A stretch of DNA of 63,994 nucleotides, filler included, from Atractiella rhizophila (taxonomy: Eukaryota), in the NCBI GenBank assembly GCA_021432655.1. It is 3 parts of 3 records of this genome, joined end to end, with 100 filler letters (N's around TTAATTAATTAA, not from the genome) between each part and the next. Parts side by side here need not be neighbours in the genome. Positions count along the whole stretch, not along the records: positions 1 to 31,011 come from MU271704.1; 2 more parts are not named here. One strand, given 5' to 3'. The stretch's first letter is position 1, and each line of letters begins with the position of its first letter. Shown piece after piece: positions 1 to 63,994 of this stretch. The translations under genes and the position numbers were made by a program. The notes beneath the pieces are model-generated. The model did no database searches. It was not told the DNA's origin and worked only from the letters and a program-made list of their open reading frames with translations.

Positions 1-1818
1 AAGACGCTAAACATGGAGAGGGCTCTCTGCCGGAAGTGGAGGGCAACGATGAAAAGATGGAGGCAGGTGATGAGAACTTTGAGGTTGATTGGGAGAATGG
101 AGATATGGATAATCCACGAAATTGGTCCAAGGGGAGGAAATGGTATTATACGTTCTTTTCCGCCTCACTCGTGTGTCTTTCTCTTTCTCCCTCCTCCCTC
201 ACGCCGTCACGTTTTATTCCAATTCTGACTGGAACTTTAGCTTTTCAATGTTACTCTTGCATCCTCCGCCCCCTCTGCCACTTCTACAGAGCTCATAAAG
301 CATTTACACGGTTCGCACGAAGTGACTATACTCGTTACCTCCCTCTTCGTCGCCGGTTTCATTGTCGGCCCACTGCTTTGGGCACCACTGGGAGAAATGT
401 ATGGGAGACGTCCAATATTTATCTATACCATGATCATCTTCTGCGTTCGTCCGATGCCCTCCTGCTCTCTTTCCAGTGCGTCTCATTACAAACGGATGGG
501 ATGCAGTGTTGGACTCTTGCCGCTGCACTCGCCCCAAACTTGGCTTCCCTAATTGTGTTCCGATTCCTGGCTGGCACATTTGCTGCTGCACCGATTACGA
601 ACAGTGGAGGGGTATGTGCGGATCTGTGGAGCCCAGTAGAAATAGGGACACCGATGGCTTTATTCGCAATCGCTCCCTTCCTAGGTCTATCCATCCCACA
701 ATTCACCATTTTGTTCTTATACTCTGAATGCACAGGTCCTATCCTTGGGCCTATCATTGGAGGGTTCCTTGGAATGATCAACATCGATTATTCTTGGCGT
801 CTCATTCACTGGCTTCTCCTTTTGATCAACATAATTTTCACTGTCGCGGTCATTTTCTCACTCCCTGAGACGTATGGGCCAATCCTTCTTGCACGAAAAG
901 CGCAGAAGAAGAGAGAAGAAACGAAGGATGAGCGTTGGTGGGCGAAATCGGATAAGCAGACTGGAAGCGGAGTATTCCTTGTGGCCATTACAAGACCGAC
1001 TAGGATGTTGATTAAGGAACCGATCCTTGCACTCATATGCGTTTACCTTTGCTTCGTCTACGGTAAGGTTTCTCCTCTCTGTTGTTATGAACGGAACGGA
1101 GATTGACGTCGTGCTCTTCACCAGGACTGATATACCTCCTTTTCATTGCCTACCCCATTGTATTCCAGGGCTACTATGGGATGTCTCCAGGAGTAGGCTC
1201 ACTCCCATTTCTCGGAGTAGGACTCGGAGCGATCACGGGTGTGCTCAACACCCCCTATTACAACAGAATTTATGCTCGAGCTTTCGTGGAAAATGGAAAC
1301 AAGCCAGTTCCCGAGAAGAGGCTGCTTGGAAATATGATTGGCGGGTTGTGCTTGGTAGTTGGACTGTTCATGTTTGCCGGAACTGCCCATGTCCATTGGA
1401 TACTTCCCACCCTTGCTGGCGTTTTCTTGGGCTATGGGATACTGTGGTGCTTCATTTCTTCCCTTTCCTATCTCACAGGTGCGTTCATTTGCTTCTTTTC
1501 AATTCAGAAACAGCTGACAGAATGAATAAACTTAAATAGACTGCTATCGATACCTCACTGCTTCCGCTTTTGCTGCTTCAGCAGTAACCCGGAGCATATG
1601 TGGAGCTGGCGCACCTCTGTTTGCACAACAAATGTTTGATGCGCTGGGAACAGCCGGAGCGGCATCACTGCTGGGTGGATGTGCGACTTTGCTCTTACCG
1701 GTCCCCTTCTTGTTCTATCGGTGAGCTCGCGGTGGCCTTGTGTCTGTGAAAACAGCACTGATAGGAGAGCAGGTACGGACCACTGATTAGGAAGAAAAGC
1801 ACATATGCATTTGAGTAA
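1..1818 (+). CDS. MFS transporter, DHA1 (drug:H+ antiporter) family; multi-exon, 5' end outside window
   Basis: Motifs VDWENGDMDNPRNWSKGRKW, GPLLWAPLGEMYGRRP, FRFLAGTFAAAP, GPILGPIIGGF, LPETYGPILL and PEKRL. Frame is open from base 3. Last exon RYGPLIRKKSTYAFE* ends at 1818. Confidence 0.9.
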
Positions 1819-2130
1819 CTTACGGCCCTCTTAACGGCATAGAAGCATAGCGGCAGACTTGCATCATGATAACATTAGATTATATGTATATGCAATTGTA
1901 AAGCGACGTTTATGACAAACAGCCATTCTAAGTCAGCGCTCGATAAGCATCAATCAACGTGTAAATTTCGATTAAATCTAACGACATGCACTTTGCCTTG
2001 CGAACTCATTCTACTTCTAATGGTCCAAATGGTGCACTTTGCAGAGCTTCAAGTTGTCATGCGCTACAGCGACGTGGTGCGATCACGTGATGTCCAATGT
2101 GGATTGGACAGATTGGACATCACGATAATC

Positions 2131-5100
2131 ATGGCGTTTTGGAAGCCAGGTACAGCAGCTCCAGGGTCATCGTTAGACCGTTCGACGCACGGCGAAGGGA
2201 ACGTTCTGACCTCTGCACCCTCCTCATTCACCTCCAGCCTCCCGATCCACAGCTCGCGTCTCTCCATCCTCCACGCGCTCGAATCACACCAAGTTCTCCT
2301 GCTCGTCAGTCCAACCGGGTCCGGTAAATCGACACAAGTGCCCCAATACCTTTTGCAGTCTGGTTGGGCCGCCAATGGACTGGTTGGTGTCTCTGAGCCC
2401 AGGAGGGTGGCGGCGGTCTCGCTTGCTCAAAGAGTGGCAGAGGAGAGAGGCACACGGGTAGGGGATGAAGTGGGGTATGAGATAAGATTTGAGAGCTTAA
2501 GGAGCGAGGAGACGAAGGTAGTCTTCTGTACGGATGGGTGGTTAGTCAAGGAGGTGGGCAGAAATCCGTTGCTTGAAGGTTGGAATGTTGTTATGGTGGA
2601 TGAAGCCCATGAAAGGGGGCGAGACACCGATCTACTCATTAGCATTTTGAAGAAGTAGGTGAGCTTGCTCCTTCATCAGGTGGAAGGATTTCTGCTTGCT
2701 ATTTACTTGGCTTAAGTGCCTGTTGAGATGAGTTGCGGCTACTTTTCAGTTTGAAAGTAAACCAGGGACCATTACCTGTATATCTGTCCAGAAACAACGC
2801 GTGTGATTTCTGCCTATAACTAAGCTCTCCCATCACCTAATAATGAAGAGGTGAAGGGGATGACGAGAATATCCAATTTGAAACTAATCAAAGGAGACAT
2901 CCGTGGCATAACCTCCGTTGAAGTCGACCCCTGGGATAAATTTGTATTTTGTGTTTGTTGATGTATCTGTAAGCTTACTCCAATCCTTTGCTACTGTTAC
3001 TTTCACTCTGCTAAGCTGTCTTCATGATCAAGGCGCTGTGTAGAGACTGTGGTTACCTGCGAACTTTGGCAGATTTCTGCTGTATCCTCACCTATCCGTC
3101 CTTGGTTAGAGAAGAGAATTCTTGGGATGCTGATATGTCGTCGCGTTGCCCTCATGAACATTTTCTGAGACGCCATCAACTCCTGGTCTACATTTCTCCA
3201 TCCCATCAATGCTTATCATCGTTTTATCGCGCAAAGGTGGTGACTCGCTAACAATTTCCTGTCTTAGAATTCTTCGCCAACGACCTTCGTTCCGCGTAAT
3301 AATCTCATCGGCAACCATAGATGCCTCTTCCTTCCTCTCATACTTCAACGCTCAGCAGACGACCGAGAATCCAATAGCCTCAGTGGTCAGCGTCCAGGGT
3401 CGCGTCTATCCCGTCGACATCTTGTACCTCGAGAAATCGGTCGCAGATTACGTGCAGGAGGCAATCAAGACTGTGATCGAAATTCATTTAAAGGTCTGCT
3501 GTTCTTCAACGTCACTACAGACTGCTCAAGCGTGGAGCAGCAACCGCCGGGTGACATCTTGGTATTTCTGACGGGACGGGAAGAGATTGATCGATGTTGC
3601 GAAGGTCTGGTGGAATATTTACCAAAGTACGCCTTACATGCTTCACTTCTTTTAGGAGGCTGATCATTTGTCAGTCTCCCACGGAATTATCCAACAATGA
3701 TGCCGTTGCCCATGCATGCCGGACTTTCCACAGAGGAGCAAATGTATGTCTTCGAGCCACCAGACCGCGCGAAAGGCACACGGAAGGTAGTGGTTTCGAC
3801 GAACGTTGCAAAAGCCAGTGTGACCATTGATGGTATCGTGTATGTTGTTGACTCTGGTCTGGTGAAGGTACAGCTGGAAATTTGTCTTGTACGGTGTTGT
3901 GTTGATCTGATGGCTATAGCAACGACTTTTCAATCCACACACTTCTACAGATATCCTAACCGTTGTACCTTGCTCGCTCTCGTCTCTCACACAACGAGCC
4001 GGACGAGCCGGTCGTACACGACCAGGCAAATGCTTTCGTCTTTTCCCAGAATCAGCTCTGTCCTCTTTATCGAAGAGCACAACTCCTGAGATCTGTCGAT
4101 CCGATCTCAGTTCCCCAGTGCTGGCTCTCAAGAATCTTGGGATTGACAATGTTCTGCGTTTCGATTGGCTCAGTCCACCACCAGCACAAATGTTGGCTCG
4201 AGCTCTGGAGTTTCTCTTTTCCCTCGGAGCTGTTGGTAGGGATGGAAGGTTATCGAAGCCGCTCGGGGAAAGGATGGCTGAAGTCCCCATGGAACCTATG
4301 ATGGCGAAAGTGGTAAGTCCCTCCTGTTATCCAGCAGTGGCAACTGAACCAGCTTTTAGCTACTCGATTCAAACGCTTTTGGATGTGGAGAAGAAATTTT
4401 GACGATTGCAGCGATGACACAAGTGCAGAATGTGTTTAACATTGGGGAAGGAGCAGAGGGAGCGCTAGGAGAGGTGGAACGAAGGAAGTTTACTGCTGAA
4501 GAAGGAGACCATCTAACTCTGCTGAATGGTGCGCCGTTTGCTCCTCCAAGGACTTCAAAACTAACCTTTAACAAAGTTTACAACGCTTTCATCAAAAGTA
4601 AGCTCCCAAGCCCTTTTACCACGTCAACGGCTCAACTTGACTTCAGATCGCAAATCTTCAAAATGGTGCCATACCCACCGGTTGAACTTCAAGTCCCTCT
4701 CTCGTGCTATCTCCATCCGTCTGCAATTGGCGAAATATATAAAGCGCTACGACATTCCATTAGTCAGTGCGAAAGGTGATCATGAGAAGATTCGCCGTTG
4801 TCTCGTCAGCGGTTACTTCAAAAATGCTGCTCGCATGCAGCCAGATGGTACCTATCGGACTGTGAAGGAAGGAGCTGTACGATTTCATACTTTGCTCACC
4901 AAATTGTCACTTTACTGGATTTATTATAGGTCCTGCATGTTCATCCATCCAGCGTGCTTTTCAATCGAAAGCCGAAGACGGATTGGGTCATCTACCACGA
5001 AGTGGTGGAAACTTCGAAGAGGTTCATGCGGGATTTGACCGTCGTTGATCATAATTGGTTGGCAGAACTCGCGTACGTCTGTTTCCGCGGGCAGTGGGCA

Positions 5101-5163
5101 GGATGTTGACCATGATAACTCTCTAGTCCGCATTATTACGAGTTCAAAGACGGTTCGAGATGA
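2131..5163 (+). CDS. DHX35: DEAH-box splicing helicase, DHX35-like
   Basis: N-terminus [17 protein letters not shown]; motifs [42 protein letters not shown]2/OB C-terminus. First intron is 2655-3267. Confidence 0.9.
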
Positions 5164-5700
5164 TCGTTGTCCACTTCTCACCACCTCTCTCGTTCTGTAT
5201 TTACACTCTTAAGAAGAGAAGTGTACATGTAATGTCCCTCTAATACTCCTCACATCTCACGCTGGAGGTGTCTCCTGTCACAATCCTATCGAGTCGTCGA
5301 GTCTTTGGATGTCTCTCCTCCCAAATCTTAGGGTGCAAACCTGGGTAAAGGCTCGGCTTTCGATCCTAATAATTAACTCTCAAAACCTGCTATCTTCCTT
5401 CGCACAAAGACAGTCGCGCTGAACAGAAACCAGTTATTCACAAGCATAAATACTGTTGTACAAATTACAAGCACAAACATAGACTGAAAGACTAAACAAA
5501 TGGCGTTTGACAGAAACGCAAATCAAGTCGATCAAAGCTGAAGCGCCCATGATCTAAATTTGCAACTTGAATGAATGGACTGAAACAAGGACGGAAGGGG
5601 GTGATTCTAATACTTTTGAGGCGTCGCAGACCCAAAGATTAGGTGAATGTCCTATGTACAGTTTGGGCTAAAGAGAAGAAAGGTTTAAGGATTGACGTGT

Positions 5701-7809
5701 TTATGAGACCCAGAAAGCAAGTGCGATGATGACGTAGAGAGAGATGAGCATGACACCTTCCATCTATCAGATGGTCCGCGAACATCAGTATAGTGCGGCG
5801 TCAGTGAAGAGAGAGGACGAACGTAGTTGCTCTTCCCATCCTGAACCAACAGGTTGACGAGAATGACGGAGATGAAGAGACAGATTGTTTCAAAGTTTTC
5901 GAAATAGAGCTAACCACGCCAAAGCAGCATGAATATCCATTTGGAAACCTCGCAAGAAGCGATAGAACGGATGGAAAACGCACAGTAAGATCTTTTCCGA
6001 TTACCCATCCGACAAGGACGAGGAATGGAATGACTCCCACGGCAATCTGGATCGAACTCCCGACAGAAACTCCAATCGTGATCTCCATCTTGTCCTTCAT
6101 TGCCATCCACACCGACGTAAGGTGCTCTGCGGCCTGTTGGCATCCATATTAGTTGGGTTTTGTTTGCCGGTGGAAATGAAATAGACGAACGTTACCAACG
6201 ATGGGGATGAGGATTATCCCGATGAAAGCTTTAGGGATCCCATGGCTGTTCGCGAACTCGTCGATGGAATCAACAACTGTACGAAGACATATTCTCAACA
6301 TAGCAAAGGAAGCGAAAGTGGGACATACGATAATCAGCACAAAAGCTAGTGAGGACGGTAACGACGACCAAAGACACGATACTCATGACCGGGTTCATCT
6401 TTGCCTCCTCTTCCTCCTCCTCAATCTCCTCTCCATCCTCATCCTTCTTCTTCTGTGCCTCAAACAAGTACGCATGGGTCTTCAACTGGAACCAAAGGTA
6501 CACAATGTATATGATCAGGAGGATGATGGCCGTCCCCCTCGAGATCGCAAGCAGTCCCTGACGCGTGACAGGGTCTTCGATCGCGATTTCGTCCTTTCCT
6601 GGATCACCCAACGTCCCGAGGGATTGAAGGACCAAAGCGGTAGTGTGGACCGGCTCGGTCTTATTCGTTCCCAAGCGCAGATACTCGTTCAGTCTCTTCT
6701 CGAGAGAACTCGAATGATAAGCGGCGGGGATGATGAGCGTGATGCAGGCGAGCGTCATAAGTGAACTCGACGCTTGGGCGGCTGTCACTTGAAAGTTGGA
6801 CTCGGGCAGGTAGAACCCGGCGGCGAAGAAGGAACATCCGAGGACGAGGAGGAGGTTGGAGAGGATGGAGCCGAGCATGGACGTTTGGACGATGCGGAGC
6901 TCTCCTTTGACGAGGGCGAGGATGCCCACGATCGCTTCGACAGCATTACCTGCGTTAGACATACTCTCAACTTCTGACTCATCATGTAGGTAGAGAGAGG
7001 AGGAGGCACCGAATGTAGCGTTTAATAACCCTCCTAAAGTCTGGCCGAGTTTCAATGCGACCTGTTCAGTGGCCTCTCCTAGTAGTCCGGCGAGAGGAAC
7101 GATGGCGCAGAAGGAGATTAGGAAGTCGGCGGTGCTTCCCCACCTTGCGAAATGAGAAACGAAAGAGAGGGGAACGAAGACGAGCAGGACGTTGAAATAG
7201 GAGCCAAATAGGAGCGCCTTGATGGACTCGAGGTTTGTTGGGGTGTGGTGGGATGAGGATGAGTGCACGAGGGGCAGCGTCGGGGATTTGGAGGCCTGTG
7301 CAGATGAGGAGACAAGTTAGTGAACAGCACGGAGGGGGTACCTCTCAAAGCAGAACATGATATCACAGGCTCAAGCGCAGCCATCCCCACAACTCACATC
7401 CACAGTTCCTCTTCTGCTCGCTCTCCCATGCTCATTCCCATCTGTCAATCTCCTTCGATAGCTTCTTTGTATGAGCCAATTCTTCCCACTAGGGAGGTGA
7501 AAGACTTTCATATCGTTGCCACTTCAATGGTGCAGCGATGGTGGTCGTTTTATGCAAGCTACGTAACGGGAGCACATTGGCACCCAGGACGTGAACTGCA
7601 AGAGGAAGCGATGGGCGGCGATGGTGCTCAGGGCCTTCGGTGTATTCGCCGAGAGAATGCATGTTGGAACTCACCTTGCCCTTCCTGCTCCTAATCCCAT
7701 TACTGCCTCCACTCCCATTGGGCAACAAAGGCTGTCTCTCGTCGTCCGCTGTCCACGCGCACCGTCACCTCCTCCTCTAACGCAAGCAAAAAGAAGACTA
7801 CGTACACAT
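5701..7809 (-). CDS. VCX1: Vacuolar Ca2+/H+ exchanger (CAX family)
   Basis: GGLLNATFG|NAVE, GSILSNLLLVLG, acidic loop, LIPIVGN|AAEH, VGSSIQIA; ends AFWVS*. Start read as ATG-T|intron|MSDDERQPLL. Confidence 0.92.
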
Positions 7810-9469
7810 GTTGAGGATGTTGTGATCAAAGTTTTTGCGTTTTGTTTGTTATGGACGCGGTCTCTCGTTTTATCGCCCCAAACAAGTTGGACGACTCGCG
7901 GCGCTGCAAAACCGGTTCCGGATTAGAGTGCCTGGATTGATATCGAATGCGCTTCTTGGCGAGATTGGCGGACGATGAGGACAGCTCGAACGTGAAAGAT
8001 GGCACTTTAAGAGCGAAAATGCAAGTAATTGCGACGCAAGACTGTGGCCGAGTATGAGATATATGAGACGTAGCTGGTTGAAGAGCGAAAGCTTATTACG
8101 TCATTGGTAGTCTAGTATTGCCGTAGTCGTTCACAAGCTTTCACATTTCTCCAATGCTTTGTCCTCTCCTCATCATTGCATGCATTACTGTGACAGAAAT
8201 ATGTGTAAACACTAAAACGACCAAGTTTCCAAATCATTATGCCTTGCCAATGCGCCGATTGACCTGTTATCCTGCAAATGGACATCCACCAAATTGTCAA
8301 TTTGCACGAGACAGACGTGAGAATATTGTCAACAAGACAGAAGAGGTAAAGGGGAGATACAAAGTTGACGCGACAGGGATAGGAAAGGAAGGAAGGAAAC
8401 TGAAGTTTGTTTCCAGACAATTTTAGCGAACATGTGGATCCTCAGGAGTTCACTTGTGTTATGTATTATTCATCCATTAGTGTCGACTTGTCGTGGCCGT
8501 CGATACATCCAGGAACATGGTCTGAGCCATGGCTCACGTCGACTAATAAGGGCATCCGTCGATCAGTCAAGAGTGAGTTACTTGACCAACGGAAAGAAAC
8601 ATGATGGACCTCACTCAGACTTTCTGGCATCTTCAAGTTATACGTCCAGCTAACAAGCGGTCAAGCTGTTTGCCTAGGTCAAAAGACTCGGTACGCATCA
8701 AAAGGACGCGAGAACCTATCGATGCGGGCATATAAACGTTGATAACAGACAACTTGAATGTCTGAGCATTCGAATGGCCAGTCCGCAACGAGCAAAGACT
8801 GTCATCACCCAAGCCTTCGACAACATCACATATGATAGACTGAGATGTACAGGCAGAGAGTGAGACTCAGCTTGTTGGACTCATTGCCTGACCGTCCTTA
8901 CACGCCGACTGAATGTCACTTTGACATTGTTTGAGGAATCCTCACCGACTAACCCTCTCTGAACCTATCAAAACCGTACCGTGCAAGCTCCGTGCCTTTT
9001 CACCATTCTTCCCTTGCCAGCAATTCTGATCATTCCCTTCGCTTCTCCATATTACTCTCACTACAAAATCTATTACACAGTATTGCATTTAATCAAGTAG
9101 TCGGAGTCTACAATCCGACACCCCGGATCCGGATTCAGCACTTCTAAAGAGGAACAACGACGAAGGTCCTTATCCAATCCTGGCGCTCCGCGGGACACTG
9201 TAATAGTTGTTATGTGAATAGGTTTTATTTGGGGTAGCAAAAGGAGGGTACGAGGTTTGAGACAGAAATAGCGATCAAAGTCGACATTTATAGACGCGAC
9301 GAAGGTGTAAAAGACACTGCGGTCATTGCTGCTGGCTGCTGCTCAGCACCTTCAAAAATCAGGATAAAAGAGTGCGTTCCCTTTTTTCCTCCTCTTTCAC
9401 CTTTTCCTCAGCCAAATAGACACTCGCTTTCGTTTCCTGCTTCGGTCAGTCGTTGATCCTTCTTATCTG

Positions 9470-11106
9470 ATGCGCGTAGAACGCACAAAAATGGGTCTTT
9501 TTCTCCCTCCAACCATCACCATCACTTCCCCAGACTTAAAATCATCAAGTCTGCCTTCCCTTGTCGTGCGCCGTCCGCGCTCCCGCCTATTCTCCCTTCT
9601 CGCACTCTCCCTCCTCGTCTTCCTCTACACACATACCTCCCTCATCCCACGCTTCACCATCAGTTCCTCCCCTTCAGCCGTCTCCGCCGTGCCTTCACCC
9701 ATACCTTCTTCCTCTTCCTTATCGGATCATGATCCCTTGCCGCCATTCGAAGTGCCTGTTCCACCGAAACAAAAGGATAGGAAAGTGGAGCTCACGCCAC
9801 TTGGGGAGCGCGCAGAACGGTCTTATGCTCACGTTGGGCCTGAGGGTTGGGAGGACTATGCGCATCAGCTGCTAGGGTTCGTGAGGGCGAACTTGCCTTC
9901 TGTAGAATCAGAAACACGGCGGTGGCTTTCCTATGGCACTTCCTCTCCACCGCAAGATGAAGGGAACATGCGTATCCCTCTCAGCTTATGGCAAACTTCA
10001 AAATCTTATTCCAAGTCGCTCAAATTCGGCTCATTACATTTGGGAAGTTGGAGAAAGAAACATGGCGACGCTCTAAATCAGACGTTCTACAACGATGACG
10101 GCATCACCAAATCGTCCCTCGTCAACGCCTCTCCTCTCATTCGCGAAACAGTGGCCAACCTCTCGTCGATCCATATTCAAATGTCGGATTTTTGGAGGTA
10201 CCTCATCCTCGCACGGGAAGGAGGAATATACAGTGATGCAGACACGAGGTGTTTGAAGGAGGCGTGGAAGTGGAGTTGGATCGGAGGGTCTCTGGAGGCG
10301 GATTTTGTGAGGGAACGTGAATCTCGATGGGCTCATTTCCTACGGATGTTGGGCCGTCCAGGCAGCGAAGCAAGCCCATGGGCTGTCGAAGAATCGTCTC
10401 GAGAGTCTGAAGAAGGTGCGGGAGAGAGGAAAGTTGTTTCGTTTGAGAAAGCAGGAAAGAAGGGATGGTGGCATCGGCTTTTTGGAGGTGACGAGGATGG
10501 AAAAAAGAAAGGAAAAGATGGGATGGGATGGGTAAAGGATCAACAGAGAGGGATTTGGTACGAAGAGCAATTTCAGGACGGCGTTGGATTGATCGTTGGG
10601 ATCGAGGCGGACGTAGGGGACCGCACAGATTGGTATGATGTAAGTTTCCCTTCCCGTCGTACATGAAGCATTAGTCTAAATTAAACACAAAACAGTGGTA
10701 CCCACGACCTCTGCAATTCGTCCAATGGACAATCGCCTCCGCCCGCGGCCATCCAGTCGCCCTCGACGTCGTCCGTCGCATCTCCTCACCCCCTCCAACA
10801 GAAACCATCGACCCAGAAACCGGTCTCAAAACGCATTCCATAATGGAACGCACCGGTCCGGGCGTGTGGACAGACGCCGTTCTGTCCTACCTTCAAGCAA
10901 AATATGGCGTCCATTGGTCAGATCTGAGGAGTCTGGAACCCAATGGAGGCGTGAGATATGGAGATGTGGTCATCAGGGGCATAAACGCATTCTCTCCTGG
11001 CGTGGGGGCTATGGGAAGTGGAACTACGGCTGATAGAGGAGCATTGGTCGAACACGGGTTTTGGGGGACATGGAAGAATCAAGTGAAGGGAACGGAGGCG
11101 GAGTAA
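9470..11106 (+). CDS. GT32 alpha-1,6-mannosyltransferase (OCH1/HOC1-like), type II membrane protein
   Basis: N-terminal TM segment; LWQT, DFWRYLILAREGGIYSDADT (DxD), LIVGIEAD, WYPRPLQFVQWT, TGPGVWTDAV, HGFWGTWK. One intron at ~10639-10695. Start may be the ATG at 9491. Confidence 0.9.
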
Positions 11107-11715
11107 TACGTTGTCTGTCTATACACGGATGGTTGGAGGACGCAGCACAAGTTGGATCACGGACAGGACATTTGGTTTGAGTTTACGCTTTGTTTGATAT
11201 CCGCTAGAGGCTCGAAAGCTCGAAAGCAGAAAGCCATTGATTTAAATGTACATTGTTAGTTTGTAGATACTACCTTTGCAGCTAATATTTATGTTGCACT
11301 GTATTTTTACATCATTCCTTATCCCGAGGACGTCCACTTCTTTACTCTTCCAAGGCGAATGATGCATTGATGATGTTCGACTTATTCAACGTTCAGGATA
11401 TATAGTAGCTGCCTTCACCGCAGCCTTTGCTTCGTCTTAATTTCTTGTGATGGGGACGACCTTACGTTCATAGGATTGGCAAAGCTCTGCTAAACTGATG
11501 TAGTGTACACTTTGAGGATACGATAGTCGCAAAAACAGCAAATAGGGATAGGATAACAGACGGATAAGTCATTGGCGCTCAAAGACTTAAAGAAAGTGGC
11601 CATTTTGATAAAGAACCTGAAAGGAAACCAAAACGAAAAAGCCTAACAGTTCTCCATTCCCTCCCTCGCCTCCCTGTCACCGACTCTCCTCAGAGTAGAC
11701 CTGACCAGTTGAATG

Positions 11716-12454
11716 TCAGTAAGAGGAGGAGGCGTCACTCATATTGTCGTCCTGCTGATGATGGGGTGTGCTGTGTCGAGAAGCGGGAATAAAGATCATC
11801 CCGCCGTTGCAATTGTCGTATATCCAATGGCCGCCAATATCAGTCGATGTCGTTTTTTCAAGTGATACAGACGCAGGGACAGTGGTGACGTTAGGAACCA
11901 TCAGAGCTCTATTCACAAACACAACAAAGGCAAGCGAGTCAGTGGAAGGAGAATGAAACACAAGAATTGACGAACCGGTCGTGACCATCGTGGCAGATTT
12001 GGCCTTGAGGGTCACAGACGTTGATAGCACCGTGCCTGACGGTCTGCGCTTCCCCTTTATTGGCGTTCGCGTGTCCAAAGGCAGGATAAAGCCTTAGGGT
12101 CGAATGCGCTGAGCAAATCCGGTGTCAGCACTAGTCAGCGTCTGAGTGACATTGACTTACAATAAACACCTCCCTCGTTCGCATTGTAGCCTCCATAATT
12201 TGGCATTTCAGCCTCCTCCATAGGGGAATGAGCAGGTTCAACTTCCATCACGACATCTTGTTGAACTTCAAAGTTGGCGGTAGGAAGTTGCACAGACTCG
12301 ATAGAAAAGGTAAACGGCGCGTTGAACTACAACAATATAAATTATTAAGACGATTGTCTAATTCTAAAGACGGAGAACAAACCTTAGCTCTCTTGAAGGA
12401 CGGAATGTCGCAGTCAGGTGACAATGCTCGCTTACGGCCCAGGACGGAAGACAT
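11716..12454 (-). CDS. Orphan hypothetical protein, 4 exons, N-terminal basic NLS-like segment
   Basis: Three canonical introns (GTTTGT..TAG, GTAAGT..CAG, GTTCGT..TAG) join into one open frame MSSVLGRKRALSPDCDIPSFKRAK|FNAPF...|...|ALMVPNVTT...SSY*. Confidence 0.6.
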
Positions 12455-12916
12455 GTTGACTAATGTTGACTTGAGAACGCGTCGAGACCACGGGAGGTAA
12501 GAAACGCCGCTGCGACACTTGTAGTGAAGGAAGGATAAGCGCGTCCTGCTTTGCTCACAAGCGTTGGGATACTTCGAGGTCGGGAAGCACAACGAAGGAA
12601 AAATGCGAGCGAAGGGGTGAATGGGAAAGACGCACCCTCCTTTTTATCGGAACCGTCCAGTACCGCACCAAAATTTTGACCATTTTGTGACTAATTTGGT
12701 ACGGTTACGCTAATTAACCGCGCTTTCCCGTTGTTTCGGACATCGGCGGAAAAGCGGTAGACGGAAGCAAACCTGAGCCACACTGCTTGCAGATGTGACA
12801 ATGAAAAGCAAGCAACCTGGGGTGAAAAAGAAACAACCACGTAGCGCCAAATTGACACATTGCAACATCAACTGTGTTAATAATGAGACAAGTTCTTTAG
12901 GACATCCAACATATAA

Positions 12917-15900
12917 CTAATCCTCCTCCTCAGACTCATCACCGATGTAGTCCACCTGCTTAGCACTTCCCATTTTCATCCTCTCAATTTCCTTCTCCAG
13001 CTTCCTCTTTCCCCTCTGCGCTTCTTCTTCATTTACCCTCCCAAACAACGCCCTTCTGGCCATTACAAAACTCGCAGGATCGACTCGTTCATTCAGTTCC
13101 TTCACACCAAGATCGTACAGCAGCTGGTCACGTTCCGAAATTGTGTCAGGTGAAGGGGAAGAAAGGCCGGACGAAAGGTCGTAGTGAGAGATAGTGAGGA
13201 GAACGAGCGCGTGAGGTTTTAGGATCTGATACAGGTACCTTAACTGGTCTGCCTTGTCAAGCGTTTCGAAGAAGTCAATCTCTGACAAGTGCTAAGCCGC
13301 TCATCAGTCTTTGACTACCAGCCCAAGCTTTGAGTGGCACTCACCTGCCCTGCTCCAGAGAAAAGCCATTCCTGGAGCCAGCTCTCCGTCTCTTCGCAAA
13401 CCGCGGGCCCAAAGATTGACTCTGCCTTCACAGCGAGATCGTCTGTTGCAGCATCGCGTGCCTTCTTATTATGTTTGTTGGCAAAAAAAGCTTCGTGTTG
13501 TCGATTTGACGGAAGATATTCGTGCTTGATAATGCGCTCGAAAGTTGGGATCGCTGCGTTAAGAACACCTCTCAGATCAGAAACGGAGACCTCAAGACTA
13601 GTTTCCCAGTTGCCCAACTATACGGCGCTCACTGTCAGATTCTGGTAAACAAAACGAAAGGGACGAACTGGGCAGATATCGAATTCCTTTTGAATTGCAG
13701 TGTAGAACATTCTCCTCGTCACCGTCCGCTCGCGCTGCATACACTCGATACGATACTTTGCTTCTCTTCCGTCCTTCCCTGGAATGATATTGAGAAATTG
13801 GCCAGGCCAATAGACTTTCTGATCCCTCAGCAGCACAACCTGTCCTTCCTCCAAGGTTCCGTCGCCTTTATCCATCAACAGCTCTGTCAGCTCTCCCACG
13901 TTGTCCTCGTTTTCGCCTGAGCTGTTCGCAGGACCGTCTCTCACTTCTCCTACAGTAGGATCAATCCCAACATCGGTCCAATCATCATCCCAGACGGTGG
14001 GATCGAAATCTTCCATCCGGGCAGCTTCGAGGAAAGCCGCTTTGAATGAATCCGGGGGAGGGTGACTGGTACTGGAGGACTCGAAGAAGGATTGCTTCGT
14101 GAAGCGTGCTCTCAGGTTATTGGAAGTGGTGGAGTAAGGATGTGACGAGGGTGCTTTGACCCTGAATTCAACTATGGTCTCATGCGATGGATATTCAATG
14201 GACAGCTTTGGATTGTCATTGCTAGAAGTCGGTTAATACTGTCATTGACATCCTGAATGATGTAAACGTACACGTAACTGAGGACCTCTTTATCCGTAGC
14301 ACCGAACAAAGACACCTCAAGAGGTTCTGAAACTGTGACCTGTACTGCCTTTAGCGACATTCGCCAGTTGATGGACTGTCTGCACACCTGGGCTGGCCAC
14401 CAGAAGTCCTCCAGCTTCACAAAGACAAAGGTCCTCGGCAAGAAAACTTCTCTCCTCCATTCTTCCCCCTCCTTTTTCTGTATCCTCTTCTTCGCCTGCT
14501 TCGTTTCCCCCTCCTTCAACTTCCTCCTCTGAGATGGTACACGCTTCCTCTGCGGTCTCCCTTCATCAGCTTCTGAGGAGCTTTCAGCATATGTTTTCCT
14601 CCCCTGACGCCGCGGCCGACCATCGAATCGCTCCTCCTCCTCCATTGGAGGAAGGTCCGGTTTGTGGTTCTGAGGGGATATTTCAAAACTGCTGGTGGGT
14701 TGCGAGGATGGAAAGGTTGACACTGAAGGGGCGGATTGCGTTGCTGGGCGAGAGAAGATGTCAGCAACATCAGGTAAGGATTCTACCCCATGTTTTAGTG
14801 ACAGTGGAGAGTTGAGAGAAAAACGCAAACCATCGTCGGATTCTAATAAGGACAGCCTTGAATGAGTTTTCTCCACGGCGACTTGTGAAGGAACTGTGAG
14901 GCTCTTGAGTTCGGTCCTGGGATCCTCTAGGAGAGGCTCTGCTGCGAGCTTAAGCCGGAAAGGAAGGAGGATACGTAGGGACAGCACGCACCAATCCCTG
15001 TTGAGGCGTAGGGTCCTCCTTTCTTACCACGAGGAGCTTTAGCGGGCTTTAATGTGGAGATCTTCGCTGGATCTTGACGCACGGCCAGCACCTCTTTTGC
15101 CCCAAGCGACTTCCTCTTCTGCAGCCTATTCTTCCCGGGAGCAGGCGCCTTCTTCATCACAACAGCTTCCTTCTCCTCCTCACTCCCTTCAGTTTGAGCG
15201 CTGGGCCGTTTCCTCCCTGCGCGTTTTCTGACCGCCGCAAAGGCATACTCTGCTCCTGTGGGTAATTCCTGTTCCTCCTCCTGATCCAGTTTACGCTTCC
15301 GGCCCCTCTTCCCGGGTGAGGCAGGCTCATCTGCTTCCACCACTGTCTCCGTCTCGCTCTCCTCTACTAACTCCCGCTGCTTAATGGTTGCCTTCCTCGC
15401 TGCCTTCCTCAGAGATCTTGACCGTCGTGCAAGTCCAGCGCCATCCGCGATCTCACCACGGAGGAAACCACCAAGTTCGTGATCTAGTCCATCCATTTCC
15501 ATGCGATGCAGTTTGTCCTGGTTGGGTATAGGAGAAGAAGCGAGAGGAGTAAGCGGCGAGGAATTGGGATCGATAGATACGTCACATCGTCGGGAACGGA
15601 GAGGAACTGAGATGCGGGCTTTCTTTGGCGTCACTGAGGTGTCTTCTCCATCCTTATCTTCTGCTTTACGTTTGTTTGGAGACGCAAGCGGCCGCCTTGG
15701 TGTCCGCAGTTTGGTCAATTTTTCTTCCACACCTTCATCCTCCTCCCCCTCCCCAAGCTTGAGATTCTCCATTTTTCCGCTGGCTCCCATCTTAATCGAT
15801 TTCGACGGACTGGCATCTGCTGCCTCAATATCACCCAAAGAATCCGCACGAATGAAGTCCTTGGGCACCTTTGTGCCTATGCTTAAAGGATCCGGGGAGT

Positions 15901-16133
15901 CGTTGGCGAAAGATGAGTAACTTTGTGAGGACTGTGGAGGTTGAGTAAGCTGTGAGGAGGAGGCAAGGAGATGGTCCTGTCGCCTTTTCGACTTTGGTTT
16001 CTTGGGAACTTCAAGGGACTGAGAGGATTCAGAGAGCAGGTCCAGCTCGTCTCCGGACTCGTCCTGACGTGCCACTCACGCTATTGGCTCCGTTCACAGT
16101 AAGAAATTGGAAAGAACCCACCCAATCTCCCAT
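12917..16133 (-). CDS. Large chromatin-type protein with a basic/acidic disordered N-terminus and two PWWP-like motifs
   Basis: FVFVKLEDFWWPAQV and VVLLRDQKVYWPGQF, plus many NLS-like clusters. Start read as MGDW|DESGDELDLL. Confidence 0.7.
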
Positions 16134-16694
16134 ACTCCTGCGTTCCTTTGCTAGTTCGTGACAGCAAAACAACTCAGCGTTACACGACGAGATCCAATTT
16201 AAACGTCGCTGTAATTCGCGTTAATTCCCTCAAGAGGTGTTAAATCTGCAATAATGCAGGCTAAGGAGGGACTGAGAGTGCTGAGATTGGCGAAAGCAGG
16301 ATAAGCAGGATGAAATGTGGAGACCATCTAGCAGCTTTCACCCTTCTCAACAAACAACCAATTTTGTTGTCACGTGACTGAAATGTGTCTCACAACTGTC
16401 GAAATAAAATAATGTGCATGATCCCGAGATCCCTCGAAATGTCGCCTCTCACTTAATTTCTTTCACTCGCTTCTCGCTACTATGACACGAAAGATTTAGG
16501 ACAAACAAAGGCAACATGATTATTGATGATTGATTCCTATGAACGATTTGAAGCTAGATTTCTTTCACATGCTGGATTGAAGCAAGAAATGTCTTTTTGC
16601 GCGTGAGACTTAAAACATTGATGAACAACGAAACGACGAAGAGACCCAAAAACAATCCACCTATACAAAAACCGCAATCTCGTCCCTAACAACT

Positions 16695-17518
16695 TTAGGT
16701 GAAAATTTCTTGTGCTCGATCTACTCTCCATCGTTGCTCATCTCTTCCCCTGATCGTATCTATCGAATCCGAGCTTGCTCTACGCTCCTCCTTAGCTGCT
16801 CGCGACCAACTCATGTCCGCCAGCATCTTTGCACGGATCTCCAACTCTTTCTGTTGCCTCTGCATCTCCTTCCATTGCCTTCTTTCCTCCTCCTCCCACA
16901 TGAGTTCCTCCTCCCATGCCTCCTCATTCGCCATAATTATGGCCTCCAGATCCTCTCCCGGTAGACGTAGAGTCCAATCGAGAGATCGGAGGAGGGAGAC
17001 TTCCATCTCGTTGATTTCTCCAAGTGAGAAGACGTGCCGGCAAGCGATGCTCCACGATTTCTTCGAGTACGCGTCATCCATTGCCCAGTCGGTTGCGAGG
17101 ACGAGGCAGGAGAAGATGAGACGATGATGAAAGAGGGGCGGCGACGGGAGTGTGGGATCGCATGCAAAATTGACGGCTAGTCGTTTAAGCAGATGGAGGG
17201 CATGGAAGACCGTCGTATTCGGGAGGGCTGTTCGATACAGAATGTAAGCCTAAATGTCACCAGATCAGCCCCTATTCTTGTATAGCGGAAAATTTGTCAA
17301 CTTACAATCCACTCCCTCAATGCTGGAATAGTTTGTGCCTTCGATGTGGAGGCATGGCTGAAAGGCGTCGTCGCCTTAGACTTGTGGAACAGTGACGTGA
17401 CGGTTCTCTCGCAGAGGATCGCGATATCTACCAATCGATTGACTTCTCCATCATCGCTCCAAAGCGGATGGACAAACATCATACCTCTGCGACCGTAATA
17501 CTTGTCAATTCTCGACAT
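16695..17518 (-). CDS. PCL/Pho85-type cyclin (cyclin box)
   Basis: LREWI|AYILYRTALPNTTVFHALHLLKRL, HRLIFSCLVLA, DDAYSKKSW, FSLGEINEMEVSLLRSLDWTL. Confidence 0.85.
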
Positions 17519-18378
17519 CCTAAATATCCTCGTCTGCTGGTGTAGGCTTTTGGCGTTCTGCTTCTGCCTTATATACTGTCTGGGTATACCCAAAGCAACT
17601 GTTCGCGTTCGAAAAGTGGGCCAGGGACTTCAGGAGCCGTTCCTTTTATAACCGTAACGTTGTCGACGTCGACCAAGTCACAGATCTCGAAAAAATCGTA
17701 AGCGCGTCGCGCCGGGTGTCCGCGAGGAACACGGAGCTCACGGAACACTTGAAAATAGTTTAAACCGAAGATGGCAAAACCCTAAACGGCCGTCGGGTTT
17801 GATCGGCCGATGCGTCGAGTGCCCAATCCGAATAAAATGAATGGGTAAAATCAATCGATTACCACCTTGTGGTCTGTGTTCAAGTGATGCCATGGACTGC
17901 CCCTGAAACTCCTTTTGCTCGGAAAAACTTGTCATGATTTTCCTGCCGTGTTCCTGGAGAACGAGTTAACGCACCCAGAACTATACCCCGGAGAAACTTG
18001 ACTGGACTAGCTTGACTGGCCCAACATCCACGACTCGACTTACGCAGCCAATGAGTAAGAACGAGGAGGACTCGACTCAAACATTCTGTGAACTGTGCTC
18101 TTGCTTCGCCCATCCGAGCTCCGCAACGGATCCAATGGACCAGCACGACGTCGCCAAGTCATCTATGAATGAGGCTGAATGAACGAGATGAACTGGCGCC
18201 GTGTTCGTGGGTTGTTGGGGCACGGCACAATCCACGGAGTGTGGAGGAGCCGGGAGATGGCGGAAGGACGTCCGAAGTGTCCAGTGCGTCAGATCCGGTC
18301 AGAACTGAGTCGTCTGAGGGGATATGCTGACTGATGTTCTTGGACAAGCGATACGATGCGATACGGTTACGAGCCAAG

Positions 18379-20038
18379 TCACGTCTCAATCGTGTAGTCA
18401 TCGATATCGATGCCGCCTAGGTGTTTAGTGTGGGGGTCGTGAAGTGGAGGTGTGGAGTTCGGTTGGGTGAGCTTGCGGCTGGCAGTCGGTTGAAAGTGAT
18501 TGAAAAGCTGGGGTAGGAGTGCAGACATTGACTGTTGAAACGGGGCGCAGAGGAGATCCGATCCCTTGAATTCAAAGTGATAGCCAACGTCCATCATGAG
18601 CGACAATCCAAAACCCTTCAACTCCGCTGGTGCCCGAGCACCGTCATTCAGCATCATTCAACGATTGGAAGTTGCTCTATCTGTCAGCCTATCATTCGCA
18701 CGGTGCCAGCTGAATGAAACGGTCAACGTCGAGACTCCGACAGCTCAATTCCGTCCTACGCCAACTCATCAATTGTCTTAGGAAAAGTCAGGAGGAGGGC
18801 GGCAGACCCAGGAAGCGTTGAATGAACCATCCCTGCCTTCCCGATTGCGCTGAAGCTGTAAGCAACCGGAATTGACTGAGCTTCCCTCGGGTAGGAGTTG
18901 CTGAAAGAGAAACTCACCGATATGGTTGCTTTCAGACCTTGCACCTTTAGGTGGATATCAAGGTCTACCAGCTGAGGGAGGGCCGGGGATAGGAGCTGCG
19001 ATTATGATTATCGATGAAACGTGAGCGGTGAGGAGAAACCGCACGAAGGTGATTACTCCTTTTCGTCTACACATGAGGATGAACTCGACGAGCTCCGGTA
19101 AGTTCACTTCTTTGGCATCGACATCGACCAGAACCCAGTGAATATCTTGCTTCTCCTGAAGGACTACTCGAGCATCCCACCCTGCGACTTCTACTCGATC
19201 GAGGACTCTGGCAGCAAAATTATAGATTGCTTCGTCGTCTGGCGTCGGGGAAGGCTGAAAGGATACAGGAAATCTCCGTTGTAAAATATCGAAGCAGAGA
19301 CTGGCAGGGAAAGATGAAGATGGGCCAACGTAGAAGGCCTTGAAAGTTTGTGAAGAGATGAGAGATTGGAGGACGCAGGACAGCACTAACTGGACCGTCA
19401 TCAATCATAAGGCGTGTATTGAAGACGGCATTGATCGAAAATGTATTTCAGGACCGCTCAAAACGCATAAAGAGAAGAGACAGGAACAAGAGGCTGGAGG
19501 GACGTCATCCGGCATTGAACCTTTGCTCTGCTCCAATGAAGTTGAAGTTGAATCGAAGTGAGCGTAACGTGACGAGCCACTTTCGGGCCTCACAAACCGG
19601 AGCCTCTGCTCCGATGAGAGACAGGACTACTTCCCCGGCTGGCGCTATAGCGACTCCACGATGGAAAGAGACTCGGAGGGCAGCAAACATAAGAGTTTCG
19701 CCTTGATATTAATACGTTAACAGCCTGAAGGACCAAGACTGGAGGTCCCATGCAGCTGTATTGGCAAAGCTGTAAAGGCATCCTTCATGTTCGAAAAGAG
19801 CCACACAGGCAGTACAAGCACAAGGAGGTGTAAAGCAAAGAACAGAACATACCGATGCGCCTACTCCCCTGTCTCCAATAATGTTTATCACTCGACCTCG
19901 CCTCCATCCTCCATGTAAGCATTTATCCAATCCCCCAAATCCCGTACTCCACACGAACTCTTCTCGCTCCATCTCTTCCTCCAAGGTTTGCAAGCCATTC
20001 AGCCCTTTTGCTGGCCGCACTTCAGAACTTGAATCCAT
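18379..20038 (-). CDS. RecA/Rad51-paralogue-like protein; exon structure and 3' end uncertain
   Basis: First exon WSTGFGGLDKCLHGGWRRGRVINIIGDRGVGAS matches the Rad51-family STG..LD.LLGGG..G.I.E..G pattern. Downstream ORF pieces were not confidently joined. Confidence 0.55.
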
Positions 20039-21027
20039 CCCGAGTGTGTTGTCGCTTTCAAGACGATTTTATGTTGAGATGGGCCGACTAGGAGGTTGTT
20101 GATGTTGGGAGTTTGCTCAAGGGTTTGTCCGAGTTTGGACAGAGTCGGAGATTCCTCTTTAGGCTCCTAGCTTGAATAAAGTGAACAACTGAGGTTTCGT
20201 GTTGCCTGTCATCATGTCATCTATCATTGGAGTTCGAGCAGAAAGATCCAACAACCCTTAAAGGAGCAGTGAGAACTGTATCATACTTTGTGGGGTCATC
20301 AGAGCTGTTTCTGGATTGCATCTAGATTGTACAAAGGCCCACCATATTTGCTGCCTATTGGATTTCCTTATTTCCATGAAAGGAGAGCTCAGGAACTATC
20401 TCTTCAGCCTTGTCAAATAAGGCTTTCATCTGGACAAATCCCCATGTCCCACTTACTAGTACCAGTGAGAGCGTTGGGCGTTGAGCATTGAGGAAGTGGC
20501 CAAAGACATGTTTACAATGTGATCTTGGACAGTCTTGACTGGGGCCTTCAACGAATGAGCGCGCTCACGATGTCCTTGTGAGTATTTGAATCTCTCTTAC
20601 ATTCAGCCAGTTTCAAAAGATAGAACTGCGGTATTGCTTGTCATGCCTTACATCTTCCCCTTTTGTAAGATCACAGGTCAAAGAACCTGACATCCATCGC
20701 AGCACCGCATCCAGCTGAGTTTTTCTGGCTGTCCTCAAGATCTTGTTACGCTCGACGTTTCAATCATCTCTAACCTTTCTAGGCTTCCGGTCATCAACTC
20801 GGTTTCTTGCATTGCACGTCCTTGGTAAGAGCGAAAGCTCCAGGTTCTGATGGTTAACTTACCGGAGGGAGATTAGAGCTTTTCTTGCCTGACCTTACAA
20901 AAGGAAGTATCCTTCAACTTTCTGCGAGAGATGATTCTACAGAGTCGATCATTATTAGGACAAGGACGTGAGAACCATTCTGCAGCAGATTTGCGTCCTG
21001 TTTCAGATACGGTGCGGGTTCACTTCC

Positions 21028-21245
21028 CATAACGGCTATCACTGCGAGGGCACAACCTTCTCAAAACCTGTCGGAAGCCTGCAGTGTAGTGCGAATTACG
21101 GACAATGGGGGATAAGTATTGGATGGGGACGACCTGTTGTCAAGACGGATGGATATGCGTCGCTTCTGGCGAGTTTTCATGACGAGAAGGAGGGGTCGAT
21201 TGGCTGAAGGGACAGGCGACTGCTTTTCACAATGCTTGGATATAA
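21028..21245 (+). pseudogene. Decayed fragment of the tandem-CBM1 3' end of the gene at 22611-24089
   Basis: CATAACGGCTATCACTGCGAGGG...TGTAGTGCGAATTACGGACA...CAAGACGGATGG...GGCGACTGCTTTTCACAATGCTTGGAT aligns by eye to ~23848-24083, including the intron position, with indels. Confidence 0.85.
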
Positions 21246-22610
21246 CGACTTAATTCTTCGAGCGTTTCAACCTCTCCTCTCCGCTTCGATTCATACCATG
21301 GATCTTATATTGTTGTAACGCCCTCATTATGCACTGGCATCTTGGATCGCGTGTAGCTAGAGAGTGCTCAGTGTCATTATCCACGTATTCCTCAGGGCAG
21401 AAACAATTTTATCTTTCCTTTCATCAGGGGCGCTCGCAGGTTGTGAGTGGATAAGAAATATGATGTTAGCTGAAAGCTCATAGAAGTTATCAGTCAGCTC
21501 TCCCCGGATGGACGCGATGAGAAGGTTCCGTAAGCTCCTCTTAGTTTGGCGACTTGGGATGAGGAATTCTATTGCCATCTGAAGAGCATCATGACGCTCC
21601 TCAGCCTGCAAAAAGAGCCAGTCATCTCCTCACGCGCTCCTATCAGACCTTGCGCAGCTGCAGCGTATATGTACTACGCAACGCAATATTCACTCAACAA
21701 AAACTGGTCGTGGTCGTACGCTGTCACCATCCATCCATCTTTCTCTGAGACTTACTTCCGCCAAGTTCGTTCATGACTTCTGGCCCCAAGAAAAAAAGAA
21801 CTTGAATGCTCCCTCCTACGACGATTTCAATAAGGAGGTCACAAATATTCTCTCCGAAACCAAGAACCAGGGTCTGACGACGTTGACGGAACGTGCTCTC
21901 GCAGATGATATGTCGAGCCGACTCCAGCCCAATGGAGCAAATGTCTCCGCCGCGACCGTAACCCAGCACACCTAATAACTAGAAGTTCATTCGTTCGTTT
22001 CGCGAAGTGGATCATGCTTCAGTACTTTGGTTTTCTCGAGTCTCTTGGTGCAATTTCTGTAACATTGAATGAATATCTGTTGAGTTCTACTCCTTCCATT
22101 CAAAGGAAGCACTGGTCCTGTTGCCTCTTTATCAATGGCTCAAACGCTGAGGCATTCCTTTGAGGTGTTGATGCCCGAGTTTCCGCATAGAAGCAAAAGA
22201 AACCGAACTCGGAATGACGACAGCTTCTCTTCCTCCAGCCGTTTCTGGTGCCTAAGCGACCCGTAATTTGGCGTCCCGGCAGTTCGCATACCTTCTTAGC
22301 AGCCCCGTCAATCGCGTGCTTGCGCTGGAAAGGCCAGCCTTGCTTCGATACAGTTCATGCTTAGCAGTTCTACCGATCCAATCCAGGTTCTTGATGCCCT
22401 CAGTGCTCAGCACGTAATCGTGAGATGCGTGTGGGAAGAAGGTATGTTATTCGCTGGTTCTGTGTTAATTATTGACTATACAAGTCGTTACTCAGTTCAC
22501 GGGCGAAATCTGACCCAATAGCTGTGGTCTATAAAATCCACACGTCTTGTTGAAGAATCTCTATTCCTTTGGTTTGTCAGCTTCCTTCGTCTCTGTATTT
22601 ATCGCCAATA

Positions 22611-24089
22611 ATGCTTGTCTCTCTTTCCGCGATAATTCTCTCATCCGCTGCTCTCCTTGCGGAAGCAGCACTCCCAAAAAACGAGCGTCAACTCGCCGGT
22701 GCAAACATTGGGTCCTTCTTGAACGAGAAAGACGCATGGGGGTTCGATGATTTGGGAAAGGAGGTTGACACAGGTGCTCATGTGAACAACCGTATGTCTT
22801 ATCTTCATTTAACGAAAAGCGAGTTGACGAGAACTCTTGACAGTTGGTGAGGAAAGGATAAGGAGAAATCAGTATTCTCCTCGCAATGGCCACGCGAGAC
22901 AAGGTCAATATCATCAGGAATGGAAGCGTGGTAAACCATCCATGACCACGACCTCTCCGCCCCCTGCCGCAACGTGCCCTGGTACGTGGACTGGTACAAC
23001 CTGCAACTCTGGTGGTGTCAGTATACCGTTCTCCTCGCCTTATCGATCCACTTCTTACCTATGTGTAACTGTAGGGATCAGACGGCTGCACTCCGTATAC
23101 CATTGGGAACACTTGCTCCAATGGCATCAATGGATTAACTCTTCCCCCTGGCAAGACGTTCTCGGATGGTGGGCATGTGAATTATCAGGTGTGTGCTTCC
23201 TGCTCTCTTTCAGGAACACGCTAATGCCAGTGGACAGGCAATTCCTTGCAGTCAATACAAATGTGGACAAACCTACAAGTCTAATTCAGGTTGGACTCCA
23301 GCGTGAGCTTCATTCCATCCTTAGCCAGGATAGTTACTGATGGGTTCATTGGGCAATGTGAGCCAGTTCATTTGGCACCCACTTCGAATCTTTGAACAAT
23401 CAGCCGAGTGGCAAATACATTGGAAAGTCATGCTACGATTTCTCAGGTGCATACAACTACTTCGGAGGCAGCTATTGTGTTACTTGGGTCCAGGTTGGTC
23501 TTCCTTCTGCCCCAGGATTGATGAATGAATGTTTGTTTTTTAGAGCTCCGACTACAATCAGCATTGGGGAGAAGGCGGCCAACCGCCAGTGTGCCAGAAT
23601 TGTCAGTGCGAATGTGGTATGTAGCTTCCTTCTTACTCAATTCCAGGTGCTGAAATTGGTTTCAGAGGGACAAGTCACCTACAATAAGGAAGCAGTAGTG
23701 AAAGTGGACAACGCACAATTTACTACTTCGGCGCGAACTACTGCCACCGCGACTGCCACCAAAACCACCGCAGCTTCTGCTCCGACGCCGACGGTTGGTG
23801 CCTACCTTCAATGCGGTGGACTGCTTTACAGCGGTCCAACAACGTGTCATAACGGCTACCATTGCGAAGGAACGAGCCTTCTCAAAACCTGTGTCCCCAA
23901 CGTCGGGAAGCTGCAATGTAGTGCGAATTATGGACAGTGCGGAGGCAAAGGTTGGTTAGGAACAACCTGCTGCCAAGATGGATGGACGTGTGTCGCCTCT
24001 GGTGAGCTTCCTCTCTCCCATCGGCAGAAGAAGAAACTGATGGGTTCATGGGGATAGGCGACTATTTCTCACAGTGTTTGGATGTGTAA
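22611..24089 (+). CDS. Secreted protein: signal peptide, propeptide with RR/KR sites, unassigned Cys/His domain, Thr-rich linker, two CBM1 modules
   Basis: Signal MLVSLSAIILSSAALLAEA. CBM1 #1 YLQCGGLLYSGPTTCHNGYHC; CBM1 #2 YGQCGGKGWLGTTCCQDGWTCVASG|DYFSQCL. Canonical introns give one open frame. Confidence 0.88.
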
Positions 24090-24750
24090 TCACCCGACAA
24101 AGCTCCCATGGGAGACGGGTGCTCCATCATTGTTATTCTTCAAGTTCTTTTTGTCTTGGGCTCGGGTGCACAGTTGTTCTTTTCCTGTCTGTCTTTCACA
24201 TCATTCTCATTCACATCATGGACTTTCTGGCGTCGTGGATTGCCATTCTCGAATCGTCAGTAGATTCGGCCTACTCATTGTCATCATTCTCACCCTCTTT
24301 GAATTGAATCATCCTTTCTTTACCATTCGTGTCCTCAACACCGTCCAGTCCACCGCTTTTTGCAGGTTACAAGGCTTAAAAGAAGCATCTCAAATGAAAT
24401 GATCCAGGAACGTGTTCGATCGCGTTCAGTCCCGTGATCTCAAAACTTTGGGGCACCAGTTCCAACTCAACCTCGAAACGACCATTCTCAGCGGCAACTG
24501 CGTCTTCTCAGCTCCTCTGTGCCCTCCACGCCAACACAGTACTCAAAAGGAGGACAAAGTACATACTCTTTCGGTACGAACGGGAGTTAGTGGCTTAGAC
24601 TCTCTCGACATCCATTTTGTTGCATCAGATATTATTAAATACCAAGCTTCTCGTCCTCTAGGGTTCTCGGTTGTGTATTGAAGGTTCATAAGGAAGGAGT
24701 TGCATAAAGTGTGTTAGAAGCGTATCTAGACAGAAGGGAATTCAAAGACG

Positions 24751-26056
24751 ATGCATTTTGAATCTCTTATTCACCTTCAGGGCAGAGACCCTTCGACAGG
24801 GTTGTATGGCCAAAGCATTGTACGTTCTTCCTTATTGCTTAATGAAGAGTTAAGGGAGATGGAAGTGTCTAAGTTACCTGTGCTGATGTGCTTATGATGT
24901 GGGTTTGGATGCAATCTAGTCCGATATTCCTTTTGTCTTCGCTTGGGTCCTCTACTTCACTATTCTCCGAGAGCTCGTCATGAGACTCCTGTTTACTCCA
25001 CTGGCACGATTTTGTGGGATTCAAGCACCAGGAAAACAACTTCGCTTTGCGGAGCAGGGGTGGATTTTAGTATATCCCGTCTGCAGCTGGTCTTTGGGAC
25101 TGGTGAGTTTTTCTGCCTTGCTTGCTACCTACCAGACAGAAGGCTGAAGCGCGCTGTTGTCGGCGCTGGAACGGATTAGTACATTATGCAGACGTCTCCC
25201 TGGAAAAACTTCAACACCCGCGAATATTGGGACCGGTATCCCTACGACAAACTTCCGTGGCTGCAGAAGTGGTACTATCTCGTTCAAACAGGCTTCTGGA
25301 TCCAACAGCTCATTGTACTGAACATGGAGAAGAAGCGAAAGGACTATCCACACATGCTACTCCATCACATCATAACCATCACCCTTCTTTCTCTCTCCTA
25401 CTGCTGTAACATCACCCCTGTCGGGAATGCTATACTGGTATGCATGGACCTGTGCGATATTTTTCTTCCGGTTCGTTTTCTCCGCCCCTCTCCGTCTTGT
25501 TGTATCATGAATATCGATACATGGGTGAACAGGCAGCCAAACTCTTCCGATATGCCAATCTGAGAACCCTATGCGACGCCTTCTTCGCCATCTTCGCTGT
25601 TTCCTGGGTCTTGACCCGACACGTCCTATATGGACGCCTTCTGTATTCCGCAGTAATCGAAGCAAAACAAAGGATTCCTTACGAATGGGATCCCGCCAAG
25701 GCCTATTTCTTCAACTCCTCTGTCCACAGGATCTTTTCTGGACTTCTCATATTCCTTCAAGTTCTCTTGCTGGGATGGCTTTACTTTTTGGTCGTCGCAG
25801 TGAAAAAGGCAATTACTGGAGAGGGATTAGAGGATGTGAGGAGCGACGATGAAGAGTACGTCTCCCTTTATTGCTTACTCCGGATCTCTTTCGCATCATG
25901 GCACCGACTAACCTCTGTCTTCACAGTGAGGAGGATGAAGAAGAGGAAGTGGAGCGTCAATCGAAGGAATCAAAGAGCAAGAAAGCTATCCAGTCTGCTC
26001 CAGTTGGGCGACAAGGAACTAAGACCGAGCTACGAGAGAGAAGAAAGAAGTCTTGA
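24751..26056 (+). CDS. Ceramide synthase (LAG1/LAC1, TLC domain); 5' end uncertain
   Basis: RFAEQGW, KWYYLVQTGFWIQQ, EKKRKDYPHMLLHHIIT (Lag1 motif), MDLCDIFL, EDVRSDDE, C-terminal RRKKS*. Confidence 0.92.
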
Positions 26057-26246
26057 TGAAGATTATTGCAGTTGCAGACGTGGACTTTTAGGCTGCTGTT
26101 TTGCTGTTCGGGTTTGGGTGTGCATAAATTAGAGGAAGAAGAAATTATTAGCAGTCGTTTTCCGTGATGTTCTCGACGGTAATGAGGGATGAACACGTGT
26201 GAATGTTGACAGATTGAACCATCCCAAAATACATTGGCAACACGAA

Positions 26247-29200
26247 CTACGACATTGAACCTGCAGACTGAGGTACATTCTTCTTGAACACACTCTGGAC
26301 TTCCTCAACTCCAAAATCGAATGCTACCTTATCATCAGGGAAGCACCTGACGATCAAAGCGGCCCACTCCTTAATCAACCTTGTCATTTCTTCCTCACAA
26401 GCTTTCCAAACCGTCCGAACAGCTTCTGAATTTTCAGCTGAAGGATTGCTAATGTCCCCAAAATGCTTGTCGATCCGCTTCGAGAGAGCTTCCATCCCTT
26501 TCTTCAAGTCTTTGTAGTCGAAGGAGGAGATAGTCTTTTTGAGTGATGATTTGGTATATGCGCCATGTAACGAGACTTCGTTTGCTGGTGTGGTCCGAAG
26601 TAGTTGCTCCATCCCAGAGAAGAAGTCGAGAAGACGAGAGAGGGGACGGCGAAGGACAACCTTGATGTACAGGTTGAGATTCTGGTCATACAAATCGCGA
26701 GCACGATCAAGAGAAGGTTTGAGGGGAGCAATCTTCTTTGGACCAATCGTCGTGAGAAAGTGATGCATGTTTTCTGGCGGTGGAGTTCAGCCAGGATGAG
26801 AGGGGATATAGACAAAACGCACCGATGAGGATGACATGGTAGTTCAGTTGATCTTTGCTATCCTCTCCAGCTCCAGCATCCCCATCCATCTTGGCCATCT
26901 GCTGCAAACTCTCCAGCATCGATGAGACGATTCTGTCGTAAACATCATTGACAAGTTTGCGCGTCGGAAGCCTATCATCCGATGGGAGGACTTGGGATTC
27001 TATGCGGTCCACAAAGCGCTAACATCAACTAGCATAAGCACCTGGATACGACCCAGTTCAAAACGAAAGACGCACAGGGAACACGCGCATAAAGGGAACA
27101 ACTCCTTTCCGCTTCTTGAGAGTAAGCTTCGTCTGTTCGATAGCTTTAATCTGCTCTTTGCAGATTTTCTCCAACAATCCGCTGGCTTTCTGATGTTGTT
27201 TCTGCATCACTCGAGCAAGGAAGTCATTCCTCCGTGATTCCGCACGCGCGGCTGCTCGATCCAAGACGGCGAGAATACCGACGATTTGGCTATCCCCAGC
27301 AATCAGCAACCGAAGCGACAAATCAGATAGACCATACAATCCGTCTTTAGCGATTTCGGAGTCGATCCAAGTAGTGAATTCGGTGACCATGAACCCAAAT
27401 ATCATGTCAAGCGACTGTCGAATATCCTTAAACCGAGCCTGCTGTCCTGTCATAGCAGCAGCGGCTCCTTGCTTAAAGTACGATTCGAGGTCCATGTAGT
27501 CGGCAAAGGTCATCAACGGGTCCAGAGGGGAGGAAAAGGTGTGCAAGAAATCGGCTATGAAGGCTTGCTCTGTCTCTATTTGTTTCACAATCACTTCGAC
27601 TAGCTTGCTGAAGGTCTGGATATCATAAACTGTGAGCATCAGCTAAAGAGCGGGTGGCGCATTCTGACCTGATGAGCTGGCATTCCGCCTTTGTTAACAT
27701 CGCCAATCTTCGTCTTCCTCCCAGCTGCAGATTTATTAAGCACAGTTGGTGCATTGACAGATTGATAAGTGAAGCCTGCGTGACCCAACTGAACGCAGTT
27801 CTGCTAGAAGAAAGAGTTGCCTACTAGCTTCTTGCTCATCCTCAGTTGGTTTGCGCGATAGCTTTCTGTAAGCAGCAAAGAGCTCCGTCATCTCTTTCCG
27901 ATGGAGATCACTTGCAGCGGTATAATAAGCCTGTGCAAGGATGTTAGCACACTACCCTGCGAGTCGAGAAAGGCAGCTTACAGAACATATCTGTTGAAAG
28001 CGTTGATAATCTACCTCCTTCACGAAAAGCATAAGCCCACAATAGCGACCCAGGTACTCTTCCAACTTGGCGTGAGTCGGCAAGGAAGGCTTGTTCTTGT
28101 CTATTGCCCGCGACGAATCTTTCTCCATCAGGTCGATCTACAGGATGGATCAGAAAGGCAGCTGAAGGTAGTGAACTCGGACCTGGAACTTAAACATCAC
28201 CGCCAGGAACTCGAGTACCCTCACACAGAATTGTGAAGCCCTTTCACGGTATTCAGCAAGGCGTTCATTGGCAACAACCATGTCGCCGACACCTAATAAT
28301 CCATCAATTATCGGAAGGCCAAGATGGCGGGAAACTCACCCATGTCTCTCGTCGACAACAAAGCTTTGTACAGCGTCGCTGCTGAAGTTTCCAACCTTTG
28401 GATGCTCTGTGTACTCTCCATAGGTTCCTTCTTCAAGATGGTTAGGTCTTCGGCTGGTATATTCACAGTTGACTACAGCGCTCATAAGCAAAGGTTCACA
28501 CTTCACACGCAAAGGGGTTGACGTACCAGAAGGCGATCAAGTTCAGCGACAAGAGCTCGCTGGTTGGAAGTCTGGACTTGCAAACCGCGATTTTGACCTT
28601 CAATGTGATTGATATCGTCTGACATTGTCTGTTCATTTGCTTTCAGCAGGTACTCAATGTGCATCTCAGAGGAACGCACCAAAAGCTGAGTCTTATACAA
28701 AGAAATCATCTGGTCCATTCTGTCAAGTTCCGCGATAGCTTCATCGAGGTCCTTGACCACCGCCGCCACCCGTTCGTCGCTCTCAATGATCGCAAAGATA
28801 CTTGCCTGAAGAGTTCATCAGGACAATCATCATGTCGTTCTAACAGGAAGTACAAACCTCCTCCAGAGCTTTTAGTTCTCTAAGAAGCCGTCGTTCAATC
28901 TGGTCGCTCGATCCGGCACCTCCTTTCCCCTTGCTACTACCAGCATTCCTCCACTCAAACCCTTCCAGCATCTCCTCGACATTTGCAAGAATATTCTCCT
29001 CATCTATCTCAACATCCTCATCTTTATCCTTCTTTTCTTCCACTACCCGCAACTCAGGTTTCTCTATCCCACCAGCGACTTTCTTCTTCCCAACCGCTTC
29101 TGGCTCGTCCCTCCCTCCCATCTGCTTCTTCGGTGCGATAGTTCTAATGCCTGCCGTGATTGATTGTGATGGGACAGCGGGTTGCACAGCAGCAGGGGGA

Positions 29201-31011
29201 ATGCTCGGTTCCGACTTCTTTGAAGGGCCCTCATCGAATGAAGACTGTCCCGTTCTGCGCTCTTTCCCATTAGCCTTAGGCGAACCGTTCACGTTCGAGA
29301 AGGATGGGCGGGGCGGAGGCGTGCCTCGACGCTCCCGATCGCGCTCGTCACTTTCTCGCCTGCCCGCTACTCCATTGGGGGGCAATGATCTCTTAGGGGA
29401 CGACTCGCCGCGGGGTCCATTAGGTGAGGGAGAAGCAACACCATTGTTCCTGAGGCTACTGCCTCCTACCGACGTGTTCAGCGGAGGCGGTCTACCCATA
29501 TCGCTCGGAGTCCTCCGCCCAGTCACAGACCCTAACTCGCTGGGCCGTCGATCACTAACATCTGTACCAGCTGTTCCAGGACGATCGAACTGAGCAGGAA
29601 TCGATGGTGGCAGACCGACATCCGTACGAATCGAAGGGCGTCCTCCGCTCCCGGTGCTGGTAACGCTTCCCGAACGACCACGGCGGACATCGTTCAGGCG
29701 TGGCGTTGGAGCGTTTGAAGGTGGCGCTCCGGAGACTCTCAGTGGTGGAATTTGAGGAGGTCCGCCAGATGAGGATGGGGCGGGAGATCGGAGAGAGGAA
29801 ACGGAGGATGGTGGGAGCGAAGAAGTCGACAGGGTTGGAGGACCGTCAAGACGAGGATCTCGTGGTAGCGATGGCCGCATCGGAGAAGGAGATGGCATAG
29901 GAGAAGAAGGTCCGTTAGGTGCGCCGGGACGTAGGGATGAAGGAGGCGCAGATGGGCCACCGATGCTTGGAGGTAGGGGCGAGCGAGGTGGTGCTGGTGA
30001 TCTTGGAGGGCCTGGGGAAGGGAAACGAGGGATTTCGTAGACTGGAGCGCCTGCAGGTAGTGTACCTTAGCACAACCTTCCAGAGGACTATAGGTTACAG
30101 GAGAGTAAAGATTTTCATAGGCATCTGTCAACAAGAGACTAATTGAATCTCTGCTTCACGCAATTGAGAGATCATTCCAATATGAAGCAATCAGCTCAAA
30201 CGAAATCCGAACTCAACCGGAATATGTTAAGGAATTACTCTGCGCGCCTCGTATTCACTAGGACAAAGAAGAACAGATGCTCAGAGCAAGGAGTACAGTT
30301 TGTGCTACATCGATAAACTTTCTTGAGAGTTAGTTCATCAGGAAAGGAGCAGCAAGGAGTGAGATGACTACGAGAGGTAGAAGAAGAGCTAAAACGAATT
30401 AGGCTGGCTGACGTTATGACTTCTCTTAATCAAGAAAGTGGAACACGAGAGTCGCTTCGTTCTAGCTCCACAGCAACAGCAGGCACAATGACATTAGCTG
30501 CGTCAATCACCTCTAACACGATAATGGACAATGTATCTGCCACATGTTATGATTGCAGGGCGGCTAGGGAGATGACGATGCCTCAGAGGAATTGCAGGGG
30601 CGATTGCTCCTTGTGATATGTGACCTGCTCTAGACTGTGTCTGTCATATCACAACATACATCACTGGGAATAAACTAAACTAAATAATCAAGGAAATTAG
30701 AAGATGAGCTGCACGCATGCATCCCCGCTAAATGAAGGAAGGAAGATTGGACAGTCATCTGCTTGCTCATCTCCAAGCTCGCTTTCATCTTTTATGAACA
30801 AAGACAACTATCCACTGTTGATTACGAACTTGCGCATGAACTACTTCATCCAATCCATGGCAATAATACAATCATAACCATGAATAGAATCGCACCAATC
30901 ACAGCAACACCCCGAAACAGCAGAATCAGAAACACTCACCTCCCTTTCCCTCATCCACCCTGAATCCCTTCGTCTTCACCGTCGCCGCCTTTCCCATCAT
31001 CTGTCTCTGAG
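26247..31011 (-). CDS. SEC3: Exocyst subunit Sec3; 5' part lost in the gap
   Basis: NVEEMLEGFEW, IERRLLRELKALE, MSDDINHIEGQNRGLQVQTSNQRALVAEL, QLNYHVILI|ENMHHF. An upstream exon at 30940-31011 joins in phase across an inferred 889-nt intron. Confidence 0.9.
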
Positions 31012-31111
31012 NNNNNNNNNNNNNNNNNNNNNNNNNNNNNNNNNNNNNNNNNNNNTTAATTAATTAANNNNNNNNNNNNNNNNNNNNNNNNNNNNNNNNN
31101 NNNNNNNNNNN
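31012..31111. other. Artificial assembly linker (N-run + TTAATTAATTAA + N-run, 100 bp)
   Basis: Six-frame-stop palindrome embedded in Ns; an identical structure occurs at 62115-62214. Confidence 0.97.
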
Positions 31112-32251
31112 GCAGAGAGACTGACCTGCTTGCCCTTTGTGGAGTTTCGATGAGAGTGGAGGGACAAGGCGAGTAGCTTGTGCGAGTAGCTAGAGTTGTA
31201 TTTAGTCAGCCTGAGCACGCTACTGAGATCTAAAGTATGCATCACGGAACATGCAGACAGGCGAAAAATGAGGGAGTGAGAAACCACGAGAAAGGTAGGA
31301 AACAGGTGCAGATATATATCGGGACGAAGGGGGACGGACTTGTTTGTTTGATGACATTTTGCAACGCTGTAACTTTAAGAACACTTGGATTATTTGCTAA
31401 TGAATCGCTGAGCAGGGCTATGCTGGACGTATCTGGATGGATGAGAGGGACATCTTCATCTTACGTCAAGCAGGAAAGACTTCTTGTCAACTTTCCTCAT
31501 CAACGGCATCAACTCAATAAATCTTCCCTTGCGTACAAATTTACAGTAGATCAGGTAATTGAAAGGACTGGGAAGTGTCGCAGGAAGTGTCAGTCCTGAG
31601 ATCTCTAGGCCGTCACAGGAGTGAGTCGGTTTAACTTCCTCGCCATTTTGCCTCCAGGCGATTTCTTCATATTCCAATACCTGTGATTTTGGATGTCCAC
31701 TCCGCTCCTTTAATTCTATAAGTACTGCTCGCTTTACTCTTTTTAGAGACGAACATAGGCAGCTTTTGTGTCCTGTTTTGTGCCTGCGATTCTGTGCCTC
31801 GTCAAAAGTCACGTGATCTATCGCCTGTATAGACTTTGTTTGAGGAGAGCTTGACTCCGTCTTATTAATATTTTTGTCACCTGGAGTCTGTAGGGATGTT
31901 GTGATGGGTGGATCGCTTCGTTTTATGTCACTTCTTTGATTGTACGAGCGCATCTACCTCTTCATAACTTGTCCGACTTGAACTTGAGATGGACACCGTG
32001 TAAAGCTTTGAATAACCAACCCAAATTTGCCACAAAGGATTGAGGTTGAATTTTGAATTCGGATCTCAAAAGAACTATGACAATGTACTGTTGCATTGCG
32101 TATAGGTGCTCCATTCAAAGCATGGCAAGGATACTGCGTCGAAAATGAAACTCTGGGTTCTGCTTGTGACTGCATCATGCACAAATTGTGGTTGATAGGA
32201 TTAAAATTGCTAATAAAACTCATTAGCAGGAACAACAGTAGTCGATATCCT

Positions 32252-33201
32252 ATGGATAAATTACCTGCCGAAGTAAACTTCATTTTGTTTCCTTTTTCCT
32301 AACATGAACTCGAATGCCAGCTTGTATACCTAATACACCTCTATTCTCTGTCTGCTTCTCTCCCTTACGTCTCAAAGTACCTTCGAACACTATTCACGAT
32401 CCCTCGCCTCACGAAAACACACCAATGCCTATTCCTCATCTACTCCCATCCCCATCCTGCCTCCCTCCTCTACCATGCCGTCAAATATCCCATGCTCACC
32501 CTCGAACTCATTCATCACCTCGAGCACACCTACTCTCGTCGCTGGGATTCTTTACGCACCCATCTCCCCGAACTTCGATCGTACAAGACAAATCCAGCCC
32601 CTCCAAAGCTGGAATGCGGTCGACTCCCCAAACGTCTCTTCTCCTCTTCTTCTGGTTGCCTCGACTTTCCCCTCGTGCGATATCTCCTCGAAGAGAAAGG
32701 CGCAAACCCAAACTCCCATGGAGGACATGCGCTCCATCAATGCATTTTGGGACGTGATATGGAAGGTATTCAAATGATGATCGACAGTGGTGCGGACCCA
32801 GGATTGAAAGGAGGCAGAAGCGTGGTTCTTGCTCTTGGCCGGGGATTAGGCGTGGATGTCGTACGATTTTTGGTTGAGGGATCCTCCTCCTCGCCTCCTG
32901 TAGAGGGTGAGGACGGTGATGAGGACGTGGAAGAGAGGGTGGAAGGAAAGAAGAAAAGGCGGAAGAGCGCGGAAGGGGGAAGGAAGAGAAAGAGAAGGAG
33001 AGTTGAGGACAGGGTGAAAGTCGATAGTGGAATGATGGATGTTGCGATTAAGGTCGGAGATTGGGACGTCGTCAAGCATTTCCAGGAAAAAGGTTAGGGT
33101 GTTGTTCTCTTCCTTCGTTCACATATCGAGATATGTGCTAACAGTATCGATTAGGGATTGCGCCATCTTTGGAAGCAGTGAAACGACTTCAAATCACTTA
33201 A
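32252..33201 (+). CDS. F-box-like N-terminus + ankyrin-like repeat protein (copy 1)
   Basis: MDKLPAE|LVYLIHLYSLSASLP..., LVRYLLEEKGANPN, MMIDSGADP, MMDVAIKVGDWDVVKHF; two canonical introns. Confidence 0.75.
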
Positions 33202-33554
33202 GTGTGGCAACCATGTACTTAGTAAGCCGCGATTATTCTACAATTCCTGTTCCAGGTCGACATTGCTCAGTTCCAGTCGGCTAACTAACCTATTGCCTTC
33301 GACAATCATCGAAGCTTGTAGAGGTTTATGTTCCATATAGATAGATTCTGTCGTCCAATGACAGTCTAAACATTATCGTGATTCTGCTTGCAAATGGGGA
33401 ATCGGAAAAAGACATTCCATATGCACCAAGGCATCGTGATGGACAATGTACCGTGTCTTAAGTCATTGATAGCACCAGTTATAGATGATGAATCGACAAT
33501 GACCATTTCACGTCAAGTTCCTACTTCATTCAATTCCATTTCAGACACGAAGGC

Positions 33555-34068
33555 TTAGTATTCGACTTCTCCCTCTTCCTCCGCGTTCTCCATCGCGACT
33601 TCTTCATAATCTACGGGAGCAATCAGCATGATGTTAAAAACAAAGCGACGGATTGACCTTTCTCCAGAGCAGCCAAGTCTTCCCTAGCCTCAGAAAACTC
33701 TCCTTCCTCCATTCCCTCACCCACATACCAATGGACAAAAGCCCTCTTGGAGTAGAGCAGGTCGAACTTGTTATCCAACCTGCTCCAAGCAGCGGCGATT
33801 GCGGTCGTATTGGACAACATGCAGAGCGACCTGCTGACAGGAGCAAGATCTCCATCGGGAACGACGGCAGGCTTCTCAGAGCAGATACCCAACTATCACT
33901 GTCATCAGCCTAACGTTCTACGCTTTGCTAAAACGGGAAACTGACCTTGAATCCAGTAGGGCACCAATCGACAAACTGGATAGTCCTCTTGGTCCTAATG
34001 GAAGCGACAGCGCTGTTCGCGTCCTTTGGAACTACATCTCCCCTGAAGAGGAGAGCACAAGCCATATA
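33555..34068 (-). CDS. TUB1: Alpha-tubulin 3' fragment (within the duplicate, no 5' part)
   Basis: [16 protein letters not shown]...[11 protein letters not shown]...[30 protein letters not shown]...EY*; fused at 34068 to unrelated sequence. Confidence 0.9.
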
Positions 34069-34927
34069 AGACGGACCAAGGCTTCACACAACCTGCCGAA
34101 CTCAGCCACATTTGGGGTCAATATTGCCCTTTTGTATCCCTTGACGACTTCTGGTTCCTTGCCAACAAGCCACAGGGAATCAGCATCGAGTACGACGAAG
34201 GCATTGTTCTCCCGACAGAGGGCTAGGGCGACCTTAGCAGACAGTTGCATGTACGGATCCCTCCCCAGCCCCGGTCCAACCACGAGGACGTGAAGACGCG
34301 GCAGGAGGTTGGTTAGATGGTCTTTGATATTGGCTTCTGAGGACGAAGGCTCAAGAACTGGGTGGACGATCAGGTCCGGTGAGAAGGTCTTGATCACCGC
34401 TCCTGCTGAGGGATCGCATATTACGTGACCCAAATCTGCACCCTGTATTCACATCTTTCATCAGCGAGAGAGGAATGTAACTTTTAGCAAAAAAAAACTG
34501 TACGGACCAGTTTCATTGCTGAATAGCAGGCATAGTACGGTGCGCCGGTGTAGCTTGAAATACTCGTTAAGCCATTTTCGATCATGAGAAAGAGTCGATT
34601 TACTCTTTTGACCCTCCTAATATTCCCACCCTTCCTGGTTGTCGCATCGGATAGAAGATTTAAATATGTGCAGTGAATAGAGCAGAGAGACTGACCTGCT
34701 TGCCCTTTGTGGAGTTTCGATGAGAGTGGAGGGACAAGGCGAGTAGCTTGTGCGAGTAGCTAGAGTTGTATTTAGTCAGCCTGAGCACGCTACTGAGATC
34801 TAAAGTATGCATCACGGAACATGCAGACAGGCGAAAAATGAGGGAGTGAGAAACCACGAGAAAGGTAGGAAACAGGTGCAGATATATATCGGGACGAAGG
34901 GGGACGGACTTGTTTGTTTGATGACAT
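34069..34927 (-). CDS. ATP-dependent NAD(P)HX dehydratase (YjeF-C/CARKD), 3'-truncated
   Basis: [46 protein letters not shown]...|GADLGHVIC...SPDLIVHP...VVGPGLGRD...VLDADSLW...[12 protein letters not shown]. Confidence 0.92.
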
Positions 34928-35817
34928 TTTGCAACGCTGTAACTTTAAGAACACTTGGATTATTTGCTAATGAATCGCTGAGCAGGGCTATGCTGGACGT
35001 ATCTGGATGGATGAGAGGGACATCTTCATCTTACGTCAAGCAGGAAAGACTTCTTGTCAACTTTCCTCATCAACGGCATCAACTCAATAAATCTTCCCTT
35101 GCGTACAAATTTACAGTAGATCAGGTAATTGAAAGGACTGGGAAGTATCGCAGGAAGTGTTAGTGTACCTGAGATCTCTAGGCCGTCACAGGAGTAAGTC
35201 GGTTTGACTTCCTCGCCATTTTGCCTCCAGGCGATTTCTTCATATTCCAATACCTGTGATTTTGGATGTCCACTCCGCTCCTTTAATTCTATAAGTACTG
35301 CTCGCTTTACTCTTTTCGCACATAGGCAACTTTTGTGTCCTGTTTGTGCCTGCGATTCTGTGCCTCGTCAAAAGTCACGTGATCTATCGCCTGTATAGAC
35401 TTTGTTTGAGGAGAGCTTGACTCCGTCTTATTAATATTTTTGTCACCTGGAGTCTGTAGGGATGTTGTGATGGGTGGATCGCTTCGTTTTATGTCACTTC
35501 TTTGATTGTACGAGCGCATCTACCTCTTCATAACTTGTCCGACTTGAACTTGAGATGGACACCGTGTAAAGCTTTGAATAACCAACCCAAATTTGCCACA
35601 AAGGATTGAGGTTGAATTTTGAATTCGGATCTCAAAAGAACTATGACAATGTACTGTTGCATTGCGTATAGGTGCTCCATTCAAAGCATGGCAAGGATAC
35701 TGCGTCGAAAATGAAACTCTGGGTTCTGCTTGTGACTGCATCATGCACAAATTGTGGTTGATAGGATTAAAATTGCTAATAAAACTCATTAGCAGGAACA
35801 ACAGTAGTCGATATCCT

Positions 35818-36767
35818 ATGGATAAATTACCTGCCGAAGTAAACTTCATTTTGTTTCCTTTTTCCTAACATGAACTCGAATGCCAGCTTGTATACCTAAT
35901 ACACCTCTATTCTCTGTCTGCTTCTCTCCCTTACGTCTCAAAGTACTTTCGAACACTATTCACGATCCCTCGCCTCACGAAAACACACCAATGCCTATTC
36001 CTCATCTACTCCCATCCCCATCCTGCCTCCCTCCTCTACCATGCCGTCAAATATCCCATGCTCACCCTCGAACTCATTCATCACCTCGAGCACACCTACT
36101 CTCGTCGCTGGGATTCTTTACGCACCCATCTCCCCGAACTTCGATCGTACAAGACAAATCCAGCCCCTCCAAAGCTGGAATGCGGTCGACTCCCCAAACG
36201 TCTCTTCTCCTCTTCTTCTGGTTGCCTCGACTTTCCCCTCGTGCGATATCTCCTCGAAGAGAAAGGCGCAAACCCAAACTCCCATGGAGGACATGCGCTC
36301 CATCAATGCATTTTGGGACGTGATATGGAAGGTATTCAAATGATGATCGACAGTGGTGCGGACCCAGGATTGAAAGGAGGCAGAAGCGTGGTTCTTGCTC
36401 TTGGCCGGGGATTAGGCGTGGATGTCGTACGATTTTTGGTTGAGGGATCCTCCTCCTCGCCTCCTGTAGAGGGTGAGGACGGTGATGAGGACGTGGAAGA
36501 GAGGGTGGAAGGAAAGAAGAAAAGGCGGAAGAGCGCGGAAGGGGGAAGGAAGAGAAAGAGAAGGAGAGTTGAGGACAGGGTGAAAGTCGATAGTGGAATG
36601 ATGGATGTTGCGATTAAGGTCGGAGATTGGGACGTCGTCAAGCATTTCCAGGAAAAAGGTTAGGGTGTTGTTCTCTTCCTTCGTTCACATATCGAGATAT
36701 GTGCTAACAGTATCGATTAGGGATTGCGCCATCTTTGGAAGCAGTGAAACGACTTCAAATCACTTAA
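35818..36767 (+). CDS. F-box-like N-terminus + ankyrin-like repeat protein (copy 2)
   Basis: Same model as 32252-33201. Confidence 0.75.
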
Positions 36768-37120
36768 GTGTGGCAACCATGTACTTAGTAAGCCGCGATT
36801 ATTCTACAATTCCTGTTCCAGGTCGACATTGCTCAGTTCCAGTCGGCTAACTAACCTATTGCCTTCGACAATCATCGAAGCTTGTAGAGGTTTATGTTCC
36901 ATATAGATAGATTCTGTCGTCCAATGACAGTCTAAACATTATCGTGATTCTGCTTGCAAATGGGGAATCGGAAAAAGACATTCCATATGCACCAAGGCAT
37001 CGTGATGGACAATGTACCGTGTCTTAAGTCATTGATAGCACCAGTTATAGATGATGAATCGACAATGACCATTTCACGTCAAGTTCCTACTTCATTCAAT
37101 TCCATTTCAGACACGAAGGC

Positions 37121-39031
37121 TTAGTATTCGACTTCTCCCTCTTCCTCCGCGTTCTCCATCGCGACTTCTTCATAATCTACGGGAGCAATCAGCATGATGT
37201 TAAAAACAAAGCGACGGATTGACCTTTCTCCAGAGCAGCCAAGTCTTCCCTAGCCTCAGAAAACTCTCCTTCCTCCATTCCCTCACCCACATACCAATGG
37301 ACGAAAGCCCTCTTAGAGTAGAGCAGGTCGAACTTGTTATCCAACCTACTCCAAGCAGCAGCGATCGCAGTAGTATTGGACAACATGCACAGCGACCTGC
37401 TGACAGGAGCAAGATCTCCATCGGGAACGACGGCAGGCTTCTCAGAGCAGATACCCAACTATCACTATCATCAGCCTAACATTCCACGCTTTGCTAAAAC
37501 GGGAAACTGACCTTGAATCCAGTAGGGCACCAATCGACAAACTGGATAGTCCTCTTGGTCCTAATGGAAGCGACAGCGCTGTTCGCGTCCTTTGGAACTA
37601 CATCTCCCCTGAAGAGGAGAGCACAAGCCATATATTTGCCTTGCCTTGGGTCGCACTTCACCATCTGGTTGTTGGGCTCGAAACAGGCGTAGGTCATCTC
37701 AGCGACGCTGTTCTGCTCATGTTGAGCCTTGTCGCGGCTGATGATCGGGGCGTAGGTGACCAGAGGGAAGTGAATGCGAGGGAAGGGAACCAAGTTGGTT
37801 TGGAATTCGTTGAGGTCGACGTTGAGAGCACCCTCGAATCGAAGCGATGCGGTGATGCTGGAGACAACCTGTTGTAGATGTTTCTAGTAAGCAGAGTTCC
37901 CTTCCAGTGGTAGGATGTAGGCACACCTGAGCGATGAGTCTGTTCAAGTTGACATATCCGGGGCTAGCGATGGCCAAATTTTTCCTGCAGATGTCGTAAA
38001 TGGCCTCGTTGTCGACCATGAAAGAGCAATCGACATGTTCGAGAGTCGTGTGGGTGGTCAATACAGAGTTGTAAGGCTCCACAACGGAGTTCGACATTTT
38101 CGGCGCGGGGTAGATGCTATTGACATGAGTCGGCTGGGAGTAATTGCCTCCATCGAAAGAATAACGCACGCAAATTCAAGCTTGCTTTTCTTACCATAGT
38201 CTGCGGATAACCTCTCCAACAGGAGAGCACCAAACCCAGATCCTGTTCCTCCACCGAAGGAGTGGAACACAAAGAAGCCCTTTTGATTATCGAAAATCAA
38301 CTAAACCAGACGTGTGTGTAGCAAAAGCCTTACCTGGAGACCACTGCAGGCATCAGCCAACCTCCTGAGTCTGTCGAGGACAGTATCAATGAGTTCCTTT
38401 CCGACGGTGTAGTGACCACGGGCGTAGTTGTTAGCAGCATCCTCCTTTCCGGTCACGAGGGTCTCGGGATGGAAGAGGGACCTGTATGGTCCAGTCCTGA
38501 CTTCATCGCTGGTCACATCGGCATGGAATCAGCAACATCATAAATGAGGCAGGTCACAAAACTCACACGACATTGGGTTCCAGATCGACGTAAACGCTCC
38601 TCGGCACAAATTTTCCAGCTCCCGTCTCAGAGAAGAATGTGGAGAATCCATCCGTGGAGGCAGACGCGTCCTTCAGCCTTCCGTCAGGGGAGAGACCGTG
38701 CTCGAGGGTGTACAGTTCCCAGCCTGAAGATGGCGAGGACCTTCAGAAATCGTGTCTGAAAGAAAAAAAAAAAAACACAGACAGGAACAACCAAGCAACC
38801 AACCGGCCCAACCAACAAAAAAAGGAATGAATAAGTACCGATCAGCCAGCCAGCCAAACCAACCACGAACGAACAATCCAACCCAAGGCACGTCAGTCAG
38901 TCAGACAAACCAAAAAAAACATTGAAACCATAGGATTCAGCAAGATCCTGGCCTTTTATGACCAATGAACACGTCTCGCTTCGGTGAAGGTTTTTGAAAA
39001 TTGTGAGAACTCACGAAATAACTTCTCTCAT
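37121..39031 (-). CDS. TUB1: Alpha-tubulin; exons 2-3 corrupted at ~38760-38920
   Basis: MREVIS start at 39031, [45 protein letters not shown]-terminal EEEGEVEY*. Confidence 0.95.
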
Positions 39032-40479
39032 ATTGCGCTGAAGAATTGATTCAGAATCAGTTGATTAGAGATCGAAGTGTTTATGAGGCTCCAGAAGAAG
39101 TCCAGTGGCAACGATAGAACTTTTCTTGAGCTCAGTCGTGGTTGAAGAGAAAGAGAAAGGATAACTTTGCATGTGCGCGCGAGGGCGCGGGAGAGCGCTT
39201 TCAATGAAAAATGGACTTGATCCCTTTGCCTTTGTGTTGTTGGGTTGAATCCCCTTATCTGTTTCATGTTGTTACTTCTTAGAGTTATTCAGCTGCTTTA
39301 ATGTAGTACTAACGTTACAAGGGAGACATGTTGAGGATTGGGAGAGACTCAGTTCTTGGGGATTAAAGCTTGAGAGAATGTCATGCATTGCACTTCTCCA
39401 CTTCCCAACTTTTCAAACAGACACAAAGGACGCACCATCATCCAATCCCATCCCACCTTTCCCTCATCTCCTTGCATACGGCTTATTGGCGTTGACATTG
39501 ACATTGAACCTGCTGGTCTTCTTCGGTCCGCTCGTAGGCTGCTTCTTCTTGCTATCCAGATCCCGTGCCTTTTTCGCACCAATATTCACAGCTCCGACTT
39601 GTGTGGTGGCCTTCTTGATCTTGACAGGGCGGGAACCAACGTATTTACCTACGCGCCGATATCACTTGTGAATAGACTGATTGATGGGGAAAGCGAGAAA
39701 CTAACCATCCATCTCCTTCCACGCTTTCATAAAGTCCTCCGGGTCAGTATAGCTCACAAAACCGAAGCCCCTGCTCTTATTCGTGCTCTTATCCCTCACC
39801 ACCTTTGCTTTCACAAAAGAGGGGTATCGTTGAGCTCCAAACGCATTCCGCAACAAATCATCCGATACATCGTTCGCGAGGTCTCCCACAAACAATCTGA
39901 AATGGCTCGGATCCCACTCAAGCAGCGTAGGGTCCTCCCAAGTCTCTCCACCGCCTTTCCGAATGACGGTCTTCCGCGCGAGGGAAGGACCACGGCCTTG
40001 GCGGAACGAATGGGCGTACGATTCAGGCGTGTAGATGGATTGTTGGGTGAGGTATCCGGAGTCGTAAGAGGATCCGACGGCGTAGTTGTTTAGCAGTGCT
40101 TCCGCTTGCGAGGAAAGAACGGCTGGAGCGTTTGAGGAGGAGCCAGCACCTGAGGATGTGTCGTAGTATGATGACGAGGAGGCTGAGGGATAGGAACTGT
40201 AGGGATTACTGCTGTTTTGGTTTACAGAACGTTATCAGTGAGATTTGACACAAAGACAAGGGAGCAAAGAGACGGACCTGTATGGATTAGACATTCTAAA
40301 TGACCTCTCAATCACAGTCTATGACCTCTGGGCAGGAACCTTGGAATTATTGATTACGTCGCTTTGGTCGTTGAAACTGGGTGGCAAATTGGGAAGGGGT
40401 TGAAGAGGGAAGATGCGGGCTTCACGTGCATCCGAAACGCGTCCTTGCGCAGCATCAAAACAACGAGACGCCCAACCGT
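38653..40479 (+). repeat. ~1.8 kb direct duplicate of 40508-42310, separated by a 28-A run
   Basis: Both copies carry the tubulin 5' end, an RBM42-like gene and the shared promoter, with SNPs and indels. Confidence 0.95.
39464..40294 (-). CDS. RBM42: RRM protein, RBM42-like (copy 1)
   Basis: RKTVIRKGGGETWEDPTLLEWDPSHFRLFVGDLANDVSDD...YPSFVKAKVVRDK...GFGFVSY...AWKEMDG|KYVGSRPVKI. Confidence 0.9.
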
Positions 40480-40507
40480 AAAAAAAAAAAAAAAAAAAAA
40501 AAAAAAA

Positions 40508-40884
40508 CGTGGAGGCAGACGCGTCCTTCAGCCTTCCGTCAGGGGAGAGACCGTGCTCGAGGGTGTAGAGTTCCCAGCCTGAAGACGACGAGGATGTTCA
40601 GAAATCGTGTCTAAATTTAAGAAGAGAAAACACTTACAGGCATTACCAAGCTGGCAACCGGCTTGCCCAACGTCTAAAAGCTTGATGAGTACTTATCGGT
40701 CATCGTGGCATCGCAACCACTTACGGACACTGCATCCCATTTCAGGTTCGTCAGTTTGTCATACCAGTAAAACATTGAAACCATAGGATTCAGCAAGATC
40801 CTGGCCTTTTATGGCCAATGAACATGTCTCGCTTCGGTGAAGGTTTTTGAAAATTGTGGGAACTCACGAAATAACTTCTCTCAT
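40508..40884 (-). CDS. TUB1: Alpha-tubulin 5' fragment with intact exons 1-3 and the start of exon 4
   Basis: ATGAGAGAAGTTATTTC|TGTCC|ACGTTGGGCAAGCCGGTTGCCAGCTTGGTAATGCCT|GCTGGGAACTC = [23 protein letters not shown]. Confidence 0.9.
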
Positions 40885-41292
40885 ATTGCGCTGAAGAATT
40901 GATTCAGAATCAGTTGATTAGAGATCGAAGTGTTTATGAGGCTCCAGAAGAAGTCCAGTGGCAACGATAGAACTTTTCTTGAGCTCAGTCGTGGTTGAAG
41001 AGAAAGGAAAGAGAGAATTTCCTTCAGCGCGGGAGGGCGCGCGAGAGCGCTGTCAATGGAAATACACTTGTTGTTGTTGGGTTAACTTCCGTGATGTTGT
41101 TACTCCTTAAGGAGGTTCGGCTGCTTTGATGTAGTACTAACGTTACAAGGAGACATGTTGAGGTTGAGAGAGACTCAGTTCTTGGGGATTACAGCTTGAG
41201 AGAATGTGATGCATTGCACTTCTTCTCCACTTCCCAACTTTTCAAACAGACACAAAGGACGCACCATCATCCAATCCCATCCCACCTCTCCC

Positions 41293-42122
41293 TCATCTCC
41301 TTGCATATGGCTTATTGGCGTTGACATTGACATTGAACCTGCTGGTCTTCTTCGGTCCGCTCGTAGGCTGCTTCTTCTTGCTATCCAGATCCCGTGCCTT
41401 TTTCGCACCGATATTCACAGCTCCGACTTGTGTGGTGGCCTTCTTGATCTTGACAGGACGGGAACCGACGTATTTACCTGCACGCCGATATCACTTGTGA
41501 ATAGACTGCTTGATGGGGGAAGAGCGAGAAACTGACCATCCATCTCCTTCCACGCTTTCATAAAGTCCTCCGGGTCAGTATAGCTCACAAACCCAAAGCC
41601 CCTGCTCTTATTCGTGCTCTTATCCCTCACCACCTTTGCTTTCACAAAAGAGGGATATCGTTGAGCGCCAAACGCATTCCGCAACAAATCATCCGATACA
41701 TCGTTCGCGAGGTCTCCCACAAACAATCTGAAATGGCTCGGATCCCACTCGAGCAGCGTAGGGTCCTCCCACGTCTCTCCACCGCCTTTCCGGATGACGG
41801 TCTTCCGCGCGAGGGAAGGGCCACGGCCTTGGCGGAACGAATGGGCGTAGGATTCAGGCGTGTAGATGGATTGTTGGGTGAGGTATCCGGAGTCGTAAGA
41901 GGATCCGACGGCGTAGTTGTTCAGCAGTGCTTCCGCTTGCGAGGAAAGGACGGCTGGTGCGTTTGAGGAGGAGCCAGGACCTGAGGATGTGTCATAGTAT
42001 GATGATGAAGAGGCTGAGGGGTAGGAACTGTAGGGATTACTGCAGTTTTGGTTTACAGAACGTTATCAGTGAGATTTGACACAAAGAGGGAGCGAGGAGA
42101 CGGACCTGTATGGGTTAGACAT
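41293..42122 (-). CDS. RBM42: RRM protein, RBM42-like (copy 2)
   Basis: Same model as copy 1, with mostly synonymous differences. Confidence 0.9.
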
Positions 42123-42253
42123 TCTAGTCAATGGCCACTCAATCACGGTCTATGACCTCTGGGCAGGAACCTTGGAATTATTGATTACGTCGCTTTGGTC
42201 GTTGAAATTGGGTGGCAAATTGGGCAGAGGTTGAAGAGGGAAGATGCGGGCTT

Positions 42254-42273
42254 CACGTGCATCCGAAACGCGT
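42254..42273. promoter_or_regulatory. E-box (CACGTG) and MCB-like (ACGCGT) sites in the short divergent RBM42/MPS1 promoter
   Basis: CACGTG at 42254-42259 and ACGCGT at 42268-42273; both are retained in the duplicate at ~40424-40443. Function is inferred. Confidence 0.4.
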
Positions 42274-42365
42274 CCTTGCGCAGCATCAAAACAACGAGAC
42301 GCCCAACCGTCACACCTCCCATCACAATTCACGAGCCCTCAAAATCCCCTAACAAAAGGTAAGAA

Positions 42366-45300
42366 ATGGCGCCCTCGTTGCGCTCCTCCCCCTCGCTCTC
42401 ATCTCTCGCGTCGTCCTTCTCCTTCTCGTCCAAAGACTCGCACGGATCTAATTCCGTCAAGAAAACGCCAACTTCCCGTCTTTCCAAGTTGCTCTCCCGC
42501 TTCAAGTCTACTTCCCCCCAGATCTACTCTTCCACCACCCCTTCTGCTTCTCAAAATTCACTTGCGCCGTCGGAGAACGATTTCGACCCTCCACCTTCCG
42601 CGACCGGCAACCGATTCCACGGCGGTGATGTGATGCAAACTCCGGTACAAGCTAGAGAGAATGGGAGGAAGAATATGCGGGAAGAATTGGAGAGGAATCT
42701 TTTGGAAGCATTCAAAATTCAGAGCCCACCAAAAATGCCAGAGTTCGAACTGGATTGGGAGGAGAAGGAGGAGGTAGTAGACGGTGAGGCTTCTTCGTCA
42801 TCCGGAAGTGGGAAGGAGAAAGAGGATCGGAAGCGTGGCTCCGTTTATTCCTCCATGACGACAGGGTCGAATGCTAGTTCTCTTCTAAGAACAACCCATC
42901 AGAGAATGGAGGACGATGAAACGGTCCTGACCCTTCCGCCTACCACGTCAACAGCCTCAAATCGGCTCTCCGCCGTCAGTTTAGGGAAGCGAAAGGATTC
43001 AAAAGGGGACGAAAACGCGTCTTCTGACGTGCCCAAACGCGTGCGTTTACTTTTCAGTTGCATGAGAAAAGCGATGTGATGAGAATATATTAGGCGCTTT
43101 CACCTCCACCTACCTCATCTCGTCAACCGTTGACGGCCCTCCGTTCCCTTCCTAACGTCCTCTCCGCTTCCTCGAGCTCTACAACGTCCGCATCCTCCAC
43201 CTCGCTCACACTCTCCAGCTCCACTTCAACCTCGGCTTCGTCCACCATCACGTCCTCTGTCCCACCGCTGAAGAGGCCTATGTTTCTACAACCCAAGCGT
43301 CCCACGCCGTCCGACATCGCCTTCCACTCTCGAACAGGAGATTCTTCATCTCCCGAAGTGCAGAACTCTTCTCTCTCCTCCGTAGAAAAGGAGCGACACA
43401 CGGAAGAAGAGACTCCATCCGCCGAACGCGAGATACGCCGTATCAAACGCGGACCACGACGAGCGGTGCGGCCCATCGAGCCTGAACCGGAACCTGAACG
43501 CGAGCGTGATTCGGTGGCGGAGGAGGAGGTGGAGGAAGGGAGGAGGAGCAGTCGGGAGCTTAGAGAGCTGTTTCATCGTGGGAGCGGGAGTATGAAGAAG
43601 ACACCCGAACCATCTCCTTCGCCGTTGGAGGAAAGGGACGCGTCCACTGTACGGCCGGCGCGAAGGAGCAACTCCCCTGTACAACACCCAACGGGCACTA
43701 CTGCGAGGCCGAGATATTCCAACGATCGCTCGCCGCTCCAGACCAGCACCTCATCTGTTCCCTCTGTGGAACATGAAAGAGAACGCGGATCGCATGAACG
43801 CAAGTCCCTCTATGAACGTCCCTTGTCCAGACTGGAAGGCTCTTTGTCTCGTAGGGAGGCGTATGAGACCGGAGGTGGCAGTAATGAGCGCCCGATGCGG
43901 ATGGAGAGAACGGCCTCACGAGAGGCTGCTGGATCGAACGAACGCGAAAGACCTTTGTCGAGGTTGGACTCCGTCGATAGACCCAGGTCAAGGTTGGAAT
44001 CCGTCGATCGTCCTAGTTCTCGGATGGAGCGGATGACAAGCGTCGACCGTGAACGGCCCCTCTCGAGACACGAGCGCATGGAATCTGTGGACCGTCCTCT
44101 TTCCAGATTTGAACGCATGGACAGAGAGAGGGAAAGCATGGATCGCCCTATGTCTAGGTTGGAAAGGAGAAGTCCGGAGTTTGAAATGAGGGCGAAGAAG
44201 AGTTCACCCACGGATACAGGAACTGAGAAGAATTCTCTTACTCTTAGGGGAGGAGACGACAGACCGGAGAAAAGCGCGTTGAGGCATTTTAATGCTGATC
44301 GTGAGAGAGAGAGAGAAAGGGAAGAGCGTGAATTCCAATCCCGACGAGAAATGCCTCCTCCGCCGATCTCTCTGGAACGACAAAATTCATACGGGTATGC
44401 ACCATCTGCCCAGGAGGAGTACTATGAATCCTATATGCGTTCGGCATCGAGACCGACAGATTATGCACCTCAGCCTCCACCTTCGATGACACGCTCAAAC
44501 GAATATCCAGCAAGGCACGGTGATTATCCTACTCCCCTTGCACACTCGAATTACCCATCTGCGGCTCCTCCAAGCCGGAATCACGTCAATGGACCTCCTT
44601 CTGCTCAACCACAACATCACTATCACCACCACGACCCTTATGCACGCAGTGGTGGACCATATCTCCCGCCACAACAACAGCAGTATGCCGCTCAACCGCC
44701 TCAGCCCCAACCTGTTCCCCAATCGCATTCTCAAGTCTCCATGGGTGGGAAACGCCTCAGTCCGAGCGTGATCAACGGCAAACAATATTGGCGCATCGGC
44801 CTCATTGGAAAGGGAGGTACGAGCAGAGTTTTCAGGGTGTTGGATAATCTTGGAGGAACCAATGCTGCCATGTATGCTATGAAGAGGGTGGAGCTTCACA
44901 GGAGCGATACAGAGAGCTACGAAAGCTTCTTGAACGAGATCAAGCTCTTGGAAAGGCTGAAAGGAAATGCGAGAGTTATCAAGCTGGTGGATTCGCAGAT
45001 CGACCACAACAAGAATCAGTTGTTCTTGGTAAGCTGCGTTGAGCTCTTTCCCTAGAATGTACTCATTTAACACACAGTTGATGGAACTTGGCGAGACGGA
45101 TCTGAATGGTTTGTTAATTGAGCAAATGGGGAAGCCCATTAGTCTGAACTTTATCCGTTACATCTGGGAGCAGGTTTGTCTTTGCTCCTCCTGCCTCACC
45201 GATTGCTAACGAGGGCGAAAAGATGCTGCAATGCGTTTCGGTCGTACACGAAGCCAACATTGTCCACAGCGACCTCAAGCCTGCCAATTTCGTGCTCGTT

Positions 45301-46059
45301 AAAGGCAACCTCAAGCTAATCGATTTTGGAATCTCCAAAGCCATCCCCAACGATACCACGAATATCGGTCGAGAGCAACAGATCGGAACTGCGAATTATA
45401 TGTCTCCCGAGGCTCTTTACGACTCCGGCAAAGGCTCTGACGGAAAGAGGCTCATGAAGCTTGGACGACCGAGCGACGTTTGGTCCCTTGGTTGCATACT
45501 CTATCAGATGGTCTACGGAAGAACTCCGTTCAGCCATATCAAGAACGTTTCCCAGAAAATCGTCGCAATCCAGAACGAGAAACACGTGATCGATTTCCCG
45601 AGAGAATCTGTGCCGCTCAACGAAAAGGGAGAGCCCAACTTGGCCCTGAAGGTCGTGCTGGAACCAGAACTCATCGATACCCTCAGGAGTTGCTTCGAGT
45701 TCTTGCCAAAGCAGAGAGCGACGATACCTGAACTCCTTCAAGCTCCATTCTTGCGAGGCACCCCAGCTGATAGCGCAGGGTCACCCTCACCTTCGAAAGC
45801 TGGTATGTTTATCCATTTTTTCCGGTTGCGACACGGTGCTAAGTGAAGGATTAGATGACAAAGATGTGCCCAGAATCACACCGGATTTGGTATCTAACAT
45901 CGTCTCGAGAGTAGTCAGATGGACTGCCCAGAAACCAGCGCCAACAGCCATGGAGCAAGATCGTTGGGTTGAAGTAAGTTGACCTTTTCCTTGAAAGGCA
46001 TTCATTGACCCTGAGTGTAACAGCGTCTACTTCGCGATCTGGCAGCCAAACAGTCGTAA
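42366..46059 (+). CDS. MPS1: Mps1/TTK spindle-checkpoint kinase
   Basis: IGKGGTSRVFRV, NEIKLLERLKGNARVIKL, IVHSDLKPANFVLVKGNLKLIDFGISKAIPNDTTNIGREQQIGTANYMSPEAL, SDVWSLGCILYQMVYG; long disordered N-terminus. Confidence 0.95.
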
Positions 46060-46623
46060 CGCTTTCTCCACATGCACGGACAACAGCATCCAATTTCTCA
46101 TACAATCAACTCATACCAACAATCCCGTTTCGTTTTCCCTCTCTGCAAAATAGCTTGCTCAGACCATCGGTTCTTTAGCTCATGCCCTCAGTGCCTCTTT
46201 TTCGCTTCAATAAAAAAGATGACTTGATGCGACCTTTACTGACTTACAGTACTTGTCTTATTGTATTCATTTTATATCTTGTCATTTCTATCCTTCGAAT
46301 TTCGGTTTGAAGATAAGTTAGTCGTCGGTGTCCTCCGCATCAGTTTACTCCATTCAGGATTCTGTAACAATACCTACAGTAAGCGACATGCTCTCAGTGG
46401 AAATGGATCAATGCCTTCAATCAATAGCTTCAAGTTCCCAAATATCCCAGTCACGATGAAGTATCATGCACATTTGTAGGTTGTTATTATGCACCACAGA
46501 ACAAATATGTATGTTCCGACAAAGCGTCATACCAAGGAGGACTGAGGGAGGAAACTCAGAAGGGACTATGCAAACTTTTGGGTGAAAGGGGTATGATGAA
46601 CTCGGAACCATCAAGACCTGGGA

Positions 46624-49600
46624 TCAGAACGCGTCCTGGAGCGTCTGCAATCCAACATCAGTCAGCATGTGAATGAGGACTTTCTGAGGGCTGACGCACC
46701 TTGAACGCCTCCCTGTATACGTCCAGCAGGCTCTTTAGCCTTGCCCGCTCAGCGGTTAGAGCCTCATCCTCGTGTAGAAGGTCGTCGAAGAGCTGCTCCT
46801 TATACATCGTCGCCACCAATCGGTTCTGCACTGTCTCTCGACTGAAGTTAACCTATCCAGCGGACTTCAACCTCAAGCATGGCAGAATTGATGCAGACGA
46901 CGTACCAGAAGGTGCATAACTGCTTTCGGGACAAGGTCTTGAATAGTTTGTCGGACGATATTAAAATATGTGAGGATGAGAGATCTAATAAGCTGGATCT
47001 CCATTTCCTCCCTCTGAGTCAGCTCAGAAACACCCGCCATTCCCTCTCCAGTTCCAACGCCTCCCAGTGACGCAGGTTCTATGTGTTTCTCCAAGCTCTT
47101 CATATCCCAAGCCGCCTCCGCCCCTTGTTGTCCTTTCCTTCCATTCAGGAAGCTGTCCTCTCTGCTCGTCAAGCCAGACGAAATTGGATTTATCGGCGCG
47201 CGTCCTCCAACTTGTGGCGCGCCGCCAAAGAAGTAATTCAGAAACGAATCCTTTGCCTGATTAGCACCGACCGGCCCAGACGCTCCCGCTCCCAAGTGTT
47301 TAGGAGGTGCGGAAGAGGGACGTTCAATGCCTAATGACGTGGATGGTCGATGAGTCCCTCTCGATGGGAGACCATTGACGATGTGAGAGGCAGAAGTCGG
47401 TGACGGTTCCTCTTCATCCTCTGCTCCGCTCCCAGGGTCTGGAGAGGAACCTTCGGAAAAGGATCGCTCCTTTTCTCCATTGCGGATGGCTAGGGCTTGA
47501 CGTGTCGAGACGGCATTAGTTGGAGGTTGCGTCTGTTGTCGGAGACCGTGTAGAGAGCCGTGGACGAAGGAGGGATGATTAGTGTTTATGTACGCGGTCT
47601 GGATGGCTATTAGGCTCTGAACATAATCGGAAGTCGGACCCAATCGTTCACGTAGGAGTTCGGAGACGCATTCGATGAGCTGGGCATGTAGTCGTGGATA
47701 TCGTTCAAGCTCCTGTTCAATTGCCTTCCAATCAAAACTTGCGGTTACAATGAAGAGGAGGTAGAACGAACGGAAGAAGTGCAATTGTGACAGATCTTCA
47801 TCAACTCCTCATAAACGAGCTCCACGCATCTCAAGCTGGGCGGTTCCAACAGCTTAATCTGAGGCTTGACGAGCAAATCGAAAGCGACCTCTGGAACGAA
47901 CAGGCTGCCTCTTGGCCCAGTCGAATTCCTGATCGCAGTCCTCACATCCTGCTCTCCCAAGTTCTTGACAGGGTCAATAGTCTCCAGAGCGTTGCCAAAC
48001 ACCTCATTGAAGATGTAATAGATCCTTGCTCCGCCGCAGAGTTCTTTCGTCGAAATCTCGATGGATGTTCCATCGATGGATGACACGAAGTCGCGTGCAA
48101 ACTGTGTCATCAACTTCAGGATGAGGGCGCCGCGGGTAGGAGAGGTCGAGGATTCGATGGGTCCGAAAGAGGCTAGCTCCTGTTGAGTCTGGCCCATGAG
48201 AGTGTTCAATCGCGCTTTCATGTCTGGCAACTTGTCGCGGATGTGGTTCATGAGCACCTGATGAGAAAGGATCTCGTCAGCACCCTTCTCTCTAGTCTTC
48301 TACCGCTTGTGGCTAAAGGAATGGAAAGAGAGGAACTAACCGTATTGAGAGTCTTTGCCAAAAACGGTGTCCCACACCTATGCGCAATATTCCGATAAGC
48401 GACATGAGTCTTAAAAAACTCCTCCTCCCTCCCCCTACTAATCTTCATATCCAAATTCTCATTAATATCCTGTTGACTCCTATTCACCACCCCGATGAAG
48501 CCAAGTTTGAGCGGGTATACCCTTCCGGTCAAGATGTCGAGGGCATTCGTCCCGCTATCCATCAGGTCCAATTTCGTCAGCACACCGATTGTACGTCGTC
48601 CTTGGGGGTCGACTGATCGCGCAAGCTTGAGTGAGTCCGAGTTGGCGAGGTCCACATTCGCGGGCGAGACGGCGAGGATGACGCTGCATCACAGGCGAGG
48701 TCAGTTCAATCAACCGTCTCCTAAGTTCAATTTGACGAAAGGGTGACAAACCAGTTGGGCTTGGAGATGTAATCGAGGACGAGGGAGCGGATTTGACGCT
48801 CAATGTCCGTCGGTTGGTCTCCCACTGGAATCTGCGTAGGCACACAGGATACATGTTAGAGAGGAAGAACAGTGAGGTGTGGAGATGGAGGAGTGACCTT
48901 GGTGAGTCCGGGAAGGTCGACGAGGGTTAGGTTGAGGACATGAGGGCTGAAAATTTTGAGGTGTATCGGGAGCTTGGAGATGCCTTTATTCTGTCCGGCC
49001 ACTTTACATCCCAACCACAACCGCAATGTCAGGTTTCCATCTTGATAACTGGACGTTATTCAAAAGAAAGCTGCCACCTTTGTCACTGAGAAAAGGGCAG
49101 ACTTTTCTTTTGACGAGCGAAGGCCGTTTACTAATGAAAGGAAGGAAACATATATTGGGGAGCGGGAGGCAGAGATGAGTTCTCATTTCGAAGAAGAGCT
49201 GCTATCATTCACGACGCCACCTCTTGTGGAAATAACGTTATGAATTTTGAAATCAGGCCATTAAGGGACCATGATAGTGAAAACAGACCAGGGAAAGAGC
49301 CCATTGCTGATGAGGAGGGAAAGAACGACGCACCGCGTAAAGTCTCGCTCTCAATCTCCTTTCTGATGTCGTCAAAGCTCTCAAACCTCTTATCTACATG
49401 CAAGAACTCTCCATGCTCTCCTTTTGGGGGTTCTACGTGAATGAGTTGAAGGACGAGCGGACGACGAGTGACTATTCCGGCGCCTCTCGGGAGGAAGTCG
49501 CGTCCTACGACCTGTTCCACCCACAGTCAAGCTCAGCTCCGAAGAAAAGCAACCAATCGAAATTGGTTGGAAGGAGGAAGGAGTACGGTTTCGAGGACGG

Positions 49601-49880
49601 AGGATTTGCCGCTTGACTGGGAGCCGACGACAACGATTTGGGGAAGGTCGACGGTCTCTCCTCCTGAGCACCAGTGGTCACGTCAAACCCGGTGTTTTAA
49701 CTTGACGCATAAAGAGCGAGGAGCATACCGATGGTCGAGAATGCTATAGCGACACACACCACCCAACAGCACAGTCAACGTCCATCCACAAGAGTGTGAC
49801 ACTGTGATACTGATAAACAGCTGTGAAACTGACGTACTCTCTTGCAAGCGGTTGACTATCTGAATCAGGTCCCCGTCCAT
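46624..49880 (-). CDS. DNM1: Dynamin-related mitochondrial fission GTPase
   Basis: [65 protein letters not shown] in insert [16 protein letters not shown]. Confidence 0.93.
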
Positions 49881-50291
49881 CGTTTTGCGGCTTTTGGTTT
49901 GCCACTCGGTCTCTCTTGTTTCACGCTTTCACGTTTTGAAGAAGGTCGCTGTGGCCAGCGGCGGAGGAGAAAAGTCGAGTGGTGTGGTGGTGTGAATTCG
50001 CGTGCGTAGTGAGGGACGCGCGGGCGTACGTACGGCAACAGTTGACTCCGCCGAACGATAAACTTGGATTTTCGACCGACTGGAACAGAGTGGCTCAAGG
50101 TTGGCGAATAAGGAAGAAGAAGGATACGAAGGATACGAAGCAGTTCATAAGAAGCATCATTAATAGAGGCAGTGTTTCAAGACTGCACGAAGGGATGGCT
50201 GGTGAGCACGCCGATATTAAACGCGCGACGAGCTAAGGCTATTCTAGAAGACTAGCATTGCATTTCCATTCGCTCTTATAAAGCCTATAAA

Positions 50292-53200
50292 ATGTCTTTT
50301 CCGCTGGGATACGCCCTCATCTCCCCTCAGGAGCTCCAGCGACAGAAGGAGAGGCACAGGCATCGACAGTCACATCCAGCCACACACGCCATACCATCAG
50401 CCACCTCCCTCCAGACCACACTCCATCCATCCCTTCCCATTCAGCAACACCGCGACGAGGTGCCTTCCCTACTCCGGACACAGCGCAAGTCTCGCTCCGA
50501 ACGTCCATCCACAGCGCCATCGGGCCAGAGGTCACTCTCAGTCGGCGCTTCATCGTCCAGACGAAAGTCTTCAGGCGCCGCAATAGCCTTGACAGGCATG
50601 GCGCCTCCTCCCTCCACCTCCTCCACTCCTTCCCGCATGTCCTCCCCAGCGCTCGCTAAATCCAAATCCCACCAACTCCCAATTGGAACACTAACGGCCA
50701 CGGTCGACGGAGACCTGGATGGAGACTTCTCCCTCGAATCCTCCCTCCAAGACCTTGGACTGTTCTCCCTCAAAAGCGGACGGGCAGCGTCGTCTTCCCT
50801 CGACCTCTCCCTCGCCGACCGTGAGGGTTTGGGTTATGGACCTGGGATGGGGTTGGGGATTGCGGTCAGCAACGGAGCGCTGGGAGTCATGCAGGTCCAT
50901 CCTCCCTCTTCGGGTCATGGCGGTCGGAGTCTGAGCACAGGGGTGGGAGAGAGAGAGAAGAAAAAGGCGGGGAAGGATAAGGAGCTCGATGACTTGCTCG
51001 GCTTTTCTATGAACAGCACAAAACCTTTGGATGCACCTGCTGGCAGCAGTGGGACTGGGATGAATGGGAAGTCGAGGGACAGGGACAGGGAGAGAGTTGG
51101 AGGAGCATTGGCGGGCGACGGACCCTCCTCTTCGACAACGACTTTGACATCAACGACACCCTCGAAACGCTTCCCTTCGTCCGCTTCCACATCCTCTTTC
51201 CTCTCATCCACCCCTACAAGTCCTCCACCACTCCCTCCAGCCCCCATCCTCACCACCAACATTTCCACGAACAGCAATGGCAACCCTTCAACACCTCACA
51301 AACGCTCCTCGAAATACCTCTCTTCGCCACCTCCCTCCTCCTCTCCCGTCAGTATCCCTGTCCCCGTCCCCCCAATGCCCGCCATGCCCCCTCCTCCCTT
51401 ACTAGGTCCAATAACAGTCACCACAACCACATCCACAACAACAACAGCACCAACAGGGACAGGCGCAGGCACGCCCACAACGCTCACCGCCGAACTCTAC
51501 CCCTCCTCGAACGCGCACCACTCCTCGCTTATGAACCGGTCCTCGATGTCGATCGACCACCGGTCCTTCCATCCCCCAGACACGGTGCTCGTCGATCGGA
51601 AGAGCGGGACGGGAGCGAGGGCGAGCGTGATGCACCATGAGTATGAGCAGTTGAAGGTCCCCTTGCCCGTTCAGGTCACTGGCGGTGTAGGAGCGGAGGA
51701 TGTGGAGGAGAGGAGGAGACGGGAGAAAGCGAAACAGAGGGAGAGATGGAGGGGGGTGACTGAGGAGAGGGTTAGGCCTGTCGGTCTCGCCAAGTGTGCG
51801 TTTCGCCTCCCTTTCCTTGTGTTAACGCCTTTTAATGACACAGTGATGATGTTGTGTGAACAGTGTACGATCCCAAGGTGGAGCTGACACCAGAGGAGAG
51901 GGAAGTCTTTCAAGACCTTCGATGGTTCCGGACTAGTTTGAGGAGCGACAACAGACAGGAGCTGCAACATCCCTACTCGCACACAGACGTACCCTACTGG
52001 TGGGGATACAGCAATACGATCCCAGACCGCGACGCGCTCCTTCTCTCCGTCCGATTCGACGCCATGGGTTCCCTGTGTTACTCCTTCCTCAACCTCCCAC
52101 CCGACCCATCTGCCGCCTCGAGCCCACTCACCGCAAAAATGCCTCGAGCCCCCATCCCCAAATCCGTCCTCGACCTAGGTAGTGGTACGGGGATGTGGTG
52201 CATAGAGATGGCCCAAGGAGAAGGATGGGAAGAAACCGGATTCGTAGGTCTGGATATCGCGCCTTCCCTTCCCACCTCCCTCTTACCTTCCAACGTGAGG
52301 AACCGGATAGAGTTCGTTCAGGCAAACTATTTGGAACCGTTACCCTTTGGAGACGAGAGCTTTGACTTTGTTCACCTCTCCAATGGAATGCAGGCCATAC
52401 CTGAGAATCGGTGGCAGGACGTCCTGGAGGAGATTTGCAGGGTACTCAAGCCCGGTGGGACGTTTGAGATCTGGGAAATGAACCAGAATTCGATACAACA
52501 GGACCAGAACGCGCCGGGCGCTCCTGGTTCCAGGGCGGGAAGCGATGCTGGTTCGACGACTGGAAGCGTTGGGGGAGACGACGTCAAGCATGGAGACGTG
52601 GAGGGCGGAAGGGCGAAGGGGATGTTCGAGACCGTCAAGACTATGATTGGTATAGGAGAGGAAGTCATGAGGAAGAGATTCCTCAATAGACATCCGCTCA
52701 GTCTCATACCGACCCTCTTGCCCCTCTTTTTCAAGGATATTCGATCCACAGGAATGATCCCTTTCCCCGTACCGAGTCGTGCGATGCCAAGGGAGGCGTT
52801 CAAAGAATATTCGATAAAGCATGACATGAGAGAGATGAATTTGAGACTCTCGAGCATCCAGTCGAAGCAGGGGAAAGGGTATGATGTTGTGGATTGGGAA
52901 AATGCTATGAGCGAGAGGATATACAGTCATCATTATTCCGAGCTCTTCCTCTCCATCGCCAACGTATGTCCATCCCTTCCTCTTTTCGTTATCGATATAC
53001 CTCTTACTGACTCGATGATTGTTGAATCTGGAACAGTCGGCGATGAATGAGATGCACACACTCTCACCAAAAGTCCAATCCCATCTCCCAGACCGTCATC
53101 GCTTCAAAAACGACCTCGGCGCACTCTTCACAGCTTGGAAAGTGAACAGCGGGATGCCCCTGATGCTATCCGAGCGATTCGATTGGGACTGCGAAATGGA

Positions 53201-53453
53201 CCGACAGACCCACGCCCAGCTTGAAAGGGAGGTTCCGTTGATGAAGGAGCATTTGAAGACGCTCGAAGACGAGGAGTGGGGAGGTCTCCCGGTCGGTGGT
53301 AGTGGCAGTAGGATGCAGGTCTCAAAGTGGACGAGGGATGCGGAGGCTGAATTGGACGCGGTTAGGAAGAGGATAGAAGGCGGTGGGGGTGGTAATAAAG
53401 GGGCGGGAACGACCTTAGAGATGGCTGGCTTCACAGCTCGGAAGGCTCTGTAG
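50292..53453 (+). CDS. Class I SAM-dependent methyltransferase-domain protein with a long low-complexity N-terminus
   Basis: VLDLGSGTGMW, FVGLDI, IEFVQANYLEPLPFGDESFDFVH, EICRVLKPGG; introns at ~51795-51863 and ~52963-53036. Confidence 0.85.
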
Positions 53454-54077
53454 AGCCAAATTTTCAAAAATCTTCTCGGCGGAGAAGGAAGGGAAGGAAG
53501 GCAACGTTTCCTGTTCCTGAATCAGGAAGCGAGGATGATCGGTTTCTTTTGCATATCTTGGCGAATCATTTCTTAATTGACAAACCTAGGGCACCCGTGC
53601 TTCGCACTGTTCACTTTCAGTTGGAAGAGTTGACCTGATTTTATAGATACCTTTCAAGTTGGAGCACTGCGTTTATTCGTTTATGCCTAACGTTAAAGAG
53701 CAGTGGATCTGTCGTGTCATACCTCATCAGTGCCATATGTCCCTAAATGTGTATCGTATACCAAGTAGCAACTTCAGTCAGTCCAAACGTCTATGTTTCA
53801 TCACAGCATCAGAGTTGATGCAAGCTCATTTAAGACCAAGGATGATTAAAGAGAACATCTTGTTCGTAGTGAGCAGCGCTCCTCTTGCTCTTGCGATGGC
53901 ATTGATATATTATTAACATGAACCAGCCAGCTTGAAACTTGAAAGCGAAAGTATGGTAAACGTCACGTGAATGTTTTGATTTGGAAGGCTCGAAATACTT
54001 CCCGACCGGGAGGCTTTTTGTTTTTCTTTTGCATCCTCCTTCGTGAATCTCTTCTTCCTCCCTCCTCAGTTTCAGCA

Positions 54078-54658
54078 ATGGCACCCAAGAAGGTATGAAC
54101 TCGGAGTTGGATTGCGTGGATGACTTATTCATGGAGGGTCTGGGGTTCAGGTAAAAAAGTCGACGGAGAACATCAACTCCAAGCTTGCGTTGGTGGTCAA
54201 GAGTGGAAAGTATTCGCTGGGGTATAAGTCGACGCTGAAGCACATGAGGAGCGGAAAAGGTCCGTAGATTCTCATTTGGGAAGCGGGATAGTCGAGTAAC
54301 CACGCTCCGACGATGCAGCCAAGCTTGTTCTCATCGCTGGAAACTGCCCACCCCTGAGGCGATCAGAACTGGAGTATTACGCTATGCTTTCAAAAACCCC
54401 TGTCCACCTCTTCGCCGGTTCGTGCCCTCTAATCTTGCACCCGCATCACTCGCATTTGCTGATCGGTTCGGGTTGATGTCGTTGCAGGTGCCAATGTTGC
54501 CCTCGGTACGGCGGCAGGAAAGCTTTTCCGTGTAGGAGTTATGACAGTGACGGATCCTGGAGACTCTGAGTACGCTTTTCCTCTGCCTCTTGGCACCCGA
54601 TACATTCATTGATGAACTTCGGATGTGCTCTAGCCTTCTCAGCGTCTCAACTCAGTGA
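54078..54658 (+). CDS. RPL30: 60S ribosomal protein eL30, 5 exons
   Basis: [68 protein letters not shown]...|[35 protein letters not shown]. Not present in the ORF track. Confidence 0.97.
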
Positions 54659-55022
54659 TCGGTTTCGGCATTCCCTCATGTTCATTGTCATCCTTGTTTT
54701 ATGCATCATGCAATTAGGTCATTCCAAAAGCACCTTGACTAGGACTAGAGTGTTATCTGTGCCTCTCATCTCTGAGCCAAGAAAGCAGTTGGGACGGAGT
54801 CCACCATGGGAGCTTTCCAACTTTGGGCTTTAGCATCCATATCATGATATTTTCATCCCTTAGTATCTAGTATCGATTCTCTCCTCACTGTTTGCTCTCA
54901 CCCGAACATGCTGGAAAGGCAGGAAAGGTAGGTAAAGGTAGCAGCTAAAAATTCGAACTAAATCACTATCCGGCCGAACGGATGAGGCTTTGCCAAATAA
55001 ATAAATTTCGATGTTCCGCACC

Positions 55023-56935
55023 ATGGCGTTCTCTCTTATCGCGCCAGCCCCTAGCTATCCCCTTCCCAGTGTTTCTCAGTTGTCCAGTTTTATTCGAGAT
55101 TTGTCCCCGTCCAGCCCCTCTCCAGCGAAAGCCAAAAGGCCGCGTCCCAAGCCGTACAAATGTCTTTACGCTGGCTGCTCAAATGCGTACTCACGACCTT
55201 CGAAATTAGCTGACCATGAGCGCTCACACACGGGAGATGTACGTTTTACATCTACTCTTTACTGGAAAATAGGGAGACTGATTCCTTTGGCCTGTTGATC
55301 TAGAGACCGTTTAAGTGCTTGCAATGTGGAAAGACGTATCGAAAGGATCAACATTTAACGGTCCATATGAGGACACATCTTTCGGAAGAAGATAGAACGT
55401 TTGTTTGTACGAATGAGGAGTGCGGGAAGCGATTTTGGACTGCAACTCATTTGAAGATCCACGTGAAGTCTCAACATGACGTTTCAGCTGAGGGGAAGCG
55501 GTATCAGGTGAGCAATTGCTTTGCCATGTTTGGGGGTTTGTTGCATGTTGGAAACTGCAAAGTTTTGCCAACGTCGCTTCGAAAGAGGCACCACTGGCCT
55601 CCCTATATTTTGGGAGGAGCGGTAACGACGTCTTTCCGATCGATATTCATATAATTTATTCTCAACGATCGTACCAATGGCATACATTGATGGATGACGA
55701 TTAAGCCGGTCTGGTTTCTTGTTGTAGAAATACGGATGACTTTGATCATCCTACATTTTGATTTATTTGTTCCTGCAGTTTAACAGTTACCAGGTGCTAA
55801 TATTAAATCTGCTTAAAGTGTCCAGATTGTCCACAACACTTTCGAAAACATCATCTCTTGCGCTCGCATATGCATCTCAATCATCCGACCTCTAGCGCTC
55901 TCCCGTTCCCCTGCACGCACGATAATTGTTCAAAATCCTTCGACTCTGCATCGAAACTACGGGCGCATATGAAGTCACACGACCCGAATCGATACGTTTG
56001 CACACATCCGAATTGCTTAAAAGAAAGAATGCCAGCGTCTTTCTCCAAATGGTCTGACCTGCAACGACACACAAAGGAGTTTCATCCACCAAAGTGCCAT
56101 TTTGATGAATGTCGAGAGAAGACGTTTGGAAGCCGGCGGAATTTGAGAAATCATCTGAGGAGCCAACATGGGGAGAGAGGCAGCGAGAATGAAAATGAAG
56201 GAAAGAAGCGGAAGCGAGGGCTAGAAGATTTTCAAGGTGTTGGCGAGGAAGAAGAGATGTTTCATTGTGAGCAAGAAGGATGTGAACAATTAATTTTCAA
56301 GCATGTCTGTCTTCGCTTTATTTCACGTAAGGCATGCCTAAAACATACTGCAGTCACGAGCTCTCACGTACCATGTCCAACGTGCCCACCCCGAACTCCT
56401 TAAATTCCGATGCTCGCACGATTCTTGCGCCTACGCTGCACTTTCCCGCGCTGTCCTCAATAAGCACATTCAGAGACAGCATCCGTCCTCCGCTCCTCAT
56501 CTGCCGCCTAACCTCATACCGACATCAAACCCCCTCCCCTCGTCTTCCTATCCAGGTAATCCCTCTCTTGAGCCTGTCACCTACCTTTCTGCCCCACGAC
56601 CCGTTAAGCGGAAAAAGGTGAAGCCGACTGCGATCGACCTGTTGACTGGCAGAGGCTACGAGGCTCATAAAGCAATCCCTTGTCCTTACCAGGCGCTCGT
56701 AGAAACCATGGATCATGAGGAGCGGCTGGAAGAAGAGAAGAATGGGGTGGATGAGTGCATGTGGCGATTCGAGAACCTGAGAGGAGTCAAGAATCATTTG
56801 AGGAGTGCGCATGGGGTTGAGTTGGAGGATGCGGACTTGAAGTTGGTGTTAAGTTTAGAGCGTGCAGAGATGGTACCAACCGAAGAGGAGGAGGAAATCT
56901 GGTCGAGAGAGCACTTAGTGCCTTGGAGAAGCTGA
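55023..56935 (+). CDS. PZF1: Transcription factor IIIA (about ten C2H2 fingers)
   Basis: YKCLYAGCSNAYSRPSKLADHERSHTGD|RPFKC..., CGKRFWTATHL, FSKWSDLQRH, HPPKC, spacer then further fingers, C-terminal IDLLTG motif as I recall from fungal TFIIIA. Introns ~55239-55303, 55508-55818 and ~56305-56353. Confidence 0.85.
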
Positions 56936-57307
56936 TGTCGATTGTCGTTTCGTTGGATTCTGTCGATACTTGGCTCGTTATTACATGTATCATCACTTGA
57001 ACATTCCAATGTTACAATGAGATCTAGAAGGCGTGGAGAGTCAATCCCTTGGTCGGCTTTTGTTCACCCTACTTTCATAAAGAAAAGCCAGGCGACATCT
57101 CTGCTGGATCGTATCACTGTTTACCAACCTTTCTTTCGAACACATGCGAGATGGAGTCTGGGTGTTTATTCCCCAGGTTGCTTCTTCACGTCAAGACGCA
57201 AAGATTCATCTAAATATTGCAGGTTCGATAGGTAAAACAACTGTATTATCGTAGCACAAAGCATCTGACAATGAGGAAGAGAAATACCCGTCAATTCTAC
57301 ATGGTTT

Positions 57308-58609
57308 CTAAAAAGGAAAAAGCCGGTGAAAAAACAAAAAAGCCGCAAAAAATAACCAAAAAACCGAAACAAAACAAAACCAACATAAGCTTGCACATGC
57401 AAGCATCCATAAATATGATGACAAAGATGGCCACTGTGAAGAACATAGACCAGTCCCAGTCTCATCAAGTTGAGTTCCTTCCAACCTCGACGTTGAGGCA
57501 GCCCACGATCTATAACGTTGCGATGTCAGATAAAGATGTAGTAAAAGATGCGAGAGATTGACACACCCGCCGCCTACCTCTACCACTACGTTCACCTTGC
57601 TTAACTTTGCTCTGAGCAGGTCCAACAGCCATTCCTTCTCTTCTGACGTCAAAGCGCGGGGAAACTTGCACTGCTCCACGAGTCCCTTTGCAAAGGCTCC
57701 CCCTAATGTAAGAACGTGTTCAGGCGGAGTACGATCCTCTGTGTCTTCGTGTCTACGAGCAAGCAGGTATCGATTCCAAAGTTCGTCGCGAAGAAGGAGC
57801 TGAACAAATCGATCCGCGCCAGGATCCTCGTCTTCGACCGGGCCTATTATTGCGGTTAGAAGAAGCCAGCAGCAGGTTGAAAGCAGGAGACATACCTTTG
57901 CCACCATACCGACAGTTGGGATCGGGGATCGAAGAACGCACCACTACCGGAAAATTTAGCGTTGAAAGTGGGATGATAGAGTAAAATACAAACCTTCCCT
58001 GACTATCATAATAGCTAATTTGTCCATGAAGGACACCATTGCAGTCTCCGGCAAGTTGGACGGATCTGGCGAGGAGTGAGGAGATAACATCGTGACCCTT
58101 TGAAAGGAGATCAGAGACCTGATTCGAGACAACAGTTTTGGCATTCTGTAAGAATGGCGTCTCTCCCAGTAATCGTCGAGAGCTCGGCGCGTTGCAGCTC
58201 GGTGTGCATGGAAATAACCTTGAAGCTTTGTCTTCTCCTTCCTGAGCGCATCATTTTCTTCTTCCAGTTTCTTGCAGAGACGTTTTGTACCCTCCAGGTC
58301 CCGCTCAGCCCGAACAATACGTCGCTCAAGATCCTCGTTCTTAACCTCCGAAGCAACCAAGTCGCCACCACCGTTTTTCAACGAAGCCCTCCATTGGCGG
58401 ATTAGGCTTTTCCCCGACAAGTCTTTGACCCCAGAGATAAACCTGTAAAGACTGGAAAAGTTGCGCTCCGCCTCATGGCACCTCTCGGAAACATCGTGCA
58501 AATCAAGTTCCAAGCGTTTGATTGTCTGACGGTCCTCATCGCGGCGAGCGTTAAAGACAGAGTCGTGTAGCCAAATCTCCAACTGAGACGAAGAGGAAAG
58601 CCGGTTCAT
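57308..58609 (-). CDS. Hypothetical coiled-coil protein; 3' end uncertain
   Basis: Long ORF with heptad-like LERRIVRAERDLEGTKRLCKKLEEENDALRKEK and a downstream exon-like ORF; no family recognised. Confidence 0.45.
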
Positions 58610-59085
58610 CGAGAAAGCGAGGCTCGTGAAGGAGAGAATGAAAATTGGAGACTTCGAATTCGTGACAAGGCTGGTAAATGACACAGCTGGTGAGAGGAGT
58701 ATTTAAGCTCAAAGCTTTGAATCAGGTAGGAGAGTAAATTGTGTAGGTTGAAGCGGAAATGATGAGACTAGAGTACAGTTGTCACTTCAACTTGAAAGGT
58801 GCTTCTCTAACGTGGGACTTACCACAATCAAATGGTGTGAGGGTTACTTCTGTTGATAAATCCGCGTTATATTATAAGAATTATCAGTGGAGAGTTCGTG
58901 GACCACAATGTCGTCGGACTAGCCTTTTACATGACTGGATGTTTTCGACTCCTTTTCAACAAATGGACACGTGACCTGGGGGCTGGTAATATTGATGGGC
59001 GCGACTTGATGCAACAACTTTAACAACCATCATCTCACTCTTTTGACTTATAAGGATTGCTACGCTAGCTATTATCTTGATCATA

Positions 59086-60266
59086 ATGGCCACCGCCACA
59101 CCTTTGCAAGAGGCCCACAGCCGGGATTCCAAGCTGCAATCAGAGCTGAGTGCTCGCGATGCTTTCAACCACCCCAAAAACGCCTACCTTTCTCGCGAAG
59201 ACATGGCAAGAATTAAACAAATGCAGGAAAAGATTGACTCGATCAACCGTCGCTATGACCGACTGGAAGCTATGGGCAATGAAATGCGAGGGATTCTGCA
59301 AGATGTAGAAAGTGGCATACTGTCCGCCACCGCAGAGATGAAAGCCTATAATGAGAACCGAAGGGCTTGTCTGCAGCCAACAAAGACTGATGAGACTCCA
59401 AAGAGAATTAAGGCGAAGAGAAACAAAGAAGGTGTGGTAGAAGTATGGCTGGAGGTGGATTCTGGAGGTGCGTTCTGTGTGATTTGCAGAAACGGAAGTG
59501 ACACTTCAGCCTCAGTCTGGACGTCAGCCGTTCCTGGATGGAACGAAGACTTTGCAGAGACAACGGAGAAACCTATTCCGTCCCCTTGTAAGTCTTCCTA
59601 CTCAAGTCTCTTGTTATATCCAGGTTGTAATTCTGGATACAATGCAGATATCTTTGAAATCGTTCGGGAGCCTCTCTTACTCAAACTCTTTGACACCCGT
59701 CGTGGAAGGAATATGTGGCTCCCCTCCATACTAGAACGCTTGAGGCAAAAGTATAACGAAGCCGAAGAGTGCTTTTATTATATTTTCTGGAATGGGACGA
59801 AGATTTACTTCACTAAGTACACATACGGCCAAGGTTAGTTTCGCCTTCACCTCTCGCTGGCGTAAATAACTCTAATCTGTGGCAGTGTTGTGGTACCATC
59901 CCAAGTCAGGAACGTGCGGCGCCGTCGAGTTCGACGACATAGCCCGCTACTGTAAGTTCCTCCTTCCCCTTTTGCAACATTACATGCTCCGAGCCCTAAA
60001 ACTTGATAGCTGGGTATAACACACGTGCCGGACGAAACGAAGCGCTTCTTCCTTACGCGAAACCGTCAGACACCATTCCTAGCAGGAGGAAGAAAGGTAA
60101 GAAACCGCGTCCTTTGAAGTACAGGATCCTTCGAGCCATCCGCGAGTTGGGACCGTTGTCGGCTGCAGACCACGTAGAGCTTATGATCGAAGACAATAAG
60201 TATATCTACGGTGATGGCAGCGCTTCGTTATCAACGATGACCTCGACGTCCTCTTCGAGCTCCTGA
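59086..60266 (+). CDS. Hypothetical protein, 3 exons
   Basis: A ~250-codon first exon; GTTAGT..CAG and GTAAGT..TAG introns splice in frame to the stop at 60266. Confidence 0.65.
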
Positions 60267-60566
60267 ACTGCCAATTTTGCGGTTGCTTATGGTGACCATA
60301 ATCGATCGTCTATTCTTTTCTTATTTGTCTGCTTCTCTTTTTCCACATTTCCATAATGCACGATTTTTCTATTTGATTTGTCTCCTATCTTTATTTCCTT
60401 AGCATGTTGTCGTACACGAAAGCTTCTCAAGTTCAATCGTGATCTTTATATCCCATTGCTTGTAGTGTACCTCAAATTAATGCAATTAACGAAGTGTTGA
60501 TTCTCATAACATGACATCTCGCTTTACTCCTAGAATTATTCATATTTGATCTTAAATCCTAAAAGA

Positions 60567-61669
60567 TCACTCCAGAAGTCCAAGCAATGGGGACAGCGGT
60601 CCTTCCTCGATCTTCGCCCAGTTGACAGAACGTCCAGCCTCCATGAATCCCTTCGCAAATAATCCTAATTCTTTCGTCTCCTCCTCTTCGCACCATTTAA
60701 CCCCAACAGGCCAGAAGGCGATGTGGACACCAAAGTGCACGATTGCTCTCTTCACGAACTCCTCCTTTTCCTCCCTGCCCCCAATCTGCCCATTCTTTCT
60801 CGCTGCTTCTACATATGCTTCAAGGAACGCCTTTAAGAGCCCTTTTCCACCGCAGAATCGATCGAGCAAGTAAGCTTCAGCTGCAAACTGTGCAACGTCT
60901 GTCGAACCGATTCCTCTCCGTGTCATCTCCCAGTCGACGATGCTCAGCTTCATGCTACCGTTCTCTTCTTGCACAAGAACGTTTCCTGGCCAAAAATCCC
61001 CGTGGCACTGACAAACATCGTCGGTAGCCAGTTTTGAGCCAAACTCTGCATCAATAGATTTAGCAAATCTGACATCGAGCCCGTGTTTCTCGAACGCAAG
61101 AGAAAGATTCGAGTAGGCGTAACGATATATCCCGCGGGCGGTAACATTATCGCGAGACTTGGTGTTGAGAGTGCGATGGTGAAGTTGGGCAAGCCAGACT
61201 CCAAGCGTGGAGCCAATGGATGGGACGAGTGTTGCCGTTGCAGAGGGATACCATGCTTTGAGATTGGACGGCCCAGCGTAGTCCATAATGAGGACGTGGG
61301 CTTCGAGGTCAGAGTAGTGTAATGTAGGAACAAGGACGACAGGTGCATCTCCTGTGAGTTGAATGCTACGGTCGATCCATTAACAATGAACCTGAACCGC
61401 GGTGATGAGTCGTTGACTTACGTGTCCACAATGTGAGACACATTTGATAGAGCATCAGCCTCGAATTCCATGCGATCGACGGAAAATGGGATGGAAGGCG
61501 AGTTCTTGACATACGGCTCGTGATGCTTCACCACTCGCTCCTCGCCAGATGGAAGGGTAATGCGCCAGACAAAGTTCCCGGCTCCTCCAGTCAAAACTTC
61601 GACTAGTTTGTATCGGATGCCTTTTGAGGCCAGGTACGTTTCCAGCTCTTGTGTCGTCGTAAGCGGCAT
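60567..61669 (-). CDS. APH/choline-kinase-like small-molecule phosphotransferase
   Basis: LTGGAGNFVWR, VKHHEPY, DRMEFE, Brenner motif CHGDFWPGNVL, IVDWE, DVAQFAAE. Confidence 0.88.
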
Positions 61670-62114
61670 CAGGTCGACGTTGGATTTTAAACGATTCCGA
61701 TTCCAAGGAATGATTGATGGAGGACGCAGAAATCCTTATAGCTCCAAATTTCGAGTCATCCACTTTGCACAACACACATGGCACGACAGCTCTTGGAAGA
61801 GCTGAACATTATGACGGTAGATGCAATATATGAGAGCACTCGAGTCACTAGTCCAAGGCAGAAAACAGTGTTACTGTAAAAATGATTATCAAACCAGCAG
61901 ACGAACTCTATTTTTCCTGACAAGCAGGCTTTCTATACAGTCACCGCAACGTTTCAATGCCATATGGACTACCCATAATGACGCGTGAGCGGAGTACTCA
62001 TTGGCAACAATCGACAGCAAGGAGAGCTAGTTTTGGGTATTGCCTGTGGGAGGCGGCATGTAGAGGATCGAGTGAGATGTTTACAGTATGTTCAACGTCC
62101 AGCTGAATGTGAAC

Positions 62115-62214
62115 NNNNNNNNNNNNNNNNNNNNNNNNNNNNNNNNNNNNNNNNNNNNTTAATTAATTAANNNNNNNNNNNNNNNNNNNNNNNNNNNNNN
62201 NNNNNNNNNNNNNN
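62115..62214. other. Artificial assembly linker (N-run + TTAATTAATTAA + N-run)
   Basis: Same 100-bp structure as 31012-31111. Confidence 0.97.
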
Positions 62215-63094
62215 TGGTTGCCTCGAGCTCTAGCAGTTCTAAACCATCTGGAAGCCTCTGAAGCAGAGCTCGTGTGTAGCTCCTACGTCCACATTTGAGC
62301 CTTCTGACCATCGAGACGTCACTAACGAGATTGTCCATGGCTCCCGCGACGCCGGAGTAAGGATTAGGTTCGAAAGTAAACTCCTCGAGTATGTGTAGTT
62401 GGCGTAAAGCGATTCGAAGGTCCCGTATCGACGCGTCCTCAATCCGCGAAATTGGAAAGGCGAGACGGGCGAGGTGGAGGTATAATAACGTGCTTCCACA
62501 TGCATTAAGAATGGCTGGTAAGATTGAGGTAGCAGAGTAGTCGATCCAAGTCAGGCGTTGGAGAGGGGCTATTGGTGTAGGAGAGAGGGACAGCGGAAGA
62601 TTGATCCTGGTAACCGAAAGCTTTTGGAGATTTGGAAGACCGAGGCAATACCCCAAAAGATTTGTTGAATTGACAACTCCTTTTCGATGTTGGAGCGTGG
62701 TTTCGTCGATGGAGATTTCAAGCAGATTCTGTGAGAAAGGTCTCATGAGTTTGATACAGGTGTCCTGTTCGACGCCTCGCTTGAAATGCACCGTCCTGAC
62801 ATTAGGACAGATCGCCAACACGCTCTCCCAACTCTCCAGATGAGCCCCTTCCAGCTTATCCGAAGATTTCGTTCCTAATGAAACGGATGATACCCAATGT
62901 GTGAGATAGATCCTATTCTCTAAGGTGGCGGCGAGCTTGGCCGTCTCTATCGACGTGCTGAGGGAAACGGAGGAGTACATGAAAGATTCGGCGCATCGGT
63001 TCCACGCTCTGCAAGCCAGCGAGACGGGTACGAGCTCGATCGTGGTGAGGAAAGATAGCACATGTCGAAACAATTCGACTGGAAGAAATTTCAT
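62215..63094 (-). CDS. F-box + LRR-like protein, truncated by the gap
   Basis: MKFLPVELFRHVLSFL...VSLACRAWN...MYSSVSL followed by LxxL repeats (CPNVRTV, LPNLQKLSV, LQRLTW). Confidence 0.85.
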
Positions 63095-63994
63095 CCTTCG
63101 AGGATCGCCCTAATCGAAACTTCAGACACTAAGCTAACGTTGCAAGGGAACACAAAGCTGGAACGCACTGGCAAGTCGGGACGATTGCACATCCACAATT
63201 CAAGCGAGTCCATGTCCCAAGTAGAGTTGAACGTCGCGGTGGTTGTATGGGGGCGGTGCTGGTTAGATAAGAAAGAAACTGAAGAGTTCAGTTCTAGAAG
63301 ACTGTTTTTGTAGAACCGTTATATGGACGGACGAATGTGGCCTTTGAGAGGTTGCGGAGACAAGATGTCAACTGAGGGCTTTTATATACCCGGTCGCATC
63401 GAATGAGCTCGGACAAGTCAGAAAGACCTGAAAATGTTCTTGGGTCGAAAATACATTCCACAAGGCTCCCAACTCCGGCGCGGATTGGATCGCGGGCCTA
63501 ACGTGCGGCAAAGTGGACAAATTTGACGCTCGCTTCATGGTAACAAGACTGACCAAACCATGAGGTGCTTCACCTAACGGTAACTATTGATCTCTTCCTC
63601 ATTGATGACGGCAACCATCAGCTGCGCTCATACATTCATAAAGGTAAGGCCAATCACATGCGCCGCGTGGATGGAAACGCTTGTCTCGCTATCGGTTGTT
63701 ATCAGCAATTGAACCACCTATTGGATGTACGGAAGCAGTCGACTCGCTCCACCTCCGCGGAACTGAGCTCGGCGGTATCGAAAATCATCATCATTGCTAT
63801 TCTCCAGAGGCGTAGAGCGTCCGCTCCAATTTGATTCGGGGAGCACGAACAGTCATGACTTAACATTTAGCTTTGAGGTTCACGCGTTCACGTTCAGCAC
63901 CCCAAATCTAGAACTACTTCGCAAGTAGCCTCCAGTAATGCCTGGCGAGAACAGAAATAAACTTTGTTGTACTTCCTTCTACACAGGAGACACA

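What the first reader, a model, noticed from the sequence alone, without database searches (positions are those of the whole stretch)
22611..24089. Unassigned His/Cys secreted domain fused to tandem CBM1, possibly of actinobacterial origin
Seen: after a signal peptide and a Kex2-like KR site, the spliced domain reads TCPGTWTGTTCNSGG|GSDGCTPYTIGNTCSNGINGLTLPPGKTFSDGGHVNYQ|AIPCSQYKCGQTYKSNSGWTPA|SFGTHFESLNNQPSGKYIGKSCYDFSGAYNYFGGSYCVTWVQ|SSDYNQHWGEGGQPPVCQNCQCEC. A Thr-rich linker and two CBM1 modules follow. Established: CBM1 plus linker usually marks cellulose-acting proteins. I recognise no GH, CE, AA or expansin signature, and there is no N-terminal LPMO His. Inference, from memory and unverified: the motif series TPYT..G.TLP.G.TF...GHVN / HFESLNNQPSG.[WY]IG / C[VI]TWVQ...YN.H[FW]GEGGQ.PVC resembles uncharacterised secreted or surface proteins of Actinobacteria. 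That would suggest horizontal transfer followed by gain of introns, cysteines and CBM1. The three His residues could form a metal site, making this a candidate new carbohydrate-active or cellulose-binding family.
Basis: partly seen in the sequence, partly recalled or inferred. Interest (0 to 1): 0.75.

Follow-up and report, generated by a model that had tools for sequence, protein, structure and literature searches.

The report
Bacterial surface domain fused to fungal CBM1
A root-associated fungus makes a secreted cellulose-binding protein whose main domain has no described family and appears to have come from soil actinobacteria, where it sits at the tip of cell-wall-anchored surface proteins; what the domain does is still unknown.

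Summary
Window 22611-24089 (+) is an 8-exon gene of 366 aa. All 7 introns are spliced exactly as modelled in RNA contigs from 4 runs. It matches the Atractiella rhizophila "CBM1 protein" P0001.

Layout: signal-like N-terminus, about 85-aa spacer with a KR site, 120-140-aa Cys-rich domain, Thr/Ala linker, two CBM1.

The domain matches no Pfam, NCBIfam or PDB sequence. It does define a real family: 289 representative clusters at E<=1e-3.

Most members are bacterial wall proteins. Of 132 bacterial-like rows, the domain starts within the first 60 residues in 126, and 98 end in an LPXTG/LAXTG anchor. Five Microbacterium phages also carry it.

Named fungal copies are all Pucciniomycotina: Sporidiobolales yeasts, one unplaced Microbotryomycetes isolate and Atractiella. 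Nearly all carry CBM1. They form one clade, sister to Agrococcus and nested among Oerskovia-type sequences. This supports an old bacterium-to-fungus transfer.

The predicted fold is an FN3/Ig-like sandwich with no close solved relative. H152 and H227 are near-invariant; H183 is mostly conserved.

Function is unproven. My best guess is a cellulose-tethered ligand- or metal-binding head.

The parts
22576..22610 (+). 5' untranslated leader. RNA contigs begin at 22576-22581.
   Evidence: table 8
22611..22791 (+). Exon 1. Holds the signal-peptide-like N-terminus (aa 1-19, 22611-22667) and the start of the spacer.
   Evidence: Joint 22791|22844 seen in 4 of 4 runs. Signal peptide judged by eye only.
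22844..23016 (+). Exon 2. Holds the spacer with the KR dipeptide (22924-22929), a Thr/Pro stretch, and the fungus-specific Cys-rich lead-in (aa 104-118, from 22972).
23075..23188 (+). Exon 3. Start of the family core (GSD..TPYT motif and GGHVNY). The H152 codon is at 23174-23176.
23238..23302 (+). Exon 4. Encodes the 12-residue insertion shared by the fungal copies and Agrococcus jejuensis but absent from Oerskovia.
23367..23493 (+). Exon 5. The most conserved block (HFE..NNQPSG..IG, C-V-T-W-V-Q). The H183 codon is at 23380-23382.
   Evidence: Joint seen in 3 of 4 runs.
23544..23616 (+). Exon 6. End of the domain (Y-N-Q-H-W-G-E-G-G-Q..P-V-C) plus extra Cys. The H227 codon is at 23562-23564. 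The family core ends at 23594.
23666..24001 (+). Exon 7. Thr/Ala-rich linker, a divergent first CBM1 (about 23800-23895) and most of the second CBM1 (from about 23923).
24058..24089 (+). Exon 8. End of the second CBM1 and the stop codon (24087-24089).
   Evidence: Joint 24001|24058 seen in 4 of 4 runs.

Best explanation
This is a real, transcribed and spliced nuclear gene of Atractiella rhizophila or a close strain. It encodes a secreted modular protein: an N-terminal signal-like sequence, an approximately 85-aa spacer or pro-region with a KR site, a disulfide-reinforced FN3/Ig-like beta-sandwich domain, a Thr/Ala-rich linker and two CBM1 cellulose-binding modules. The sandwich domain belongs to an unnamed family. 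Its other members are mainly the outermost (mature N-terminal) domain of sortase-anchored wall proteins of Actinomycetota (Oerskovia, Agrococcus and other members of their order). A few large Microbacterium phages also carry it. The fungal copies occur in Sporidiobolales yeasts, one unplaced Microbotryomycetes isolate and Atractiella. They descend from one actinobacterial gene of the Agrococcus/Oerskovia type. After transfer the gene took on host base composition, gained introns and extra cysteines, and was joined to CBM1 in two different orders: domain first in Atractiella, CBM1 first in the yeasts. How it works is inferred, not shown. The CBM1 modules would hold the protein on cellulose or a related wall polymer. 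The transferred head would present a conserved polar pocket (H152, N154, H183, E/D185, H227, E230, Q233, S120, D121, W218) that binds a ligand, either a wall glycan or a metal ion. I put identity and origin at about 0.85. I put the binding-head reading (rather than an enzyme) at about 0.45.
For: Gene model and expression; all 7 joints are seen, in 4 runs. Fungal setting: intron-bearing neighbouring ORFs and a single copy in the window. The database twin P0001 lies on a 96-kb Atractiella contig. Family: the profile search found 289 clusters at E<=1e-3 and 228 at E<=1e-10. Architecture of the 150 listed rows: 132 look bacterial. Of these, 126 have the domain starting within the first 60 residues, and 98 have an LPXTG-like motif in the last 50 residues (68 LAxTG, 21 LPxTG). 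Thirteen rows carry a CBM1 signature. Names: Oerskovia spp., Agrococcus jejuensis and Microbacterium phage Magritte. Phage records: 5 of 50,697, all phages of Microbacterium foliorum. Fungi: 7 Rhodotorula and 7 Rhodosporidiobolus species, one Microbotryomycetes sp. and Atractiella; 16 of 18 hits carry PF00734. Phylogeny (60 rows, 103 columns): the 14 eukaryotic rows form one clade (UFboot 97, SH-aLRT 36; true in 98% of 200 bootstrap trees). That clade is sister to Agrococcus (97/86) and lies inside a 27-row actinobacterial clade (99/94). The quick 154-row tree agrees. Agrococcus shares the fungal-type 12-residue insertion. Base composition: CDS GC 0.51 against window 0.49; 11 of 12 bacterial loci are 0.70-0.76 and one is 0.60. 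Fold: AF2 gave pLDDT 90 and pTM 0.84 for the fungal domain, and 96 and 0.87 for the bacterial one. Only flat FN3/Ig/CBM56-type matches came back, with Z at most 5.2. Conservation of the polar residues. In both models the strands holding H152/N154 and H183/E185 are consecutive. If they form a hairpin, as their order and lengths suggest, these four side chains face the same way. That is my inference from the secondary-structure strings.
Against: No binding, metal or activity data exist. No coordinates were available, so clustering of the conserved residues is not shown. H183 is replaced by N, Q or D in some members, including fungal ones (P0016, P0017, P0055, P0119). Bacterial gene neighbourhoods give no consistent functional hint. 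A copper-export cluster (Cu P-type ATPase, CopM) lies beside the gene in L001 and in only 1 of the 12 further loci examined. Six of those 12 have an MrfA-type helicase and an M18 peptidase, and five of those six also have an Rpf-like transglycosylase. The other five differ. In the gene tree Atractiella sits inside the Sporidiobolales rows (94/94) on a long branch (0.66), which does not match the species tree. One simple vertical history after a single transfer is therefore not established. The trees are rooted at the midpoint only and rest on about 100 columns. The taxa of many bacterial members are unknown because they come from metagenomes.
Confidence: 0.7

Rival explanations
1. The head is a small metal-dependent enzyme or redox module, for example a copper or iron site built from H152, H183 and H227 with E185 or E230. 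CBM1 would bring it to cellulose, making it a new carbohydrate-active (auxiliary-activity-like) family.
For: Two of the three His are near-invariant and the third is mostly conserved, alongside acidic residues conserved across bacteria and fungi. CBM1 is usually attached to enzymes (established knowledge, recalled). In Oerskovia-type loci the gene lies about 1.3 kb from a Cu P-type ATPase (TIGR01511, 569 bits) and a CopM metallochaperone (and L021). A superoxide reductase appears among the flat fold matches (Z 4.6), but it is not distinguishable from the other rows.
Against: The domain is only about 100 aa and has a plain FN3/Ig sandwich fold. H183 is N, Q or D in several members. The copper neighbourhood occurs in only 1 of the 12 further loci. 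There is no N-terminal His brace. Yeast homologues carry up to 7 CBM1 copies (P0166), which is more typical of binding proteins than of enzymes.
Confidence: 0.2
2. The conserved S120, H227, E230 and Q233 are the machinery of a self-made covalent cross-link, in the manner of the Thr-Gln ester bonds of Gram-positive adhesin Ig domains. The conservation would then serve mechanical stability rather than ligand binding.
For: The setting matches: an Ig-like domain at the tip of sortase-anchored proteins. The residues match in kind: a hydroxyl residue near the domain start (Ser in 146 and Thr in 1 of 147) and a His-x2-Glu-x2-Gln motif near its end (147, 143 and 144 of 147). Cpe0147 uses T450, H572, D577 and Q580 (10.1101/2025.03.26.645365; abstract and passages read).
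Against: There was no match to any NCBIfam or Pfam model. The His-to-Gln spacing is 6 here against 8 in Cpe0147. The nucleophile position holds Ser, and that paper reports that Thr-to-Ser leads to hydrolysis and loss of the cross-link. Proximity of S120 and Q233 could not be measured.
Confidence: 0.1
3. The direction is reversed or the history is vertical: the domain arose in fungi and moved to bacteria, or it is an ancient shared gene.
For: The trees are unrooted, with midpoint rooting for drawing only. Agrococcus jejuensis is the only bacterium found with the fungal-type insertion (2 proteins), which could be read as a back-transfer.
Against: Bacterial sequences hold nearly all of the family's diversity (132 of the 150 listed rows). 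The eukaryotic rows form one shallow clade nested three levels deep. Named fungal hosts are confined to Pucciniomycotina. The Agrococcus protein keeps the bacterial architecture: signal peptide, N-terminal domain and an LPRTG anchor.
Confidence: 0.04
4. Artefact: bacterial contamination or a mis-assembled chimera of a bacterial gene with a fungal CBM1 gene.
For: High identity to bacterial proteins over one exon (80%).
Against: There are seven spliceosomal introns, five of them after, within or at the close of the domain-coding part. All are removed in RNA contigs that join domain exons to CBM1 exons (X1 record 2 spans 22844-24200). GC matches the host. Thirteen further fungal genomes carry CBM1-linked copies.
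Confidence: 0.01

Closest known systems
Uncharacterised LAXTG/LPXTG-anchored surface proteins of Actinomycetota (Oerskovia spp. hypothetical proteins P0003-P0008, P0012, P0015; Agrococcus jejuensis WP_092503661.1 = P0034)
   Same: They share the same roughly 100-120-aa domain: 63-65% identity to Oerskovia over the aligned domain and 47% over 131 aa to Agrococcus, including the shared insertion. The near-invariant residues are the same, and the predicted sandwich has the same order of strands and helices.
   Different: In the bacterial proteins the domain is the first thing after the signal peptide, followed by a Pro/Thr/Glu stalk and a sortase anchor. They have 2 Cys, no CBM1 and no introns. 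The fungal protein is soluble, has 12 Cys in the domain, an N-terminal spacer and C-terminal CBM1 modules.
CBM1-linked homologues in Sporidiobolales yeasts (e.g. Rhodotorula toruloides P0014, variously annotated 'cellobiohydrolase II', 'proteophosphoglycan ppg4')
   Same: 61% identity over 126 aa of the domain. They also have CBM1 modules and Ser/Thr linkers.
   Different: The order is reversed: 2-7 CBM1 copies come first and the domain is at the extreme C-terminus. Most have only 3 Cys in the domain. Their database names rest on the CBM1 alone; no GH6 or other catalytic domain is present.
Thr-Gln ester-bond Ig-like adhesin domains (Clostridium perfringens Cpe0147 type)
   Same: Both are Ig-like domains of Gram-positive wall-anchored proteins. 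Both have a hydroxyl residue near the start and a His/acid/Gln cluster near the end.
   Different: There is no sequence-model match. The motif spacing differs. The position holds Ser instead of Thr. The domain is single-copy rather than a long repeat array. No cross-link has been shown.
Small beta-sandwich binding modules (FN3 domains; CBM56 beta-1,3-glucan-binding module)
   Same: General fold class. Best VIA-align Z is 5.2 for FN3/Ig domains and 4.8-5.0 for CBM56 (6a6c, 5h9y), with rmsd 3.0-3.3 A over 73-78 residues.
   Different: The scores are flat and within the range expected for any sandwich. Foldseek finds nothing at E<=1e-3. There is no sequence similarity.

Membership tests
CBM1 (Pfam PF00734) | Match to the family model above its gathering score | tested here: met
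   50.3 bits against a cutoff of 20.6, in 2 stretches (aa about 290-321 and 331-364). Exon 7 alone gives E 9.4e-15. PDB CBM1 chains match at E 2.4e-6.
CBM1 (Pfam PF00734) | Four Cys and the terminal aromatic motif (Y-x-Q-C-L type) in each copy | tested here: inconclusive
   The second copy has the motif (…D-Y-F-S-Q-C-L). The first copy ends …L-L-K-T-C-V and lacks the terminal aromatic residues. Whether the first copy binds is unknown.
Unnamed actinobacterial surface-protein head domain (profile A2) | Full-length match to the profile, with the near-invariant residues present | tested here: met
   P0001 scores 177.9 bits over profile positions 1-103. It helped build the profile, so this is partly by construction. 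Independent checks: BLASTP to Agrococcus P0034 gives E 1e-35. All near-invariant residues are present in the window protein, with W228 in the F/Y position.
Sortase-anchored (LPXTG/LAXTG) wall protein | C-terminal sorting motif, hydrophobic stretch and basic tail | tested here: not met
   The window protein ends in a CBM1 (…S-Q-C-L-D-V). By contrast, 98 of 132 bacterial relatives have the motif.
Lytic polysaccharide monooxygenases (AA9-AA17 type) | His as the first residue of the mature protein (histidine brace) | tested here: not met
   The residue after the likely signal cleavage is A20, and the residue after KR is G90. The domain is internal in the fungal protein. In bacteria the mature N-terminus is G-G-S-D. 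There is no Pfam hit.
Thr-Gln ester-bond adhesin domain | Match to family models; Thr nucleophile; His-x4-Asp-x2-Gln arrangement | tested here: inconclusive
   No NCBIfam or Pfam model matched 4+24 and 130 members respectively. Ser occupies the position in 146/147. The motif here is His-x2-Glu-x2-Gln. The geometry cannot be tested without coordinates.
Thioester domain (Cys-Gln) adhesins | Invariant reactive Cys paired with Gln | tested here: not met
   C215 is absent or shifted in 10 of 154 rows, and two members (P0129, P0149) have no Cys in the domain. C215 and C237 co-occur in 118 of 154 rows, as expected for a disulfide.
Known CAZy catalytic families (GH, CE, PL, AA) and expansin/DPBB | Match to a family model | tested here: inconclusive
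   No Pfam family matches the domain. No PDB sequence matches. dbCAN/CAZy models were not available.

The most novel reading that the evidence does not exclude
The domain founds a new class of extracellular binding or catalytic module with a His/His/His-carboxylate metal centre on a minimal FN3-like sandwich. Actinobacteria would display it on their walls, and their phages also carry the domain. Plant-associated Pucciniomycotina would have captured it and wired it to CBM1. In that case it would be a new CAZy-type family (CBM or auxiliary activity) acting at plant or microbial cell-wall surfaces.
Probability: 0.2. Interest if true: 0.85.

Novelty: new variant of a known kind. Interest (0 to 1): 0.62.

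Why it matters
Few cases show a bacterial surface-protein domain taken into fungi, given introns and then fused to a fungal-only module in two different orders. Repeated coupling to CBM1 is a strong hint that the unknown domain works at a cellulose-containing surface. That hint also gives a first functional lead for several hundred unannotated Gram-positive wall proteins and phage genes. The family is small, folds with high confidence and has a sharply conserved polar cluster, so a single expression and structure study could settle its function. Rhodotorula toruloides carries an orthologue and, as far as I recall, is genetically tractable. It therefore offers a direct route to a phenotype.

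Tried and rejected
**Searches that found nothing**
- Pfam on single exons, on the whole protein, on 24 long members and on 130 members found nothing on the domain.
- NCBIfam matched only anchor models.
- PHROGs on the phage protein and two others found nothing.
- PDB sequence search found only CBM1 for P0001, and one chance-level row for P0003 (E 0.2).

**Fold searches**
- Foldseek against PDB found no match at E<=1e-3 for either model.
- VIA-align against 48,161 chains gave a best Z of 4.3 (fungal) and 5.2 (bacterial). All rows were flat FN3/Ig-type matches.
- The ESM Atlas returned only unnamed actinobacterial clusters and Big_13-type Ig domains at TM about 0.5-0.64.

**Ideas rejected**
- Copper function by neighbourhood. 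It looked attractive in L001 but was not conserved: 1 of 12 further loci.
- Thioester idea. Rejected because the Cys is not fixed.

**Things that could not be done**
- The window's own genome is not held, so the paralogue P0002 and genome-wide copy number could not be examined.
- Structure coordinates are not returned, so residue distances were not measured.
- Complex prediction was not used, because no protein-protein claim is made.

**Other results**
- The genome-contig scan with two exact peptide patterns found only 4 Oerskovia-type loci among 38 pattern matches. This reflects the strict patterns.
- The class-level sample found the domain in 0 of 400 genomes other than the centre. The order-level sample found it in 14 of 400 others.
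- Literature searches found no paper on this gene, its accessions or its motifs. One search's only hits were an unrelated acronym. Supplements were not searched.
- Earlier-findings look-ups returned nothing.
Full report
**Observation.** I read window 22300-24400 and its frames. I built a gene model with exons 22611-22791, 22844-23016, 23075-23188, 23238-23302, 23367-23493, 23544-23616, 23666-24001 and 24058-24089. All seven introns are GT..AG and 49-64 nt long. The CDS is 1101 nt and encodes 366 aa (one search was a first attempt with wrong boundaries). Pfam on the seven larger exon translations found only CBM_1 in exon 7 (E 9.4e-15), plus a sub-threshold zinc-finger match on exon 4 that I take as chance.

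**Expression.** One search for public runs listed 24 runs that hold part of the stretch, 3 of them on record as RNA. I laid contigs of four runs: two soil metatranscriptomes, one root metatranscriptome and one run guessed to be RNA. Together they show all seven joints at the modelled positions, and each run shows 5 to 7 of them. One 1129-nt contig (X1 record 2) runs from exon 2 to beyond the stop and joins the domain exons to the CBM1 exons. Contigs begin at 22576-22581. These are contigs, not reads, so they show presence and splicing but not expression level.

**Identity.** I queried with the exon-5 part of an open frame. This returned 8 proteins:
- Two are annotated [quoted passage not shown]. 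P0001 (366 aa) is the window's gene apart from 3 residues in exon 1. P0002 (302 aa) is a paralogue with three CBM1, on a 4.5-kb contig.
- Six are Oerskovia-type hypothetical proteins of 249-260 aa, 73-80% identical over that exon.

Their sequences show a signal peptide, then the conserved roughly 103-aa domain directly after an Ala-x-Ala site, then a Pro/Thr/Glu-rich stalk, then L-A-A-T-G, a hydrophobic stretch and a basic tail. NCBIfam gave only weak LAETG/LAVTG/LPXTG anchor-model matches. Over the aligned domain, Atractiella P0001 is 78% identical to its paralogue and 63-65% identical to the four Oerskovia-type domains.

**No described family.**
- Pfam found only CBM_1 in the two fungal proteins and nothing on the domain in any of the four proteins scanned.
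- NCBIfam found nothing on the domain.
- PDB sequence search found only CBM1 chains for P0001 and no credible match for P0003.
- Scanning 130 family members one by one against Pfam gave Gram_pos_anchor in 16, CBM_1 in 8 and low-complexity linker families, but nothing on the domain.
- Twenty-four long members gave no partner domain in Pfam beyond CBM_1, Excalibur (1), one LPXTG anchor, an Extensin-like linker and one sub-threshold hit. NCBIfam gave only anchors.

**Size and make-up of the family.** A profile of the six domain stretches was run against 1.84 billion representatives. It found 289 proteins at E<=1e-3, 228 at E<=1e-10 and 24 at E<=1e-30. I classified the 150 listed rows by pattern and eye:
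- 13 carry a CBM1 signature.
- 5 more look eukaryotic by eye (Cys-rich, fungal-type insertion, or intron read-through).
- 132 look bacterial. Of these, 126 have the domain starting within the first 60 residues. Ninety-eight have an LPXTG-like motif in the last 50 residues (68 LAxTG, 21 LPxTG).

Names, where a source gives one:
- Fungal: Rhodotorula toruloides, babjevae, glutinis, graminis, kratochvilovae, taiwanensis and sphaerocarpa; Rhodosporidiobolus nylandii, ruineniae, microsporus, poonsookiae, azoricus and lusitaniae; one Microbotryomycetes sp.; and Atractiella.
- Bacterial and viral: Oerskovia flava, O. paurometabola and Oerskovia sp.; Agrococcus jejuensis; and Microbacterium phage Magritte.

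Many bacterial members come from unnamed metagenome assemblies, so their taxa are not known. I cannot say whether the Lys-rich signal peptides of some mean Firmicutes.

In genome samples the family is rare and patchy:
- 0 of 400 genomes of the class other than the centre genome.
- 14 of 400 of the order.
- 4 loci in the species-representative collection, found with two strict peptide patterns.
- 5 of 50,697 phage records, all 133-195-kb phages of Microbacterium foliorum, at 51-55% identity. In phage Zooman the gene is annotated "membrane protein".

**Origin.** I built two trees:
- *Quick tree* (154 domain rows, 101 columns). It put all 22 CBM1-type rows, plus Agrococcus P0034 and the eukaryote-like P0119, in one clade (SH-aLRT 96). 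That clade lies inside a 39-row clade containing Oerskovia (95).
- *Careful tree* (60 chosen rows, 103 columns). It gave one clade of the 14 eukaryotic rows (UFboot 97, SH-aLRT 36; a single change in 98% of 200 bootstrap trees). That clade is sister to Agrococcus jejuensis (97/86) and lies inside a 27-row actinobacterial clade (99/94). I dropped 94 rows for speed: near-duplicates and most of the distant bacterial half.

Agrococcus also shares the 12-residue insertion that otherwise marks the fungal copies. A word-based search found this form in only two Agrococcus jejuensis proteins.

The window gene's GC is 0.51 (third positions 0.50), against 0.49 for the window. Eleven of the 12 bacterial loci are 0.70-0.76, and one is 0.60. 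The flanks are intron-bearing eukaryotic ORFs, and there is no second copy in the window.

Together these results support transfer from an Agrococcus/Oerskovia-type actinobacterium into Pucciniomycotina, long enough ago for full amelioration and intron gain.

Two caveats apply:
- The roots are midpoint only.
- Atractiella sits inside the Sporidiobolales rows (94/94) on a long branch (0.66), although it belongs to another class. Domain order is also reversed: the domain comes before CBM1 in Atractiella and CBM1 comes before the domain in the yeasts. One acquisition with later reshuffling, or a second fungus-to-fungus step, cannot be told apart here.

**Structure.**
- AlphaFold2 on a 130-row alignment gave mean pLDDT 90.0 and pTM 0.84 for the 141-aa fungal stretch. 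The first 5 residues fall below pLDDT 50.
- On a 123-row alignment, the 103-aa Oerskovia domain gave pLDDT 96.2 and pTM 0.87.
- Both models are beta-sandwiches with two short helices, with strands and helices in the same order.
- Foldseek against PDB found nothing at E<=1e-3 (best E 0.17 and 0.12).
- VIA-align against 48,161 chains gave best Z 4.3 and 5.2, with flat lists of FN3, Ig and cytokine-receptor domains and CBM56 at Z 4.0-5.0. By the tool's own guidance this means no more than a common arrangement.
- The ESM Atlas agrees: unnamed actinobacterial clusters and Big_13 Ig-like domains at TM 0.5-0.64.

**Conserved residues.** Counts are over 147 distinct full-length domains, in P0001 numbering.

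| Residue | Count of 147 |
|---|---|
| S120 | 146 |
| D121 | 140 |
| P125 | 145 |
| Y126 | 147 |
| L141 | 147 |
| H152 | 143 |
| N154 | 146 |
| H183 | 122 |
| E or D185 | 142 |
| G197 | 146 |
| C215 | 137 |
| W218 | 146 |
| Q220 | 146 |
| H227 | 147 |
| G229 | 147 |
| E230 | 143 |
| Q233 | 144 |

- Many of the H183 misses are a subfamily with an extra Cys-rich loop in which the H-[FLM]-E motif is present but misaligned. True substitutions (N, Q, D) occur in P0016, P0163, P0017, P0020, P0055 and P0119.
- C215 and C237 co-occur in 118 of 154 rows. In some members the Cys is shifted, and two members have none. This fits a disulfide rather than a reactive Cys.
- In both models H152/N154 and H183/E185 lie on consecutive strands. 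If these form a hairpin in the register their lengths suggest, all four side chains point the same way. This is my inference.

**Bacterial neighbourhoods.**
- In L001 the gene follows a BlaI/CopY-type repressor, DsbA-like and CcdA-like genes, a Cu P-type ATPase (TIGR01511, 569 bits against a cutoff of 397), a CopM metallochaperone (117 bits against 90) and an alpha/beta hydrolase.
- I then took 12 loci from the order-level sample, called ORFs by GC3 and scanned 125 of them.
- One locus repeats the ATPase context (L021).
- Six share an MrfA-type helicase and an M18 aminopeptidase beside the gene (L023, L025, L026, L028, L030, L032). Five of these six also have an Rpf-like SH3b-transglycosylase gene. 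In L030 that stretch was masked by an overlapping long ORF in my calling.
- The remaining five loci are: GH31/MFS (L022); GH15/GH114/LuxR-type regulator (L029); a prophage-like stretch with ANT/Bro, M78 and PDDEXK genes (L031); an integrase nearby (L027); and no informative hit (L024).
- No single functional theme is conserved. The shared synteny may simply reflect related genomes.

**Mechanism.**
- *Shown:* the protein is modular and made. The head is an old bacterial surface-protein domain with a sharply conserved polar set.
- *Inferred:* secretion and KR processing; CBM1-mediated docking on cellulose; and a ligand- or metal-binding role for the head.
- I favour a binding head over an enzyme for four reasons: the small plain sandwich fold, its tip position on bacterial stalks, the yeast proteins with up to seven CBM1 (P0166), and the tolerance of H183 substitutions.
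- The metal-enzyme and self-cross-link readings remain open. The self-cross-link reading is weakened by the Ser at the would-be nucleophile position. The Cpe0147 study reports that a Thr-to-Ser change leads to hydrolysis of the ester (10.1101/2025.03.26.645365; abstract and passages read).

**Novelty.** Searches of the held literature found nothing on this gene or family. I searched for the species with HGT, for six accessions, for Pucciniomycotina/HGT/Actinobacteria/CBM1, for R. toruloides with CBM1, for three motif strings and two identifiers, and for the species alone. Only listings and abstracts were seen for those searches. The yeast orthologues carry database names that rest on the CBM1 or on low-complexity linkers. 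I rate this a new variant of a known kind: a CBM1-tethered secreted protein built on a horizontally acquired bacterial domain, with the domain family itself undescribed.

Noticed in passing
window 22752-22781 (exon 1): The window differs from database protein P0001 at 3 residues (L48S, A55I, V57S). RNA contigs of runs X10 and X1 carry T>C and G>A at 22753/22754, which gives the P0001 residue at position 48. The window is therefore another strain or allele of the same species.
   Followed up: partly
L001 578-6662 and L021 9780-12662: In Oerskovia-type genomes the homologue lies next to a copper-export cluster: a CopY/BlaI-type repressor, DsbA-like and CcdA-like genes, a Cu P-type ATPase and a CopM metallochaperone. 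This was not seen in the other 11 loci examined.
   Followed up: yes
L023, L025, L026, L028, L032 (and L030 in part): There is conserved synteny of the bacterial homologue with an MrfA-type DEAD/MZB helicase, a secreted SH3b plus Rpf-like transglycosylase, and an M18 aminopeptidase. The secreted wall-active neighbour might be functionally linked, or it might be plain shared ancestry.
   Followed up: partly
phage records H1-H5; L033 3665-6250: Five large Microbacterium foliorum phages (133-195 kb) encode long proteins that carry this domain near the N-terminus after a signal-like leader. The one from phage Magritte (P0059, 877 aa) has an LPXTG-like end. A phage-borne, sortase-anchored host-surface protein is unusual and suggests one possible way the domain moves between hosts.
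   Followed up: partly
P0002 (Atractiella paralogue, 4,490-bp contig): A second Atractiella copy has three CBM1 modules. Its annotated start falls inside the domain, so it is probably a truncated gene model. It could not be examined because the window's genome is not held.
   Followed up: no
window about 23800-23895: The first CBM1 copy is divergent. It lacks the terminal aromatic Y-x-Q-C-L-type motif and ends …L-L-K-T-C-V, so it may bind poorly or bind a different ligand.
   Followed up: no
window about 31060-31120: There is a run of N (176 in the window), which marks an assembly gap about 7 kb downstream of the gene.
   Followed up: no
P0101, P0103, P0111, P0116, P0125 and others: One bacterial subfamily has an extra Cys-rich loop (K-C-I-x-R-T-D-A-E-C-A-G-x-R-H type) inserted right after the H-F-E motif. 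This adds another His and two Cys next to the conserved pocket.
   Followed up: no
tree: Atractiella (class Atractiellomycetes) nests within the Sporidiobolales yeast sequences, and its domain order relative to CBM1 is reversed. This hints at fungus-to-fungus transfer or independent CBM1 fusion.
   Followed up: partly
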